This document shows, in pieces, positions 1 through 64,000 of a stretch of 64,000 bases of DNA. Each line of letters opens with the position of its first letter. The stretch's first letter is position 1. The notes beneath the pieces were generated by a model that did no database searches, was not told the origin of the DNA, and saw nothing but the letters and a program-made list of their open reading frames with translations. This DNA comes from Vicugna vicugna (Eukaryota): positions 3,139,003 through 3,203,002 of the forward strand of contig MU058065.1 of the NCBI GenBank assembly GCA_013265495.1, in the 5' to 3' direction. Position numbers and translations under genes: made by a program.

Positions 1-494
1 TGAATCCAAACTTATACTGATCTCTGCATGACACACCAATAAATTAAGAGACGAATTGTTGAGGCAAGGAATAGTGACCTTATTCAGAAAGCCAGCAGAC
101 CAAGAAGATGGTGGACTACTGTCCCAAAGAACCATCTTACCCAAGTTAGGATTCAAGTTTCCTTTGTACTAAAAGGGGAGGAGGGTGGCTGGTTGTTGCA
201 AACTTCTTGGTGCAGGAATCCTTTGTTCTTGTAGCTGTCCAGGTAGGTCTGGTCACCATGTTCCTGTAAACCTCCAAATGCTATTCTCTGCTCTACAAAT
301 TTTATCTCTACATGAATGGAAAGTTGTATACCTTAAAGGTCGGAGCCTGGAGAACGGGCTATCCTGTATATTTCAGGGTAGAGGCAACATTCTTTTACAA
401 AGGCTCAGACTCATGACTGAGCAGAGGCAACACAACACAAGGTTGGAGCTGAAGAAATAAATCCAATATGGAGTCAGGTTTGTTCTCTGTTATA
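1..494 (-). mobile_element. ERV1-type (MER41-like) solo LTR, cut by the window edge
   Basis: The reverse complement of 1-180 aligns to the R/U5 of the LTR at 58540-58725 (TATA-like box, 'ggctttctgaataa(g/a)gtcactattccttgcc'). The LTR start 'tataacagagaac' is at about 494. Confidence 0.75.
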
Positions 495-633
495 CCAGAA
501 GCAGATTTTGTTCGGAAGACTCTAAGTAATTTGTCTGGGGTACAAAAATATTCCATGTAGGCTGTTAATTACCCCAAATTTTTGCTGTTTCTCTCCTCCC
601 TCACCAAGTGGGCTGGCATTTCTGGGTTTCTTT

Positions 634-1107
634 TGTGAATGAAAATACTGCAACCTTGTCAGTAAACAAAGAATGCTGAAACCAAGTCATCAGCGGCTGC
701 TGCCACCCCCCAGTGAGGACGGGCCTGCAACCCAGCCTCTGCAGCCACTCACATTGGTGCCCTCTGAGCGGACTCGGAATAAGAAAGGACAGGATACTGG
801 CCCTAGATAGCTAGGTGCTTGTCAAAGGAATGAATTCAGGGAGCCCAAATGTTTGCTTCCTCCCATACATAGAAAAGCACTAAATTCTTTAACTAGAGAT
901 GCCTGGCTTTCTTTAGATAACAAGCAATCTTTTATTGTTCCATCTACCTGGTCTTTGTTGTAAAGCTCCTATATATCCTAGCTCCTCCCCTACCTCTTCG
1001 GAGCAGTCCCTCAGAGCCATCTGAGAGGTTGTCATCCCCGTTCGAGTCCTCCCACCAAATAAAACAACTGTTTTAACTTTTAGGCTGTGTATTTATTTCA
1101 GTTGACC
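634..1107 (+). mobile_element. ERV1 solo LTR (same family as 40250-40678)
   Basis: TG start, TATA-like 'ctatata', AATAAA at about 1058, imperfect 4-bp TSD cttt/gttt; homologous to 40260-40678. Confidence 0.8.
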
Positions 1108-1834
1108 GTTTCAAGTGCCCTTTTGAAGGGTTATTGTGAAACTTCAGGCTTTTATGTGAAAATCTGCATGGAACACACTTAGTTCATGTTCTAAATCTGC
1201 CTAACACAGTACAAGAGTTGTGTTAACAGAATTAATGCTAAAACAATGCTCCCTTCAGTAAATATTAATTATTCTATTTTCTTCTTATTAAATAGTAATA
1301 ACCACATAGATCATTCCTTACTAATACTCTACTTTTTTTTTTTTTGGCCATTCTGATGTATCTAAAAACTGATTCGGAATCTTTCAACAGTGATGCTTTT
1401 GCTGAATTTTGCAAGGGACCTAATTGCTTAGGAATCAATAAAGCGTATTAACCAGGTTTGTGTTTTATGTAAGCCAGGGGCCACGGCTGAAAGGCTTAGG
1501 CTTCATACTTTAATTTATTTTAGGATCATATTACCTAGCAGGGAGGGCCAACCGTCTCTCATAAAGCCTCACAGCTGTGGGATTGCCTCCAGCCCCACCA
1601 CGGGACAGTTTAGATTAGAAAATGAAAAAGAATCACATGTCCTATCGAAAGGACAGGGAGAAATTTGATGGTAAGTAAGTGACTGTTTATGAAAGGCAGC
1701 GCACTTTTAAGTCAGACAAACCTGTTCTTTGTTCTCAAGTGCCAGATGACTGTGCGCTTCTAAAACAGCGGGTCAAGATAGTTCCTGGAACCAGAAGAAC
1801 ACACCAGGGTTCCATTTTTTAAATTGCATTACTA

Positions 1835-1902
1835 GTCTGTGCCCAGAAATTGACACAACATTGTAAACTGACTATACCTCAATTTAAAAAAAATGCAAAA
1901 AA
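1835..1902 (+). mobile_element. Extremely 5'-truncated L1 (3' tail only) with TSD
   Basis: L1 terminus 'acacaacattgtaaactgactatacctcaat' plus A tail; perfect TSD aaattgcattacta at 1821-1834 and 1903-1916. Confidence 0.85.
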
Positions 1903-2391
1903 AAATTGCATTACTAAATCAAGAGAAAAAGTAGTGCAGACTTCTCCATACACTGTCCTAGGTTCCCTTTCTCCCTGGTTTATATTACCTGTTACTGTTA
2001 CAGGGGAAAATAGGCCAGCAACACCCCCCAGGAACCCCCCACTATTTTTCTTTCAGTACAAATGAAGTCAGGGGTGGTTCTGGCAGCGCCCGCGAGGCAG
2101 GCAGGCAGAGTGCAGGAGAGCTTCTGTTAATGTTATAAAAGCAGCCTTGAGCCACTGGCTCTGAGATCAAGATTACTACACAAACCAGGTGGGACTTGTT
2201 TTTCGGGGCATGACAGAGCAAGTTGGAATTTCACTTCAGTTTACTAGCCCACTGTATCTGTTGATTTGTTGCATGGAAAATATCTTTGAATCCCTAACAG
2301 TACTTTTACTCAAAGCAGTTTCATATGAATGTATGTTATTCTCACAGGTGCTATTACCTCTTAATTTTTTAAATTATAAATGTATACGTAA

Positions 2392-2779
2392 TGTGAAGGA
2401 AAAACCGGGCTGGGCTAACAAGATAACTCACAAATCTAAGTATTGGAATACTGATCTGAGTTCTGCTGGACTAACTCGTAAATCTAGGTTAATTAGTGTT
2501 GGTTTGCTGTTCATGTTTTTTGCTAGCCAGCTGGGTTTTCAAAGATACATATCTGGCTTTGGAATGTTGGTTTGCTGCCTCCCCACCTCCACTTTTGTGA
2601 TGATAATGCTGCTAAAGCTGTTCCATGCCCATTGGCCTAATACCCCAAGCTTGTACTTTACCCTATAAAACCTCATGCGCACGTCTTGGAGGTGCTCAGA
2701 CTGAGCCCGCTAATACATCTGAGTACACCAACCCTCCGAGTGGTGCTTGTTTCTTGACTGGCCTGTCATTTCCGTAACA
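2392..2779 (+). mobile_element. ERV solo LTR
   Basis: TG...CA ends (tgtgaagg...cgtaaca), internal 'ctataaaa' TATA, TSD gtaa/gtat. Confidence 0.6.
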
Positions 2780-2949
2780 GTATTACATAGAAATCATCAT
2801 GAAATAATTTAGAGAGATGCAAAAAAGGAAAATTAAAATGGCCTCTACTACTCTCACAAAGAAATAACCACCCTTAGATTTTTTTGGTGGGGGAGGGAGG
2901 AATTCATTCTAATTTATTTAGTCCCTCTGGTTTCCTGTATACACTTTAG

Positions 2950-3100
2950 CTTCAAAACACCCCTTTGAAGTAACGAGGTCAGGAATTATGTCAGTTTTGC
3001 TGATGAGGAAATTGAGGAACAGTGAAATTCCATGACCTGTCCAGAGTTTCACAAAAAGTCAACATCAAACCCCAAGCTGGCCCGACCTGTGGCTCAAGGT
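2950..3100 (+). mobile_element. MIR SINE fragment
   Basis: Core 'ttttgctgatgaggaaattgagg'. Confidence 0.55.
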
Positions 3101-3213
3101 CCCCCCTAAATGCTCTGCGTCACAGGTCGGCTTAGCTGCTCCATTGCTTCTGAGGTCAGCGTGGTGTCCCTCAAAGGCAGGGAGGAATCTTGTTTCTCAG
3201 TGGATTACAACTA

Positions 3214-3740
3214 CAGTCATTCCTCGTCACTCGCTGATCCTATACTTGCAAATTTGCCTCCTTGCTAACATTCATTGTAACTCCCAAATCAATACTCCCT
3301 GTGCTTTTGTTACCTGTGGTCTTGCTCCGAGCAGCAAAGATCTGAGTCTCCCTTTGCACACTGTTCTCAGCTGAGGTTGAACAAGGTGACTTGCTACCTT
3401 CTTGGTTCAGCTTTCCAACTGGAAACAAGTGTGATTTTACTGGTCTGTTTAGTGCTATGTCTTTTGCATTTTGCACTTTGGTCGGTGCTTTTGCTGTTAA
3501 AATGGCCCCCACGTGTAGTTCTGAAGAGCTTCTAGTGTTCCTGAACACGGGTTAAGCGCACTTCCTTCAGGCATGAGTTAGTGCTGTTGGCCATGAGTTC
3601 ACACATAAAACAAGGCATTGATTGGTGTAACCAAAGTTTCATCGGAACTTAATTATGTACTACACCTAGGACCAATGATTCAGTATTTGCTAATTAAATG
3701 TTTGCAGAGTCTTTAAAGAACATTAACTGCCACAAACGAG
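3214..3740 (+). mobile_element. Tigger-family (MER82-like) DNA transposon
   Basis: TA-cagt start; 'aaaatggccccc...ttcaggcatgagttagtgctgttggccatgagttc' matches a Tigger non-autonomous consensus. Confidence 0.65.
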
Positions 3741-4659
3741 TAGAATCATATCATTATTGTGACTTACTGTTGTTATTGCCTAATAATAAATGCTGTGGCT
3801 TCTCAGAGAATTTCAGCTTACTTCTGAGACTTTATAGAGAGGGTCTGACCTTAAGTTCATGCTTCTTCCTGCTGCAGATGCTCGGGGGTCCTCCATATTA
3901 CCTTCAACACCCTCAAGAGCACTTCTGGCCCCTGCCAGCAATTAATCATTGTTTCAAACCCAGATGTCTGTTACTGGAATCTCTCCTGTCTCAGGAAGCA
4001 CCAAGACAGTCCGTTTACAAATTAGGGCCCGGGGCAGCTTGCTTCTGGCTTTGCATTGAGACCATTACTGTTGGGGTCCTGAGGGCCTGCCCATTAATCC
4101 TACTTTCACCTTTGCTCCTTTTGGGACATCTAGGGTCACCCATTCAGAATCTCTGCTGTTCTGCTTTGACACCCTAGAATGCCTTAGGTGGATACGCAGA
4201 TTAAACCTCAAGGACTAGCATTGTTCTTTGAGTGACAAATGTTTACTTCTCTTTAAAGACTCACCGTCTAGAAAATATGCATATAACTTGTGCAAAAGTC
4301 TCTGAATTTCAGTACATTAAGCACAAATAAATCAGAACAAATATATATTTGCTTACTCTTTAAAGAAACCTTAGTTTCAAATGGAAGAACTCACCTGAAA
4401 CAATGTCTAATGAAAGCCAGAGAATATTCAGAGAAACAGCTTTTTCCCCCCCGGGAAATACTACAGCTTATATTTTCTGAGAAATTCCAAATGGGACTGG
4501 TGAACAGGCATCTAACATATAATAAAGTAATTCAATTGATTGTAAATATATGTTTTGTTTTTACTTCATGTGAATTACAGTTTTATGATAGGAAAAGTAA
4601 TACTGTCAACGAAAATAACCATCACAGGTGAAAGATAATTTCTTATTCAATTAGTCTAA

Positions 4660-4845
4660 AAACAACAGGGACTTCCTGTATAGCACAGGGAACTATACTC
4701 AATATCCTGTAATAAACCATAATGGAAAAGAATATGAAAAAGAATATGTATATATGTATAACTATATCACTTTGCTATATACCAGAAACTAACGTAATAT
4801 TGTAAATCAACTCTACTGTTTTCAATTAAAAAAAATAAATAATCT
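4660..4845 (+). mobile_element. L1 3' UTR end (cetartiodactyl type)
   Basis: 'tatagcacagggaactatactcaatatcctgtaataaaccataatggaaaagaatatg' plus A tail. Confidence 0.85.
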
Positions 4846-5169
4846 TTAAAAAGAACAAATTAATTTGGAAATAAATTTTAGTCATCTTGATATATATATT
4901 ATGAAGACAATTATTTATGCTTAAACATACACACTTTTATTATAACTGTCAATACTAAAATTATCATATCCCTGTTGCAAAATGCAAAAGGTATAAAACT
5001 TGAACACTTTCAGGAATCCAAGTTATTATAGTTGACAGACTCTAACCACCACTGTGATGAAGCCAAGAAAATGTAGCTCAAACAAGGGAATCATGAGTTG
5101 TCAATATATGTGGGTATCAATCACAACCATATTCAGAAATATGCATATGAAAAGTACACAAACTGAGTT

Positions 5170-6060
5170 GTTTTTTTTTTTAAGCCCACAAAATTGACAA
5201 AAATTGAAGACATCCTCTGCTGGGAAGGCTATGAAGAATTAGCCTTCTTATACATTGCTGGTAGGAGCGCGATGGAGTAAGCGGGCAACATCTGACAAAT
5301 CACAGTTGCGTTTACTATCTGCTCCAGAAATCTCAGTTCCGGGAAGCGGTTATACATATGTGCCCTCACACAAAGGAAATGTCATATGTTCAAGGTTACT
5401 CACAGCAGCAATGCTTGACAAAGCAAAGACATGCATCTAATAAGGGAATGCTTAAACATTAAGGTGCCTCTGCATAATAAAACACTATGCCACTGTGAAA
5501 AAGAGCAATGCTACAACATGGATGAACCCTGAAAGCATTATGTTTCGTGAAAGAAATCAATCACAAAGGATTACATATTGTATGATTCCATTTGTACAAA
5601 ATGTCCAGAATAGATATCTATAGAGACAGAAAATAGATTAGTGGTTGCCTTGGGCAAGGAGACTCAGTGGGAAGGTTGGTGGGTGACAGCTAAGGGGTAC
5701 AGGGTTAACTGGGGGAGGTAATAAAAATGTTATAAAATGGACTGCAATGATGGTTTCATAACTCTGTGAATATATTAAAAGCTATTGAATCTTATACTTC
5801 AAATGGGTGGATTATGTGGTATGCATACCAATAAACTGATGTTTTAAAATGAACAAAGATGTTCTCTATACATTGATACAGAAAGCTCTGTAGGATATGT
5901 TAAACAAAAGAGCAAAGTGCAAAGCAGTCAAGTTATACAATATTTTGAGTAGGAAAAGGGGAAAATAAAAATGTGTCCCTTTTGCTTGTACATAGAAAAA
6001 TGCTGGGAAGATACACATGAAATTAATTAAGTTCTCACCTGGAAGAGGAGTAGTAGAGAA
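5170..6060 (+). mobile_element. Old L1M fragments with a nested L1MB-like 3' end (about 5505-5840)
   Basis: 'tgctacaacatggatgaaccctgaaagcattatg...tgtatgattccattt...gtggttgcc' are typical L1MB/ME 3' motifs. Confidence 0.7.
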
Positions 6061-6667
6061 GGTTTAGACCAAGACAAAGAGTCCATGAATTTCTTGGCTG
6101 TGGATATTAATTTGAGATGATTTGTTTTGCCAACATAGACACCCAGTACCATAGTTTAATCTTGGGGCAATATTTTGAATGCAGACACATAGCACATTAT
6201 TTTTCCCAGGCATCACCCCAACAGTGTGCCTGTTTGTTCTTGTACAAAGTCTGTTTGCATTTGGGCTCATCAACATGGTGATAAAAGTCACAGCCAGGCA
6301 TATGCAAAGAGACACACTGAGCCAAATTCACTGAGCACATGTTCCTGAGCTCCAAGGAGGGTGGCCCTCTGCCTTCATCTTGGGCCTGTGTGCCAGGGAG
6401 CCCCTCACAACAGCACGGCAAGAATGCCCCGCAGCCAAGGACTGCCATCCCTGTGTCTGCAGATGTGACCAGGAAGGGGACGAGGGCAAGTGGCACAGGG
6501 AAGGGATTCACCTGCAGACGGTGCTTGGAAGGCGGAGCAGCAGCTACTGAGTCTGCTTCATGCTGCACTCAGTTGTAATTCACGGATTTTAAAATATTAA
6601 TACAATTTCAGCTCTTTCAACTGATGCTAATCCATCTCCACGGTGCAGACATTAAAATCTGGCCCTG

Positions 6668-6812
6668 GCGGGGGTTGAGGGTATATAACTCAAGTGTAGA
6701 CTGCATACTTAACCTGCATGACATCCTGGGTTCAATCCTCAGCACCTCCTCTAAAAATAAATAAATAAATAAACCTAATTACCTTCGACCCCCCCCAAAA
6801 AAAATTAAAAAA
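6668..6812 (+). mobile_element. Camelid tRNA-derived SINE (Vic-1 type)
   Basis: tRNA-like head with B box (gggttcaatcc), (aaat)n, A tail; TSD about aaatctggccctg/acatctgaccctg. Confidence 0.85.
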
Positions 6813-9636
6813 GAACATCTGACCCTGTCTATTGTTGTGTCGATAGCTGATGGGAGACATGGCACTGCCTCAGATACACCAGCCAGAAAGGGCAACTCCC
6901 TCGTGTACTGCTTCTTGAACAACCGCCCAGGATTTAGAGCAATCTAGAACAATCACTCTTAGGTCATAACTCAGCAAGTTGTCCAACTTCTCCACTACAC
7001 TGGGATTAGAGAAAAGCAAATTCAAAAGAAATTATTCCCATAAAAATGGTGGTGAAGGACTGACAGGTATTGTGTTCTTCCCTAAGACCAACTGTTAATA
7101 GTAATAACATCCTTCATAAGGAAGAAAAATACAGCATAAGTGCCAGAAAATTAAATCTGTAAAATCAACCCTCATATAAAAGTCACTTGTATCCTGTTTT
7201 AAATCCAGTAGGGGAGGAAAAGGAGGCCCTAAAACAAACACATCATTGTCATTTTTAATTTATTCGCTCTGTTCTACCCAAACTGTACCACGGGGTCTGA
7301 GAAAAACGCACCATTCTTAGGTTAGGGAATATTAGCATTAATTCTGTCTTTATGTCTTGTATGTTACTGTGTCCAAAACATTTTCTTGCTGAGGTTCACC
7401 CCAAATGTCATAATATTGCCCATGATCAGGATCTTGCAAAATAATTTAGGCTGATACATCTATTACAGACAAAATTGATATGGGAAAACATTAAATTAAA
7501 AAGGAACTTTTTTTAAAATATAATTTTGTTATGCTTAGAAGAAAAACTAGAAGGAAGATATAAAAATATATATCAAAGTCTTAGTAGTGATTACCTTTAG
7601 GGAGTAAGAATAGCATAGCTTTTATTTCAGTTACCTGCATTCTATACTCAGCATAATTTTTTCTATCATCCTGAGAAATAATAGTGATTCTATTTCAGAA
7701 AATAGGTAAGAAAGCTAAAAAAAAAAAAAAAGAAAGAAAGAAAGAAAAAGTAAGCTGATAGATAGAGATATCCAGTAAATTGAGACGAAATCATGATTTC
7801 TAGTACAAACGGTCTCAATACAAAACTGAATTTCCCTTCCGATTCCTCTACGTCAAAGTGTGTAGTCATGCATAGAAAAAATTACACAGCTACGCAAAGC
7901 ACAATGACTGATTTCTTGTTGTTATTTATTAGGAGTGGTTTCGAGAATTCAATTTACTTGCATTCTGATATACAACTAATATAACTGACAGCTGAGCAAT
8001 TCTCAAAATTAAAAGCAATCAAACAAACAAATCAAAGAGCATTTCTCAGAAATGTTTTCTTCACATTGCCTCATGCAGCAAAGTTCCTTAGTGTTTTAAA
8101 TTTCCTAGTTGCATATTAAAATTTCAGTGTTTGGTATTCCAGACTATCCATATTCTGATTATTTTCTCAGGTAAAAGAAACAGAGTTTATCTGAAGATTA
8201 TTTTTTCACTAACAGTAGCCCCAGTTTTGTCTCCTTGGTTAATATTCTTATTCTACAGTCACCTCCTAGGGTTCTAGAAGAATAGATGCTTAAAAGAAAG
8301 AAATTTTTATGACTTCAGGGGAAAATGTTTACTAAAATTAAAATTACCTTTGGAGTGGCTGTGGCTTAAATGCAGTGAGAATATATATCTGATTATTTAT
8401 GTTTGGCTTGGGAAGCAACAGTGCCACATTCTTCTTTGCCCTATAAACTAGAGTTTGTCTGTTCACAGGCACCATTAGGTCCTTGGTTTACTCTGTAGCT
8501 GTTGGGCTCCCACTTTATACCTGGCCCTGGGAAAAGAGTTGTGAGCAAAACTCTCCAGGGTTCCCTGTCTTTGAAGCAGACCATCCACAGACTCTCAAGT
8601 CCAACTCCTTTCTTTGAAACTGCTGGGACATAGACTCTGAGTCAGCACCAGGTGCCCAGCCTTCAAGTCAAGGGCTGGGAGGCAGGTGAGGGGATCCTCT
8701 CTGATGCTTCTGGAGCCCAAGCACTGGCTATGGGAGAAGCTCTGCTTTGGGGAGAAGGGGCCCTGCGTTGGGACTGATTTGCTAGTTTATCTCCATTTAT
8801 CTGAGCACATGCAAGAATCCCAAGGAGGAGATTTGGAGAGGACAGGTACCAGTCCCACACTCATCCTCTAACTGCTACCGGCGACATCTCCACTACTGCC
8901 TTTCCTGGTGTTTAACTTTGCTTCTGCTGAATCAAAGGCTTTAAAAGGGCCAAGACTGTGCCTCACGTTCCTTTATATTCCCCTAAAGAGCTTACTCAGT
9001 ACACAGCTTTCACATAACAGAGGTACAAAGAATGTTTGTCTATATGATTTTCCTTCTTTCAGGAAGATAAAAGCCATGTGCCAAGCATGATTAGCCAATT
9101 GTATGAGCCAAGGGGCAGAGTTGTACAGATAAGTCTAAGCAGACTTAGATCGCAGCCCTATTGGATTTGACTGCCTGTGCATTGAATTGTACTTGACCTC
9201 CACTCTGCTCCTCTCTCATCACCTGTGCCCCTACCACCACCCACCATCTCACCAGGACTAAGAAAATAGTACAGGGCTGAATTTCCACGTTAGATCCTTT
9301 ATAACCAGCTTATTGTACTCTTAAATATATAACATTTAAGAAAACATTATTTCTCTTTAAACAAATTTCTTAACCCTTCCTTGAGTGATGAAAATAATTT
9401 CTCTTGGTTAAAGCAACAAAAACCTTCAAGAAAGTAATCAAAAAATTTCATGCAAGTAATAACTTATAACCTATAAGCAATGTCTTCCCTATTAAGAACA
9501 AAATCATTTGGTGTAGCAAAAGGATTTCCAAAGTTATATTCATGTTGTCAGGCAACAAAATGAAGTAACATTTTAATAAGTAAATCACTTTAAGATATAG
9601 CAGAATGATTATCTAAGTTTAGAAATGGGAAACCCT

Positions 9637-10846
9637 ACCATAAATCTCCTAGAAAAGAACATAGGGAAAACACTTTCTGGCATAAATTGTAGCAATGTTC
9701 TCCTAGGTCAGTCTACCAAGGCAATAGAAATAAAAGCACAAATAAACAAATGGGACCTAATTAAACTTTTAAGCTTTTGCATAGCAAAGGAAACCATAAA
9801 CAAAAGAAAAGACAACCTATGGACTAGGAGAAAATATTTGCAAATGATGTGATGGAACAAGGGCTTAAATTCCAGAATATATAAACAGCTCACACAATTC
9901 GAACAAACAACCCAATCAGAAAATAGGCAGAAGACCTAAACAAACATTTCTCCAATGAAGACATGCAGATGGCCAATAGGCACATGAAAAGATGTTCAAC
10001 ATCACATCTTTTCCTTAACAGAGAAATGCAAATCAAAACTACAATGAGGTATCACCTCACATGAGTCAGAATAGCCATCATTAAAAGGTCCACATACAAT
10101 AAATGCTGGAGAGGGTGTGGAGAAAAGGTAACCCTTCTACGTTGTTGGTGGGAATGTAATTTGGTGCAACCACTATGGAAATCAGTACAGAGATTTCTTG
10201 AAAAACTAAAAATAGAGTTACCATATGATCCATCGATCCCATTCTTGGGCATATATCTGGAGAAAACTTCAACTTGAAAAGATACATGCACCTTAATGTT
10301 CATAGCAGCACTATTTACAATAGCCAAGACATAGAAGCAACCTAAATGTCCACTGACAGATGATTGCATAAAGAAGTTGTGGTATATCTATCCAATGGAA
10401 TACTACTCAGCCATAAAAATGAATGAAATAATGGCATTTGCAGCAACGTGGTTGGACCTAGAGATTATCATACTAAGTGAAGTAAGTCAGACAGAGAAAG
10501 ACAAATATTATATGATATTACTTATACATGTTATCTAAAAAATGATGCAAATGAATTTATTTACAAAACAGAAATAGACTGACAGACATAGAAAACAAAC
10601 TATAGTTGCCAAAGGGGGAAGGGAAGAGAGGGATAAATTAAAGGTGTGGAATTAGCAGATACAAAATACTATACATAGAATAGATGAACAAGGTCCTACT
10701 GTATGGCACAGGGAACTATATTCAATAGCTTGAAATAACTTAAAATGAAAAGAATACATATATATGTATATAGTTGAATCACTATGCTGCATACCAGAAA
10801 CTAACACAACATTGTAAATCAACTCTACTCCAAATAAAAAAAAAAA
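9637..10846 (+). mobile_element. 5'-truncated L1 (ORF2 C-terminus + 3' UTR + polyA), followed by a candidate 3' transduction
   Basis: ORF2 remnant 'INKWDLIKLLSFCIAKETINK'; complete 3' UTR; polyA at 10836-10846. Confidence 0.95.
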
Positions 10847-11236
10847 TGGTGAGGATTTTGGGTCATTTTGACAAGTTACTCAGTTTTTCTGGATGTCTCC
10901 CATGTCTACGTGTTATTAAACTTTGTTTGGTTTTCTCCTGTTAAAAAAGAAAAAGAAAAAGAAAAAGAAAGCAATAGGAAACTCTGAACTGTGTGGCAGG
11001 GAATTTTTCTATAGACAGCAATTTGCCGACAACTTCAAGAGGGAACTACTCAAAGATGTACTGACAATGTGCATAGCTTTCATTTCCATGGCTCAGTAAC
11101 CTGGCTTCCCTGGAGGTGCTTGATACAACCGAGTAGGAGAGGCTTTTGTGAGCCCTTGAATCTAGGACGAATGCTAGCCAACTTCATTAGGCCATAGGAC
11201 CATCCTGCCGGACACCCAAATCTCAGCTCATGTCCA

Positions 11237-11386
11237 GAGGGGAAGGTATAGCTCAGTACTAGAGTACCTGCTTAGCATGCACGAGGTCCTGGGTTCAATC
11301 CCCAGCACCTCCAGTAAACAAACAAACAAACAAATCAATCAATCAATCTACCTCCCCCCCCCAAAATAATTAATTAATTAATTAAA
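11237..11386 (+). mobile_element. Vic-1-type SINE
   Basis: 'ggtatagctcagt...cttagcatgcacgaggtcctgggttcaatccccagc'; TSD aaatctcagctcatgtcca/aaatctcaggtcacgccca. Confidence 0.9.
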
Positions 11387-11952
11387 AAATCTCAGGTCAC
11401 GCCCAAGGCTCTTGGAATTAGGGTTCAGACTGGACCCAGTTCTGTACCTCTGAGAGATCCCCACTGCAAAGGCCAAGTGCCTTCCCGCTGAAGTATTCTG
11501 CAACCAAGTGGTAGGTCATTTCTGAAAGGAGCAAACCTGTCAGGTTAAGGGGAACTTTGGTCCATTAACTATGCCCAGGGCCACACCTTCCCTCCCAGAG
11601 CTGCTTGTGAATCCCAAGCTCCCCATGTACCAAGGGCAAGCAGAGGCAGATGCTACGCTGAGTTCTCTGTCAACACGTTGAGTCACCCCTTGGGGTATCA
11701 ACTGAAAGATATTTGCTTGGCAGCAGACAGGCTGGGGTTTTCGTGGGACCCAGTGGAATACCAGCCCACTCCAGTCTTTAAATACTACCTAGAAAATTAG
11801 AAAAATATAAAAGAAAAGGAGGAGTTACATTTCCGTCTAAGTGCCACTCAGAAATGGGAAGTTTACTGTATTTTAGTCACCAGAGTTAAAATAAGCCATT
11901 AATCAGCCTCTTTCTGAGAATTCTCTAAATCTTCTTGTCTTTAAGAATTATG

Positions 11953-12085
11953 GTAGCTCACAGCAAAAAAAAAAGTGACAATGAATATATGTATGTTCAT
12001 GTATAACTGAAAAACTGTGCTCTACACTGGAATTTGACACAGCATTGTAAAATGACTATAACGCAATAAAAATGTTACAAAATAA
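11953..12085 (+). mobile_element. Short young L1 3' end with TSD
   Basis: 'tttgacacagcattgtaaaatgactataac' plus AATAAA; TSD aagaattatg at 11943-11952 and 12086-12095. Confidence 0.8.
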
Positions 12086-13022
12086 AAGAATTATGACTCT
12101 AAAGCAAATATAGGGCAACGATGGAATGAGTCTCTGAATGACTAGAGGTTTTTTTGTGTGTGTTTGTTTTGCTTTTTTTTTTTTAACAAAGCCCCAAACA
12201 ACTGGTGTTCAGAACTTTCCAAGTAACTCCCTTCAAAAGCAATATGAGGACATTTCTTTGCAGAAGGCACATGGCACTAAGTTCAAAAGAAAGGACTGAG
12301 ATGGGAACCTTTCCCTCCTAAGGTCAAAAAAGATAAGCGGCAGGAAAGATTATTTGGGGGGAGGAGGGAGCTTGGGGGAAAGACCATTTCACACTTATTC
12401 CTGGCAGCCGTTACAGAAACCCATCCTAATGAGATTAACATTCTTGAAAATGATCTCTGGAGCATGGACCCCAGGCGGTCTTCCCTTTGACATCAAGTCT
12501 AGGAACTGTTTGTTGAGTTCCTGTTTTAAATCTTTGTCAGAATTTCCTCAGCAAGAAAAACCTAAGGCCTCTGACAACTTAAGAGACGATTTCAAAAGCT
12601 GAGGTCCACCTTCAGTGTTTCAGGTGCCCACGGGCCTGGGCCTGATTACTGGGCATTGCAGGGGCAGGGTGCCCTCCCTCAAGCTCAGCAGCTCACGCCA
12701 CCGCCTTTCAGTGCCCCGTGTGACAGACCATGGCAGGGAGCCAAGGGCCACCTCCGGGGGACTGTCTGCTCCCTGAGGCCAATGCCCAAACCTGTTTGCC
12801 CCACTGCCAGACACTCACCTCCACTACAGGGCCTGGCACAAAGGCTGTGCTCAGTAAATATTTGGCGAGTGACAGACAAAGGAACGATCATCAGCTCTTG
12901 GGAAACCTGGAACCCCTTCTGAGGCTTCTGGTTCAGGATCTATACTGCCTTTGCCAGACGTCCCACAGTGGGACACTTTTCAGGGAGAGGAAGTCTCTCT
13001 AGAGTCATCAAAAGGCAGTTTA

Positions 13023-13178
13023 GTGGGGTGGGTATAGCTCAGTAGCAGTGCGCATGCTTAGCATGCATGAGGTCCTCTGTTCAATCCCCAGTACCTCCAT
13101 CAAAAAAACACAAAACAGAAACAACAAAACAAAAACAAAAAAGTCTAGTTACCTCGCCCCCCAAAAAATAAGCTTAAA
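13023..13178 (+). mobile_element. Vic-1-type SINE
   Basis: tRNA-Ala-like head; TSD aaaaggcagttta/aaacggcagttta. Confidence 0.9.
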
Positions 13179-14837
13179 AAACGGCAGTTTATCATTACAA
13201 GCTTTTGTCAAGGAATGCCTGAAATTTGCCCACTATACAACTCAGAGAAGAAAACACAACATTTAGTGCATATCAAAGGGCAGCTAAAAAAATGGCTTTT
13301 CCTTTGTCAGATTGCTAAGTAAGTATCCTTTGAATTTATCCTCAGAGCAAAGTTCTGTTTGTACTGTAAATACTGATTCTAGGAACAATGTGCACAGCAG
13401 GATGTAGGACCAAAGAATACTGTGCACAATGGGACTTTGGTGGAAAAACAGAGGATGCGTCCAGGTAAAGTTTGAATGTCATAGCAAATCCACAGGTAAC
13501 AGAGTATTTCCTTTATCCTCTAGACAAAGTGACATTTGGGGAAAGGATGGCGGTGTTTGGGATGAGCAATGCTGCTTTTTAATCCTTAAAGAAAGTACCT
13601 TGAACTTGGACTGATTCCAGGTTGCTTGTAGCTATCACCGACTGGCTAGTGGATGGAGGGCCTCATAAAATATCCCACAGACACACGGAGCCCCTCCTGT
13701 CACCCAGGAGACAAGGTTCTTAAATCCTAAATGTCGGAAGGGAGGCTACCTATTTAAGTATGTGTGAACACAGCCCTAAATAAGAGGGAAAATAGAAAAA
13801 GGAGAAGAAGATAACAGGAAATATGAAAGCAAGAAGAAAACAAAGAAAGGAGAAAGAATGAGGAGCACTTAGAATGGGAAAGAGTTTATTATGGGGAAGT
13901 GGAGGAGGCCTATGAAGGAAAACCTCAGCTGCTGAAGTTGAATTAGCTCAAAGAAAGGATGTAGCCCAGAGATGGAGTGCTCAGAAAACGTTATAGTCAG
14001 TGTTTGGTACTTCATGCTGGATGATCAAGCTGAAGTCCAAGCCCTGATATTGGCGCAGATAAACGTGTAATCTGTACCAGATCAGGAGTAGCCCACACCT
14101 GATCTAGATAGAAAGTGGAGGTCAAATTTATGGAAGGAAGCAAGGGATATATGTTCTAAAAAAGACAGAGACCTGGATATATCTTTTGCAAAAGACAGGT
14201 TAAGCCCAGTACCAAGACTCAGAATCATAAACCCTGTGACACTGCCAGGTATGAGCCAAAGAGTGGACAGTGAGAAGACCCATGCCCCAAGGTCTGGGGG
14301 AGCTCAGAGAGGAGCCAGCAGGCAACTCATCCTTGATGTTGAGCCAACTTCTTCCAAGGTAGGCACTGTCATTAAGCTGTAGGTGTGATGGAACACACCC
14401 AAAGGCTCACGGAGGCAGAGAAGTACAGAGACCCCCAGCAGATAGAGACACAAAGTGATGCTGAGTTGGATAGACATGGTTTCCAGTCCCTGCTCTGGCA
14501 GTATCCACCTGTGTGAGCTTGTCCAGTTCACCTACCCTCCAAGTCTCCCCTTCCTCACCTGAGCAATGGAATTCTTTGGGGCTTATGTTCAGCCTGCGTG
14601 CACAAGAACAGTAACCACTCTGGTTGTCTATACGCAGTGTTCACTGACTGGTCAGCATCAAATCATACAGATTGTTAAGTATTTGGAATTATCGCCCTGG
14701 GTGTCATAATGCCTATTTTGAAAACTGCAATATGTACAGAGCATGCTGTACGTTGCCCAACACACAATAGGTACTTAAATGAATAATGAATAGGAGCTGT
14801 TATTATTTCATTAAAATAGTTATCACCATTGCTAACT

Positions 14838-15230
14838 GTTGTAGACTGAATTGTGTCCCCTCCTCAATTTCATATGTTGAAGCCCTAACCCCCCAAGGTG
14901 ACTCTATTTGGAGACAGAGCCTTCAAGAAAGCAATTAAGGTTAAATGAGGTCATAAGGATGCAGCCCTCATCTGATGAGACTGGTGCCCTGACAGGAAGG
15001 GGAAGAGACAGCGGCAAGTTCTCTCACACAGGGGAAAGGCCAAGTCCACAGGAGGGCACAGTGAGAAAGCAGCCATCTACCTGCAAGCCAGGAAGAGAGG
15101 TCTCACCAGGGACCAACCCTGCCGGCACCTCAGCTTGGACTTCCAGCCTCCAGAACTATTAGAAAATCGATGTCTGTCATTTATCCATTCAGTCTATCGC
15201 ATTTTGTTACAGCAAGCCACGCTGAATCAC
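14838..15230 (+). mobile_element. MaLR LTR (MLT1A/B-like)
   Basis: 'tgttgtagactgaattgtgtcccc...ttcatatgttgaagccctaacc...ttggacttccagcctccagaact'. Confidence 0.8.
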
Positions 15231-16761
15231 ACACAGACTGACTGACTCCCATTTGTAGACAAAGATGAACGCCCGGTAGATGCTGCAAGCAAAATAATCA
15301 ACTCATTTGTGCCCTGCAGTTTAGAACTGGAAATATTCTGAATGAGATTTGATTTTATTGTCTAACCTAAGGAAGGATGGAGTGTGACTTCTAACCTAGG
15401 GATAAAAAGCTGGACAATCCTTCTGTAGGGAATTCCACATGGATCCGAAAATCTAGGAGGGAGGACACGACCTCACATAATCCACATAATGACCATTCCT
15501 TTCTCCTTGGGAACAATAAGGGTGCACTTTTACTAGGCTGCAAATCTTGTTTTGTTTTTGCAGGGCTCCAAATAATGAGTCAGAATACACTTATATACAG
15601 AATATCTCCGGAAAGATGTACAAGAAACTGGTAATAGTAATTATTCAGAGGGGGAGTTGGAGACAGAGGTGGACTTTTGTTTTTTATTTTGTTTTATTTT
15701 TGTACAGTATCTCTGTACTTTTCTTTATGCTTTGAGGGAAGTATTTTAGCACTTTAAAAAATACTGTTTTACAGTATTTCTTTTTATATCCCTTGAATTT
15801 TGACCATGTCCAGAAATAACATTGTATTTAAAATGAAGAACAAGAAGAAGCTTTATTTTGGAATTAAAGAGAAAACAGGGCTTCCAAAAAGTGACACAGC
15901 AATTTTAACAAGGGTTCACATTTTTCACATTTGGGGATTCTGGTGGGAAATATTTTTTAGAAGAGCAATAGAGTTGAGAAGAAGAGAAACACAGCTTCCT
16001 GTCTGCTCCACGGGTGACCTGCTTTCCACCCCTGCTCAGACTCCACAGACCTTCACCTTGCCCTGCTCATCCTTCAAACATCCTCAGGCCATTTTCACTG
16101 ACTTGACAAATTCCATCCAACGAGTCAGCACCTCCTTTGCATTTGCATATCTCCAGGGGAGCCTTGTGCTGAATCCACATGTTCTCTGCTCTAAGACAGA
16201 CAACTGTATACTTGGAAAAGGAGGCTCTGTGATTAACCAGAAAAATCCTCAGGTCAAAGACAACGTCCAGCTTTCTGGCTATTTGATCTGCTGTGAGAGG
16301 TGGGCAGACTGGTCTGTGGGGAAGGGACAAGTGCTTAGAAACTCCTTTCAGAAGTTTAGACAGTGTTTGGCCTCGATCCTGACACTTGTCAGAAGCGCCT
16401 GTATTATTAAACTATTGCAAGTGGAAGTGGCACACATTAGTAAACGGTGTTACGCCGGCTGCAACTGTTAAAGACTTGGCAAAAATTTCCACAGGCAACA
16501 AATGGAAATGTGCACAGTTGGGAGCACACAGTGTCCAGGCACTGTGTTCCCAGTCAAAGGCAGCGGTTTTGTTCTGCACAATTCAGCTTGAATGAGGCGA
16601 CAGGCTAAGGCACCAACTGTCCTACTTACAATGAGGAGGGGGCAGGCCTGCGCCTGAAAAGAGAAAGGGCCTTACTGACCCAGGACCAGCCACGCTTGTC
16701 CCAGTTCCCTTCACATAATGTCCCTGTTTAGAAATATTCATGAGAAAATTCCTTGTCTCTA

Positions 16762-16980
16762 TTTTTTTTTCCAGTTTTATTGAGAAGTAATTGACATCGA
16801 TCCCTACATAAGGTTGAGGCGTACAGTATGATGGTTTGATTTACATACATTGTGACATGATGACTGCAGTAGGTTCAGCCAATATCCATCTTCTCCTATA
16901 AATACAATAAAAAGAAAGGAGAAAAGAAATGAAAATTTTCTCCTTGTGATGAGAACTCTTAGTTTTAACATTTGACGTAT
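16762..16980 (-). mobile_element. L1 3' end (L1MA-like)
   Basis: polyT followed by 'ccagttttattgagaagtaattgaca...tttctccttgtgatgagaactcttag'. Confidence 0.75.
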
Positions 16981-17379
16981 AAAAATAGAACTGTGGACCA
17001 CAGAGAACAAAACAACAACATAAACTCAAACGTCAGTTGTGGGGAAACATTTCTAGAGTTAATTTCAGATGCCTTTAAAGTGGGAAAACACACTTTCATT
17101 TTTACTGAATGGGAGATAGAAGGAAACCAGAATTCTGTAAGACTGACTTTGAAATTAAAATATGGTATAGCTTCATTAATTTGGAATAAATTGTGCTAAT
17201 CTAATTTTTTAGAAATCCAATTAGAAATGTTAAAGAAATAGTTTTGGAGGAGGAGGGTTGCTTTTGAATATATCCAAGTTTAGTAAGTAAAGGTTTTCTA
17301 AATAATTTGTTCAAGCTTAAGAAAATATAGCTTCTTCATTTTGCTACTGAGTGGTTTGATTTTCCTTAAGACCTCCATC

Positions 17380-17850
17380 TATTGGGTAGACATCTATTAG
17401 GTTGTCTTTTTAATTATTGAGTGGTAAGTGCTCTTTACATGTTCTAGATACAAGTTATTTATCAGATATATAACTTACAAAAATTTCTCCCATTCTGTGG
17501 ATTTTTATAATTTTGATGGTCTCTGATTCTGGACTTTTTAATCTTCTGACTGCTCTGCCTCTTTTCAACTCCAGTAAAAATTATGCTCAGATAATTTTGG
17601 ATATGGAAGAAAACCTTAGAAATAATTTAATTCAATTCCTTCACTCTTCAGTTTAGGAAATGGAAGATCAGAAAGATTAAGTCATGTGTTTCACAGCTAG
17701 TTGGAATTAATATGTTAACTAAGATCTACAGCAGAATGAGAATTCATATGTTAGTTACCAGTCAGGATTCTTTGGGTTACAAATATCAGGGGGAAAAAAA
17801 ATCATCCCAAACTAATTTAAGCAAAAATGGTTACTGGCAGAACATTAGCA
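17380..17850. mobile_element. Old L1, MIR and MLT1 fragments
   Basis: Antisense L1 ORF2 motif at 17400-17520, MIR-like 17600-17750, MLT1 start 'ttagttaccagtcaggattctttggg'. Confidence 0.5.
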
Positions 17851-18161
17851 ACCAACATTGAGCTGCTACTACCAGAATTTTCTTACTGTGTAACACCAAA
17901 TATTCATGTATTAGTGATGATAATGGTGGGGAGAAGAGAAGGTAAGTTACTGGGCAGATAATCCCAAAGTGGAGCAAAAGACAGAATTCAGTGGGCTGCA
18001 CGAGAGGAGAGCATGGCATTGGCAACAAGACAAATTAAAGGTGGCAGAGGTGGGATCTGGCACCATCCTTGGAAGGAGCTGAAAACACGAGTCCTATAGG
18101 GGGTCAGGGCAGAAGTGGGGCAAGGTGAGCTCAAACTTTATCAGTGGTCAGGGGTGAGGGC

Positions 18162-18510
18162 TATCTTAATCCATTCAGGCTGCCATAATAGACTACCATA
18201 GACTAGTTTATAAACCACCGAAATTTACTTCTTACAGTTCTGGAAGTTGGGGAATCCAAGATCAAGGTGCTGGCAGATTTCACTGTCTAGTGAGAACCCA
18301 CTTCCTGATTCACAGATGGCTGTCTTCTCACTTTGTCCTCACAGATGGAAGTGGGGAGGGAGGCCTCTGGGGTCTTTTTTATAAGGGCACTAATCTTATT
18401 CATGGGGGCCTTGCCCTTGTGTCCTTGTGTCCCAAAGGCCAACCTCCAAATACCATCACATTGGAAATTAGGTTTCAACATGTGAATTTTGATGAAGACA
18501 ATAACATTCA
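18162..18510 (-). mobile_element. MaLR LTR (MLT1A-like)
   Basis: 'tcttaatccattcaggctgccataa...ttacagttctgga...caaataccatcacattgg'. Confidence 0.8.
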
Positions 18511-19497
18511 AGTCCAGAGCAAGGACCAAAGCAACAGATGAAAGTCATACTGGGGTTGAGAGTCTGATACCTAATGAAGATTAGAGACCAGTGAGTCTTG
18601 TGGTCCAACAGAAGCTTGCAGTCAGTCCCCTGCTGATTTTGTTTATCAGAAATTACTTCAGATCTTCTCATCAGCCCCATCCATAAGGTGGCACTAAGTT
18701 TTAAAAGATTCGAGACCCTGGTAGTGTTGGTGGCATCACCCAATCAGGAACTCCCAGTCCTCCTTCCAGACCAAATTCAGATCAGCTAACAAGATCCTTG
18801 AGATCTCTTTGTTTGCTGATATGATTCTAATCATTTTGTAGGAGCATGCTAATTATTTCAAAGTCTGTGACAGTTCTCCAGAAACAATACATGTGATGAG
18901 ACCACTTCATCCCCTGCCTCATCAGCATCTTTCCCCTCTAGAACCAGCATCTCTCGGTGGTTTCTGGCAGCTGTGTATCTTGCTTGATATCTTTGACAGT
19001 CACTTAGTAAAACCAAGAGAAGTAAAGCAAGGTCTTCATCCTGTCCACGTGAGAAAGTAAAGAGGGAAGAACGCCACCTTGGCTCTTGAATGTTTCCAAA
19101 AAAGAGATGGTTTAGTGTTAAAAAAAAAAACACAGAGAAATTTGTATCAGATTGAAAGGAAGAATGTTGAAACTAACGATCAAAATTATGGAAATGTAGG
19201 TAGAGAATGTTCCAGGAAATAAATCACTATGGATGAGAAAGAAGGAAATAAGAGCAGTGAAAGAACAAAGTCTTCTCACTGAATACAGTATGAACATTTG
19301 TATGCACCAAAAGAGTGACAGGAAACCAGAACATGTCATTCCGAAATCAGGAGATGTTTGTTTAATTAATATTGGTCAATGCCCTGAATCACTTTACTTC
19401 CTGTTGGTTTAATCATAAAACATGAAACAGAATACAAAATGTTCTAAAGACTATGCTATTCAAATTAAGTATGTATCTAGGCAGTAAACCTCTTAAT

Positions 19498-19735
19498 TAG
19501 TGGCTTTCAAACAATTTTAACCCTGACCCAGATAAGAAAGATATTTAACATCAAAATTTGGTGTACACACACACATATTCTCTCACTAATAAAAGTTTCA
19601 CAATGCATCCTGGTATTTTCTTTCTAGTCTATTTGATTTTATTCTATTTCTCTCTTTTTTTTTTAACGCTGTGAGAGACCCACTATATTTATTTCATCAT
19701 TCACTATGGGCTGCAGCTTACATTTCGAAACATAT
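19498..19735. mobile_element. hAT-Charlie-type MITE remnant
   Basis: 'agtggctttcaaac' start and a degenerate complementary end, AT-rich interior. Confidence 0.4.
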
Positions 19736-20986
19736 TCATTAAATGGCCTGATAAGAAATGTCCTAATTTTTAAGGCAACACCTGCTGCTGCTGCTTCTGA
19801 GAAATCTCAGATCTGGGTTACCATGGAAGCTTTCTTCAGCTCAAGCCCACAGCCAGAGTTCCTGGAATGTGAGCTAGACTTCCCAGCTATGTTTCCAGTG
19901 GTTTTCTCCTGTCTCTTAGGGAGATATCTTTCCCATCCCTCCTCCAAACTGCCTGGGAAACCAGTGCTCTTCGCAAAACAGAACAGCGTCCTCAGGATAA
20001 CTGCTCCCTCTCCTCACCCATCTCTCCTGGGACAACAAGGATGGGGTCTGTCTCCACTTGTGGTCACAGCTGGCCTTAGCTCTGGCTCCACTCCACCAGA
20101 CTCTCTCTTCTAGTTTCACTGCTAAGCCTGGCAATCCTGCTCAGGTAACTCTTCCATCACGCAGAAGTGCTGCAAATCCGACTCCTGGGGCACTGCCCAC
20201 CATGTCTCTGAGATTATCACTGGTGTGCAGAAGACCGACCCCTCCATCTGAGGGTCGATTCCTGATCTCCAGCCAAACAGGATGTGCTGATCTAACTGCA
20301 CTGAAATGGAGATGCCAACCTTAGAGGAAGCTATTCAGCATGGGTGGGAGGGGGGTGGTCTCCATTCAAAGAGCTGAGGTTAGAGACTCATCTCCTTGGA
20401 AGTCTTCCCCATGACTCAAAGCAGGACATTGACCAGAGACTTCACCCTAACTTAGGGCCCCCTCTTTTTCCCCAAGACACTCTCCCCAGTAGTTTTTGTG
20501 TGGCATTCTCTCTCTTCCAGGAAGGGTGGGTATTGACCTAAATGTAAGGGATGTATTGAGTATCCTCGAGACCATCTTCACAGACCCTGGGCCAAAGAGC
20601 ATAAGCCCTGATAGGTCATGAGTAGTGAGCATTTAAAACAAATGTGGATCTGAGTATGAAATGGTGGCCATTGGTTACAAAATTATATTCAAATTGCTAT
20701 ATAAAAACTCATTTACAAGTAAAATCATCTTTCCTTACAATGACATTGTTGAGGGGTTCAGTGTGCTGTTGAACTTCCAGCACAAAGTAGGAAGTTTTGG
20801 TATTATGGACACGTAAAGGGAGTATTTTAGTGTTCTTAGTATACAACCCTCAGAAGGATAGTTATTGGTTAAATACAGGAAATTTTAAGAACATTAATTT
20901 AGTTTACAGACTAAAAAGACTTAGTTAGAGGGACTCTAAGATTAATCTAATCTGCTACCGTTGTTATTTGCATTCCACTTTCCTGC

Positions 20987-21415
20987 ATTAGTTAGGAATG
21001 CATTTGGCTACAAATAAAAGAAAAATATGACTGCCTTGGCTTAAACAAATAAGGATGTATTTTTCTCACACAGCTAAGTGTCTGGAGGTAAGCAGCTCAG
21101 TGATGTCAGACCTGATTCTCCCTGACTCTCCTGGCCTTTTCCTCATGGTTTCTGCAACTCTTGACCTCACATCTGCATTCAAGGCATAATAAAGGGGTAA
21201 GGTGGCCTCCAGTCACATCTCTCTTTTCTTACTAGGAAATCAAAAGCTTATTAGGAAATCAAAACCAAAATGCCCCAAAGGGAATTTCTCTAAGGCCTAA
21301 GTTTCTCTAAGGTTAGAACTAGGTCATTTATTTACTTACAAAAAAGTTGAGGTGTAGTTAAAAAGGGAAAAATTAGAGAATGGATATTAAATAGGCAATT
21401 GCAAGTGATGGCCAA
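20987..21415 (-). mobile_element. Old MaLR LTR (MLT1J/K-like)
   Basis: 'ttagttaggaatgcatttggctac...ggcttaaacaaataagg...tctcacacagctaagtgtctggagg'. Confidence 0.6.
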
Positions 21416-21439
21416 ATTTCCTCAACCAGAGACCATTTA

Positions 21440-22440
21440 TCCTTGTGTGAACATGTTTAGGGCACGAGGACAGCCTGTCCCACTTTTGGCAGTTCTAGAA
21501 TGCTCTTTTTATTTTGAACCAGAACCTGCCTCCCTGTGACTTATCCCTACAACCTCTGGTTCCACCTTGTGAGGCTATATAGATAGATTGGAACATTTTT
21601 TCTTGGTGACACAGCAATATTTACAGATATCTGTCATTTCTCCTCTAATTCTCTTCCTATCTACATGAAGCATCTCTAGCAGGGTGGGTCCTCATGTGAC
21701 ATAACTTAAGCATTTTCACCTCTCTTCCATTTTCTTTCCTCTGGGTTTGTTTCAGTGTGTTGATGTTCCTACTGGCTTTGCTGCCCCAGGTAACATCATT
21801 GATTAAAGGCTGAGCAAAACCAAAGAAGTCAGAAGATGGTCTCCATCATTGCACGTTACCACCAAGGCAGCGTGGCTTGCATTGTCATCTATGCACTTCC
21901 TGGTAATTCAACCAACTAGATACTATAAATCTCTTCCATCTTTAATTTTCCTTTACTTATGAACTTCGTCAAGGGATCCTAGAGCAGAATTCATATTTAC
22001 CAGTAGTATATTTTGTGGTGTTTGATTTGACTTGTATTTCTAGTTTATTGAGTTCTTTTCAGATTTCACTTATCCAGGGCATCAGTCATTCCTCCCAGAA
22101 TGACATTCTCTGCAAATAAGACAAATTTACATTATTTGTAACTTCATATAAATCCCTATTAAGTATTTTCAACAAGAAAGTCAGGGTAAACTCAACCTGC
22201 CCCCGGTGACTTCTCCCTAAGGTGTAGCTGAACAACATTTATTTAGGGTCCTTCAACACATGAATTCACGTCATGATCATTCAGCCCACATTTTACCTTG
22301 AGTCCTAAGGATGTAATGAGATCTTCTTTCAACTCTTTTGCAAAAATTCTGTCTCCTAATCAAATAACTTAGAAACCTGAAGTTAGTGGGAGGACTTTTC
22401 TCAATGAGTTCATTTTAGTTCGTAGGCAGCACTGATTCCC
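21440..22440 (-). mobile_element. L3/CR1 LINE remnant
   Basis: 'gaacctgcctccctgtgactt...' and 'ccagggcatcagtcattcctcccag' resemble antisense CR1/L3 ORF2. Confidence 0.55.
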
Positions 22441-23230
22441 CTTCTGCTTGTTAGTAAAATTTAATTTGTATTGTTTTAATATGAACCCTTTATAATATTA
22501 ATACATTGTAATTGATTTTTTCCTGTTGGTATGAAGATTGAAAGTTATTATTTATGAAAGTACCTAGCACAGGTTCTGACACCTAGTGGATTTGAATCTA
22601 AATCTTTCTAGATTAAATATAGATAGATACACTATTCTTTGAAAGTTTAGAGAAAAGATTTTGACCACCGATACCTTATTTTTCCAAAGCAGTTCTTCTC
22701 TTTCATGACCTTGGGCATTAATCCTGTGATTCCTTAGCAGAAGCTGATCCTTGTGATTCGTTCTTACAATAATGAAATTGTGGAGTTGAAGGGCAAACTT
22801 CATTTTAAAATGGCCCTTAGTTGGCATGACTGACTTTATTATTTATCAGCTATGTGACCTTGGGCAAAGTTAGCATATTTGAACGGATTTCCCTATCTTC
22901 AGAAAAGGTTACTGATAACTGCATCAATGACTTAGGTCACATATGTAAAGCACCCAGCTCAGAGTAGGTCCATGTGTCTATGTTACACATCAAAGTCACA
23001 TTTCAGGAAAAGACAATTTATTTCAAAACGACTTATAAAGGGAAATTATTTCTATAAGAATTAATGTAAAAAGTCTATCTAGGTTACCTCAAAGCCAGCA
23101 TTCAGTTCTTTTTATCCATTAACATTGCCTCCAACCACATTAAATAACAGTTTAAAATGAATTACATATACTATTAAATATAATAAAATGTTTTGTGTAA
23201 TCATTTTTTCCTTTAAAATGTTGGCTTTGG

Positions 23231-23735
23231 GTGCATTAGTTTCCCAGAGCTGCTGAGAACCAGGTACCAGAGTACCAAAGTAACCAAAGTAACCAAGTAC
23301 CAAAAAGTGGGAAGCTTAAAACAGAAATTTGTCGTCTCACAGTTCTGAAAGTTACGGGTCTGAAGTGACGATGTGGACAAAGCCATGCTCTCTTTGACAA
23401 CTCGAGGGGAGACTCTTTCCTTGCCTTTCCTAGATTCTGGTTTTTGCCAGTAATCCGTGGCACTCCTTGGCTTTAGAGGCATCACTCTAGTCACCTGGCT
23501 ATCTTCTCTCTGTGTGTCTTCACGTTGTCTTCCCTCTCTATGTGTCTGTCTTGGTACCCAAATTTCTCCTTTTTATAACAACAACGGTCATTTTGGACTA
23601 AAGCCCGACCATAATGACTGCAATATAAGTTAGTTACCTATGTCAAGATCCTTTTTCCAAATAAAGTCACATTCGGAGGTGCTGGGATTAGGATTTCAAC
23701 GTATCTTTCTTGGAGGGACCATTCAACCCATAACA
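23231..23735 (-). mobile_element. MaLR LTR (MLT1C-like)
   Basis: 'attagtttcccagagctgctg...ttttccaaataaagtcacattc...ccattcaacccataaca'. Confidence 0.8.
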
Positions 23736-26089
23736 GTAGACCTGAGCAAAGAATTATGGGGCCCTACTAGCTGTTTGAGCAAAGGTGATGGCCAAAGACG
23801 CTAACTTTGAGAGGTGGGCATTGGGCAGAAGGGGAGGAGGGAAAGGAAAGATTTTCCATATCCACTTCGGTTAACTTGATATTTGTAGACCTACATGGAG
23901 ATGCACAGAAAGAATGAAAAGTTTGCTTAAGACCTAAAGTCTTGCCATTTTTAGCCCTTTCATAGTAGAAAAGGCTTCAAGTGTCCACTGCTTGTCATTA
24001 TGAATCTTAGTGTTCAGAATAAGTAACAGGAAGGAAGACTTTACTCTCTCTTAGCCCAGGTCACAGCATAATTTAGCACCGACTTCAACGCATCCAGCAC
24101 CAATCAGCAAAGGAAATGGATAATAATATATATCAGTCTGACACCTCATGAGCACCGATACCAACACTCCATAAATATTAGTTATTGTTCTCCATTCCGT
24201 TGACTGTCAAATCCCCAAAGCTAATTTTATTCAACTTACTTTAGCAATGAAGAATACCACCTGGACAGAATACTTACAGTGTCTCAGAAGGAGGATTTCA
24301 AGGAAGACTATTCACAGGATTGGGGGTTGACGCTCAAGTGATATAAGGCTGATTTTTCTATACAGAGAACCAATTGATATTGGGCACAGTCTATGACATA
24401 ATGGTTTAGGTTTGATGGACACAGGAAGGTAAGGGTTTAGATGAGTAAGCTGTCATCCGATAGGTAAGCTCTTCACAGGTGGGTAATCCATTTCCTGATA
24501 AGAGAGCTGTTTCCCAGATACTTATTATTTTCCTAGATACATTAGTTTGCAAGAATCTTCTAAAGCAAGTAGCTAAATTATGCATTTGTTTTCTCTTATC
24601 TTCCTGGGAAAATTTCCAGAACATATTAAAACAAGTGTCATCAGTTCTCACCTCCCTCATATTCTTGGCAACAGCCAGAAATAATTTTACTTGAGGAATC
24701 TAAATTCAGTGATCATTAAGGAGTAAAATGATTGGTATAGTTTAGAGCATTTTCAGTAGATGAAAGGATCTGCCTTTTTCTGTGATAGAAAGACTGCAGA
24801 CATACTTATACGCCCTTTATAGACATATCCCATAAACCTGTGGTCATGGTAGGTGATAAGCACATCATGGTCACAGCTCTCTGGGTAGGCCAGAGAACCT
24901 TTGGCTGTTTTATGACCCTGATTTTACCCATAACCTCCATTTTCCATTATGAATGCTTTTGATCACCAGGGAATAAATGTGCGAGATCTTGAATGAACTA
25001 ATAACTGAATGAAGAAAACCCATCTCTGCAGCTATAAACAGAGCTCAAAATACATAACCTTCAAAGAAGCATTTCTTACAAAGCTCAGCACATTGGCCAG
25101 AAAGTCAATATACTCCTCATCTGCCGTCAAGGTCTACTGCACACCATGTAAATGAACTGAGTTAGGAAATATTAACATGATGGCGCTGAAAGAGATCTCC
25201 ATTATCAGTACTGGACATCAGAACTGAAGTATACGGGAAGCAGGGCTAACAGGCAGGTGTGAAGCTGCCAACTGGGGGGATTTTTCTCTAAATAAACGGA
25301 ACTATGCTGAAACAGCAACTTTCTCCCTGATAGCAGATCAGCATTTCTTCGGCTCTGACTGCCATATTTTCTGCAATAGCAATCACTGGTTTGATGGCAT
25401 CAGCATCATTTCTGGTCCTTGTTTTGAGACAAGTTATATTCCACTGGAAAATTTCTAGCATGGGAATGTATTTTGGTATAATGTTTTGTTGCCATCAATA
25501 CCAAGAATAAAGACCAAAGAAAACCAAAGTCTTCTTCTAGAGAATCTTAGCAGTATTGCTCGCAGCTTTAAGCAGCTCTCTTTCAAGAAAGCAGCCTAAT
25601 GTGAATTTTCATGACCCTAACCTTGATGATTGTTAGCCAAGAAGCATATTTGCAATTGCACAAGATATAGCCTCTATATAAAACTTGAACAGGTTAGTTT
25701 GAGAGCTGGTGGGAGGAGGATAATTGGTAGCAACTGCCCCAACAATAAATTTACACAAGTTCTCAGATCCAATCTTTACTTTGAGACGATTTCCTAACTC
25801 ACCAGATATCTCCAGTCCTCTCCCTGATCACCTGGATAGTACCACAACCTGTGTTTCTCAACTCACTTGGCTGATTTCACATACTTGGAGCAGATTTATT
25901 CTACTCTTGACTGATAAAATTTTGTTCTTCTCAGGGTCAGGATGTCACAGGAGGTAGATGAGGGTGGTGGGAATCAGACTGGGCTCCCCTGACTCTGCTC
26001 TCCTAAGCTGGATTTAAACTCTGATCTGATGCCAAGCTCCATGTTTCCTATACTGCTTATTCATTTAATAACATTTCAGAACTTTTCAT

Positions 26090-26219
26090 AGACCAGAGAC
26101 CTTAGAAAAAATAGATGGAATAATTAAAATAGATAACTTGAAGAGAGTTTAATAAAAAGACTACTTAAAAGGTTCGGGGATGGTGTAAGGAAACCACAAG
26201 GAATAACTAGTGAGGTACT
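26090..26219. mobile_element. Old ERVL/MaLR-type LTR fragment, truncated at 26219
   Basis: 'gagagtttaataaaaagactact...gtaaggaaaccacaagg' resembles ancient LTR16/MLT-type sequence. Confidence 0.45.
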
Positions 26220-26843
26220 TGATGCAGGAATACAGATGTGGGGCATGAGAAGGGCTGTGTCCCGGGTCTCGGTTGAGCCCCTGGGATGTGCCCCGTCAAG
26301 TGTGGGTCCTTGGCTTCATGCAGGAAAGAATTCAGGAGCTAGCCACAGTTGAGTGAAGGTAGGTTTATCCAGAGAGATACACTGAAAGGCAAGAGAAAGG
26401 CCACAAAGTGTGGGGATTGGGTGCTCAGGTTAAAAGTAGGTACACATTCCATACACAGAATGCGTGTCAGTCTCCGAAGAGGGAGGGAGAGAGGGGCGGC
26501 CGCGAGGCGCCATGTTGCTGGTTTTTATGGGCTTGGTGTCTTCACATGCTAATAAGTGGAAGGACCAGTCTAAGGGGAAGGGGCTGGCATTCCCAGGAAG
26601 TTGGCCATTTTCCATTTTTGACCTTTTGTGGCTAGCCTTGGGATTGCCATGGTGCCTGTGGGCGTGTTATTCACCATGTTAATACATTACAATGGGCATA
26701 TAATGAAGCTCAAGATCTACTAGAAGTTGAATCTCTCAGCATCCTGAGCCTCAAGGCCTACTGGGGGTTGAATCTTTCACCATTTTGATGTTGATTGCTG
26801 TAGCATTCCTTAAATGGCTATGCCCTACCCCCTTCCTGTCTCA
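26220..26843 (-). mobile_element. Young ERV solo LTR, family A, copy 1
   Basis: tgatgcagg...cctgtctca ends; homologous to 35883-36473, 37526-38162 and 41504-42101; no TSD (tact vs gttt). Confidence 0.85.
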
Positions 26844-27259
26844 GTTTTGGGAAAAACCTTTTATAAGCAAAACTGAAGTAAGGGCAGTAAGGTGTGTGAC
26901 TTCCTTCTGATTGATTGGTGCTCAGGTAACAGAGTGATGCTTCAGGAATCTTATGCTCTGCCTGAAGTTGCCATCTTCCCCGTGGATGGGGGTCATAGTT
27001 CCTGCAGAAGAACTCAAAGATATTGTTATGTATATTCCTTGAGGAGGAACCAGGACCCTGCCCCAAGGCTGCGCTATTGTTTCTTGACTGTTCTGCCCTT
27101 GTCTCTGAATATCCCTCCTTCTCTGGTTAGCAATTGTTTGAATCTGCCTTTTGGAACTCAGGGAAGATCAAGGAGGCTGAATGAAGCCTATTTCATACAA
27201 ACAAGAAACGGGGGGGGGGGCACGGAAAATGACTTGTACTAGGGTCCCGCTTTGCTTCA
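26844..27259 (-). mobile_element. ERV LTR family B, U3 half only
   Basis: The reverse complement matches the 5' half of 49744-50337 ('ccccgtttcttgtttg', 'ccctgagttccaaa'); it ends just after its TATA box. Confidence 0.75.
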
Positions 27260-27385
27260 CTCTCTCCTTGTTCGGCAGACAGCCACCTTCTCACTGTGCC
27301 TCATGTGGCCTTTTCTCTGTGAGTTCCCATTCCCTGGTGTCTCTTCCTCTTCTGTGTGTTGCATGTGTCCTAATCACCTCTTCTT

Positions 27386-27510
27386 GGTTTTGTTTTGGGT
27401 TTTTTTGGGGGGGGTAAAGTAATTAGGTTTTATTTTATTTATTTTATTTTTAGAGGAGGTACTGGAGATAGAACCCAGGATCCTGTGCATGTTAAGCATC
27501 CCTACCCCAG
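27386..27510 (-). mobile_element. Vic-1-type SINE (head partly deleted)
   Basis: Perfect TSD tcacctcttctt at 27374-27385 and 27511-27522. Confidence 0.85.
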
Positions 27511-27547
27511 TCACCTCTTCTTATAAGGACACTAGTCAGACCGGTAT

Positions 27548-27999
27548 CGTTACTGAAAAGTTGGCCTCTGCACCCCGAAAAGTGAATTCAAACTTTGAGA
27601 CAGAGTTTGAGGAACAAAGAAAAAAGCAACTTTATCGCTTTGCCTGGTAAAGGGGCATCACGGCAGGCTGTGAATCCACCTCGGGGTTGGGGTCTTGAGG
27701 TTTTATAGAAAAACTGGATGGAACAGAAAAGGTCATAATCAGGGCATTTTACAAGGTGTTACAATCTCTTCATCTTGCTAAGAACTTGCTGTTGTTACAG
27801 AGGAACTGAGGAGAGACTGCCCATGTTCTTAAGGTTCAGTCCATGACCTTCTTTCAAGACCTCTAGGGTAAGAAAGGATTAAGTTATTCTAAGAAAAGAG
27901 TGCATAGGGAGGGGCTCTTGTTAGTCATAAGATCACTTTAGCTAAAAAGTATGAGCCTGAACAACTCAACAGTCATCTTGTTGGTTTTCTACTCTGTCA
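27548..27999 (-). mobile_element. ERV1 solo LTR
   Basis: cgttact...ctgtca ends; perfect TSD gtat/gtat. Confidence 0.8.
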
Positions 28000-28056
28000 G
28001 TATAGGGCCCTCTCTAATGGCCTCACTTTCACTTATTGTCACTATAAAGGCCTTTT

Positions 28057-28642
28057 TGAAGTGGGAGTAAAGGGGGCAGGGCACAGCTATTGAAGGAATA
28101 ATGCAGCAATTGAGGACAAACTGGTTAGAACTAAGATGGTGGAAGATTTGACTGACAGGAAACCTTGAGCCTCATGGCAACCCATGGGCGCCATGAGAGT
28201 TCCTAGGCTGACCACAAAAGGTCCAAAAGTGTGTGTGGGGGGCGTTTCCTGGAAATCCCTGCCCCTTACCCAAAGTAGTTAGAATAATCCTTCTACTCAC
28301 TAGCATGTGAAATTACCAAGCCCATAAAACCTAAAAACTCTGCACCTTGTGGTCACTCCCTCTCTTGCCTTCTGAGACACCCCACACTCTGTCTATGGAG
28401 TGTGTGTCTACTTTTACTTTAAACACCCCGCACCTCTCAGCTTCTGTCCCTCTCACCCTTTTGAGATGGCCCACATTCTGTGTACAGAGTGTGTATCTCC
28501 TGAGACGTTTTCTCTTCTTAGTGAGACAGACCCCACTGTGTCTGTGGAGTGTGTATCTCTCTAAATAAACTTGCTTTCACTTGACCATGCCTTGCTCTTG
28601 AATTCTCTCCTGCGTGAGGCAAGAACCTATTCTCCCACAACA
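28057..28642 (+). mobile_element. ERV solo LTR related to family A
   Basis: Shares the 'ggggcagggcacagc', 'cactctgtctatggagtgtg' (internally triplicated) and 'ctctaaataaa' blocks with 41504-42101. Confidence 0.8.
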
Positions 28643-28939
28643 ATTTCTCCAATTACAGTCACATTTTGAGGTACTAGGTTAGGCCTTTGATGTATGAATT
28701 TGGGGGAGACACAACTCAGCCCATAATCATGGAGATTATATTTGATTTCCTCTCTCCTGGCACTGTTGAGAGGATATATATAAGGAATACGGTAAAGAGC
28801 TAAACTATACAACCATAAACATCTAAGCACTAGGAACCAAGAACATCATACTTCATAGGGGAGTACTTTTCCCCTGTGACCAGAGGCCTGTATGAGTAGT
28901 GATTTGCTCTCTGTCATGATACTTGATGTAAAGATGGAT

Positions 28940-29130
28940 TGATGTCACTTCCTCTCACAAGGACACCAGTTGTATTGGATCAGGGCCCCACCCCAATGGC
29001 TACATTTTAACATTATTGCCTCTTCAAAGACGTTATCTCCAAATATGGTTACGTTCTAGGTACTGGGGTTTGGGATTTTAAAATATGGATTTGTTGAGGA
29101 AAGGGGGTCACAATTCAGCCCATTAACAGC
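28940..29130 (-). mobile_element. MLT1 LTR fragment
   Basis: 'aaggacaccagttgtattggatcagggcccc...cacaattcagcccat'. Confidence 0.7.
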
Positions 29131-30502
29131 TTAAGGCAGGATGCTGTGACAGGGAGGACCACTTCCGATGTCACACGGGGGAGAGATGAGGCCCAAGAGG
29201 AGGCTGAGTAGAAGGGTCTGTGGCTTAGGGAACCTATGGGACCCCAGCAAGGCCTCAGGTAGGAAGAGGCTGAAGAACCCTTGGCTCTTCTCCTTGTGGG
29301 GAGTGAGTGCTGGGATGTGGTTTAAATTCCAGGCCTGGAATATGTGCCGAATGCCCTCAGCTGCCCGGAGGGGGTGTGCTTGTTGTGCTAGTTTGCATTT
29401 CTGTCTTTCTCGACTCTGGGGGTCCTGGGGTCAAGGACTGTCATCCACTCATCTTGGCGTCCCCAGGGTCTAGGGACCTGAAACAGTGAAGGAACACAGC
29501 AAAGCTTGTTAAAGAGATTAATAAGTCTCTCCTAACAGAGACAAAGAATGAATTAATACCTCGCTTTTGAACCACCTGTGACTGGGTCACGTGGTAGGTG
29601 GATGATCAGCCTGTCAGTTCTATGTTCATTTTTATCTTGGTCTCAAACTCTGGTTCCAATCCATCACCCTTACACAGTGTGTGTGCACACACACACACAC
29701 ACAGTACAGTTCTCTGGCTAGATCAAGAAAAGGTGGCACAATCTCCACAAAGGAAGTACACACCTGTTTGTCTAAAGGCAGATTCAGTCAGTTCTTCACC
29801 GGCTCATGAGCCTTTGTTTATGAGAACTGTTAATAACCATGGGTTAAACTTTTACTTGAAAAACAAAGTTCTTACTCTGCCCTTTCTTCCTACCTTCCTT
29901 AACCCTGCCTTATCTCAACACCTTTGACAGGAGGGAAAGGTGGCCCACGGGTAGTGAAAGTGGTTATCTTGTCTACTCTCAGGATCTAATGTGTGTGTAA
30001 GTCACTCATTATGTTTTTTAGGCATTACTTCCTACTTTGCTGTGTTAGCTAATAACAGAGTTCAATTTTTCAAGCCAGTGGAGTCTCTTCTGTAACCCAT
30101 ACTGGATAAAATGGTGTAGCCAAAAACAACGTCAAAGTCTTAAGGCTGGAATATAGATACAAACCCTTTTTAATTCAAATTTCTAGGATAACAGAATGAC
30201 CTAAGAGAAAATGCTGTCTAGATGAAGTGGGCAGGAGGCTGGACAGTTGTCTGATTGTATACACCTGGCCCAGTGTTTCCTCTGAAGTCTACACTCAGGA
30301 GGCTGACAGTCAGTCAACCTTTGAACCAGGTAGCTGTGATGGAGAGAAAATTAGGGGAAAGGTGCTGTTATGTCACAGTGAAGGGTAATCTTCTCAGTCC
30401 TAATGCTGAGATCTCTACAACTGTATAGCTTAGAGCTTTACAATATTCCTAACGTATGTCCACTCAACAACTGCCAAGAAACAGAAAAACAAATAATCTC
30501 CA

Positions 30503-30925
30503 TGATTAATTGGCTGAATTGAATCCCCACCTCCATTCATGTGTTGAAGTCCTAACTCCTAGTACCCAAAGAGTAAATATATTCAAGGCCTTTCATAGAG
30601 GTAATTAAATTAAAATGAAGCCATCAGCGTGGGCCCTAGTACCATCTGACTATTGTCTTTACATGAAAAAGAGATTAGGACACACAACAAAAGAGAAAGA
30701 AGTGGCCAGGAGTTGAAGCTCACAGAGAAAAGGCTGGGTGAGGACCCAGGGAGAAGGTGGCCGGCCATCGGGCAGCCAAGGAGAGAGGCTTCAGGAGAAG
30801 CCAGATCTGCCAGCATCTTGACCTTGAACTTCTAGACTCCAGAACTGTGAGAAAATAAACTTGTGTTGTTTAAGTCACCCAGTCTGTGGTGTTTTGTTAT
30901 GGCAGCCCTAACAAACTGATACATC
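30503..30925 (+). mobile_element. MaLR LTR (MLT1B-like)
   Basis: 'gccagcatcttgaccttgaacttctagactccagaactgtgagaaaataaac...ggcagccct'. Confidence 0.8.
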
Positions 30926-33172
30926 CCATTTTACAGGAAGTGATTTACCCAAGGTCCCAGCACAAATTAGACTTGAATCAAGAACCCTAGGTTTTTCTTT
31001 TTCTTTTTCTTTTTTTTTTAATCTTGTCTTCATTCTATTATTACATTCTGTCTTTCAATATGAAAAAAAATGTAGATATTTTACATAACATTTTTAAAGT
31101 AACGTCAAATGTTTTCCCTTTATTATAATAATGTATGCATGTTCATGGTAGAAAATTTAACTTTTGATTAATAAAGAAAACTTAAAAGGAGAAAATATAA
31201 ATCACCAATAATCTCATCAACCCCAGGGAACAGCCACGCTTAATGTGTTGGGGGCTACCCTTCCATGCTGGTAGGACATCCTAGTAATTCATGGACAGAA
31301 AATGGTCCCCCTCTGAATGGTCCCCAGCATTTCAGAAGGTTTTCCTAAGTATTTACAGCTCCTGTGCCCAGAAGCAAATATCCTCATACTTGTTCTTTCC
31401 TCCTTACCCACCCCCGCGCCCGATAACCTTTGTAAGGTCTCTTCTCAGTTGGCACAACTTCCCACCAACCAGCCTCCCAACTGCTGCTCCTACCAGTCTG
31501 GTAATTGGTGGGGAGAGGGGACAGCTCTCTGCTCTGTCATGTGGCTTTGCTCCAAACAGGCACTCAGACCCTTCCCCAAACCCCCTAAACACAGAGATCA
31601 GTTTACAACTTTTAACAAAAAGGGTGGAAGAAAAATACAACACAGAGAATGATGGATAATTCCTGTTCACATTCAGACCCACCTAAAAACCTTCAAAGCT
31701 GTCAGCTTTGAAGGGTTTGATGAGAAGGCAGGCATTGGGACTTTAGAAAGGGGCGAGGGGAGGAATTGGGGGTTCCAATAATATAGTAAGAGGGGGTGGG
31801 GCATAAACTGAAGTGGGAAAAAATACCACCTGTGTTTTCACTAACTTCTAACTAAATTACCTTAACCATTCAAATATGAATATGGACCGTAAACCAAAGC
31901 AGGGTTAGCAGTACCCATACCTCTGTAACTAACAGAAATCACAAATCTTTTCATAGCAAATTAAAGTTGTTGCAGATACACCAGATGTCCTTTACCCTCA
32001 CCACTCTGAAAGGACAGTCGCAATTAGACCCACTGCAAGGTCATGTGATCTAATGAATTAAAAGGTCTGTGTATTTCTTTATCACCAATTTGCTTTTTAA
32101 AGTGTATTCATAACTATATGTTAATACAGTCCATTTCTTCTGTGATCCTACACATTTTATTCTATGCATTAAAAAAAAACTTTTCTGAGATGCTGTTTTA
32201 GGCTTACTTAGACAGTAGGGTCCTGGTGCAAAAAAGGGTTAGGCCCCCACTGTAGAGTGAGTAGTAGTGAGTGCCCCTGCTCACGCTGGCAGGAATGTGG
32301 GCATTGCCTTTCAGGGCTGTTCCTAGAAGATACGGAACTGAGGCCCTGGATAGTGGGAGATGGAGGATAGTTGAGAAATAGCATCGAGTCTGAATATGCT
32401 CCTGCCGCAGCCTCCTGGCCTGGGGTTGAAGCCCCTGGTGAGAGAAGTGAGAGCCAGGAGCAGATGAAATAACTTCCAGGACAGATCTTTTGAGATCCTG
32501 AGCATGGGCTGGGATGCTTTGCATCCCAGGTGGTAGCGAGTGACACAGTTCTGGAAAGAGGGCCATTCCTCCAACATCTGTACGGCCCCAGGCAGCACAA
32601 GGACCTAGGCAGAGTCCAGGCTGGAGCAGAGGTCTGGCTCTTTCCCACACCTTCTTGGGCAGTGGGCATTGAGAAGTGAGAAGAAGGACATGGCAGACTC
32701 TCTATGGTAACTGCCACTGGGAGTGTGGCTCATGGCCTCAGGTTAAGGTGCCACTTTGGGACTCACAGAAATAACTGGATTATAAGCCGGATTCAAGTTT
32801 TTGCATGAGTGTTGATGAGATGTCACATCCATTGTTCTTTTGGCACAAGTGCAAATGGCAAGATTTGTTTCACTTGTCTCAGGTGGGGAAAGCTCGTGTC
32901 AGTACTGGGGGAATCTTTGAAAACCCACCTTTCCAAATCTGATGCATCTGGTCCCCCAAGATTTATTAATTTTTTTTTTTTTTTGAGGAAGAGAAAAGCT
33001 AAGAGTGGGTGGATGGTGAGTAGACTGGTGATAAGCATGCTTTAAGGGAGGGAATGAATGAGAGCAGGAAGAGAGGGGAAACTATATATACTTAAAGAGA
33101 TACAAGAAAATGATGCTGAGATACCCGACTAACAGTTACTTGTGGCAACAGTTAGGCCAATTAATCAAGTTA

Positions 33173-33320
33173 TTTTTGTTTTTTGGGGAGTAGAGGAAGT
33201 AATTAAGTTTGTTTGTTTGTTTATTTATTTATTTATTTTGGGGGGAGAGACTGGGGACTGAACCCAGGACCTTGTGCATGCTAAGCATGTGCTCTACCAC
33301 TTGAGCTATACCCTCCCCCA
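33173..33320 (-). mobile_element. Vic-1-type SINE
   Basis: 'gaacccaggaccttgtgcatgctaagcatgtgctctaccacttgagctatacc'; TSD about ttaatcaagtta/ttaattaaatta. Confidence 0.9.
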
Positions 33321-34276
33321 GTTAATTAAATTAAAAAAAAAGTAGCAAAAGGGACTGAGCCCTTTGGCTCAACCCCTCACTGGGGACCCCAAAGCCTTTT
33401 ATACAAAAGTGGATATAATGGCCCCGGGATAAAAAGAAAAGTTTCTGGGAGTCCTTGTAAGAATAAGACTTATGGATGAGGTCTTATTGGAGGCTAAAAT
33501 TAAAGATGTAAGACTTGATAAAATTGAGATGAAAGTTTATAAACATTGGTATATTTGAATGGACTTTATTTAAGATAGTTACAGCTCTTTTGCCTAATTA
33601 TATCGTGGAATAGACATTATGTCTCACCAGGGAATGCCTCCCCTGCCTGGTATTATAAGACAGAGAATATAAATCTGCCCCTTAAGCAATGTTAATTAAA
33701 CATAAACACACACAACAAAAATAGAGTTACCTAAGCCCACACAATATAAACTAAAAATTAGCAGCTAACATTCAGGGGCTAATAAAAACAATAATGGAGA
33801 TTTTTTTGCCCCCTCGGGTAAAAATGATCAGGGTCTAACTTGCACACTCAGAAAGAAGGCCTTTGTTGAATGCCTTGTGCAATTTGAAAACATGATAAAT
33901 TGAACCCTAAAGTTCTAGAATATGGCATGATTTTCAGTTTAGTCAGAAATCTTCTCACAGATACAAAAAGTTTTTTTGAGAAAACGTAGTTGAGCGAATC
34001 AATCTTTTGATATCATTCAGGCATCAGAACAGTTCTTTGGGGAATTAAGAGCAATTGTCTTTGTCTTGCAAATCTCTACAAATCAGAAATGTAAATACAG
34101 CTCACGACTTGAGACTGAGCCTAAGTAGCGCAATCAGGCAGAACCTGAAACCAAGAAAAAAAAAATAAAAGGTGGGGAGAAGAGGCTTTTTTAAACTAAA
34201 ACTGCTGGAAGGCTCTCTCACCCAAAATTTAACTCACAGCCTCCTTAAGTGTTTATCAATGACAAACACAAATCTT

Positions 34277-35612
34277 CTTCTTTTTTTTTTTACAATAAAT
34301 ATGTATTTATTGGATAATATCTCAATAAAGCTAGAGGCAGAAATGAACACTGTGTAAATAAGCTGTATTTTATTTGCATAAAACATTACTTTCCAATTAT
34401 TTTTATGTTTTAAATGAGTTCCTTTTTTTGTACAATAAAAGTGTCATCCACAATTAGTCATATATATATGACTAATACATATTGTTATATTAGTCAAATA
34501 GGCTGTTGAGTGTACATTATATATAGAAGCACTGCTTGAAAATTATACTTAATTTTGAAACTCTTTAGATATTATCATTAAATTCAGAAATCAGCCTGGA
34601 ATATTTAAAATATCATATCTATTATTCAGAGTTTCTTAAAGAAAGACTTAATAATAAAGAAGATGTAAAAACATAAAAGAAGAAATACAATGTCATTACA
34701 GTTAACCCTTGAACAATGAGGCAGTTAGGGGTACTGATCCTTCTCACATATAAATGATATCATATGGTATTTTCTTTCTCTTTCTGTCTTACTTCATTTA
34801 GAATGACAATCTCCTGGTCCATCTGTGTTGCTGCAAATGGCATTATTTTATCTTTTTTATGGCTGAGTAGTATTCCATTGTATAAATATGCCACAACTTC
34901 CCTATCCAGTCATCCACCAATGGAAACTTAGGTTGCTTCCATGTCTTGGCCATCGCAAACAGTGCTGCTGTAAACATTGGAGTGCATGTATCTTCCTGAA
35001 CCAAGTTTCCCTCTGGATATATGCCCAGGAGTGGGATTGCTGGAGCATATGGTAAGTCTATTTTTAGTCTTTTGAGGAATCTCCATACTGTCTTCCATAA
35101 TGGCTTCACCAAACTGCATTCCCACCAGCAGTGTAGGAGGGCTCCCTTTTCTCCACACCCTCCCCAGCATTTATCACTTGTGGACTTTTGAATGATGGCC
35201 ATTCTGACTGGTGTGAAGTGATACTTCACTGTAGTTTTGATTTGCATTTCTCTGATAATTAGCAACATGGAGCATTTTTTTCATGTCCCTATTGGCCATT
35301 TGCATGTCTTCATTGGTGAATTGCTTGTTTAGATCTTCTGCTGATTTTTGGATTGGGTTGTTTGTTTTTTTTGTTATAGTTGTATGAGCTGTTTATATAT
35401 TCTGGAAATTAAGCCCTTGTCAGTCTCATCTTTTGCAAATATTTTCTCCCATTCTGTAGGTTGTGTTTTTGTTTTGCTTATGGTTTCCTTTGCTATGCAA
35501 AAGCTTGTAAGTTTAATTAGGTTCCATTGGTCTGTTTTTGCTTTTATTTCTATTGCTTGGGTAGATTGCCCTAGAAGAACATTGCTAAAATTTATGTCAG
35601 ATAATGTTTAAG
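34277..35612 (-). mobile_element. L1 insertion: ORF2 C-terminus (34746-35612) plus about 470 bp of non-L1 sequence and polyA
   Basis: ORF 34843-35268 is the L1 ORF2 zinc-knuckle region (HCWWEC...[10 protein letters not shown]); TSD gacaaacacaaatctt (34261-34276) / gacatacacaaatctt (35613-35628). Confidence 0.9.
34699..34745 (+). mobile_element. Tigger terminal fragment inside the transduced segment
   Basis: TA + 'cagttaacccttgaacaa' Tigger TIR. Confidence 0.55.
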
Positions 35613-35740
35613 GACATACACAAATCTTAAAAGTCTTTTCCACAAAAAGTAAAGTCTTTGTCATTTGAGCAAATGAATTTAACGTATTCCCACTGTTACT
35701 TATAAACTAGTAAGTTTATATTGTAATGCCTGATTCGTGA

Positions 35741-36973
35741 CGTAAGCAGATAGGGTAGGGGGTCCCCAGGGGAAGAGAACCAGACATAGCATCCTTGACA
35801 TTGGAGAAGCCATTTTGGCCTAAGCCATTTTGTGATCTAAGCCTGGCCACAATGCTTGCTCTTGCAGAAACATAGGTCTCAGTGATGCAGGAAAACAGAT
35901 GTGGGGCATGAGGAGGGCCAAGTCCCAGGTCTCGGTTGAGCCCCTGGGACATGCCCTGCCAAGTGTGGGTCCTTGGCTTCACGCAGGAAAGAATTCAAAT
36001 GTGAGCCACCATTGAGTAAAGGTAGATTTATTTAGAGAGATACACACTGCATAGAGTGTAAGGCAAGAGAAATGAAGGGAAAGAGGTGTGGGAATTGGGT
36101 GCTCAGGTTAAAGTAAATGTAGGTACACACTCCATAGACAGAATGTGGGCCGTCTCCAAAGGGGAGAGAGCGAAAAGGGCCACTAGGCATGGTGTTGTCA
36201 CTTTTATGGGCTCAGAAGCTTCACACACCTACAGGTGGGATCAATCCAACTGCCCTGGATTCTTTGGCCTTTTGAAGTTAGCCTTGGGGCTGTCATGATG
36301 CCTGCAAGCATGTTATTTGATCAGGCTGTTACAATGGGCATATGATGAAGATTACGGTCCACTAGAAGTTAAACTTCTTAATCCTCAAGGCCAGCTAGGA
36401 GATGAATGCTCCACCATTTTGGGTGCTGTCATTCCTTGAGTAGCTGTGCCCTGCCCCCTTCCCTCCTGTCTCATTAGTAGTTGATCACTTAAAGGGAACA
36501 AAAGAAGGTAAAAACAAAAACTATTGCCAGGCCAAGGAAATTACGTAACAATATCAGAGATAATAAAGATTCCTGGTCCTGTGTCGAAGGTAAAGATTAG
36601 CCTTAAGCACATTCTTGAACTGTTTTGCAAGATCCCAAACCCCTCAAGCCACCAGACTAACTGCAACTTTAAGAAATGGTGATACTCATCTTTTACTGAC
36701 CCTCCATGACTTCAATCAACCAAAGCCTGGACTCTCAACCTTTGCTCCAATTCTGTGCTGAATTCTTCTCTTCTCAAGCCCCCCATGAATATGCATGCAC
36801 CCTTAGCTTAAAAGTTCTCCAATTTTGCTGCTCTGGGAGACACCGCTTTGGGAAATATTCCAGCTGTTTTCTTTACTTGTTGCAAATCATGAAATTCTTC
36901 TTTCTCCTGCTCTTTGACTTGCTTGCCTTTTGGCTCAACTCCTACCAAGAGAGGAACAGAGTTATGGGTAACA
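35741..36973 (+). mobile_element. ERV solo LTR (family C) inserted in the ERV internal region and hosting a family A LTR
   Basis: (c)gtaagc...ggtaaca ends; degenerate TSD gtga/ataa. Confidence 0.7.
35883..36473 (-). mobile_element. Family A solo LTR, copy 2
   Basis: tgatgcagg...tgtctca; TSD tcag/ttag. Confidence 0.9.
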
Positions 36974-37525
36974 ATAACTGAGTTTTAAAGTGAAGCCATG
37001 AGCTCTCCAGTTACACAGTTTATATCTGTGTGCACTTTGTACAGATGATATGTCTCTACCTTCACATAGTATTATCAAAATCAAATTTATAGAAGAACTC
37101 TATTTAATTGATTCAGAAGTAGGTACTTACAAATTAAATATTTCTAAAAGTAATAGAAACCAACCCAAATGAATCTCAAGTTCATGTGATCTGGGAAACA
37201 GCCAATATTAAATTAATATTTGGAATTAAAATTTAAGTTTGTTGGTTTGATTAATACAGGCATGACCTACTTTTATTGCACCTAGGTTAACTAAAAGTCA
37301 AGGTCATATTATCTCTATATAAAAATATACATAAATAATATGTAATATATAAAAATAGAAAATTCATCAACAAGAAAGCTAGCCTGGCATGATGGTTGAC
37401 TTAGTCTAAATGTCTCATGATGAAGCTTTCATGGGTAGTCTAAACATAACTGTAATTCAATAGATATAAATGGGTAAGAGCTTTCAGGTGAATTCTTTAA
37501 GAATAATTATGTTTTATGGTATATC

Positions 37526-38162
37526 TGATGCAGGAAAACAGATGTGGGGCGTGAGGAGGGCCGTGTCCCAGGTCTTGGTTGAGCCCCTGGGACGTGACTT
37601 GCCAAGTGTGGATCCTTGGCTTCATACAGGAAAGAATTCAAGTGCAAGCCACCACTGAGTAAAGATAGATTTATTTAGAGAGAGACACACTGCATAGAGT
37701 ACAAGGCAAGAGAAAGGCAAGGAAAGAGGTGTGGGAATTAGGTGCTCAGGTTAAAGTAAAAGTAGGTGCACATTCCACAGACAGAGTGCAGACTGTCTCC
37801 AAAGGGGAGAGAGTGAAAAGGGCCACTAGGTGTGGTGTTGCCATGTTTTATGGTCTCAGTAGCTTCACACACCTACAGGTGGGATCAATCCAACCGCCCT
37901 GGGAAAGGGGCTGGGATTCCCAGGGACTGGGCCACTGTCCATTCTTTGGCCTTTTGTGGTTAGCCTTGGGGCTGTCATGGCACCTGTAGGCGTATTATTC
38001 GATCATGCTGTTACAGTGAGCATATAATGAAGATCAAGGTCTACTAGAAGTTAAACCTCTTAATCCTCAACACCAACTAAGAAGTGAATCTTCCACCATT
38101 TTGGAGTTAAATTGCTGTCATTCCTTGATTGGCTGCACCCTGTGCCCTTCCATCTTGTCTCA
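37526..38162 (-). mobile_element. Family A solo LTR, copy 3
   Basis: tgatgcagg...tgtctca; TSD tatc/catc. Confidence 0.9.
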
Positions 38163-40249
38163 CATCTACTTAAAAATATTTTCTCCAGATTTTTGGTGAC
38201 TTAAAACTTTAAAGTTTTATGAAAGTAACTTAAGTGATGGAAATTTGTTAAGTATTTAAATTAACCCCAAATAAAATAAGATATCAAAATATTAATTACT
38301 AAACATAGCCTTCCTTTTACAGAGAAGCTAAAGATACTTAAGTCTACTAATAAAAATGTTTGGTGCCACATTGAATATTTTTCTATAAAAAGGTACATAT
38401 TTTTTGAAAATTATAAACAATATTTATAAGTTTGCCAGTCTGCAGAACACTAATGTAAATGTTCGTAATTGCTTCTTAGTTTTCATTATAAATCATTTCT
38501 AAAAGTTAAGAATTCTAATTAACATGTAATTAAAACTAAAATTAATAAGGAAAACATCTTTGCATGAATGAAAAAAAGGTATAAGGAATGTAAATATATT
38601 TTATTAAGGGAAAAGAAAGTAATTTTGTTCTGGAGAGAGAGAAAGAAAGAAAAAGTATAGGACAAAATCTGAAAACAAAAGGGAAGTTATAGAAGGAAAA
38701 GGAGTCTTGGAGAAAAGAGTTTAGAATATGGTTAGGATTGGCTACGATTAAAATAAAATTTCATTGTGTAAGCAAATTTTAATATTAAAAGCTGTTACAA
38801 AACTAGAAATTGCTTTTCTCTCTGTGTTAAGAGAACAAAGGTTTCTGGGAATACTGATCTGCTTTTAATAACAGGTTATAAAATTTCTTTACTGCCTTTT
38901 AAGTAATCTATTGCAACTTCTTGTATTTGCCCTTTAAATCATTTATTGTCATTTGGTTGAATACATAAGTATTGTTTCACAGTGCCCTCTGATCCTATTT
39001 GACCAAATGTTTTAAAACCTGTTGATATCTTTGAAAAACTTCCCCAAGTCAAATTCTAAATGAAGTTCTTCTGACCTTTAGCTAAATTTGGGATGCTTCA
39101 AAGGGCACCTGAAACATGCCAAAGAGAAAAATTAAACTAATTAAGTGTATCTGGTATGGAAACCTTGTCAAATAAGTGATGATAAACCTCCCTAGGTTAT
39201 ATTGTATGGATAAATGTCATTAATATAGATATTTTTTAAATTATATGGAATTCCTAAAAATCTGTTATGTCCTGGTATAATGTTATCAGTCGCAATTTTA
39301 GTTATCTTAAAATGTTATGTCACAGAAATAATCAAGTTTCTTATCAGTTGCCTTGTAATCAGATCTTTAACCATGCTGCTTTAAGTCTTTTGTCATTTAT
39401 AGACATTGTTTTACTCTGATGCTTTTGTAAAATGAAGATCTTCAAGAAGATTCATAAAAAAGACTTTTGACAAATATAAGTTTCTGGTGACTTTTAGATC
39501 ATACCACTGAACTAGGTAAGAAATTATAAAACTAATGGAAAACCTGAGGGCTTTAACCAGATCAATAAGAATTGATTACATGGGATTGAATGAACTGATA
39601 AATATGATTTATAATTTTATAACTTTTGTCCAAAATATTACTGGCCTTTAATCTTTGTTTTCCAGAAAACCTTTCCTCTTATGCTCATTATGACCTACAA
39701 CAGGTTGATAAAGTGTACCTCTGTAGACAAAGATGAAAAATTTATCTTTTTCTCTCTAGCTGATTCCTCCAGAATTTGGTTTCTCTAGCTGGCTCCCCTC
39801 TGTACTTAATGTCTTATTGTGACCAGATTATAGCCAGTTGTATGAATCATTATTTTAATTTGCTCTTTCTTTTGTTGTTTTCAAATTGTTTATGTTTTGT
39901 GTCTCTCTCTCTGCAGTATTATGACCTTGTTGATGTTACTAGCTGTATTATTTATATCCTGTTGATTTTATAAGATTGTTGTCTCTTGCACTACCCGATG
40001 TGTAACCGGGCCTCCAATCAAATTAATGATGGCTAAACATCTTGAGAAAATTGATCATATATATAACTCTATATAAAATCATTGTAGTAGCACAACTCTA
40101 GGTATGGGAAGAAGCGACAAGGGAAAACATTTCCTGGATCATAAAAGACCAGTAAAGCAGATGATTCAGAGAATTTTAGGTTATCAATAGGGCCTAATCC
40201 AAAAATAGTACATTGAGTGACCCATTAACTTTTCTTTCCTATCCAACTA

Positions 40250-40678
40250 GAAATTAAAATCAAGCCATCAGCCACTGCAGTCAACCCTCCAATGAATGGT
40301 GCGCCCTGAGGGGAATTCAGGATGGAGAAAAACAGAAAGCCTTCTGTGCTGGATTCTGACCCTACATATTTAAGATGCTTATCTCAGGAATAATTTCAAC
40401 GAACCCAGACTCTTGCGTCTTCCCATGCAGAGAAAAGCACTATAATCATTAACTTGAGAAGTCTGGGTTTTGTGATTAGCAGTAATCTTTTGATCTTCAA
40501 CTACACGTTTTGTTTTTTTCAGCAAAAACTTCTATATGTGCTGGCTCCTCCCTTACCTCTTCAGAACAGTTCCTCAGAGCTATCTGAAAGGCTGTCTTCT
40601 GGGTTATAGTCCTCAGTAAGTTCCCCAAATAAAACTTAACTTGCAACTTTTAGGTTGTGTGTTTTTCTTCGGTCAACA
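40250..40678 (+). mobile_element. 3' LTR of the ERV (5' end deleted)
   Basis: Homologous to 634-1107; AATAAA at about 40628; ends in 'gtcaaca'. Confidence 0.8.
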
Positions 40679-40874
40679 GTCATTACTATTTTGAATGTTT
40701 CTGTTACAGCATTAGAATCAATACTCTCCCCCCGCCCCGCCCAACACACACACGAAAGTTTTGGTCAGTCAGACTCAACAGAAAACACAGAAATTTATGC
40801 AGGGTCCTTAACATTGAAGATCTAGGAGAATTCATTCTACATAATCCCAGAATATCACCTAGATTATTGAGGAA

Positions 40875-41065
40875 GGTTAGATTTATTTCACTTAGCACTG
40901 TGCCCTCAAGGATAATCACGCTGTCACAAATGGCAAGATTTCATTCTTTTTTATAAATCAGTAATATTTCATTATATCCATATGTATAATGTTAGCTAGC
41001 TAGCTAGTTAGATACCACATCTTTATCCATTCATCTGTCAATGGACATCTAGATTGTTTCCAATG
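40875..41065 (-). mobile_element. L1 fragment
   Basis: 'tttatccattcatctgtcaatggacatctagattgtttcca'. Confidence 0.75.
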
Positions 41066-41299
41066 AAATCTCGTTACCTAGTTTCAGAGATCTGATGAAA
41101 AGATTCCATTTGTCTATTGTTTGCTCTCTGTTTATGAGTCTCTCTAGAACCCCAAGTCCAGAAATGAGAGAAGGGGTCAACTGGGCCTACTGTGGGCAAA
41201 TTTCTGCCTCCTCCAGGGGATCCAATGAACTCTGGAAACATTCAGATGTGACTCAGGATACCCAAGAATTTTACAAATATATTGTGATGGATATGATCT

Positions 41300-41503
41300 G
41301 GAACTATTACAATTGCTACCATTTATTGAGGTATGTGCAGACATTGTGCTAAATCTTTTACGTAATATCTCATTAATCCAAAAAATATCCTTAGGCTCTT
41401 ATGTCTTATTATGTCTTATTTTAGTGGGCTCATATTATTATGTCTTATTTCAAAGAAAAAAACCAAGGCTCAGATAAGTGAAGAAATTTACTCAAGGTCA
41501 TTC
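41300..41503 (+). mobile_element. MIR fragment
   Basis: 'accatttattgagg...aaaccaaggctcaga...aaggtca'. Confidence 0.55.
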
Positions 41504-42101
41504 TGAGACAGGAGGGAAGAGGGCAGGGCACAGCCCATCAAGGAATGACAGCAATTTAACTCCAAAATGGTGGAAGATTCACTTCTTAGTTGGTGTTGAG
41601 GATTAAGAGGTTTAACTTCTAGTAGAACTTGATCTTCATTATATGCTCATTGTAACAGCATGATCAAATAATACGCCTACAGGTGCCATGACAGCCCTAA
41701 GGCCAACCACAAAAGGCCAAAGAATCCAGGGCAGTTGGATTGATTCCACCTGTAGGTGTGTGAAGCTACTGACACCATAAAACATGGCAACACCATGCCT
41801 AGTGGCCATTTCACTCTTTCCCCTTTGGAGATGGCCCGCACTCTGTCTATGGAGTGTGCACCTACTTTTACTTTAACCTGAGCACCCAATTCCCACACCT
41901 CTTTCCTTTCATTTCTCTTGCCTTACACTCTATGAAGTGTGTATCTCTCTAAATAAATCTACCTTAACTCAAAGGTGGCTCACACTTGAATTCTTTCCTG
42001 TGTGAAGCCAAGGACCGACACTCGGTAGGGCACGTCCCAGGGGCTCAACCGAGACCTGGGACTCGGCCCTCCTCAAGCCCCAAATCCGCTTTCCTGCATT
42101 A
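41504..42101 (+). mobile_element. Family A solo LTR, copy 4
   Basis: tgagacagg...ctgcatta; reverse complement of copies 1-3; AATAAA at about 41952. Confidence 0.9.
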
Positions 42102-42795
42102 ATCTGAAGGCGTCTGCCTCTGAAGTTATGTTCCTAAAAAGTTCTAGAACCAACGTTGGCCTGGGGGCAACCCTCACCTAATACAGAATCAAAAGGCCTG
42201 GTCAAGTACCACAACTAAATCAGCCTTCGCCCATGTTCAAATCCCATCCTCAAATTGCCGCTTGGATTTTGGCTTCAAGGGAGAAACAAACAGCAGTGTT
42301 CCATTTTTGTTGTTGAAACGTCATTGAAACAGCTCATTGTTTTCTTTAATCCGAGTCCCCTGTGAGCCAACAAATTGTCAGCACACAAACTGAAAGCGGT
42401 TCTAACACAATGACTGCTGAGTGTGTGTGATAAGAAGATGTAATGGAAGCTGGTGAGAAGGACTCGTAGGCAGTCCTGCTATCTTGATTGTCAATGATGA
42501 CAATGAGTTCATGTGAGGACATAGCCTTGCTCAAAATTCAGCATCTGTTTTCTCTTCAGAAGCTTTGAATTATTCATTTGACTTCCCTGGTGGTTTACCA
42601 TTTGCTTTTGAAAAATATAAGAATATTTATAATTTAGTACCTTAAGTATTTTGTTTAAAATATTAAATATTTTAATGTAGAACTCACTGGGTTTCACTGT
42701 CATTATTTCGCATCCTCATACTTCAGATAATAAATAGGCAAATGCATGTAACAATAGTTCTTTGGACCACAGTAAGTATTAATATTAAAGCTCAT

Positions 42796-42910
42796 CACAA
42801 CATTGTAAACTGACTATGCTTCAATTAAAAAATTATTACTAAAAAAATCACACCATGGACAAAATTATGGTTATGAGTAAATGTAATGAAATGGGTTTTA
42901 TTTTTTAAAA
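42796..42910 (+). mobile_element. Minimal L1 tail plus extra sequence, TSD-bounded
   Basis: TSD aaagctcat at 42787-42795 and 42911-42919. Confidence 0.7.
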
Positions 42911-43494
42911 AAAGCTCATATGTCTTCCTATCTCTCTTCTGCAGTGTTCCTACTATGGAGTACCTTTTATTTTATTTATTTATTTTTTTTTTTAACTATG
43001 TTAACATCTCATTTTAGTACCTTCCTATAAAGTTTGTGGAGCTCCTTTTAAACTAAAGCGTAGTCCAGGCTCACTACCAGGTTAAGCCAAGTTCATTTAT
43101 TAAAACCTCATCAGTTCAGATGCTGCGTTTGGGACTTGGGAAGGCCTTGGCTGTGTGTTTTCTTGATGTTGGGGTAGAAGCAGCTACTCTTATGCCACCT
43201 TAATTCCATCCACCCCTTTCCCACATAGCCTAATTCTGCAAAACATGAATAAAAGAAAAACTCACTGTGGCTATTCTCCATCGTTTTGACTTCAATTAAA
43301 ATAGCAAAATTGTTTACTAAACCAGGAGCAAAGAACAGTGAATCATGTTAAGCTTGAAAGAAATAAAGCCAAATTAAAAAAATGAAAACAAAAACAAGAA
43401 CAAAGCCATGCCATCAGTAATCGCTGAAATGCTACCCTCCAGAATGGTTTCACCAAGGGGTATACCTTGTTCTCAAATTCAGTTATGGAAGCAA

Positions 43495-43860
43495 ACTCAC
43501 CAATTCAATAAATGTTTACTAAGTCCCTCTGCCATACAGACATTGTACCTCAGGGGTGAACATACAAACAAACAAAAGCATACATAAGAAAAAGTCATGA
43601 CTTCCTACACTCAAAGATCTTACAATCTTGCAGGGGAAAATGTTGCAGACTGGTAAAAAGCATCTAAGTATGGGTGTGAATATGGTGCTTTAGGAATACC
43701 AACATGAGAGAAGCTCTCCCATCTGCCGAGACTGGTCAGAGAAGGTTTTGTGAAAGGGAAGCACTTATATCTGATGGGCACTGAAGGGCTGTAGCAGCAA
43801 ATGCTGGGAGGCTGAAGGATGGGAGGTGGGGACGACCTTCCAGGCAGAAGGCGGCATATG
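43495..43860 (-). mobile_element. L2 fragment
   Basis: 'caattcaataaatgtttactaag...ctcaaagatcttacaatct...gtcagagaaggtttt'. Confidence 0.5.
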
Positions 43861-44649
43861 AACAGAGGCACACGTGTAGATAGGACTGGGGGTGAGTCTG
43901 ACTATGCCCACAGCAATACTGGCAGGAAAAAGAAATGCGACAGTGGTTACCTCTCAGTTCTGGGATTAGAGGTAAATCAATTGCATCTTTATCATTCTGG
44001 GTTTTTTCCACAGTGTGTACAAACAGAATGTTAAATTTTTGAATAAGAACAAATAACTTCTTTTTTTAAGGGAGTGGTGTATTCGGGCATATAGCTAGGA
44101 AGTGAAGAGAGATCAAGATGCTGAGGGCGGGGCAATAAGCCTGAAAAAGAAGCTGTGGTTAGGACGGCCCCAGATTCCCCCTGAGTTAAGGGGATTGACC
44201 TATATCTGTAAGCAGTGATTCTCAACTAGGAGCTTGAAAAATACTGATGCCCAGGTCATACCCAGACTAACTAACGAATAGAGAGTCTCTGGAGATGCAA
44301 TTCAGGCCCCAGTAAAGTGGGGTGGATACAGCCAGACGCAGATGCTCTACCTAGAATTAGTGCACTCTGGTGAGGAGAACTGGAGGCCGGGAAAGGGGCC
44401 ATCAGACCAGAAGGAAGAAGGAAAGCACTGAGGAGGGTAGTGATCGATGGTATTTTAGGGTTAAGAGAGGGAGGAATATGGTAGATAAAGGAGGGGAAAA
44501 GGGTATTTCAGGCAGAGGAAAGGATATTTCAAGCAGATGCACAAGGACATGGAATGCTTGGATGGAAGCAGGAAGCAATCTTGTGACTAGAAGAACATGC
44601 AGAGAGGAGATGAGAATGGTGAGGTTGGTGATAGTGGGTTAATCTATTT

Positions 44650-44806
44650 TATTATTTAATATTTTATTTATTTAATTATTTTATTTTGGCCGGGGCAGGG
44701 GGAGGTAATTAGGTTTGTTTATTTTTAGAGGAGGTGCTGGGGATTGAACACAAGACCTCGTGCGTGCTAAGCATGCGCTCTACCACTTGAGCTATACCCT
44801 CCCCCA
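44650..44806 (-). mobile_element. Vic-1-type SINE
   Basis: TSD aatctattt at 44641-44649 and 44807-44815. Confidence 0.9.
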
Positions 44807-45703
44807 AATCTATTTAAGAATATTACCATTAAATCCTTGGCTTCTTATGCAACAGAATGTGATTTGTTGAGGGCCAGTGATCAGTTATGTTCCTGACTAC
44901 TATTGTGTTATTTTAGATTTTCAATTAATTTCATCTTTCAAGCTTTAGATAAATGGATTCTGTGGTTAGTTCTAATTGACCAATGCTTAGAAGCTTCAGT
45001 TGGCTTTATTATGAATAACGATGTTACCATTTTAAACTCTGGAGTCTGTGGGTCTAGAATTGCTCAGCCTCAGCACTGTTGCCTTTATGTGCTGGATCTT
45101 CCTTTCTTGGGGACAGGGGCTGTCCTGTGTGTTCTGAAGATGTTGAGCAGTATTCCCAGCCTCTACCAACGAGGAGCCAGGAACATCCCCCCTCCCAACT
45201 CCCCCTAGGTGTGGCGACCAAAACTACACAAGACCTCGTGCGTGCTAAGAATGCGCTCTACCACTTGAGCTATACCCTCCCCCAAATCTATTTAAGAATA
45301 TTACCATTAAATCCTTGGCTTCTTATGCAACAGAATGTGATTTGTTGAGGGCCAGTGATCAGTTATGTTCCTGACTACTATTGTGTTATTTTAGATTTTC
45401 AATTAATTTCATCTTTCAAGCTTTAGATAAATGGATTCTGTGGTTAGTTCTAATTGACCAATGCTTAGAAGCTTCAGTTGGCTTTATTATGAATAACGAT
45501 GTTACCATTTTAAACTCTGGAGTCTGTGGGTCTAGAATTGCTCAGCCTCAGCACTGTTGCCTTTATGTGCTGGATCTTCCTTTCTTGGGGACAGGGGCTG
45601 TCCTGTGTGTTCTGAAGATGTTGAGCAGTATTCCCAGCCTCTACCAACGAGGAGCCAGGAACATCCCCCCTCCCAACTCCCCCTAGGTGTGGCGACCAAA
45701 ACT
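44748..45703 (+). repeat. Direct tandem duplication, 2 x 478 bp
   Basis: 44748-45225 equals 45226-45703 except for one visible substitution (ctaagcatg/ctaagaatg); the ORFs at 44903 and 45381 are identical. Confidence 0.97.
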
Positions 45704-45782
45704 GTCTCCGGTCATTGGCAAATGCCCGTGGGGAGTAAAATCACCACTCCCTCCTCCAGCTCCCCCAAATGAGAACCACAGG
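45535..45782 (-). mobile_element. MER20 hAT transposon (partial duplicate at 45057-45225)
   Basis: 'ctcagcctcagcact...ggggctgtcctgtg...gaccaaaactgtctcc...gagaacca'. Confidence 0.75.
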
Positions 45783-45801
45783 TCTGGAGTCTAATTCTAG
45801 A

Positions 45802-46008
45802 CCAATTCTTCTCAAACTGTGTGCGTGCGTGTGCGTGTGCTTGTGCGTGCACACGCAAGAGCATGTGAATTCCCTGGGGATCTTGTTAAAAGACAAATTC
45901 TGATTTTTGTGGTACTGGGATATGGAGCCTGAGGTTTTGCATTTGTAACAAGCTTTAAGGTGAAGCTGCTGCTGTTACTCTAGGAATGAGGTTTTTGAGC
46001 AACCAGGC
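45802..46008. mobile_element. MER5A-like hAT transposon
   Basis: 'ttcttctcaaact...cctggggatcttgttaaaa...gcatttgtaacaagct'. Confidence 0.65.
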
Positions 46009-46926
46009 TCTGAATCCTATGTATAGTAAGTGTTAAAATAAATGCTGATTTCAGTGGGGACAGGAATCATGTTTATTGCAGCGCTCCATCAATGCATCTG
46101 AGAATTGATCATGACCTCTGAGTATTTTCACTCGATACCATTTTATAAAATTCATGGTTACATGGGCCCAGGAGTATATTGAATGCCATAATCTTGTAGC
46201 CTGCCACCTGTGTTACTTTATGTGTGTAATACTATTCACCTGGAAAGGTTTTTCTTTAACTGCCACATTGTTAATCCTTTCCAATGGCAAGAAGTGCAAT
46301 TATAATTTGATCTTCACTGAAAGCAAATGTTTCCACTTGGTCATGTGATACTCTTGTTCTAATCACACTCCATTTTCTAATCAAAGTCCATTTTTGAATC
46401 GTGGGCAAAATGTGATCCCTTTAAATAGCCTAGGAGTCTATCTTAGAGCTGACGTATATTCAAATTGTCCACCAGATGAGCCTCACATGATGGAACAGAT
46501 GTGATTCAGAAGAGTTGAACTGGAAAATGCATTTCTCAAAATTAAATAATATTTTCTCCAACTTACATAATTGGAAGTAATATTTTCCCTGAAATGATAC
46601 CCTTAGAAGACAGTATCCAGGAAGCTCTTATTGCTAAGAATTCTTTCCACATCTATTCAGTTCACAAATACATACTGACCCTCTGCAACGGGGCAGGGAC
46701 AGTTGCAAGAGCTGGCCAGAGAGCTGTGAGCCTAGCAGACAACACAGGAGATCCTTTCACAGAGTGTGATGAGCGCCCAGAAGAAAAACAGTGATGTGAT
46801 GGTGACATAGGAGGTGGTGCAAGTGGTCAGGGAGGCCTCTCCCAGGAAGTGTTGCCTGCAAGGTGAGGTCCCATCAGGAAGGAGATGGCCCTGCGGAGAT
46901 CTGGAGGAAGGACATTTCAGAGGAAG

Positions 46927-47475
46927 TGTTAGAGCAGGTAGGGAGCTAAATATGAGCAGAGAAAGGCGGACATGGGCAAATGGCAGAAAATCATATCTCT
47001 TGTAAACAACAGGGGTCCTGGGACAGACCAAGAAAAACAGGATCCTCTGGATTGATAAAAATAACCATGCCTTCTGGGTTAATAAGTGTCCCGGAGGCAG
47101 AAGGGTGGGACAGGACAGGAATCCCCACCCTGCGAATGTCACCTTTTGATCATTATGACCTCATCCAACTTCCCCATCAAGACTAAATAAGGATGAAAAA
47201 TCCCTCCTCCCCACCTGGGAAAGTGGAGCTGGGATGAAGATCAAGATAGATGACCCCAAACCCCTCCCCACCAATAAATATTCTGCCCATACATTTTTAC
47301 ACTCATAAAGAGCTTGCTAAGGAAACTCAGGGCAGCCACTCACCTGGGTCGGCCTGCTCTTTCCTTGAGAGCTTACTACCTAACCCTTAATAAATCCTTC
47401 CTTTGCTCTCTTAACCTCCGCATCTTGTCTCTGAATTCTTTCTGTGACAAGGCTAGAACCTCTCGAACCCCAACA
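46927..47475 (+). mobile_element. ERV solo LTR inserted in an L2 remnant
   Basis: tgttagag...ccaaca; perfect TSD gaag/gaag; AATAAA at about 47389. Confidence 0.8.
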
Positions 47476-47636
47476 GAAGGAGATGTGATCTAAGAATAGT
47501 GGACTGAGCATAAAGGAAGAGGAAAGAGCTGAGAAGAAAAGAGCTCAGCTCAGCCACTCACGAGCTCTAGGAAGCTGAGCAAAGATCCCTGATCCTTTCT
47601 AGATCTGTGTCTGCAAAATCGGGGGGTGACATAGAT

Positions 47637-47790
47637 CAGTGGTTCTCAAATTTGGCCGCATATTGGAATCACCTGGGAAACTTTCCAAAGGCTGATGACT
47701 CCATTGGTCCGGGAGCCGCCTCGGGCATGGGGACTTTTCACAATCCCCGGGTGATTCTAATGTACTCAGAAAGCCGCCTGAGAGCCCTGA
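47637..47790. mobile_element. MER5A-like hAT transposon
   Basis: 'cagtggttctcaaa...ggaatcacctggg...gtgattctaatg'. Confidence 0.7.
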
Positions 47791-49743
47791 ACTGGGTTAA
47801 CTGTGACGTTCTGCCTGACCCCTACCACCTGCGGACACAGGGTTGACCCTGTGGCGATGTTAAGTGACCTCAGCCAGCTCAGCCTCCCTGGTGTCTCCAG
47901 CGGCTGGATGTGGGGAGCTGACCTGGATTTCTCCACCCTCTTTCATATTATTATTATTCTAGGACATGGTTAGAGTGTTTGCTTATTTAACCACAGGTCT
48001 GAAACCCCGTCTTTCTCTCGGCTGGAGGAGGTAACGTGATATTCCCTGCAGGGTTTTTTTTTTGTTTTTTTTTTTTTTTTTTTTTTTTGTCTCTTAGCCT
48101 CTCTGAAGCAAATGGACTTTTCCAACCCTTTCAACTGTAGCATGAAAAGAGGACGACAGTCACGACAGGCATTTCCTTTATATGTGGTGGCAAACAAAAA
48201 ACAGCTCTCAGCTTGCTGCCCAGGTAAACCCAAGACAAATTTAGAAACATCGAACTTGGACCATCAACAAAACAGGGTGAGAACATTTGTTTTGCGCTTC
48301 GACGATTCCATTCCCCCATTAAAAAAAAAAATTCTGTAAGATCTAATCCAAAAGGACATGTAGTGCTTTCAAAGGCCAAAGCTCACTCAAGGGTTTAGCT
48401 CCATGAATGACTGAGGCCGCTAAATTCCAGCTCAAGCAGATTAGCCAAGTTAAGTCTTCGGCATTAGGGTCCCCACTAATGCCCAGGCCCGCTGAGAAGC
48501 TGTCAGCCCTCCTTGTCACAAATCCTCCCCAAACTTCCAATAATAGCAACTTAATCTATGAAGAAGGCAACAAAGGGAGTGATCTGAGTACAGCCTGTGC
48601 TGCTAAGCCGTCCTTTAGAAATGGAATGTGATCCGCATGGGTAATTTTAAATTCTCCAGTAGCCGCCTTAAACAAGTCAAGACAAAGAGCTGGTGTTCAG
48701 TTGAAATTAATATTCTCTTTTACCCCATAATGTTATTTCACTGCGCGATCCGTATCAAAACTTTGTCAAGGAGATGTTTTACACTCCTTTTGCTGCACCA
48801 GCCTTCAGACTCCTATGTCTATTTTACAACACATCTCAATTCAAACAAGATAGATTTCAAGGGTCAACAAGCCATCCCTGGTAGGGGCCCCTGGGGCCTC
48901 AGGGGATCCTGTTTTGTTTCTGCTGTGCTGACAGCAGGAGGGAAAAGGGACAGGTTGGCCTGAGGTGGGGGGAGCAGAACCATTTCTTTAAACAAATGAG
49001 ACACAGAAGATCCTACCTAAGGAGGCACATCGGGCAGTTCTTCCCTTGCCCAAGAGGCTCTGTGGTGGCTGGGATGAAGAAAGGCTTTGGGGTCAAGTAC
49101 ATTCAGGTTCAAATTCTGCCTGTTTCAGTGCAAGTCACCTGGTTTTAGGCTGCTTGCCTTTCTGAACCTTGCTTTCCTCACCTGTAAAAGGGGGGAAAAC
49201 TCCTTTTCATCTGACTCTTACGAGAAAGAAACGGAAACATTCGAAAGCTCCCAGCAGAGCACTGATGTCAAACTGGCCACCGAGGAAACAAGGACACCCT
49301 CTCTGATGCAGGTGTCCTTGCGGATGTCAGGGAACCTGTAAACATTTGCCGAGTTCGCTGTAAAATGGTGGCGTTCACGAGAGCAGCAGTTGTGAACCTG
49401 CTTCTCATCAACAGGTGCTCAAGAGCCTTAGCCCAGGGGGAGGGGTTGAAAGAAATCCGAAGGCTGTTCGTTTCTGTGCGTTTTCCTCTTACTTCTACTT
49501 TTAACAGGAACGGCTCTTTGGAGCCAGGTGCCACACCAATTGTTAACATGGCTCCAAGATTCAGTGACAATTTGAATTTGTCTTTTATTAAATTTTACAT
49601 TAGTGCTCTTTCCAATGCTTTGTCTTTAAAACAGAAGGCTGTCATTTGTTTTTCTCTCAGACACCCACCGTGTGATGGAAATCAGCCTTCCCTCACTCTC
49701 TGCTTCGGAGAAATCCCCCGAGAAGTACAAGCCCCTGTGCATG

Positions 49744-50337
49744 TGAAACTGACAGGAACCCGTGGGGCCCTCTCTGGTACAAGAGCCCCTCCGTGTCCCC
49801 CGTTTCTTGTTTGGAAAGAAAAGGCTTTAGGCTCCTAGGCTTTCCCTGAGTTCCAAAGGGCAAACTCAAGCAGTTAACGATTAAGACAGCAGAGTCATAG
49901 ACTCCCCGTTCCTCCTGGAGGGATACAGACAACAATCTGATGCATATCTTTGAGTCATTCAGCAAAATCTAAGACCCCCTCCCCTCAACCCCGTGGGGGA
50001 TGGTGGTGGAGGACGGTGACTACAAACTGACCGCAAGCATGCAGACCCTAGATTGGTTGGAATCAGAAGGTTGATGATTGAGATTCCCAAACATCACCCT
50101 CATCTCCAGCCAATCAGGAGAAGGTCCATAAGCTAATCAGGCGCCTGAAGACCCTCTCCCCTAACACTGTCTTTGAAAAACCTTGCCTAAGAGCCACCGG
50201 GGAGTTCAGGTCTTTTGAGCATAAGCTGCCTGCTCCCCTTGCTGGGAGCACTACAAATAAGCCCTCACTTTGCTGCAGACACCCAGTGTCAGCTTGGCTT
50301 TCTGCCTCTCGGGCACGCAAGTCCTTGCTCCGTCACA
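49744..50337 (+). mobile_element. ERV solo LTR family B (complete)
   Basis: tgaaactg...cgtcaca; TSD catg/cagg. Confidence 0.8.
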
Positions 50338-50529
50338 CAGGGTCCTGTGAGCCTTTCTTCCTGCCTTCCTGAGAAGAGTCTGGACTGAGAACGGAAAGAC
50401 GTGAAGGAAGAGATCAAAGACAGAGCTGGCAGTGTCAGTAAATCACCAGATCATGACTTTTAAAACCTATAGGACGTTAAAAATTTTTTTAATTTTTAAA
50501 AAGACAAAAAATAACTAATTTAAAAACAG

Positions 50530-50670
50530 TTTGGGGTTGAGAGTAAGGAAGGCCACACATGAATGGAGGGCAGGAGAATATGGAAACTCTCTGTACCTTC
50601 TGCTCAGTTTTGCTGTGAACGTAAAACTGCTCTAAAAAATTAAGTCTATTTAAAAAGGAAAAAAAAAATT
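50530..50670 (+). mobile_element. Old L1M 3' end
   Basis: 'atggaaactctctgtaccttctgctcagttttgctgtgaacgtaaaactgctctaaaaaat'. Confidence 0.75.
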
Positions 50671-51061
50671 GGCTCAGGTGAAAAAAAGCCAAACAATAAA
50701 CACAGAATAATACAATGGCCACTAGGTCAGTGTGTGCAATTTAGTTCTTTTTTATCTTTTTTTTTAAGCCACAATGAGACCTATTAAGAAAGAGGTTTCC
50801 AAGAAATCCAGCTACTTAACCTAAATGGACATAGAGGTAAACTTCAAATTAAGAACTGCAATTAGCAAGTCAGTAATGTTTGAATGCCAGCTTGTGCAGC
50901 TGTTTGGCCAGACCGGGAGCTGGCAGAGCCAAGAACAGGCACAAGTTCTTGTGTGTCTGTTTGTGTATCTTTGTCTGTGCAAGCCAATCTGGGTATGATT
51001 TCCAGTACCTGGAGTCTAATACTATGTGTCTCAGAAGATGGAGATACCAGCGTTAACTTGT

Positions 51062-51775
51062 ACTAGTGTCCAAGTTTAAGTTCCCTCAAAGCAGACTCTG
51101 AGACAAGGGGAGGTGACCTCAGTAAGTACCAGTGAGGGGGCAGGAAAGCGAGAAGGCGTAGAGAGAAAGCCCAAGAAGTAAGAGGTATGGAAATGAGCAG
51201 TTTTCTTGCCAAGCATCTGGGGCTCAGTCTCCCTGGAGGAGCCACATAGAAGCTTCTCGGGACGGCCCCACTGAGAGGGGAAGCTGGGCTGTTCATCCAA
51301 GATTCCACTCCCTCCTTGGTGAGCGCTGCCTCTGAGATTATTATGCCCCTGAATCTTCTAGGCTTCCTCGAGCCACATCAACAGAACAGACACCACAATC
51401 TTTTGAACTAGAGAAAAATTCCCAACAGAAAAACAGAGGGTACCCTGCTCCTTTTTTTTTTCAATGTTTTAACTTTTTAAAATTGTTTTCATTTTTATTG
51501 AGGTGACATTGATCTATAACACTATATAAGTTTCATGTCAAAGTTAATTTGAAAAGGTAGGAGCACCCCTATGTTCATCACAGCTTACTTACAATTGCCA
51601 AAATAGGGAAACAACTTGTGTCCATCAACAGATGAATGGGTAAAGAAGATGTGGCGTATACACAATGGAGTATTACTCAGCCTTCTTTGGGGTGGGAGAG
51701 TTGTCACTGTGCTGGGAACTGTCCACAGAAGCTGCCTGTGAATTCCAAGGCGGGAAGAGGAGACTAGAAGGGGAG
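51062..51775. mobile_element. Old ERVL/MaLR-type LTR interrupted by an inverted L1 (51452-51681)
   Basis: 'tagtgtccaagtttaagttccctcaaagcagactctgagacaagg'; the host resumes at 51682. Confidence 0.55.
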
Positions 51776-54770
51776 GGGTGGGAAGGGAGAAGAAAGTTGG
51801 TCCCTAGTAGTAGCTCTATTTAGAGAAAACTTATCAATAGATGAGTTGTTAATTCATATGATGTCCTGCCATTTTTTGTTTCTGTTTGTTTGATTGATTG
51901 ATTGATTTCCTTTCTTTTCTTTTTCTTGTTTTTTTCTTTTCTTTTTTCCTTTCTTTCCTTCCTTCCTTTCTCTCTTTTCCTGTATTCCTTCTTTCCCCTC
52001 CTCTTTCCTCTTCTTTTCTTTTTTCTAACTTTTTTGAACTTAAAACAACAACAGCGACAACTGTTTTGAGCTTTGCGGGACCCTCACACTTCCCTGGGAA
52101 GGGAGCCTATGCATCCAAACTGGCTCGCCACCACGTGGTGGCAGCTTCTGGGGTTGCAGGCAGAGCTTCAGTCAATAGCAACCTGGGTGTCATCAATTTA
52201 AATCTGATTAATTTCTTTGGAGAAAAAGACTACTGAATTGTAAGACGAAAATTAAGGCTTTTGTGATGGGATCATCTCTGTGAGGTCCCAGGGATTTTTT
52301 GATCCTTTTAATAGCCCCAGTTTCCTAATCTGTGTAATGATATCACATAGGAAGAAAAGAACTGAAAAACTGATTTACATTAAAAAAAAATCCTATATTG
52401 ATGAAGATTAGTTTTGATGACAATAAATAGATGGTGCTAAAGTGAAATGAAATATTTTGTGGATCCAGAGAAGATGCCACAGCAGCACATATAATGCTAA
52501 GCACAGGGAAATTTGATAAGGTTTTTCCTTTATTATGGCATTTCCAACAATTAACAGTGACGTTAATCAACAACTCCTTAAATCAGTGTTTTTTATATCA
52601 CTATTTGGGAATACCTGGCCTATATAATGCACAAAATACATTTGCAGCAAATACTTCTTTTTGCTTTATGTAAAGATTTTTAAAGATTCCAGGTTTAAAA
52701 TATGCGTGTAATCTTCCTTCTGCTTTTCTGTTTAAGAAAATTATTTTTTTAAATGAATAAGGAACAGTCGTTTCCCCAAACTTTACTATCATTCTACATG
52801 TCTCATTTTTCATTTTTAATGATTTTTAGAAAGTATAGAAATAAGATAAATAGCTTGAAATGAATAGTTGATAGTTGATAAACTGTTTTGATATGGCTTC
52901 TTTACTCTAGTTTAACTAACACTTTTCATCACCAAATCTAAATATCTTATTTCTACATGATCTAAACACCTCATTTGGGATTTAAAAAAAGAAAAAGAAT
53001 TCTAGGTTTGTTTCTTAAAAGCAGCGGAATGTATACGTAGCCATGTCCTTACCTCTTTAATATCAGAGGAGTTTGCGGGGGAAGATTTGAGGCATAGGGT
53101 TTTGGTGGCAAAACTTATACCTCATTTACATATGTGAAAAGAGACTAAATGAATTTGTCCTTCTCCCCTCCACCGACTGATCCTTTTTACTAGCAAAATA
53201 ACAGATTTTTCAAAAACTAAATTAGGCCTTTGAACTTTACTCTTAAAAATGTTAAAATGGAAATGTTTAGGTTATGTATAATTTACCATAGTAAAACAAC
53301 TTAAAAGGAGGGTGGTAATAAAGGGAGAAATAGTAAACGTTTAACAAGCCACTAGAAGCTAAAACCATCCAAATATATCAAACTTCATTCCCTTTACTGC
53401 TATTGTAATACTAACATCTTAAAGGGGTTCCCTTTTAAACCCTTTTTCCTCAGGAAAGGGTATTCTAATCATTTCTTTAGCCAAATCAGAAAGACTGTCA
53501 GATAACCAGACTTCTGGGAGACAAGTGCTTTGTCAGCCTCCTGACTAATCAGATTTCAGTCCGCAATGCCTTGAGTATTCACTTTTAAAATGCCAAGTGG
53601 TTATTAACCATCCTGTCAATTACTGATCAAGGGGAATGAAGCTTGGTTTGATGTCTGTGTCTAAAAGCAGGTCCACTGATAGAGCAATAACTCAGTGTCC
53701 AAAATCCATGGCCATGAGCTTTATCACATTGGCTGGAGAGAATGAAAGTCTTGTTTCAGGAAATATCCAGCCTGGCCTAATTTCCCTTGGAGCTGGGAGC
53801 TGGGAACTGGGAGAATCAGCTTGGTACAATGCACTAGTGTTGTGCTTGGGAAATTCAAGGGCCCAGGGATTACCTAGAGGGGCAAAAATGGAACTCAAGG
53901 AGCCCAACTCGAATACACTGAAAGGCCTACATGTAACATCACTAAGATATTCTCAATGGACCAGAAAGAAAGTACTAGAGTTGAAGTTCAGACTAAACCC
54001 TGGGAGACTTTGTGTCTGTCATTCAGGTGGCCATTTGACTGTCTAAATAGTAGCTAATATTAACCATTGTTTAAAAAAAAAAAAAAGAAATGTTTCCAGC
54101 GATCCTCAGCATGCACGTTCAGATTGACATTGCCCTAAGCTAACTGGACCCTCACGTAGTTCCTTGTGTTTCTCTTCCAGAGCCCTGGTCCTGCTTTTGA
54201 GCAACGATTGATTGCAAAAAGGAGTTTGCAGTCCACCTCAGGAGCCGTGAGACTGATACTCAAGATATGTGCAATGTACTTTCTTTATAACACAGATCTT
54301 GCTCTTTCAACTTCTGTTGGGAGAGACCGGCTGATTTTGCATCTGAGTGATGCAGCGCTCCTCGTCAGGCAACCCAGTAAGTCAGCTTTGTTTCAGATTG
54401 CTTGCCAATGGCCATCTTTGTTTCCTTCTTTCTACACCATACAGTACTAGGATACTGAGAGGGAACCCAAAGACCAATTCTTACGAACATTTTAAGGGCA
54501 CTTATACTAAAGGTTGAACATTGATATACTTTCAGGAACCTAAGGTCTAACTTGTCTCAACTTGCCTTTGCAGTCTGTGTCACACTGTGTATTAGGAACG
54601 TGACTGTGTGCAGGCCATGTCTCAGGTCTACAGTGTTAGCACAGGAATCAAGTGTCCCAGTACAGTAAGCCTGTTTCCCATTATAAGAGCGTTTATCTTA
54701 GTGGTTGGCTGTTAATCTTCCTCCTCCCCATCATCGAGCCCAAGATAGTAGACTTGACTAAAGATACACA

Positions 54771-54990
54771 CAGTGGTTCTCAACCAGCAGTGATTTTCCT
54801 CCCCAGAGGACGTTTGGCAAAGTCTGGAGACATTTTTGGTTGCCACAACTGATGGAACGGGGAAGATGCTACCAGCATCTGGTGGTTAGCGGCCAAGGAT
54901 GCTGCTAATTGTCCTCCAAGCACAGGACGGCCCCACAGCAGAGAACCGTGCGGCCTAAAACGTCAGTAATGACCGGGGTGAGAAACCTTG
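54771..54990 (+). mobile_element. MER20 hAT transposon
   Basis: 'cagtggttctcaacc...tctggagacatttttggttgccacaac...gagaaacc'. Confidence 0.85.
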
Positions 54991-55052
54991 GCCTTGAGTT
55001 TACAATCATGCATCCTGCAGCAAATATTCGATATTTCACTTCTATCTGCTCT

Positions 55053-55221
55053 TTGGTTTTGAGGTTTTTTTCTGAGAAGGGGGTGCGGTAGGTAAATAGG
55101 TTTACTCATTTATTTAGTTTAATGGAGGTACTGTATATTGAACCCTGGACCTCATGCATGCTAAGAATGTGCTCTACCACTGAGCCATACCCTCCCCACC
55201 CACTGAGCTACACCCTTCCCA
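55053..55221 (-). mobile_element. Vic-1-type SINE with duplicated 5' head
   Basis: TSD tctatctgct; 'cactgagccataccctcccc' repeated as 'cactgagctacacccttccc'. Confidence 0.85.
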
Positions 55222-56211
55222 CTCTATCTGCTTTTTGACGCACCATGATCGAGAATTGTTTTCCTCTCTCTCCTTCCTCCAGCAATGCCCAGCCTAGGTG
55301 GGTCTTCTCGCTCCATTGTGCTGAGAAATTCTGCTTTCCTCTTGTTTCTACTCCCAAACTGGCATACGTAAAACCAGTTCAGAGCTCAGCTAAATAAATG
55401 GCCTCCTGTTAACAGGATACAGGATTCAGGCTTCACAAAAGGCAGTTTATTATTATTATTATTATTACTTGACCATATCCTTGGGGTCCCACCCTCCTGG
55501 CCCAAGCTGCTTATCAAAATATTTCTTTCCAAGAAATAAAGTGCTTCCCCAGGAGGCACTCTGATGAATAAAATTTTCTTCACCCTTTAGCTGGTTGTTT
55601 CAAATGACTGTTGTGAACTTTGACATGACCTTCAACACAAAATCTAGCCCCTCATTGTGGACCTTTGTCGTAAATGTTCATGAAATTCTGATTTGATTTC
55701 AGTGTAAGGATTTTGATACACAGAATGTATTGTGAGAATTGAAACAACTCATGCGACTACACATCAGATTAAAGCTAACAAATGTGCTGTTTTTTTCCTG
55801 TTTCTCGAAACAATGTAGAGTGTTGTGAAGCTGGCCTAGTTTTTCTCACTGTTCTTTGTCAGTGTTTGACTAAGCAGAGGTTGTGTCAAAGGGGATGTGG
55901 GGACAAAAGAGGAACCGTGTGTGTGTGTGTGTGTGTTAGTTTGAGGAAAGGAGGTGGGACCTGCTACCTCCATGGCTCTCAAGACTCAGAACATTGGGAA
56001 ACCTCTTCCTGGACATACAGTTTATGTAACATTAAAACAAAATGTTCACAAGTTAGAATTCAACTGAAGAGTTCAGAAACTGACCTGATCTGGGTTCAGA
56101 GAACTGGCCGGAAGGACTACGATTCCCACCTGACACCTGTCCCAGTTTCATCATTGGTGGTCCTGCCATCCCTCCTTTCCCTGTTGTGGCTCTCAATCAG
56201 TGAGTATGTGA

Positions 56212-56700
56212 TGTTAAAGTAAAGGTGAGACTCTGCCCCCCTCACTTATGAGAATGGAAACCGGTATAATTTCTTGTGCCTGTTACACGACACTGAGGTG
56301 GGGCATATTGTCCTTACATTCGACGGCAAGCAGAGCTATCTTACCTACTTGCTCCAGGAAATAAATACTTTCTCCTGGAAGGTAAGACTGTGAACCATTC
56401 GAAAGAGCTTACCTATCAAGACCATCAGCTTGCTCATCAAGACTGGCTTCACCGTGCCCACCAATACAAAGCTACCGTGTCATAAACCCTGCCCAGTGCC
56501 AACCAGTAACTCAGCTTTGAAGCCCTTGACATCACCTCAGCAAGCCCTAAAACCCCATGAGCATCCTCCCTTGACTTCCCCCTTCAGAGACGCTATGAAA
56601 ACCTTAAAAAAAAGGGCCCCCTTTCTGTAACAGAGGTAATAAACTTGGCTTTGCTTGGCCAGCAGGTTTCTCTGGTGGTTTGAAGAGCCAAGAGTTGACA
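56212..56700 (+). mobile_element. ERV solo LTR
   Basis: tgttaaag...gttgaca; AATAAA at about 56638. Confidence 0.65.
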
Positions 56701-56779
56701 TGTACTTCTTAAGAAAAATGGGGAAGAAAAATGAAATAAATGACTCTCAGAATGGAAATAATTGGTTATTTAAAGTCTA

Positions 56780-57380
56780 GAAACGGGAATGTAAAATGGT
56801 GCAGCCATAAAAATCAAATTGTGGTTCCTTAAAAAGGAACTTTAAACTTAGAGTTACCATATGATCCAGAAACTCCACCCCTAGATGTAGACCCAAAGAA
56901 ACTGAAAGGGACTCAAACAGATATGTGTATACCTATGTTCATAGCAGGGTTTGTCACAATAGCCAAAGGGTGGAATTAACTCAAGTGTTCATTGATGGAC
57001 GAATGAATTAAGAAAATGTGCTATATGCATACAGTGGAATTTTATTCAGTCGTAAAAAGGAATGAAATACTGATACCTGCTACAACACGGATGAACCTTG
57101 ACGACACACAAGGGCCAACACTGTGATTCCACTTACATGAAGTATCTGGAACAGGCAAATTCATAGAGACCACAGGTAGATTAGAGGTTCTCAGGAGCTG
57201 AGGGGAGAGGGAAGGAGGAGTCATTGTCTAATGCGTGTAGAGTTTCTTTTTGGGGTAATAAAAAGTTTGGGAAATAGATAGTGGTGATGGTTGCACAACA
57301 TTGTGAATGTAATGAATACCACTGAACTGTACGCTTAAAAGTGGTTTCAGTGGTAAATTTTGTGTTATGTATATTTCACC
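56780..57380 (+). mobile_element. L1MB-like ORF2 end and 3' UTR
   Basis: 'gagttaccatatgatccag...gtggtgatggttgcacaacattgtgaatgta'. Confidence 0.85.
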
Positions 57381-58320
57381 TTCTATCTCCCCTATACACC
57401 CGCTACCCTCACTTCTACATGACAGCATTTAGGGAAAGGAGAACACAGATCTTCTGAATTCAGATGCTTTCAGAAGACTAGGTAGGTGACATAAGCAAGT
57501 GAAACCAGCCAAGTGTTTGGATTAGGTAGTAGGGATTGCGATAAACTGGAAATGTGCTCTTTCTAAGAGGCATGCCAATGGTTCATCATCCCAACAGCTG
57601 TTGCCATACAGAAATGTGGGCTCAGACTTACCAGATTTCCTCATTTTTCAAGAGACACTGGAAATCAGGATTTATATGGGGAAGTTTCCACTGAAAATCT
57701 TTGTGCCATTTAGAACTGGTTAGTGGGCAGAGTTAGATGGAAGCCTCCTGCTTGCTATTCCTGATCTTCTGCCTACTGACCTGACCCTGAGCTTGCAGTT
57801 CGTACTGTCCCCACGTTAGATGCTTGTCCGAGTCAGGAAAGTGTATTTTTCTGAATCTGATGCATCACCAGCATAAAAGTTACCCAAAAGATTGACAGGT
57901 AGCTTCTTATATTTTTTTAAGACCCTTCATTCTTATTTTCACTTAGGCTTTGTTGATAAAATTGTCGAGCAAGGTCTTGTTCATTCCACCCTCTTGTCCA
58001 ACTAGGAATCCACAACTGTGTCACAAGTGAAGTGTGTCATGTAGCCCACGGGAGAGGCCAGTAGGAAGGAAAACCAAAAAGGGGAACATGGCAAGAGGGG
58101 TGGAGGGAGAGAAAGAAGAGAGAACGGAAAGGAGGGATGGAAAAAAGACAGAGAAAGAAACAAAAGAATCCAGAGAATTAACACAAAACTTCACTACGTG
58201 GTTGGTTACTCCCAGATAAAGCCTTCTCACATGTGTGGTCTCAGTTTTTAACAGACGTCTGGGAATTAGAACTTATTGAAATAGGGAAGAATTACTTTAA
58301 CCTTTATATTCTAGTGCTTT

Positions 58321-58725
58321 TGCTACAGGATGATCACTAAAGGGACGTTGTCTGTAAGCTTAAATTATACATAATGGCCCATCTCTGGGAACCCTGCCTC
58401 CCAGATAATAAGCCTTCAGCTAAAATACCTTTGTTTAGCTCACAGGAAACATCCTGACCAGCCCACCTGTGAACGGCTGCAGGCGGGAAGAAATTAACAC
58501 ATCCCCTCCGGAGTCCATCCGGAACCAGGACTTGACCCCCTCCCCTTTTAGTATAAAAGAAGCCTGAATTTTAACTCTGGGAAGATGGCTCTTTGGGACA
58601 CTACTCCACTAGCCTCTTGGTCAGTTGGCTTTCTGAATAAAGTCACTATTCCTTGCCCCAACAACTCATCTTGCGATTGATCAGCCTGTCGGACCGCCAG
58701 CAGTACAAGCCTGCGCTCGGTGACA
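58321..58725 (+). mobile_element. ERV1 (MER41-like) solo LTR
   Basis: tgctacag...ggtgaca; TATAAAA at 58552; AATAAA at 58636; R/U5 homologous to 1-180. Confidence 0.8.
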
Positions 58726-60737
58726 TTATTATCTTCAGTCTGCAGACAGAGAAGGAGAAGCTTCAAGAGGTTCCCTTTATGGTCCAGGCCTTAGTGGGTG
58801 AGCAGTGGAGACTACTGCTCCATGTACTTTCTGCCACTCCCCCTGGTGTGTGTCTAAGAGCAGCAGAGAAAGGAAGTCTGAGTGTGAGGAGGGAGAAGAG
58901 GAAGCAGCATGTTTGGCTGGCAGGTGGCAGAGGGCCACCAGCCACTGCTTTCAGAGTCTAACTGGCAAAGGGATCTTGAATTTCTTCCTGTATTATAATT
59001 CTCAGCCCCTATAAATACTCTTCCAAGAGCTCAGCTTCCCTATGAGGAAGCTAATACACAAACCTTGAGTAAATCCCTTAGCTTCTCTGAGCCCAGAGAT
59101 TTCTGTCCATGCTAAAGGTAGGCATGCTTTAATGGTCAACTGCGCAAGGGTTAAAGGGAACATCAGCGATCCCTGGAGGAAAGATCTGCAAGTGTTGTTA
59201 CAAGTTGACGGAGAAATCCTGGACTGGGTCACACTGTGAGTTAAACAAATGAAGCAAACAGCTGCGGAAAGAAGATACTAAACTGAAATCCACAACTTTT
59301 CTCATGTTCACAGCTTTGTTTCACATTGTTTTTAGTGTGTGGAAGCTTGGCATTACTGTTATAACCTTCTAACTTCTTAGGCCAAAGAGATGGTAAATGC
59401 AGAAGAACCTCAGCCAGAAAGGGGAGTAGACATTCCCCTAAATTCTCTGTCCCCTGATGATCTGACCTACTTTTTTTCCCATGCCAGCATGTCACAGCAA
59501 CTCATGTTGCAAAGGCAGCTGCGAATTCCATACTGTCTGGTTATTTCAAGTTTAGCCAACAGCTGACTCATTCCCCAGCTGCTTCATTGCTGGCAGTTGG
59601 AGGAACATTTGAAACAGGTGGTTTGACTGACCGATGGACCCACTTTGAGAAGCAGCCTTCCAGGATTAAAGGAAGTGATGTGATAAGAAGGAGGAGGAAG
59701 TTATATAAAAAATAATAATAAAGGGAACAATTCAAGTCACTTCTCCATGGTTATCTGGGAGAGTTCCATAAAAAGGTGTGGGTCGTGTTTTCCACTAGAA
59801 GATCTATTATTTGTGCCTTATTGATTGAGAAAAGAAATGCTTTCCTGGGCATGGTCTGGGAGAAGGGTATTGTGTTAAGAATAAATAAAAAACTAAAACA
59901 TGTCATATAAAAAAGTAACAGATGTTCCTGGAAATAAACCATTTAAGTGCCTTCAGAACTTAGCAAAATGGGAGATGGGAAACACGTCTGGGGAGAAAAA
60001 TGGATCACTAGCAAAATTATTTTTTAAAAGAGAGGAAGAATCTTTGGCACTGGGAGGAAACCTGGTAGTTGGGGAAAAGGCCCAATGTCTATATTTTGAG
60101 GGCATGGGCAGTGGAAATGCCTGCTTCTATTACACAAATTCTTTTTATATAAAAGTAGGACATTCCTTCAGCTCAGTGATACAGGATTAGGGTATTACTT
60201 CTACGTTCAGCAAATTCAGAGCGAGAGGAAATCAACTGAGGTGATCAGGAAGGGATAGAAATGTCAGATAGATGTTAAGTCTGGGAGCAAATATCACACT
60301 CTTTCTTAGAACGTTCCTTGAAGAAGTGCTCCACCAAAATGAAGGCATAAAAAAAAGAAAGCATGGAATCCAAAACAGAGTGGGTCCAAGAAAAGTCGCG
60401 AAGGGCTTTAGAAAGAGGGCTGTGCATCTGGCCGCTTAGTCCTGGTGGGAGCAGAGGGATGGGGTGGCTGCCGTGGAGGAAGGGGCTTTGGGGGAAAGGG
60501 GAGGGAGTCCTCAACAGAATATCTTATTGGTGAAAAAGCTGGCGCGGGGGGCAGGGGGAATTGTGATTGTGATGAAGGCAAACAGTGCAGGAAAAACAAA
60601 AAGGAAGAACAAAATAGAGGCCATTAGAAACTCCAGGGAAGAGTTTAAATGTGATTAAAAGGAAAATATAATCAGAGCAATATACTGACCCTGCAGGGAA
60701 CAATTTTGACACAGATATCACCATTATTTTCACTCAG

Positions 60738-60873
60738 GTTTTTTTTCGGGGTGGGGGGCATGGGAGTAACTAGGTTTATTTTCTTAGTTTTAGAGGCTGT
60801 ACTGGGGATTGAACCCAGGACCTTGTACATGTTAAGCATGCACTCTACCGCTTGAGCTATACCTCCTCTGCCC
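60738..60873 (-). mobile_element. Vic-1-type SINE
   Basis: 'ggggattgaacccaggaccttgtacatgttaagcatgcactctaccgcttgagctatacc'. Confidence 0.85.
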
Positions 60874-61517
60874 AGACATCATCATTTAAACTGTACTGAC
60901 TTTCAACTTTTAGTACCAACCTATAGGCAATGAAGAAAAACTAAATTATAGTTACAAGAGAAAATGTAAATATTATTGACCTTGACAATGTCAAAGGGAA
61001 ATGATAGAAGAAGAATATTAGAAGGTGAAGGAGGAGGGCGGCTGAAGGAACGGTTAGGGGTGTTAATATCTTCTTTTGATAATTAGGGACTGTAGTTGAG
61101 CAAGAAATGATGGTGCTTCTCTATTATTCAAGCCATAAATATACTTTGTGGAGAGATCATAAATAGTTATATCATCTTATATATTGAGAGAATGAGGAAA
61201 TGGAGAATAAAAGGATCAGAGCCCAACAGATAGTGACCAAAACTGATCAGTCAAAACTGCAGAGTCCTACTGCTTAGCAGTTTTAGAGATGGCTACCGGA
61301 AGAGATGACCAAGACAGGAAAAAGTGTTTGCCACCTGATGGATGCTAAAACTGGTAAGGATTTTGGAAATGATTTAATAATGACTTCAGTCCTTTCATTG
61401 TTCACAGGAAGAAACTGATGTTCAGAGGTTCAAGTGACTCAGCCAAATTTCCACAGTTTACTAGTCACAGAGCTGGGATTACAGTCCAGGTGCCCTAACT
61501 CCGGGTTCAGTCAGAAG

Positions 61518-61591
61518 CATTCATTTAAAAATAATTGATATGTTAATATCAATCATTCATTTAAAAATAATTGATATGTTAATATCAATCA
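61518..61591. repeat. Perfect 36-bp tandem duplication
   Basis: cattcatttaaaaataattgatatgttaatatcaat x2. Confidence 0.95.
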
Positions 61592-62731
61592 AGTAGTTAC
61601 CAGATCAAAGACCTAAAGTTCCCTCTGAAACACTACATTGATTCTTTGTTCTGCCTCCACGTATTAACAGTAATGAAACAGCATTTTGTTTGGTGATTTT
61701 TTTCGTTTATTCAGATTCTCTATGAAACAAAACATTGCTTCTCAATTGGTTTATCAGTTAACAATAATGATTGATTTTGTTTCATTCATTCAGCACAACG
61801 CTAGGCCCCACTAGGAACAGAAACATCATTCAGATATAGCCCCTGACCTCAAAGAGTTAAACATTCAGAGGAGAAGATAAGACACATTCACAAATAATGA
61901 GGACATTGGGGAGATCTTGAGAACTCCATCAGATGTCACCACGTGTCAGAAAGTTCCAGAGCAGCAAGGTCCTGTCTCCTTGGGAGAAAGGAAAGCAGGG
62001 AAATATATTCAGACTTTACAAAGCTTTGGAGAAATAACTTCTGGAGTTCATGAAAATCATTCACGTCGTTTGGCAACAAAAAACACATAAACTGCAAGGA
62101 GAAGTCAGCAATTTCCTTCTAAGTACACAAACTGTCTTTAACCACAGAACACATTTTTTTAATTGGCTGCTGAAACTTTTAGAATGCTTAAGCAGTACTC
62201 TGGGTAAGTGTCTATACTTGTACCCAAATTGACTTCAGTTGTGTCTACACTTAGAATAAGATTAATGCAATTTTAAAAATTCAGTTCTTTTTAAACGTTA
62301 GCCTTTATATTTTAAGTTGCCCACTAAAACTGGGTAAAAGCCTTTCAAATGACAGCATTACCTGTGTTTAATGAGACTTGATGGTTTGAAATGGAATGAA
62401 TTCCTATTTAAAAAAAAATCCTCAGGCTTATCAGTTTGTAATTTAGATGTAGTAGAATTCACACTTTTTAGGTGTTTAGTTTTCACAAATGGGATGCTTT
62501 TATTGTGATTTTTAGAGTTAGCCACTAGCACAGTGAAGAGCTATAGAACTGAATGGCAATAAGCAGGATAGGAATCACTGATAACATAGAGCAAACATTC
62601 CCACCTGTACCGTGTGCTCAGGCAGAGGGGTGTGTCCTTAATATGAATAATCTCAGCTGCTTCTCCCATCCCTATAGAAAATGTTCCTTTATAATCTCTA
62701 CAGATGAGAAAACTGAAGCTTGGAGAAGTTG

Positions 62732-63180
62732 TTTTCTTTCTGTTTTTTTAATTGAAGTATATTTGATTTACAATGTTGTGCTAATTTCTGGTGTACAGCA
62801 TAGTGATTCAGTTATGCTTATATATACATATTCTTTTTCATATTCTTTTTTATTGTGGGCTACTATAAAATATTGGATATAGTTCCTTGTGCTATATAGT
62901 AGGACCTTGTTGTTTACCTATTTTATATACAGTAGTTTGTATCTGCTAATCCCTAACTCCTAATTTATCCCTCCCCTATCTGGCTTCCCCTTTGGTAACC
63001 ATGTTTGTTTTCTAAGTCTGTGAGTCTCTGTTTTGTAAGTAAGTTCATTTGTATCATTTTTTCAGATTTCACATATAAATGATACCATATATTTGTCTTT
63101 CTCTTTCTGACTTACTTTAATTAGTGTGACAATCTTTAGGTCCATCTATGAGGCCACAAATGGTATTATTTCATTCTTTT
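62732..63180 (-). mobile_element. L1 3' UTR (cetartiodactyl type) inserted in a MIR
   Basis: 'ttttttaattgaagtatatttgatttacaatgttgtg...tatagttccttgtgctatatagtaggacc'; MIR sequence on both sides. Confidence 0.9.
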
Positions 63181-64000
63181 GTAAAGTTAAATTTTTTGAC
63201 CAAAGTCACATACCCAGGAGGTGGCAGGCTCCCAAGCAGGGAGAATTTCCTGCCTTGTCACTAAGTAGTTTTGAGATTTGGGGAAATTCATTTGGCCTGT
63301 TAGGGCTTCGTTTCTCTCATTTGCATAAAGAGAAGGTCCTAGTAGCTTTCTGGTCCCCAGGCGTCCTTGATTCCCTGTCAGAGCCCCACCATCTTGGCTC
63401 CCAAGTGGAAATAAAACGTCTGATCAGCAGCAGCCGCAGGGTTGAGAGTCTCAGACAGACAGCTCCAGAAGTTGAAGAAGCAAGGAAGAAGCGCCATGCA
63501 CGCTTGGACAGAGCCCAGCCTGCACCCGCGGGAATGGTCCCCGCTCCCTCGCCATCAGCAGCTGGCGCGTGGGCGAGTACAATGCCATCTCGCCGAGTTC
63601 AGGAGGTCAGAGAAACACATGTGAGGAAGTACATTCGGCCTCAGTCCAGCAGAACAATGTGGCCACTGTCTTCTGTCCTGGCTTCTCTGGCCTCATCACA
63701 TCTTCACAGACCACGAATAAAGGGACTGGAGTTGGCCGAGTCACCCTCATTCTCCCAGCTTTCAGTTCTGCGGTTGCCAAGCCACCCTCCACCACATCAC
63801 CCATTCGCTGCCTCCTCCCACCACGCTCTCAGCAATGAAGGTTCCTTATTGTCCGGTCGCCTCCCAGGGAATTGGGAACGTGAGACTGGAGAGCTGAGGA
63901 TCACAAGGACGCCTCTTCTCCCCACAGCAGTCAAGTGAGTCTGGAGACCCACTTCCAAATTCTGACTGCCATCAAATGGCTGTGAATTGGGGCACTCCAT

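What the first reader, a model, noticed from the sequence alone, without database searches (positions are those of the whole stretch)
34261..35628. L1 insertion carrying about 470 bp of non-L1 DNA that looks like the 3' end of a cellular gene
Seen: a 16-bp TSD (gacaaacacaaatctt 34261-34276 / gacatacacaaatctt 35613-35628, one mismatch) at a TTTT/AA endonuclease-type site brackets one minus-strand unit. The unit is L1 ORF2 end plus a partial 3' UTR (35612-34746), then a Tigger end and about 400 bp of AT-rich unique DNA, then AATAAA (34311-34306), then polyA (34291-34277). The L1's own terminal 3' UTR and tail are missing at the junction. On the + strand the passenger reads like an mRNA terminus (TGTAAATA, 'ttttgtacAATAAAagtg' at 34434). 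Inference: either a 3' transduction from an L1 lying convergent to a gene's 3' end followed by an internal deletion, or an RT template-switch chimera. Either way cellular sequence was moved into an ERV.
Basis: partly seen in the sequence, partly recalled or inferred. Interest (0 to 1): 0.7.

Follow-up and report, generated by a model that had tools for sequence, protein, structure and literature searches.

The report
Old L1 insertion carrying flank DNA
A single old LINE-1 copy-and-paste event put the tail end of a LINE-1 gene plus about 450 bases of unrelated genomic DNA into a retrovirus-like repeat; this is a known kind of genome shuffling, the source of the extra DNA was not found, and nothing shows that it comes from a gene.

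Summary
The insertion is real: a 15/16 (or 17/19) target-site duplication, a TCTT/AA site, an A tail, and AATAAA 14 nt before it enclose L1 ORF2 DNA (35609-34744), a 45-bp repeat end and 405 bp of non-repetitive DNA. Two details were wrong: the L1 is cut in the last codons of ORF2, so it has no 3' UTR at all, and the nick site is TCTT/AA. The plus-strand 'mRNA end' is weak (AATAAA 4 vs 1.2 expected; the other motif p=0.14). In 3 of 3 DNA runs laid, one unbroken single-copy contig spans the passenger and no second full copy appears, so any source is at least 8-10% diverged and filtered out, or lost. The passenger is not part of an L1 or ERV family. One RNA-guess run holds a 97% version starting at the tail, probably the same insertion in a related species. 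Best reading: L1 read-through (3' transduction) that lost the L1 3' UTR, tail and adjoining flank in one deletion (50%). Rivals: retrocopy of a host RNA already holding the junction (25%), template switch (15%), repair or nested events (10%). Known kind; low interest.

The parts
34261..34276 (+). target-site duplication, copy next to the tail (34258-34276 if 19 bp)
34277..34291 (-). A tail (A11 then GAAG)
34306..34311 (-). AATAAA signal, 14 nt before the tail; part of a hairpin 34293-34312 that also gives AATAAA on the plus strand
34292..34696 (-). non-repetitive passenger, 23% G+C, no CpG, single-copy; source not found
34453..34476 (.). perfect 24-bp palindrome; run X19 differs at three letters of its left arm
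34697..34743 (+). TA plus 45 bp of the end of a dispersed repeat (Tigger2/MER8-type DNA transposon end by recall); cut off at the L1 junction
   Evidence: name recalled
34744..35609 (-). 5'-truncated L1, last 866 bp of ORF2, broken by frameshifts, cut two codons before the ORF2 stop; whole 3' UTR and L1 tail absent
35610..35612 (-). three letters: extension of the TSD or untemplated letters at the 5' junction
35613..35628 (+). target-site duplication, copy next to the L1 5' end; followed by AAAA, giving TCTT/AA
33330..34260 (.). left flank: multi-copy repeat (for 34000-34249, paralogues 83-90% alike); ERV1 internal region by recall
   Evidence: no Pfam hit
35629..35737 (.). right flank, taken to continue the same repeat, then interrupted by LTR-like copies
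   Evidence: continuity across the site inferred, not shown

Best explanation
One target-primed reverse transcription event copied a polyadenylated RNA that began in an L1 and ran on into the DNA downstream of it (a partnered 3' transduction). The RNA ended at the AATAAA now at 34311-34306; reverse transcription stopped at 35609. A single deletion joined the end of ORF2 to the last 45 bp of an old DNA transposon, removing the L1 3' UTR (about 300 bp), its tail and the flank between. The deletion happened at the source L1, during copying, or after insertion; these cannot be told apart here. Shown: one TPRT insertion, its anatomy, single copy, not a repeat family. Inferred: read-through origin, the deletion, and the source. 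The copy is dead DNA; no function is indicated.
For: TSD, endonuclease-type site, tail and spaced signal. L1 is 5' of the unique DNA and in the same sense as the tail, the order of a partnered transduction (PMC13009371, passages); such events were 1,535 of about 6,400 somatic insertions in one tumour series (bioRxiv 2024.08.27.596794, passages). The L1 piece is no more decayed than its surroundings: 6 of 83 conserved residues changed against 12 of 83 in the L1 at 9668, no stop in 132 codons against 3, roughly 1-7% at DNA level, while the host repeat is about 7% per copy. So it could have been alive when the insertion was made.
Against: No source locus was found. The internal L1 tail typical of partnered transductions is absent, so an extra deletion must be assumed. 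An unbroken contig means no other locus shares a 30-mer with the passenger; a surviving source would pass that test with probability 0.002 at 6% divergence, 0.02 at 8%, 0.12 at 10%, 0.30 at 12%, which sits uneasily with the modest decay of the L1 piece unless the source was lost. The dating is rough.
Confidence: 0.5

Rival explanations
1. Retrocopy in trans. A host transcript (non-coding, intronic or antisense) crossed a locus where a 3'-deleted L1 fragment already abutted the transposon end; L1 proteins copied its last 1.3 kb. The L1 piece is cargo, not engine.
For: Explains the missing L1 3' end with no event at insertion; needs only the same TPRT marks. X19 record 16 starts in the T run and could be such a transcript.
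Against: The L1 piece is not an ancient fossil, which narrows the time for insertion, deletion and retrocopy in turn. No source seen. A 97% source cannot be in the three DNA runs because their contig is unbroken.
Confidence: 0.25
2. Template switch. L1 reverse transcriptase started on a polyadenylated host RNA (possibly antisense to a gene end), copied 452 nt, then jumped onto an L1 RNA at the end of ORF2.
For: Accounts for the sharp junction and absent 3' UTR in one step; LINE template switches are described (PMC2104539, passages). Plus-strand AATAAA count is mildly high (p 0.026).
Against: Described chimeras have the opposite order, non-L1 RNA 5' and L1 3' end at the tail (bioRxiv 2025.02.02.635956, Introduction). 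No stable fold at the junction (z -0.6). No parent RNA identified.
Confidence: 0.15
3. Two events. Either an ordinary L1 insertion whose 3' part was later replaced by a repair patch from elsewhere, or an orphan retrocopy later hit by an L1 and trimmed by a deletion.
For: Templated insertions in L1 exist (22 cases).
Against: The signal sits 14 nt before the tail, as for a cleaved RNA, not against it as in the L1 at 10830. L1 abuts the TSD within 3 letters; there is one TSD only. The templated insertions are mostly under 250 bp and from within 15 bp of the site.
Confidence: 0.1

Closest known systems
L1 partnered 3' transductions (PMC13009371, passages; bioRxiv 10.1101/2024.08.27.596794, passages; PMC3024322, passages)
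   Same: L1 5' of unique DNA, new A tail with a signal 10-30 nt upstream, one TSD around everything, 5' truncation.
   Different: The L1 3' UTR and internal tail are absent, and the source locus that confirms a transduction was not found.
Chimeric L1 insertions such as U6/L1 and mRNA/L1 (bioRxiv 10.1101/2025.02.02.635956, abstract and Introduction; PMC2104539, passages)
   Same: Two unrelated sequences joined directly inside one TSD.
   Different: Order is reversed: here L1 is the 5' part and is cut at both ends; the tail belongs to the non-L1 part.
5'-truncated retrocopies of host RNA made in trans (PMC2912911, passages)
   Same: TSD of 14-19 bp, endonuclease site, tail, 5' truncation.
   Different: No parent transcript or lost intron is shown; two thirds of the insert is L1.
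Spliced integrated retrotransposed elements (PMC5860796, passages)
   Same: An L1 insertion with an internal part missing.
   Different: Those deletions are in the 5' UTR/ORF1 at splice sites; here the gap is 3' and the L1 letters run through the only nearby GT.

Membership tests
L1-mediated (TPRT) insertion | TSD of about 7-20 bp around the whole insert | tested here: met
   15 of 16 or 17 of 19 letters
L1-mediated (TPRT) insertion | endonuclease-type target site | tested here: met
   TCTT/AA, one letter from TTTT/AA
L1-mediated (TPRT) insertion | A tail at the 3' end | tested here: met
   34291-34277
L1-mediated (TPRT) insertion | empty site with one copy of the TSD in paralogues or outgroups | tested here: inconclusive
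   listed paralogue pieces stop at 34249 or before; loose ends at the site not shown; one search found nothing
L1 partnered 3' transduction | L1 5' of unique DNA, same sense as the tail | tested here: met
L1 partnered 3' transduction | polyadenylation signal 10-30 nt before the new tail | tested here: met
   14 nt
L1 partnered 3' transduction | L1 3' end (3' UTR, usually its own tail) between L1 body and passenger | tested here: not met
   L1 ends at 34744 inside ORF2; so not filed as a canonical member
L1 partnered 3' transduction | source locus with the same flank downstream of an L1 | tested here: inconclusive
   no second full copy in 3 of 3 DNA runs; human-like contigs are dropped by the tool
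U6/L1-type template-switch or ligation chimera | non-L1 RNA 5', L1 3' end at the tail | tested here: not met
   order reversed
Processed pseudogene of a cellular mRNA | parent gene, sense copy ending at the gene's own polyadenylation site | tested here: inconclusive
   no parent found; the gene-like motifs are on the strand opposite to the tail and weak
SpIRE (spliced L1 insertion) | deletion bounded by splice donor and acceptor | tested here: inconclusive
   L1 letters continue through the GT at 34747-34746 to 34744; acceptor side unknown without a source
Part of an L1 or ERV family consensus | many copies in the genome | tested here: not met
   single-copy depth 17.4, 10.2, 12.4 over 34338-34649
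Tigger2/MER8-type DNA transposon end | match to the library model, TA target site | not testable with these tools
   TA present and the stretch is multi-copy; no library held; PMC9219625 supplement had no match; name recalled

The most novel reading that the evidence does not exclude
The source was a live L1 that had lost its whole 3' UTR: the junction leaves ORF2 almost complete (ending C-E-K-D-Q-Y-P-stop instead of C-G-I-stop) and removes the L1's own signal, so every transcript had to use the downstream AATAAA. This would be a natural L1 that swapped its 3' UTR for host DNA and still retrotransposed; the unexplained 50-bp piece at 34286-34337 seen in all three DNA runs could be a short sibling.
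Probability: 0.15. Interest if true: 0.42.

Novelty: new member of a known kind. Interest (0 to 1): 0.2.

Why it matters
Little as it stands: L1 transductions and composite retrocopies are common, and this copy is dead, single and old. It would matter modestly if the source showed an L1 that stayed mobile after replacing its 3' UTR with host DNA, or an L1-5'/host-RNA-3' template switch, the reverse of the usual chimera order. Neither is shown.

Tried and rejected
No genome is held for the window, so the direct source search could not be run. Earlier notes by sequence, place and words: nothing on this stretch. Pattern scans for the transposon end in metagenome, prokaryote and viral contigs: 0 matches each. 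Passenger 20-mer in metagenomes: 1 match, L001, chance (21 bp only). Right-junction 22-mer in prokaryote genomes: 0. Rfam: only a tRNA-like SINE and an L1-derived mir-562 hit below threshold. Protein search found no close L1 relative (best listed 77% among 120 shown), so the L1 could not be dated against its own subfamily. Pfam: 0 families for the flank remnant and for the L1 frame. No RNA holder on record is listed; this is not evidence on expression. Uneven spread of X19 differences (1 in 170 vs 9 in 214, p 0.048) falls to p 0.14 when clustered changes count once; not used. Junction fold unremarkable. A short shared run of letters between L1 and the transposon at the junction is plausible from recall only and was not tested. 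PMC8084336 was irrelevant. Supplements of PMC8605555 could not be read and might hold camelid repeat models; bioRxiv supplements are closed.

Full report
Setting. The window is mammalian, camelid-like by its tRNA-derived SINE and L1 type (recalled; Rfam tRNA hit at 33244-33315; earlier notes on this genome also say camelid). No whole genome is held.

Observation. The best direct-repeat pair around the insert is 34261-34276 / 35613-35628, 15 of 16 letters, with a chance of about 4e-5 after allowing 30x30 positions of slack. It extends to 17 of 19 if 34258-34260 and 35610-35612 are added, which fits L1 homology starting at 35609. The target reads TCTT/AA, not TTTT/AA. The tail is A11 plus GAAG; AATAAA lies 14 nt before it (chance about 0.04), the spacing of a cleaved and polyadenylated RNA (10-30 nt, PMC13009371 passages). 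TSD length is typical of L1 (peak 14-16 bp, PMC2912911 passages).

The L1 piece. It matches residues 1093-1237 of human ORF2p (E 1e-65) and the L1 at 9668-10526 at 81.6%. It ends at 34744. The other two L1 copies in the window stop two codons further on, and 11 of 120 listed homologues end in an ICG-like terminus, while this copy reads ...SFIC then EKDQYP-stop. The contigs agree: in X14 and X3 the record has 3 letters past 34770, in X5 3 letters are left at that end too, so it breaks at about 34773, just where a 30-mer lies wholly in L1. Decay is modest: at columns conserved in 117 homologues (3 of 120 dropped as odd top hits) it departs at 11 of 95, 6 of 83 and 0 of 42 (thresholds 85, 90, 95%), against 13, 12 and 3 for the 9.7 kb copy; 14 listed paralogue pieces of the host repeat differ by 14% on average, 7% per copy. 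This rough dating says the L1 was not an ancient fossil when it arrived.

The passenger. 34292-34696 is 23% G+C. From about 34697 depth rises to several copies, marking the end of a dispersed repeat behind a TA; the name Tigger2/MER8-type is recalled, and a published Tigger table had no match (PMC9219625 supplement). The plus-strand gene-end look is weak: AATAAA 4 vs 1.2 expected (p 0.026), TGTA-H-ATA 1 vs 0.15 (p 0.14) in 3000 shuffles. It is also the strand opposite to the tail, so a gene there would have been copied antisense.

Copy number and source. One search lists 24 runs: 18 hold all sampled words (organisms A-D; 13 are marked as possible sources of this DNA, including every such row of B, C and D; the 5 others are organism A, 2 studies). 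I laid 3 of these 18 (X14; X3 and X5 are possible sources) and 1 of the 2 RNA-guess rows (X19) on 34000-34770 at 80%. In 3 of 3 DNA runs one 699-nt contig covers 34076-34770 with 1 other letter and 1 gap, and depth over 34338-34649 is that contig alone. So the passenger is not part of a repeat family, and no full second copy was laid. The tool drops human-like contigs, so a long source contig could be hidden. But the unbroken contig is independent of that filter: it implies (inference from de Bruijn assembly) that no other locus shares a 30-mer with the passenger. Simulation gives that outcome with probability 0.002, 0.02, 0.12, 0.30, 0.50 at 6, 8, 10, 12, 14% divergence. The source is therefore old and hidden, or deleted, or absent from these individuals. 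Extra depth of about one copy over 34286-34337 in all three runs, and over about 34650-34701 in X14 only, is unresolved: the records were not listed, and a chance 50-bp match at 80% is not negligible (0.05 per window without gaps).

Run X19. One 388-nt record covers 34281-34664 with 10 other letters and 15 gap letters, starting in the T run; this accounts for its share of 0.31 (0.36 expected before insertions). A 97% paralogue cannot exist in the three DNA runs, so the simplest reading is the same insertion in a related species, which makes the event older than that split. Against this, another X19 record matches 34000-34085 with no difference (chance 0.11-0.21 at that divergence), and X19 does not bridge the tail to the flank, so a source transcript is not excluded. 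RNA is only a guess for this run; expression is not shown.

Flanks. The left flank is multi-copy with paralogues 83-90% alike; ERV1 internal region is my recall, with LTR-like repeats nearby and no Pfam hit. The empty site was not seen.

Mechanism. One TPRT event of a polyadenylated RNA is well supported. The order L1-then-unique-DNA-then-tail is that of a partnered 3' transduction, which is frequent (1,535 partnered events passages); one deletion then explains the junction (0.5). A trans retrocopy of a host RNA already holding the junction (0.25) differs only in which promoter drove it. A template switch (0.15) needs the reverse of the described order (Introduction of bioRxiv 2025.02.02.635956; PMC2104539 passages). 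Repair patch or nested events (0.1) fit the signal spacing and single TSD poorly. Splicing is unlikely because L1 letters run through the nearby GT (PMC5860796 passages). That the L1 3' UTR is dispensable in cell assays is recalled; a search for it gave one irrelevant paper. PMC3024322 (passages) states the rule used here: a transduction is confirmed only by its source locus. Searches showed no paper on this locus; PMC8605555 (passages) covers camelid repeats in general.

Verdict. A real, old, single composite L1-mediated insertion of a known kind. It works like a 3' transduction but is not filed as a canonical one, since the L1 3' end is missing and no source is known. The 'cellular gene end' is unsupported. 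Interest 0.2.

Noticed in passing
window 44748-45225 / 45226-45703: 478-bp tandem duplication at 99.8% identity: very recent duplication or assembly artefact.
   Followed up: no
window 34453-34476: Perfect 24-bp palindrome, 0 of 3000 shuffles reach it; run X19 differs at three letters of the left arm, so it may have been perfected by a local template-switch mutation in one lineage.
   Followed up: partly
window 34293-34312: Short hairpin that puts AATAAA on both strands at the 3' end of the insert.
   Followed up: partly
window 26220-26843, 35883-36473, 37526-38162, 41504-42099: Four copies of one LTR-like family, 70-88% alike, two inserted in the same ERV-like region and one inverted.
   Followed up: no
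window 9620-10846: An older 5'-truncated L1 whose 5' end lies within about 50 bp of the L1 position where the insertion's L1 begins; probably coincidence.
   Followed up: partly
protein P0032: A mammalian-type L1 ORF2 fragment named under a bacterial species by its source: likely host contamination of that assembly.
   Followed up: no
window 34286-34337: Extra depth of about one copy in 3 of 3 DNA runs: short sibling, piece of the source, or chance match; records not listed.
   Followed up: partly
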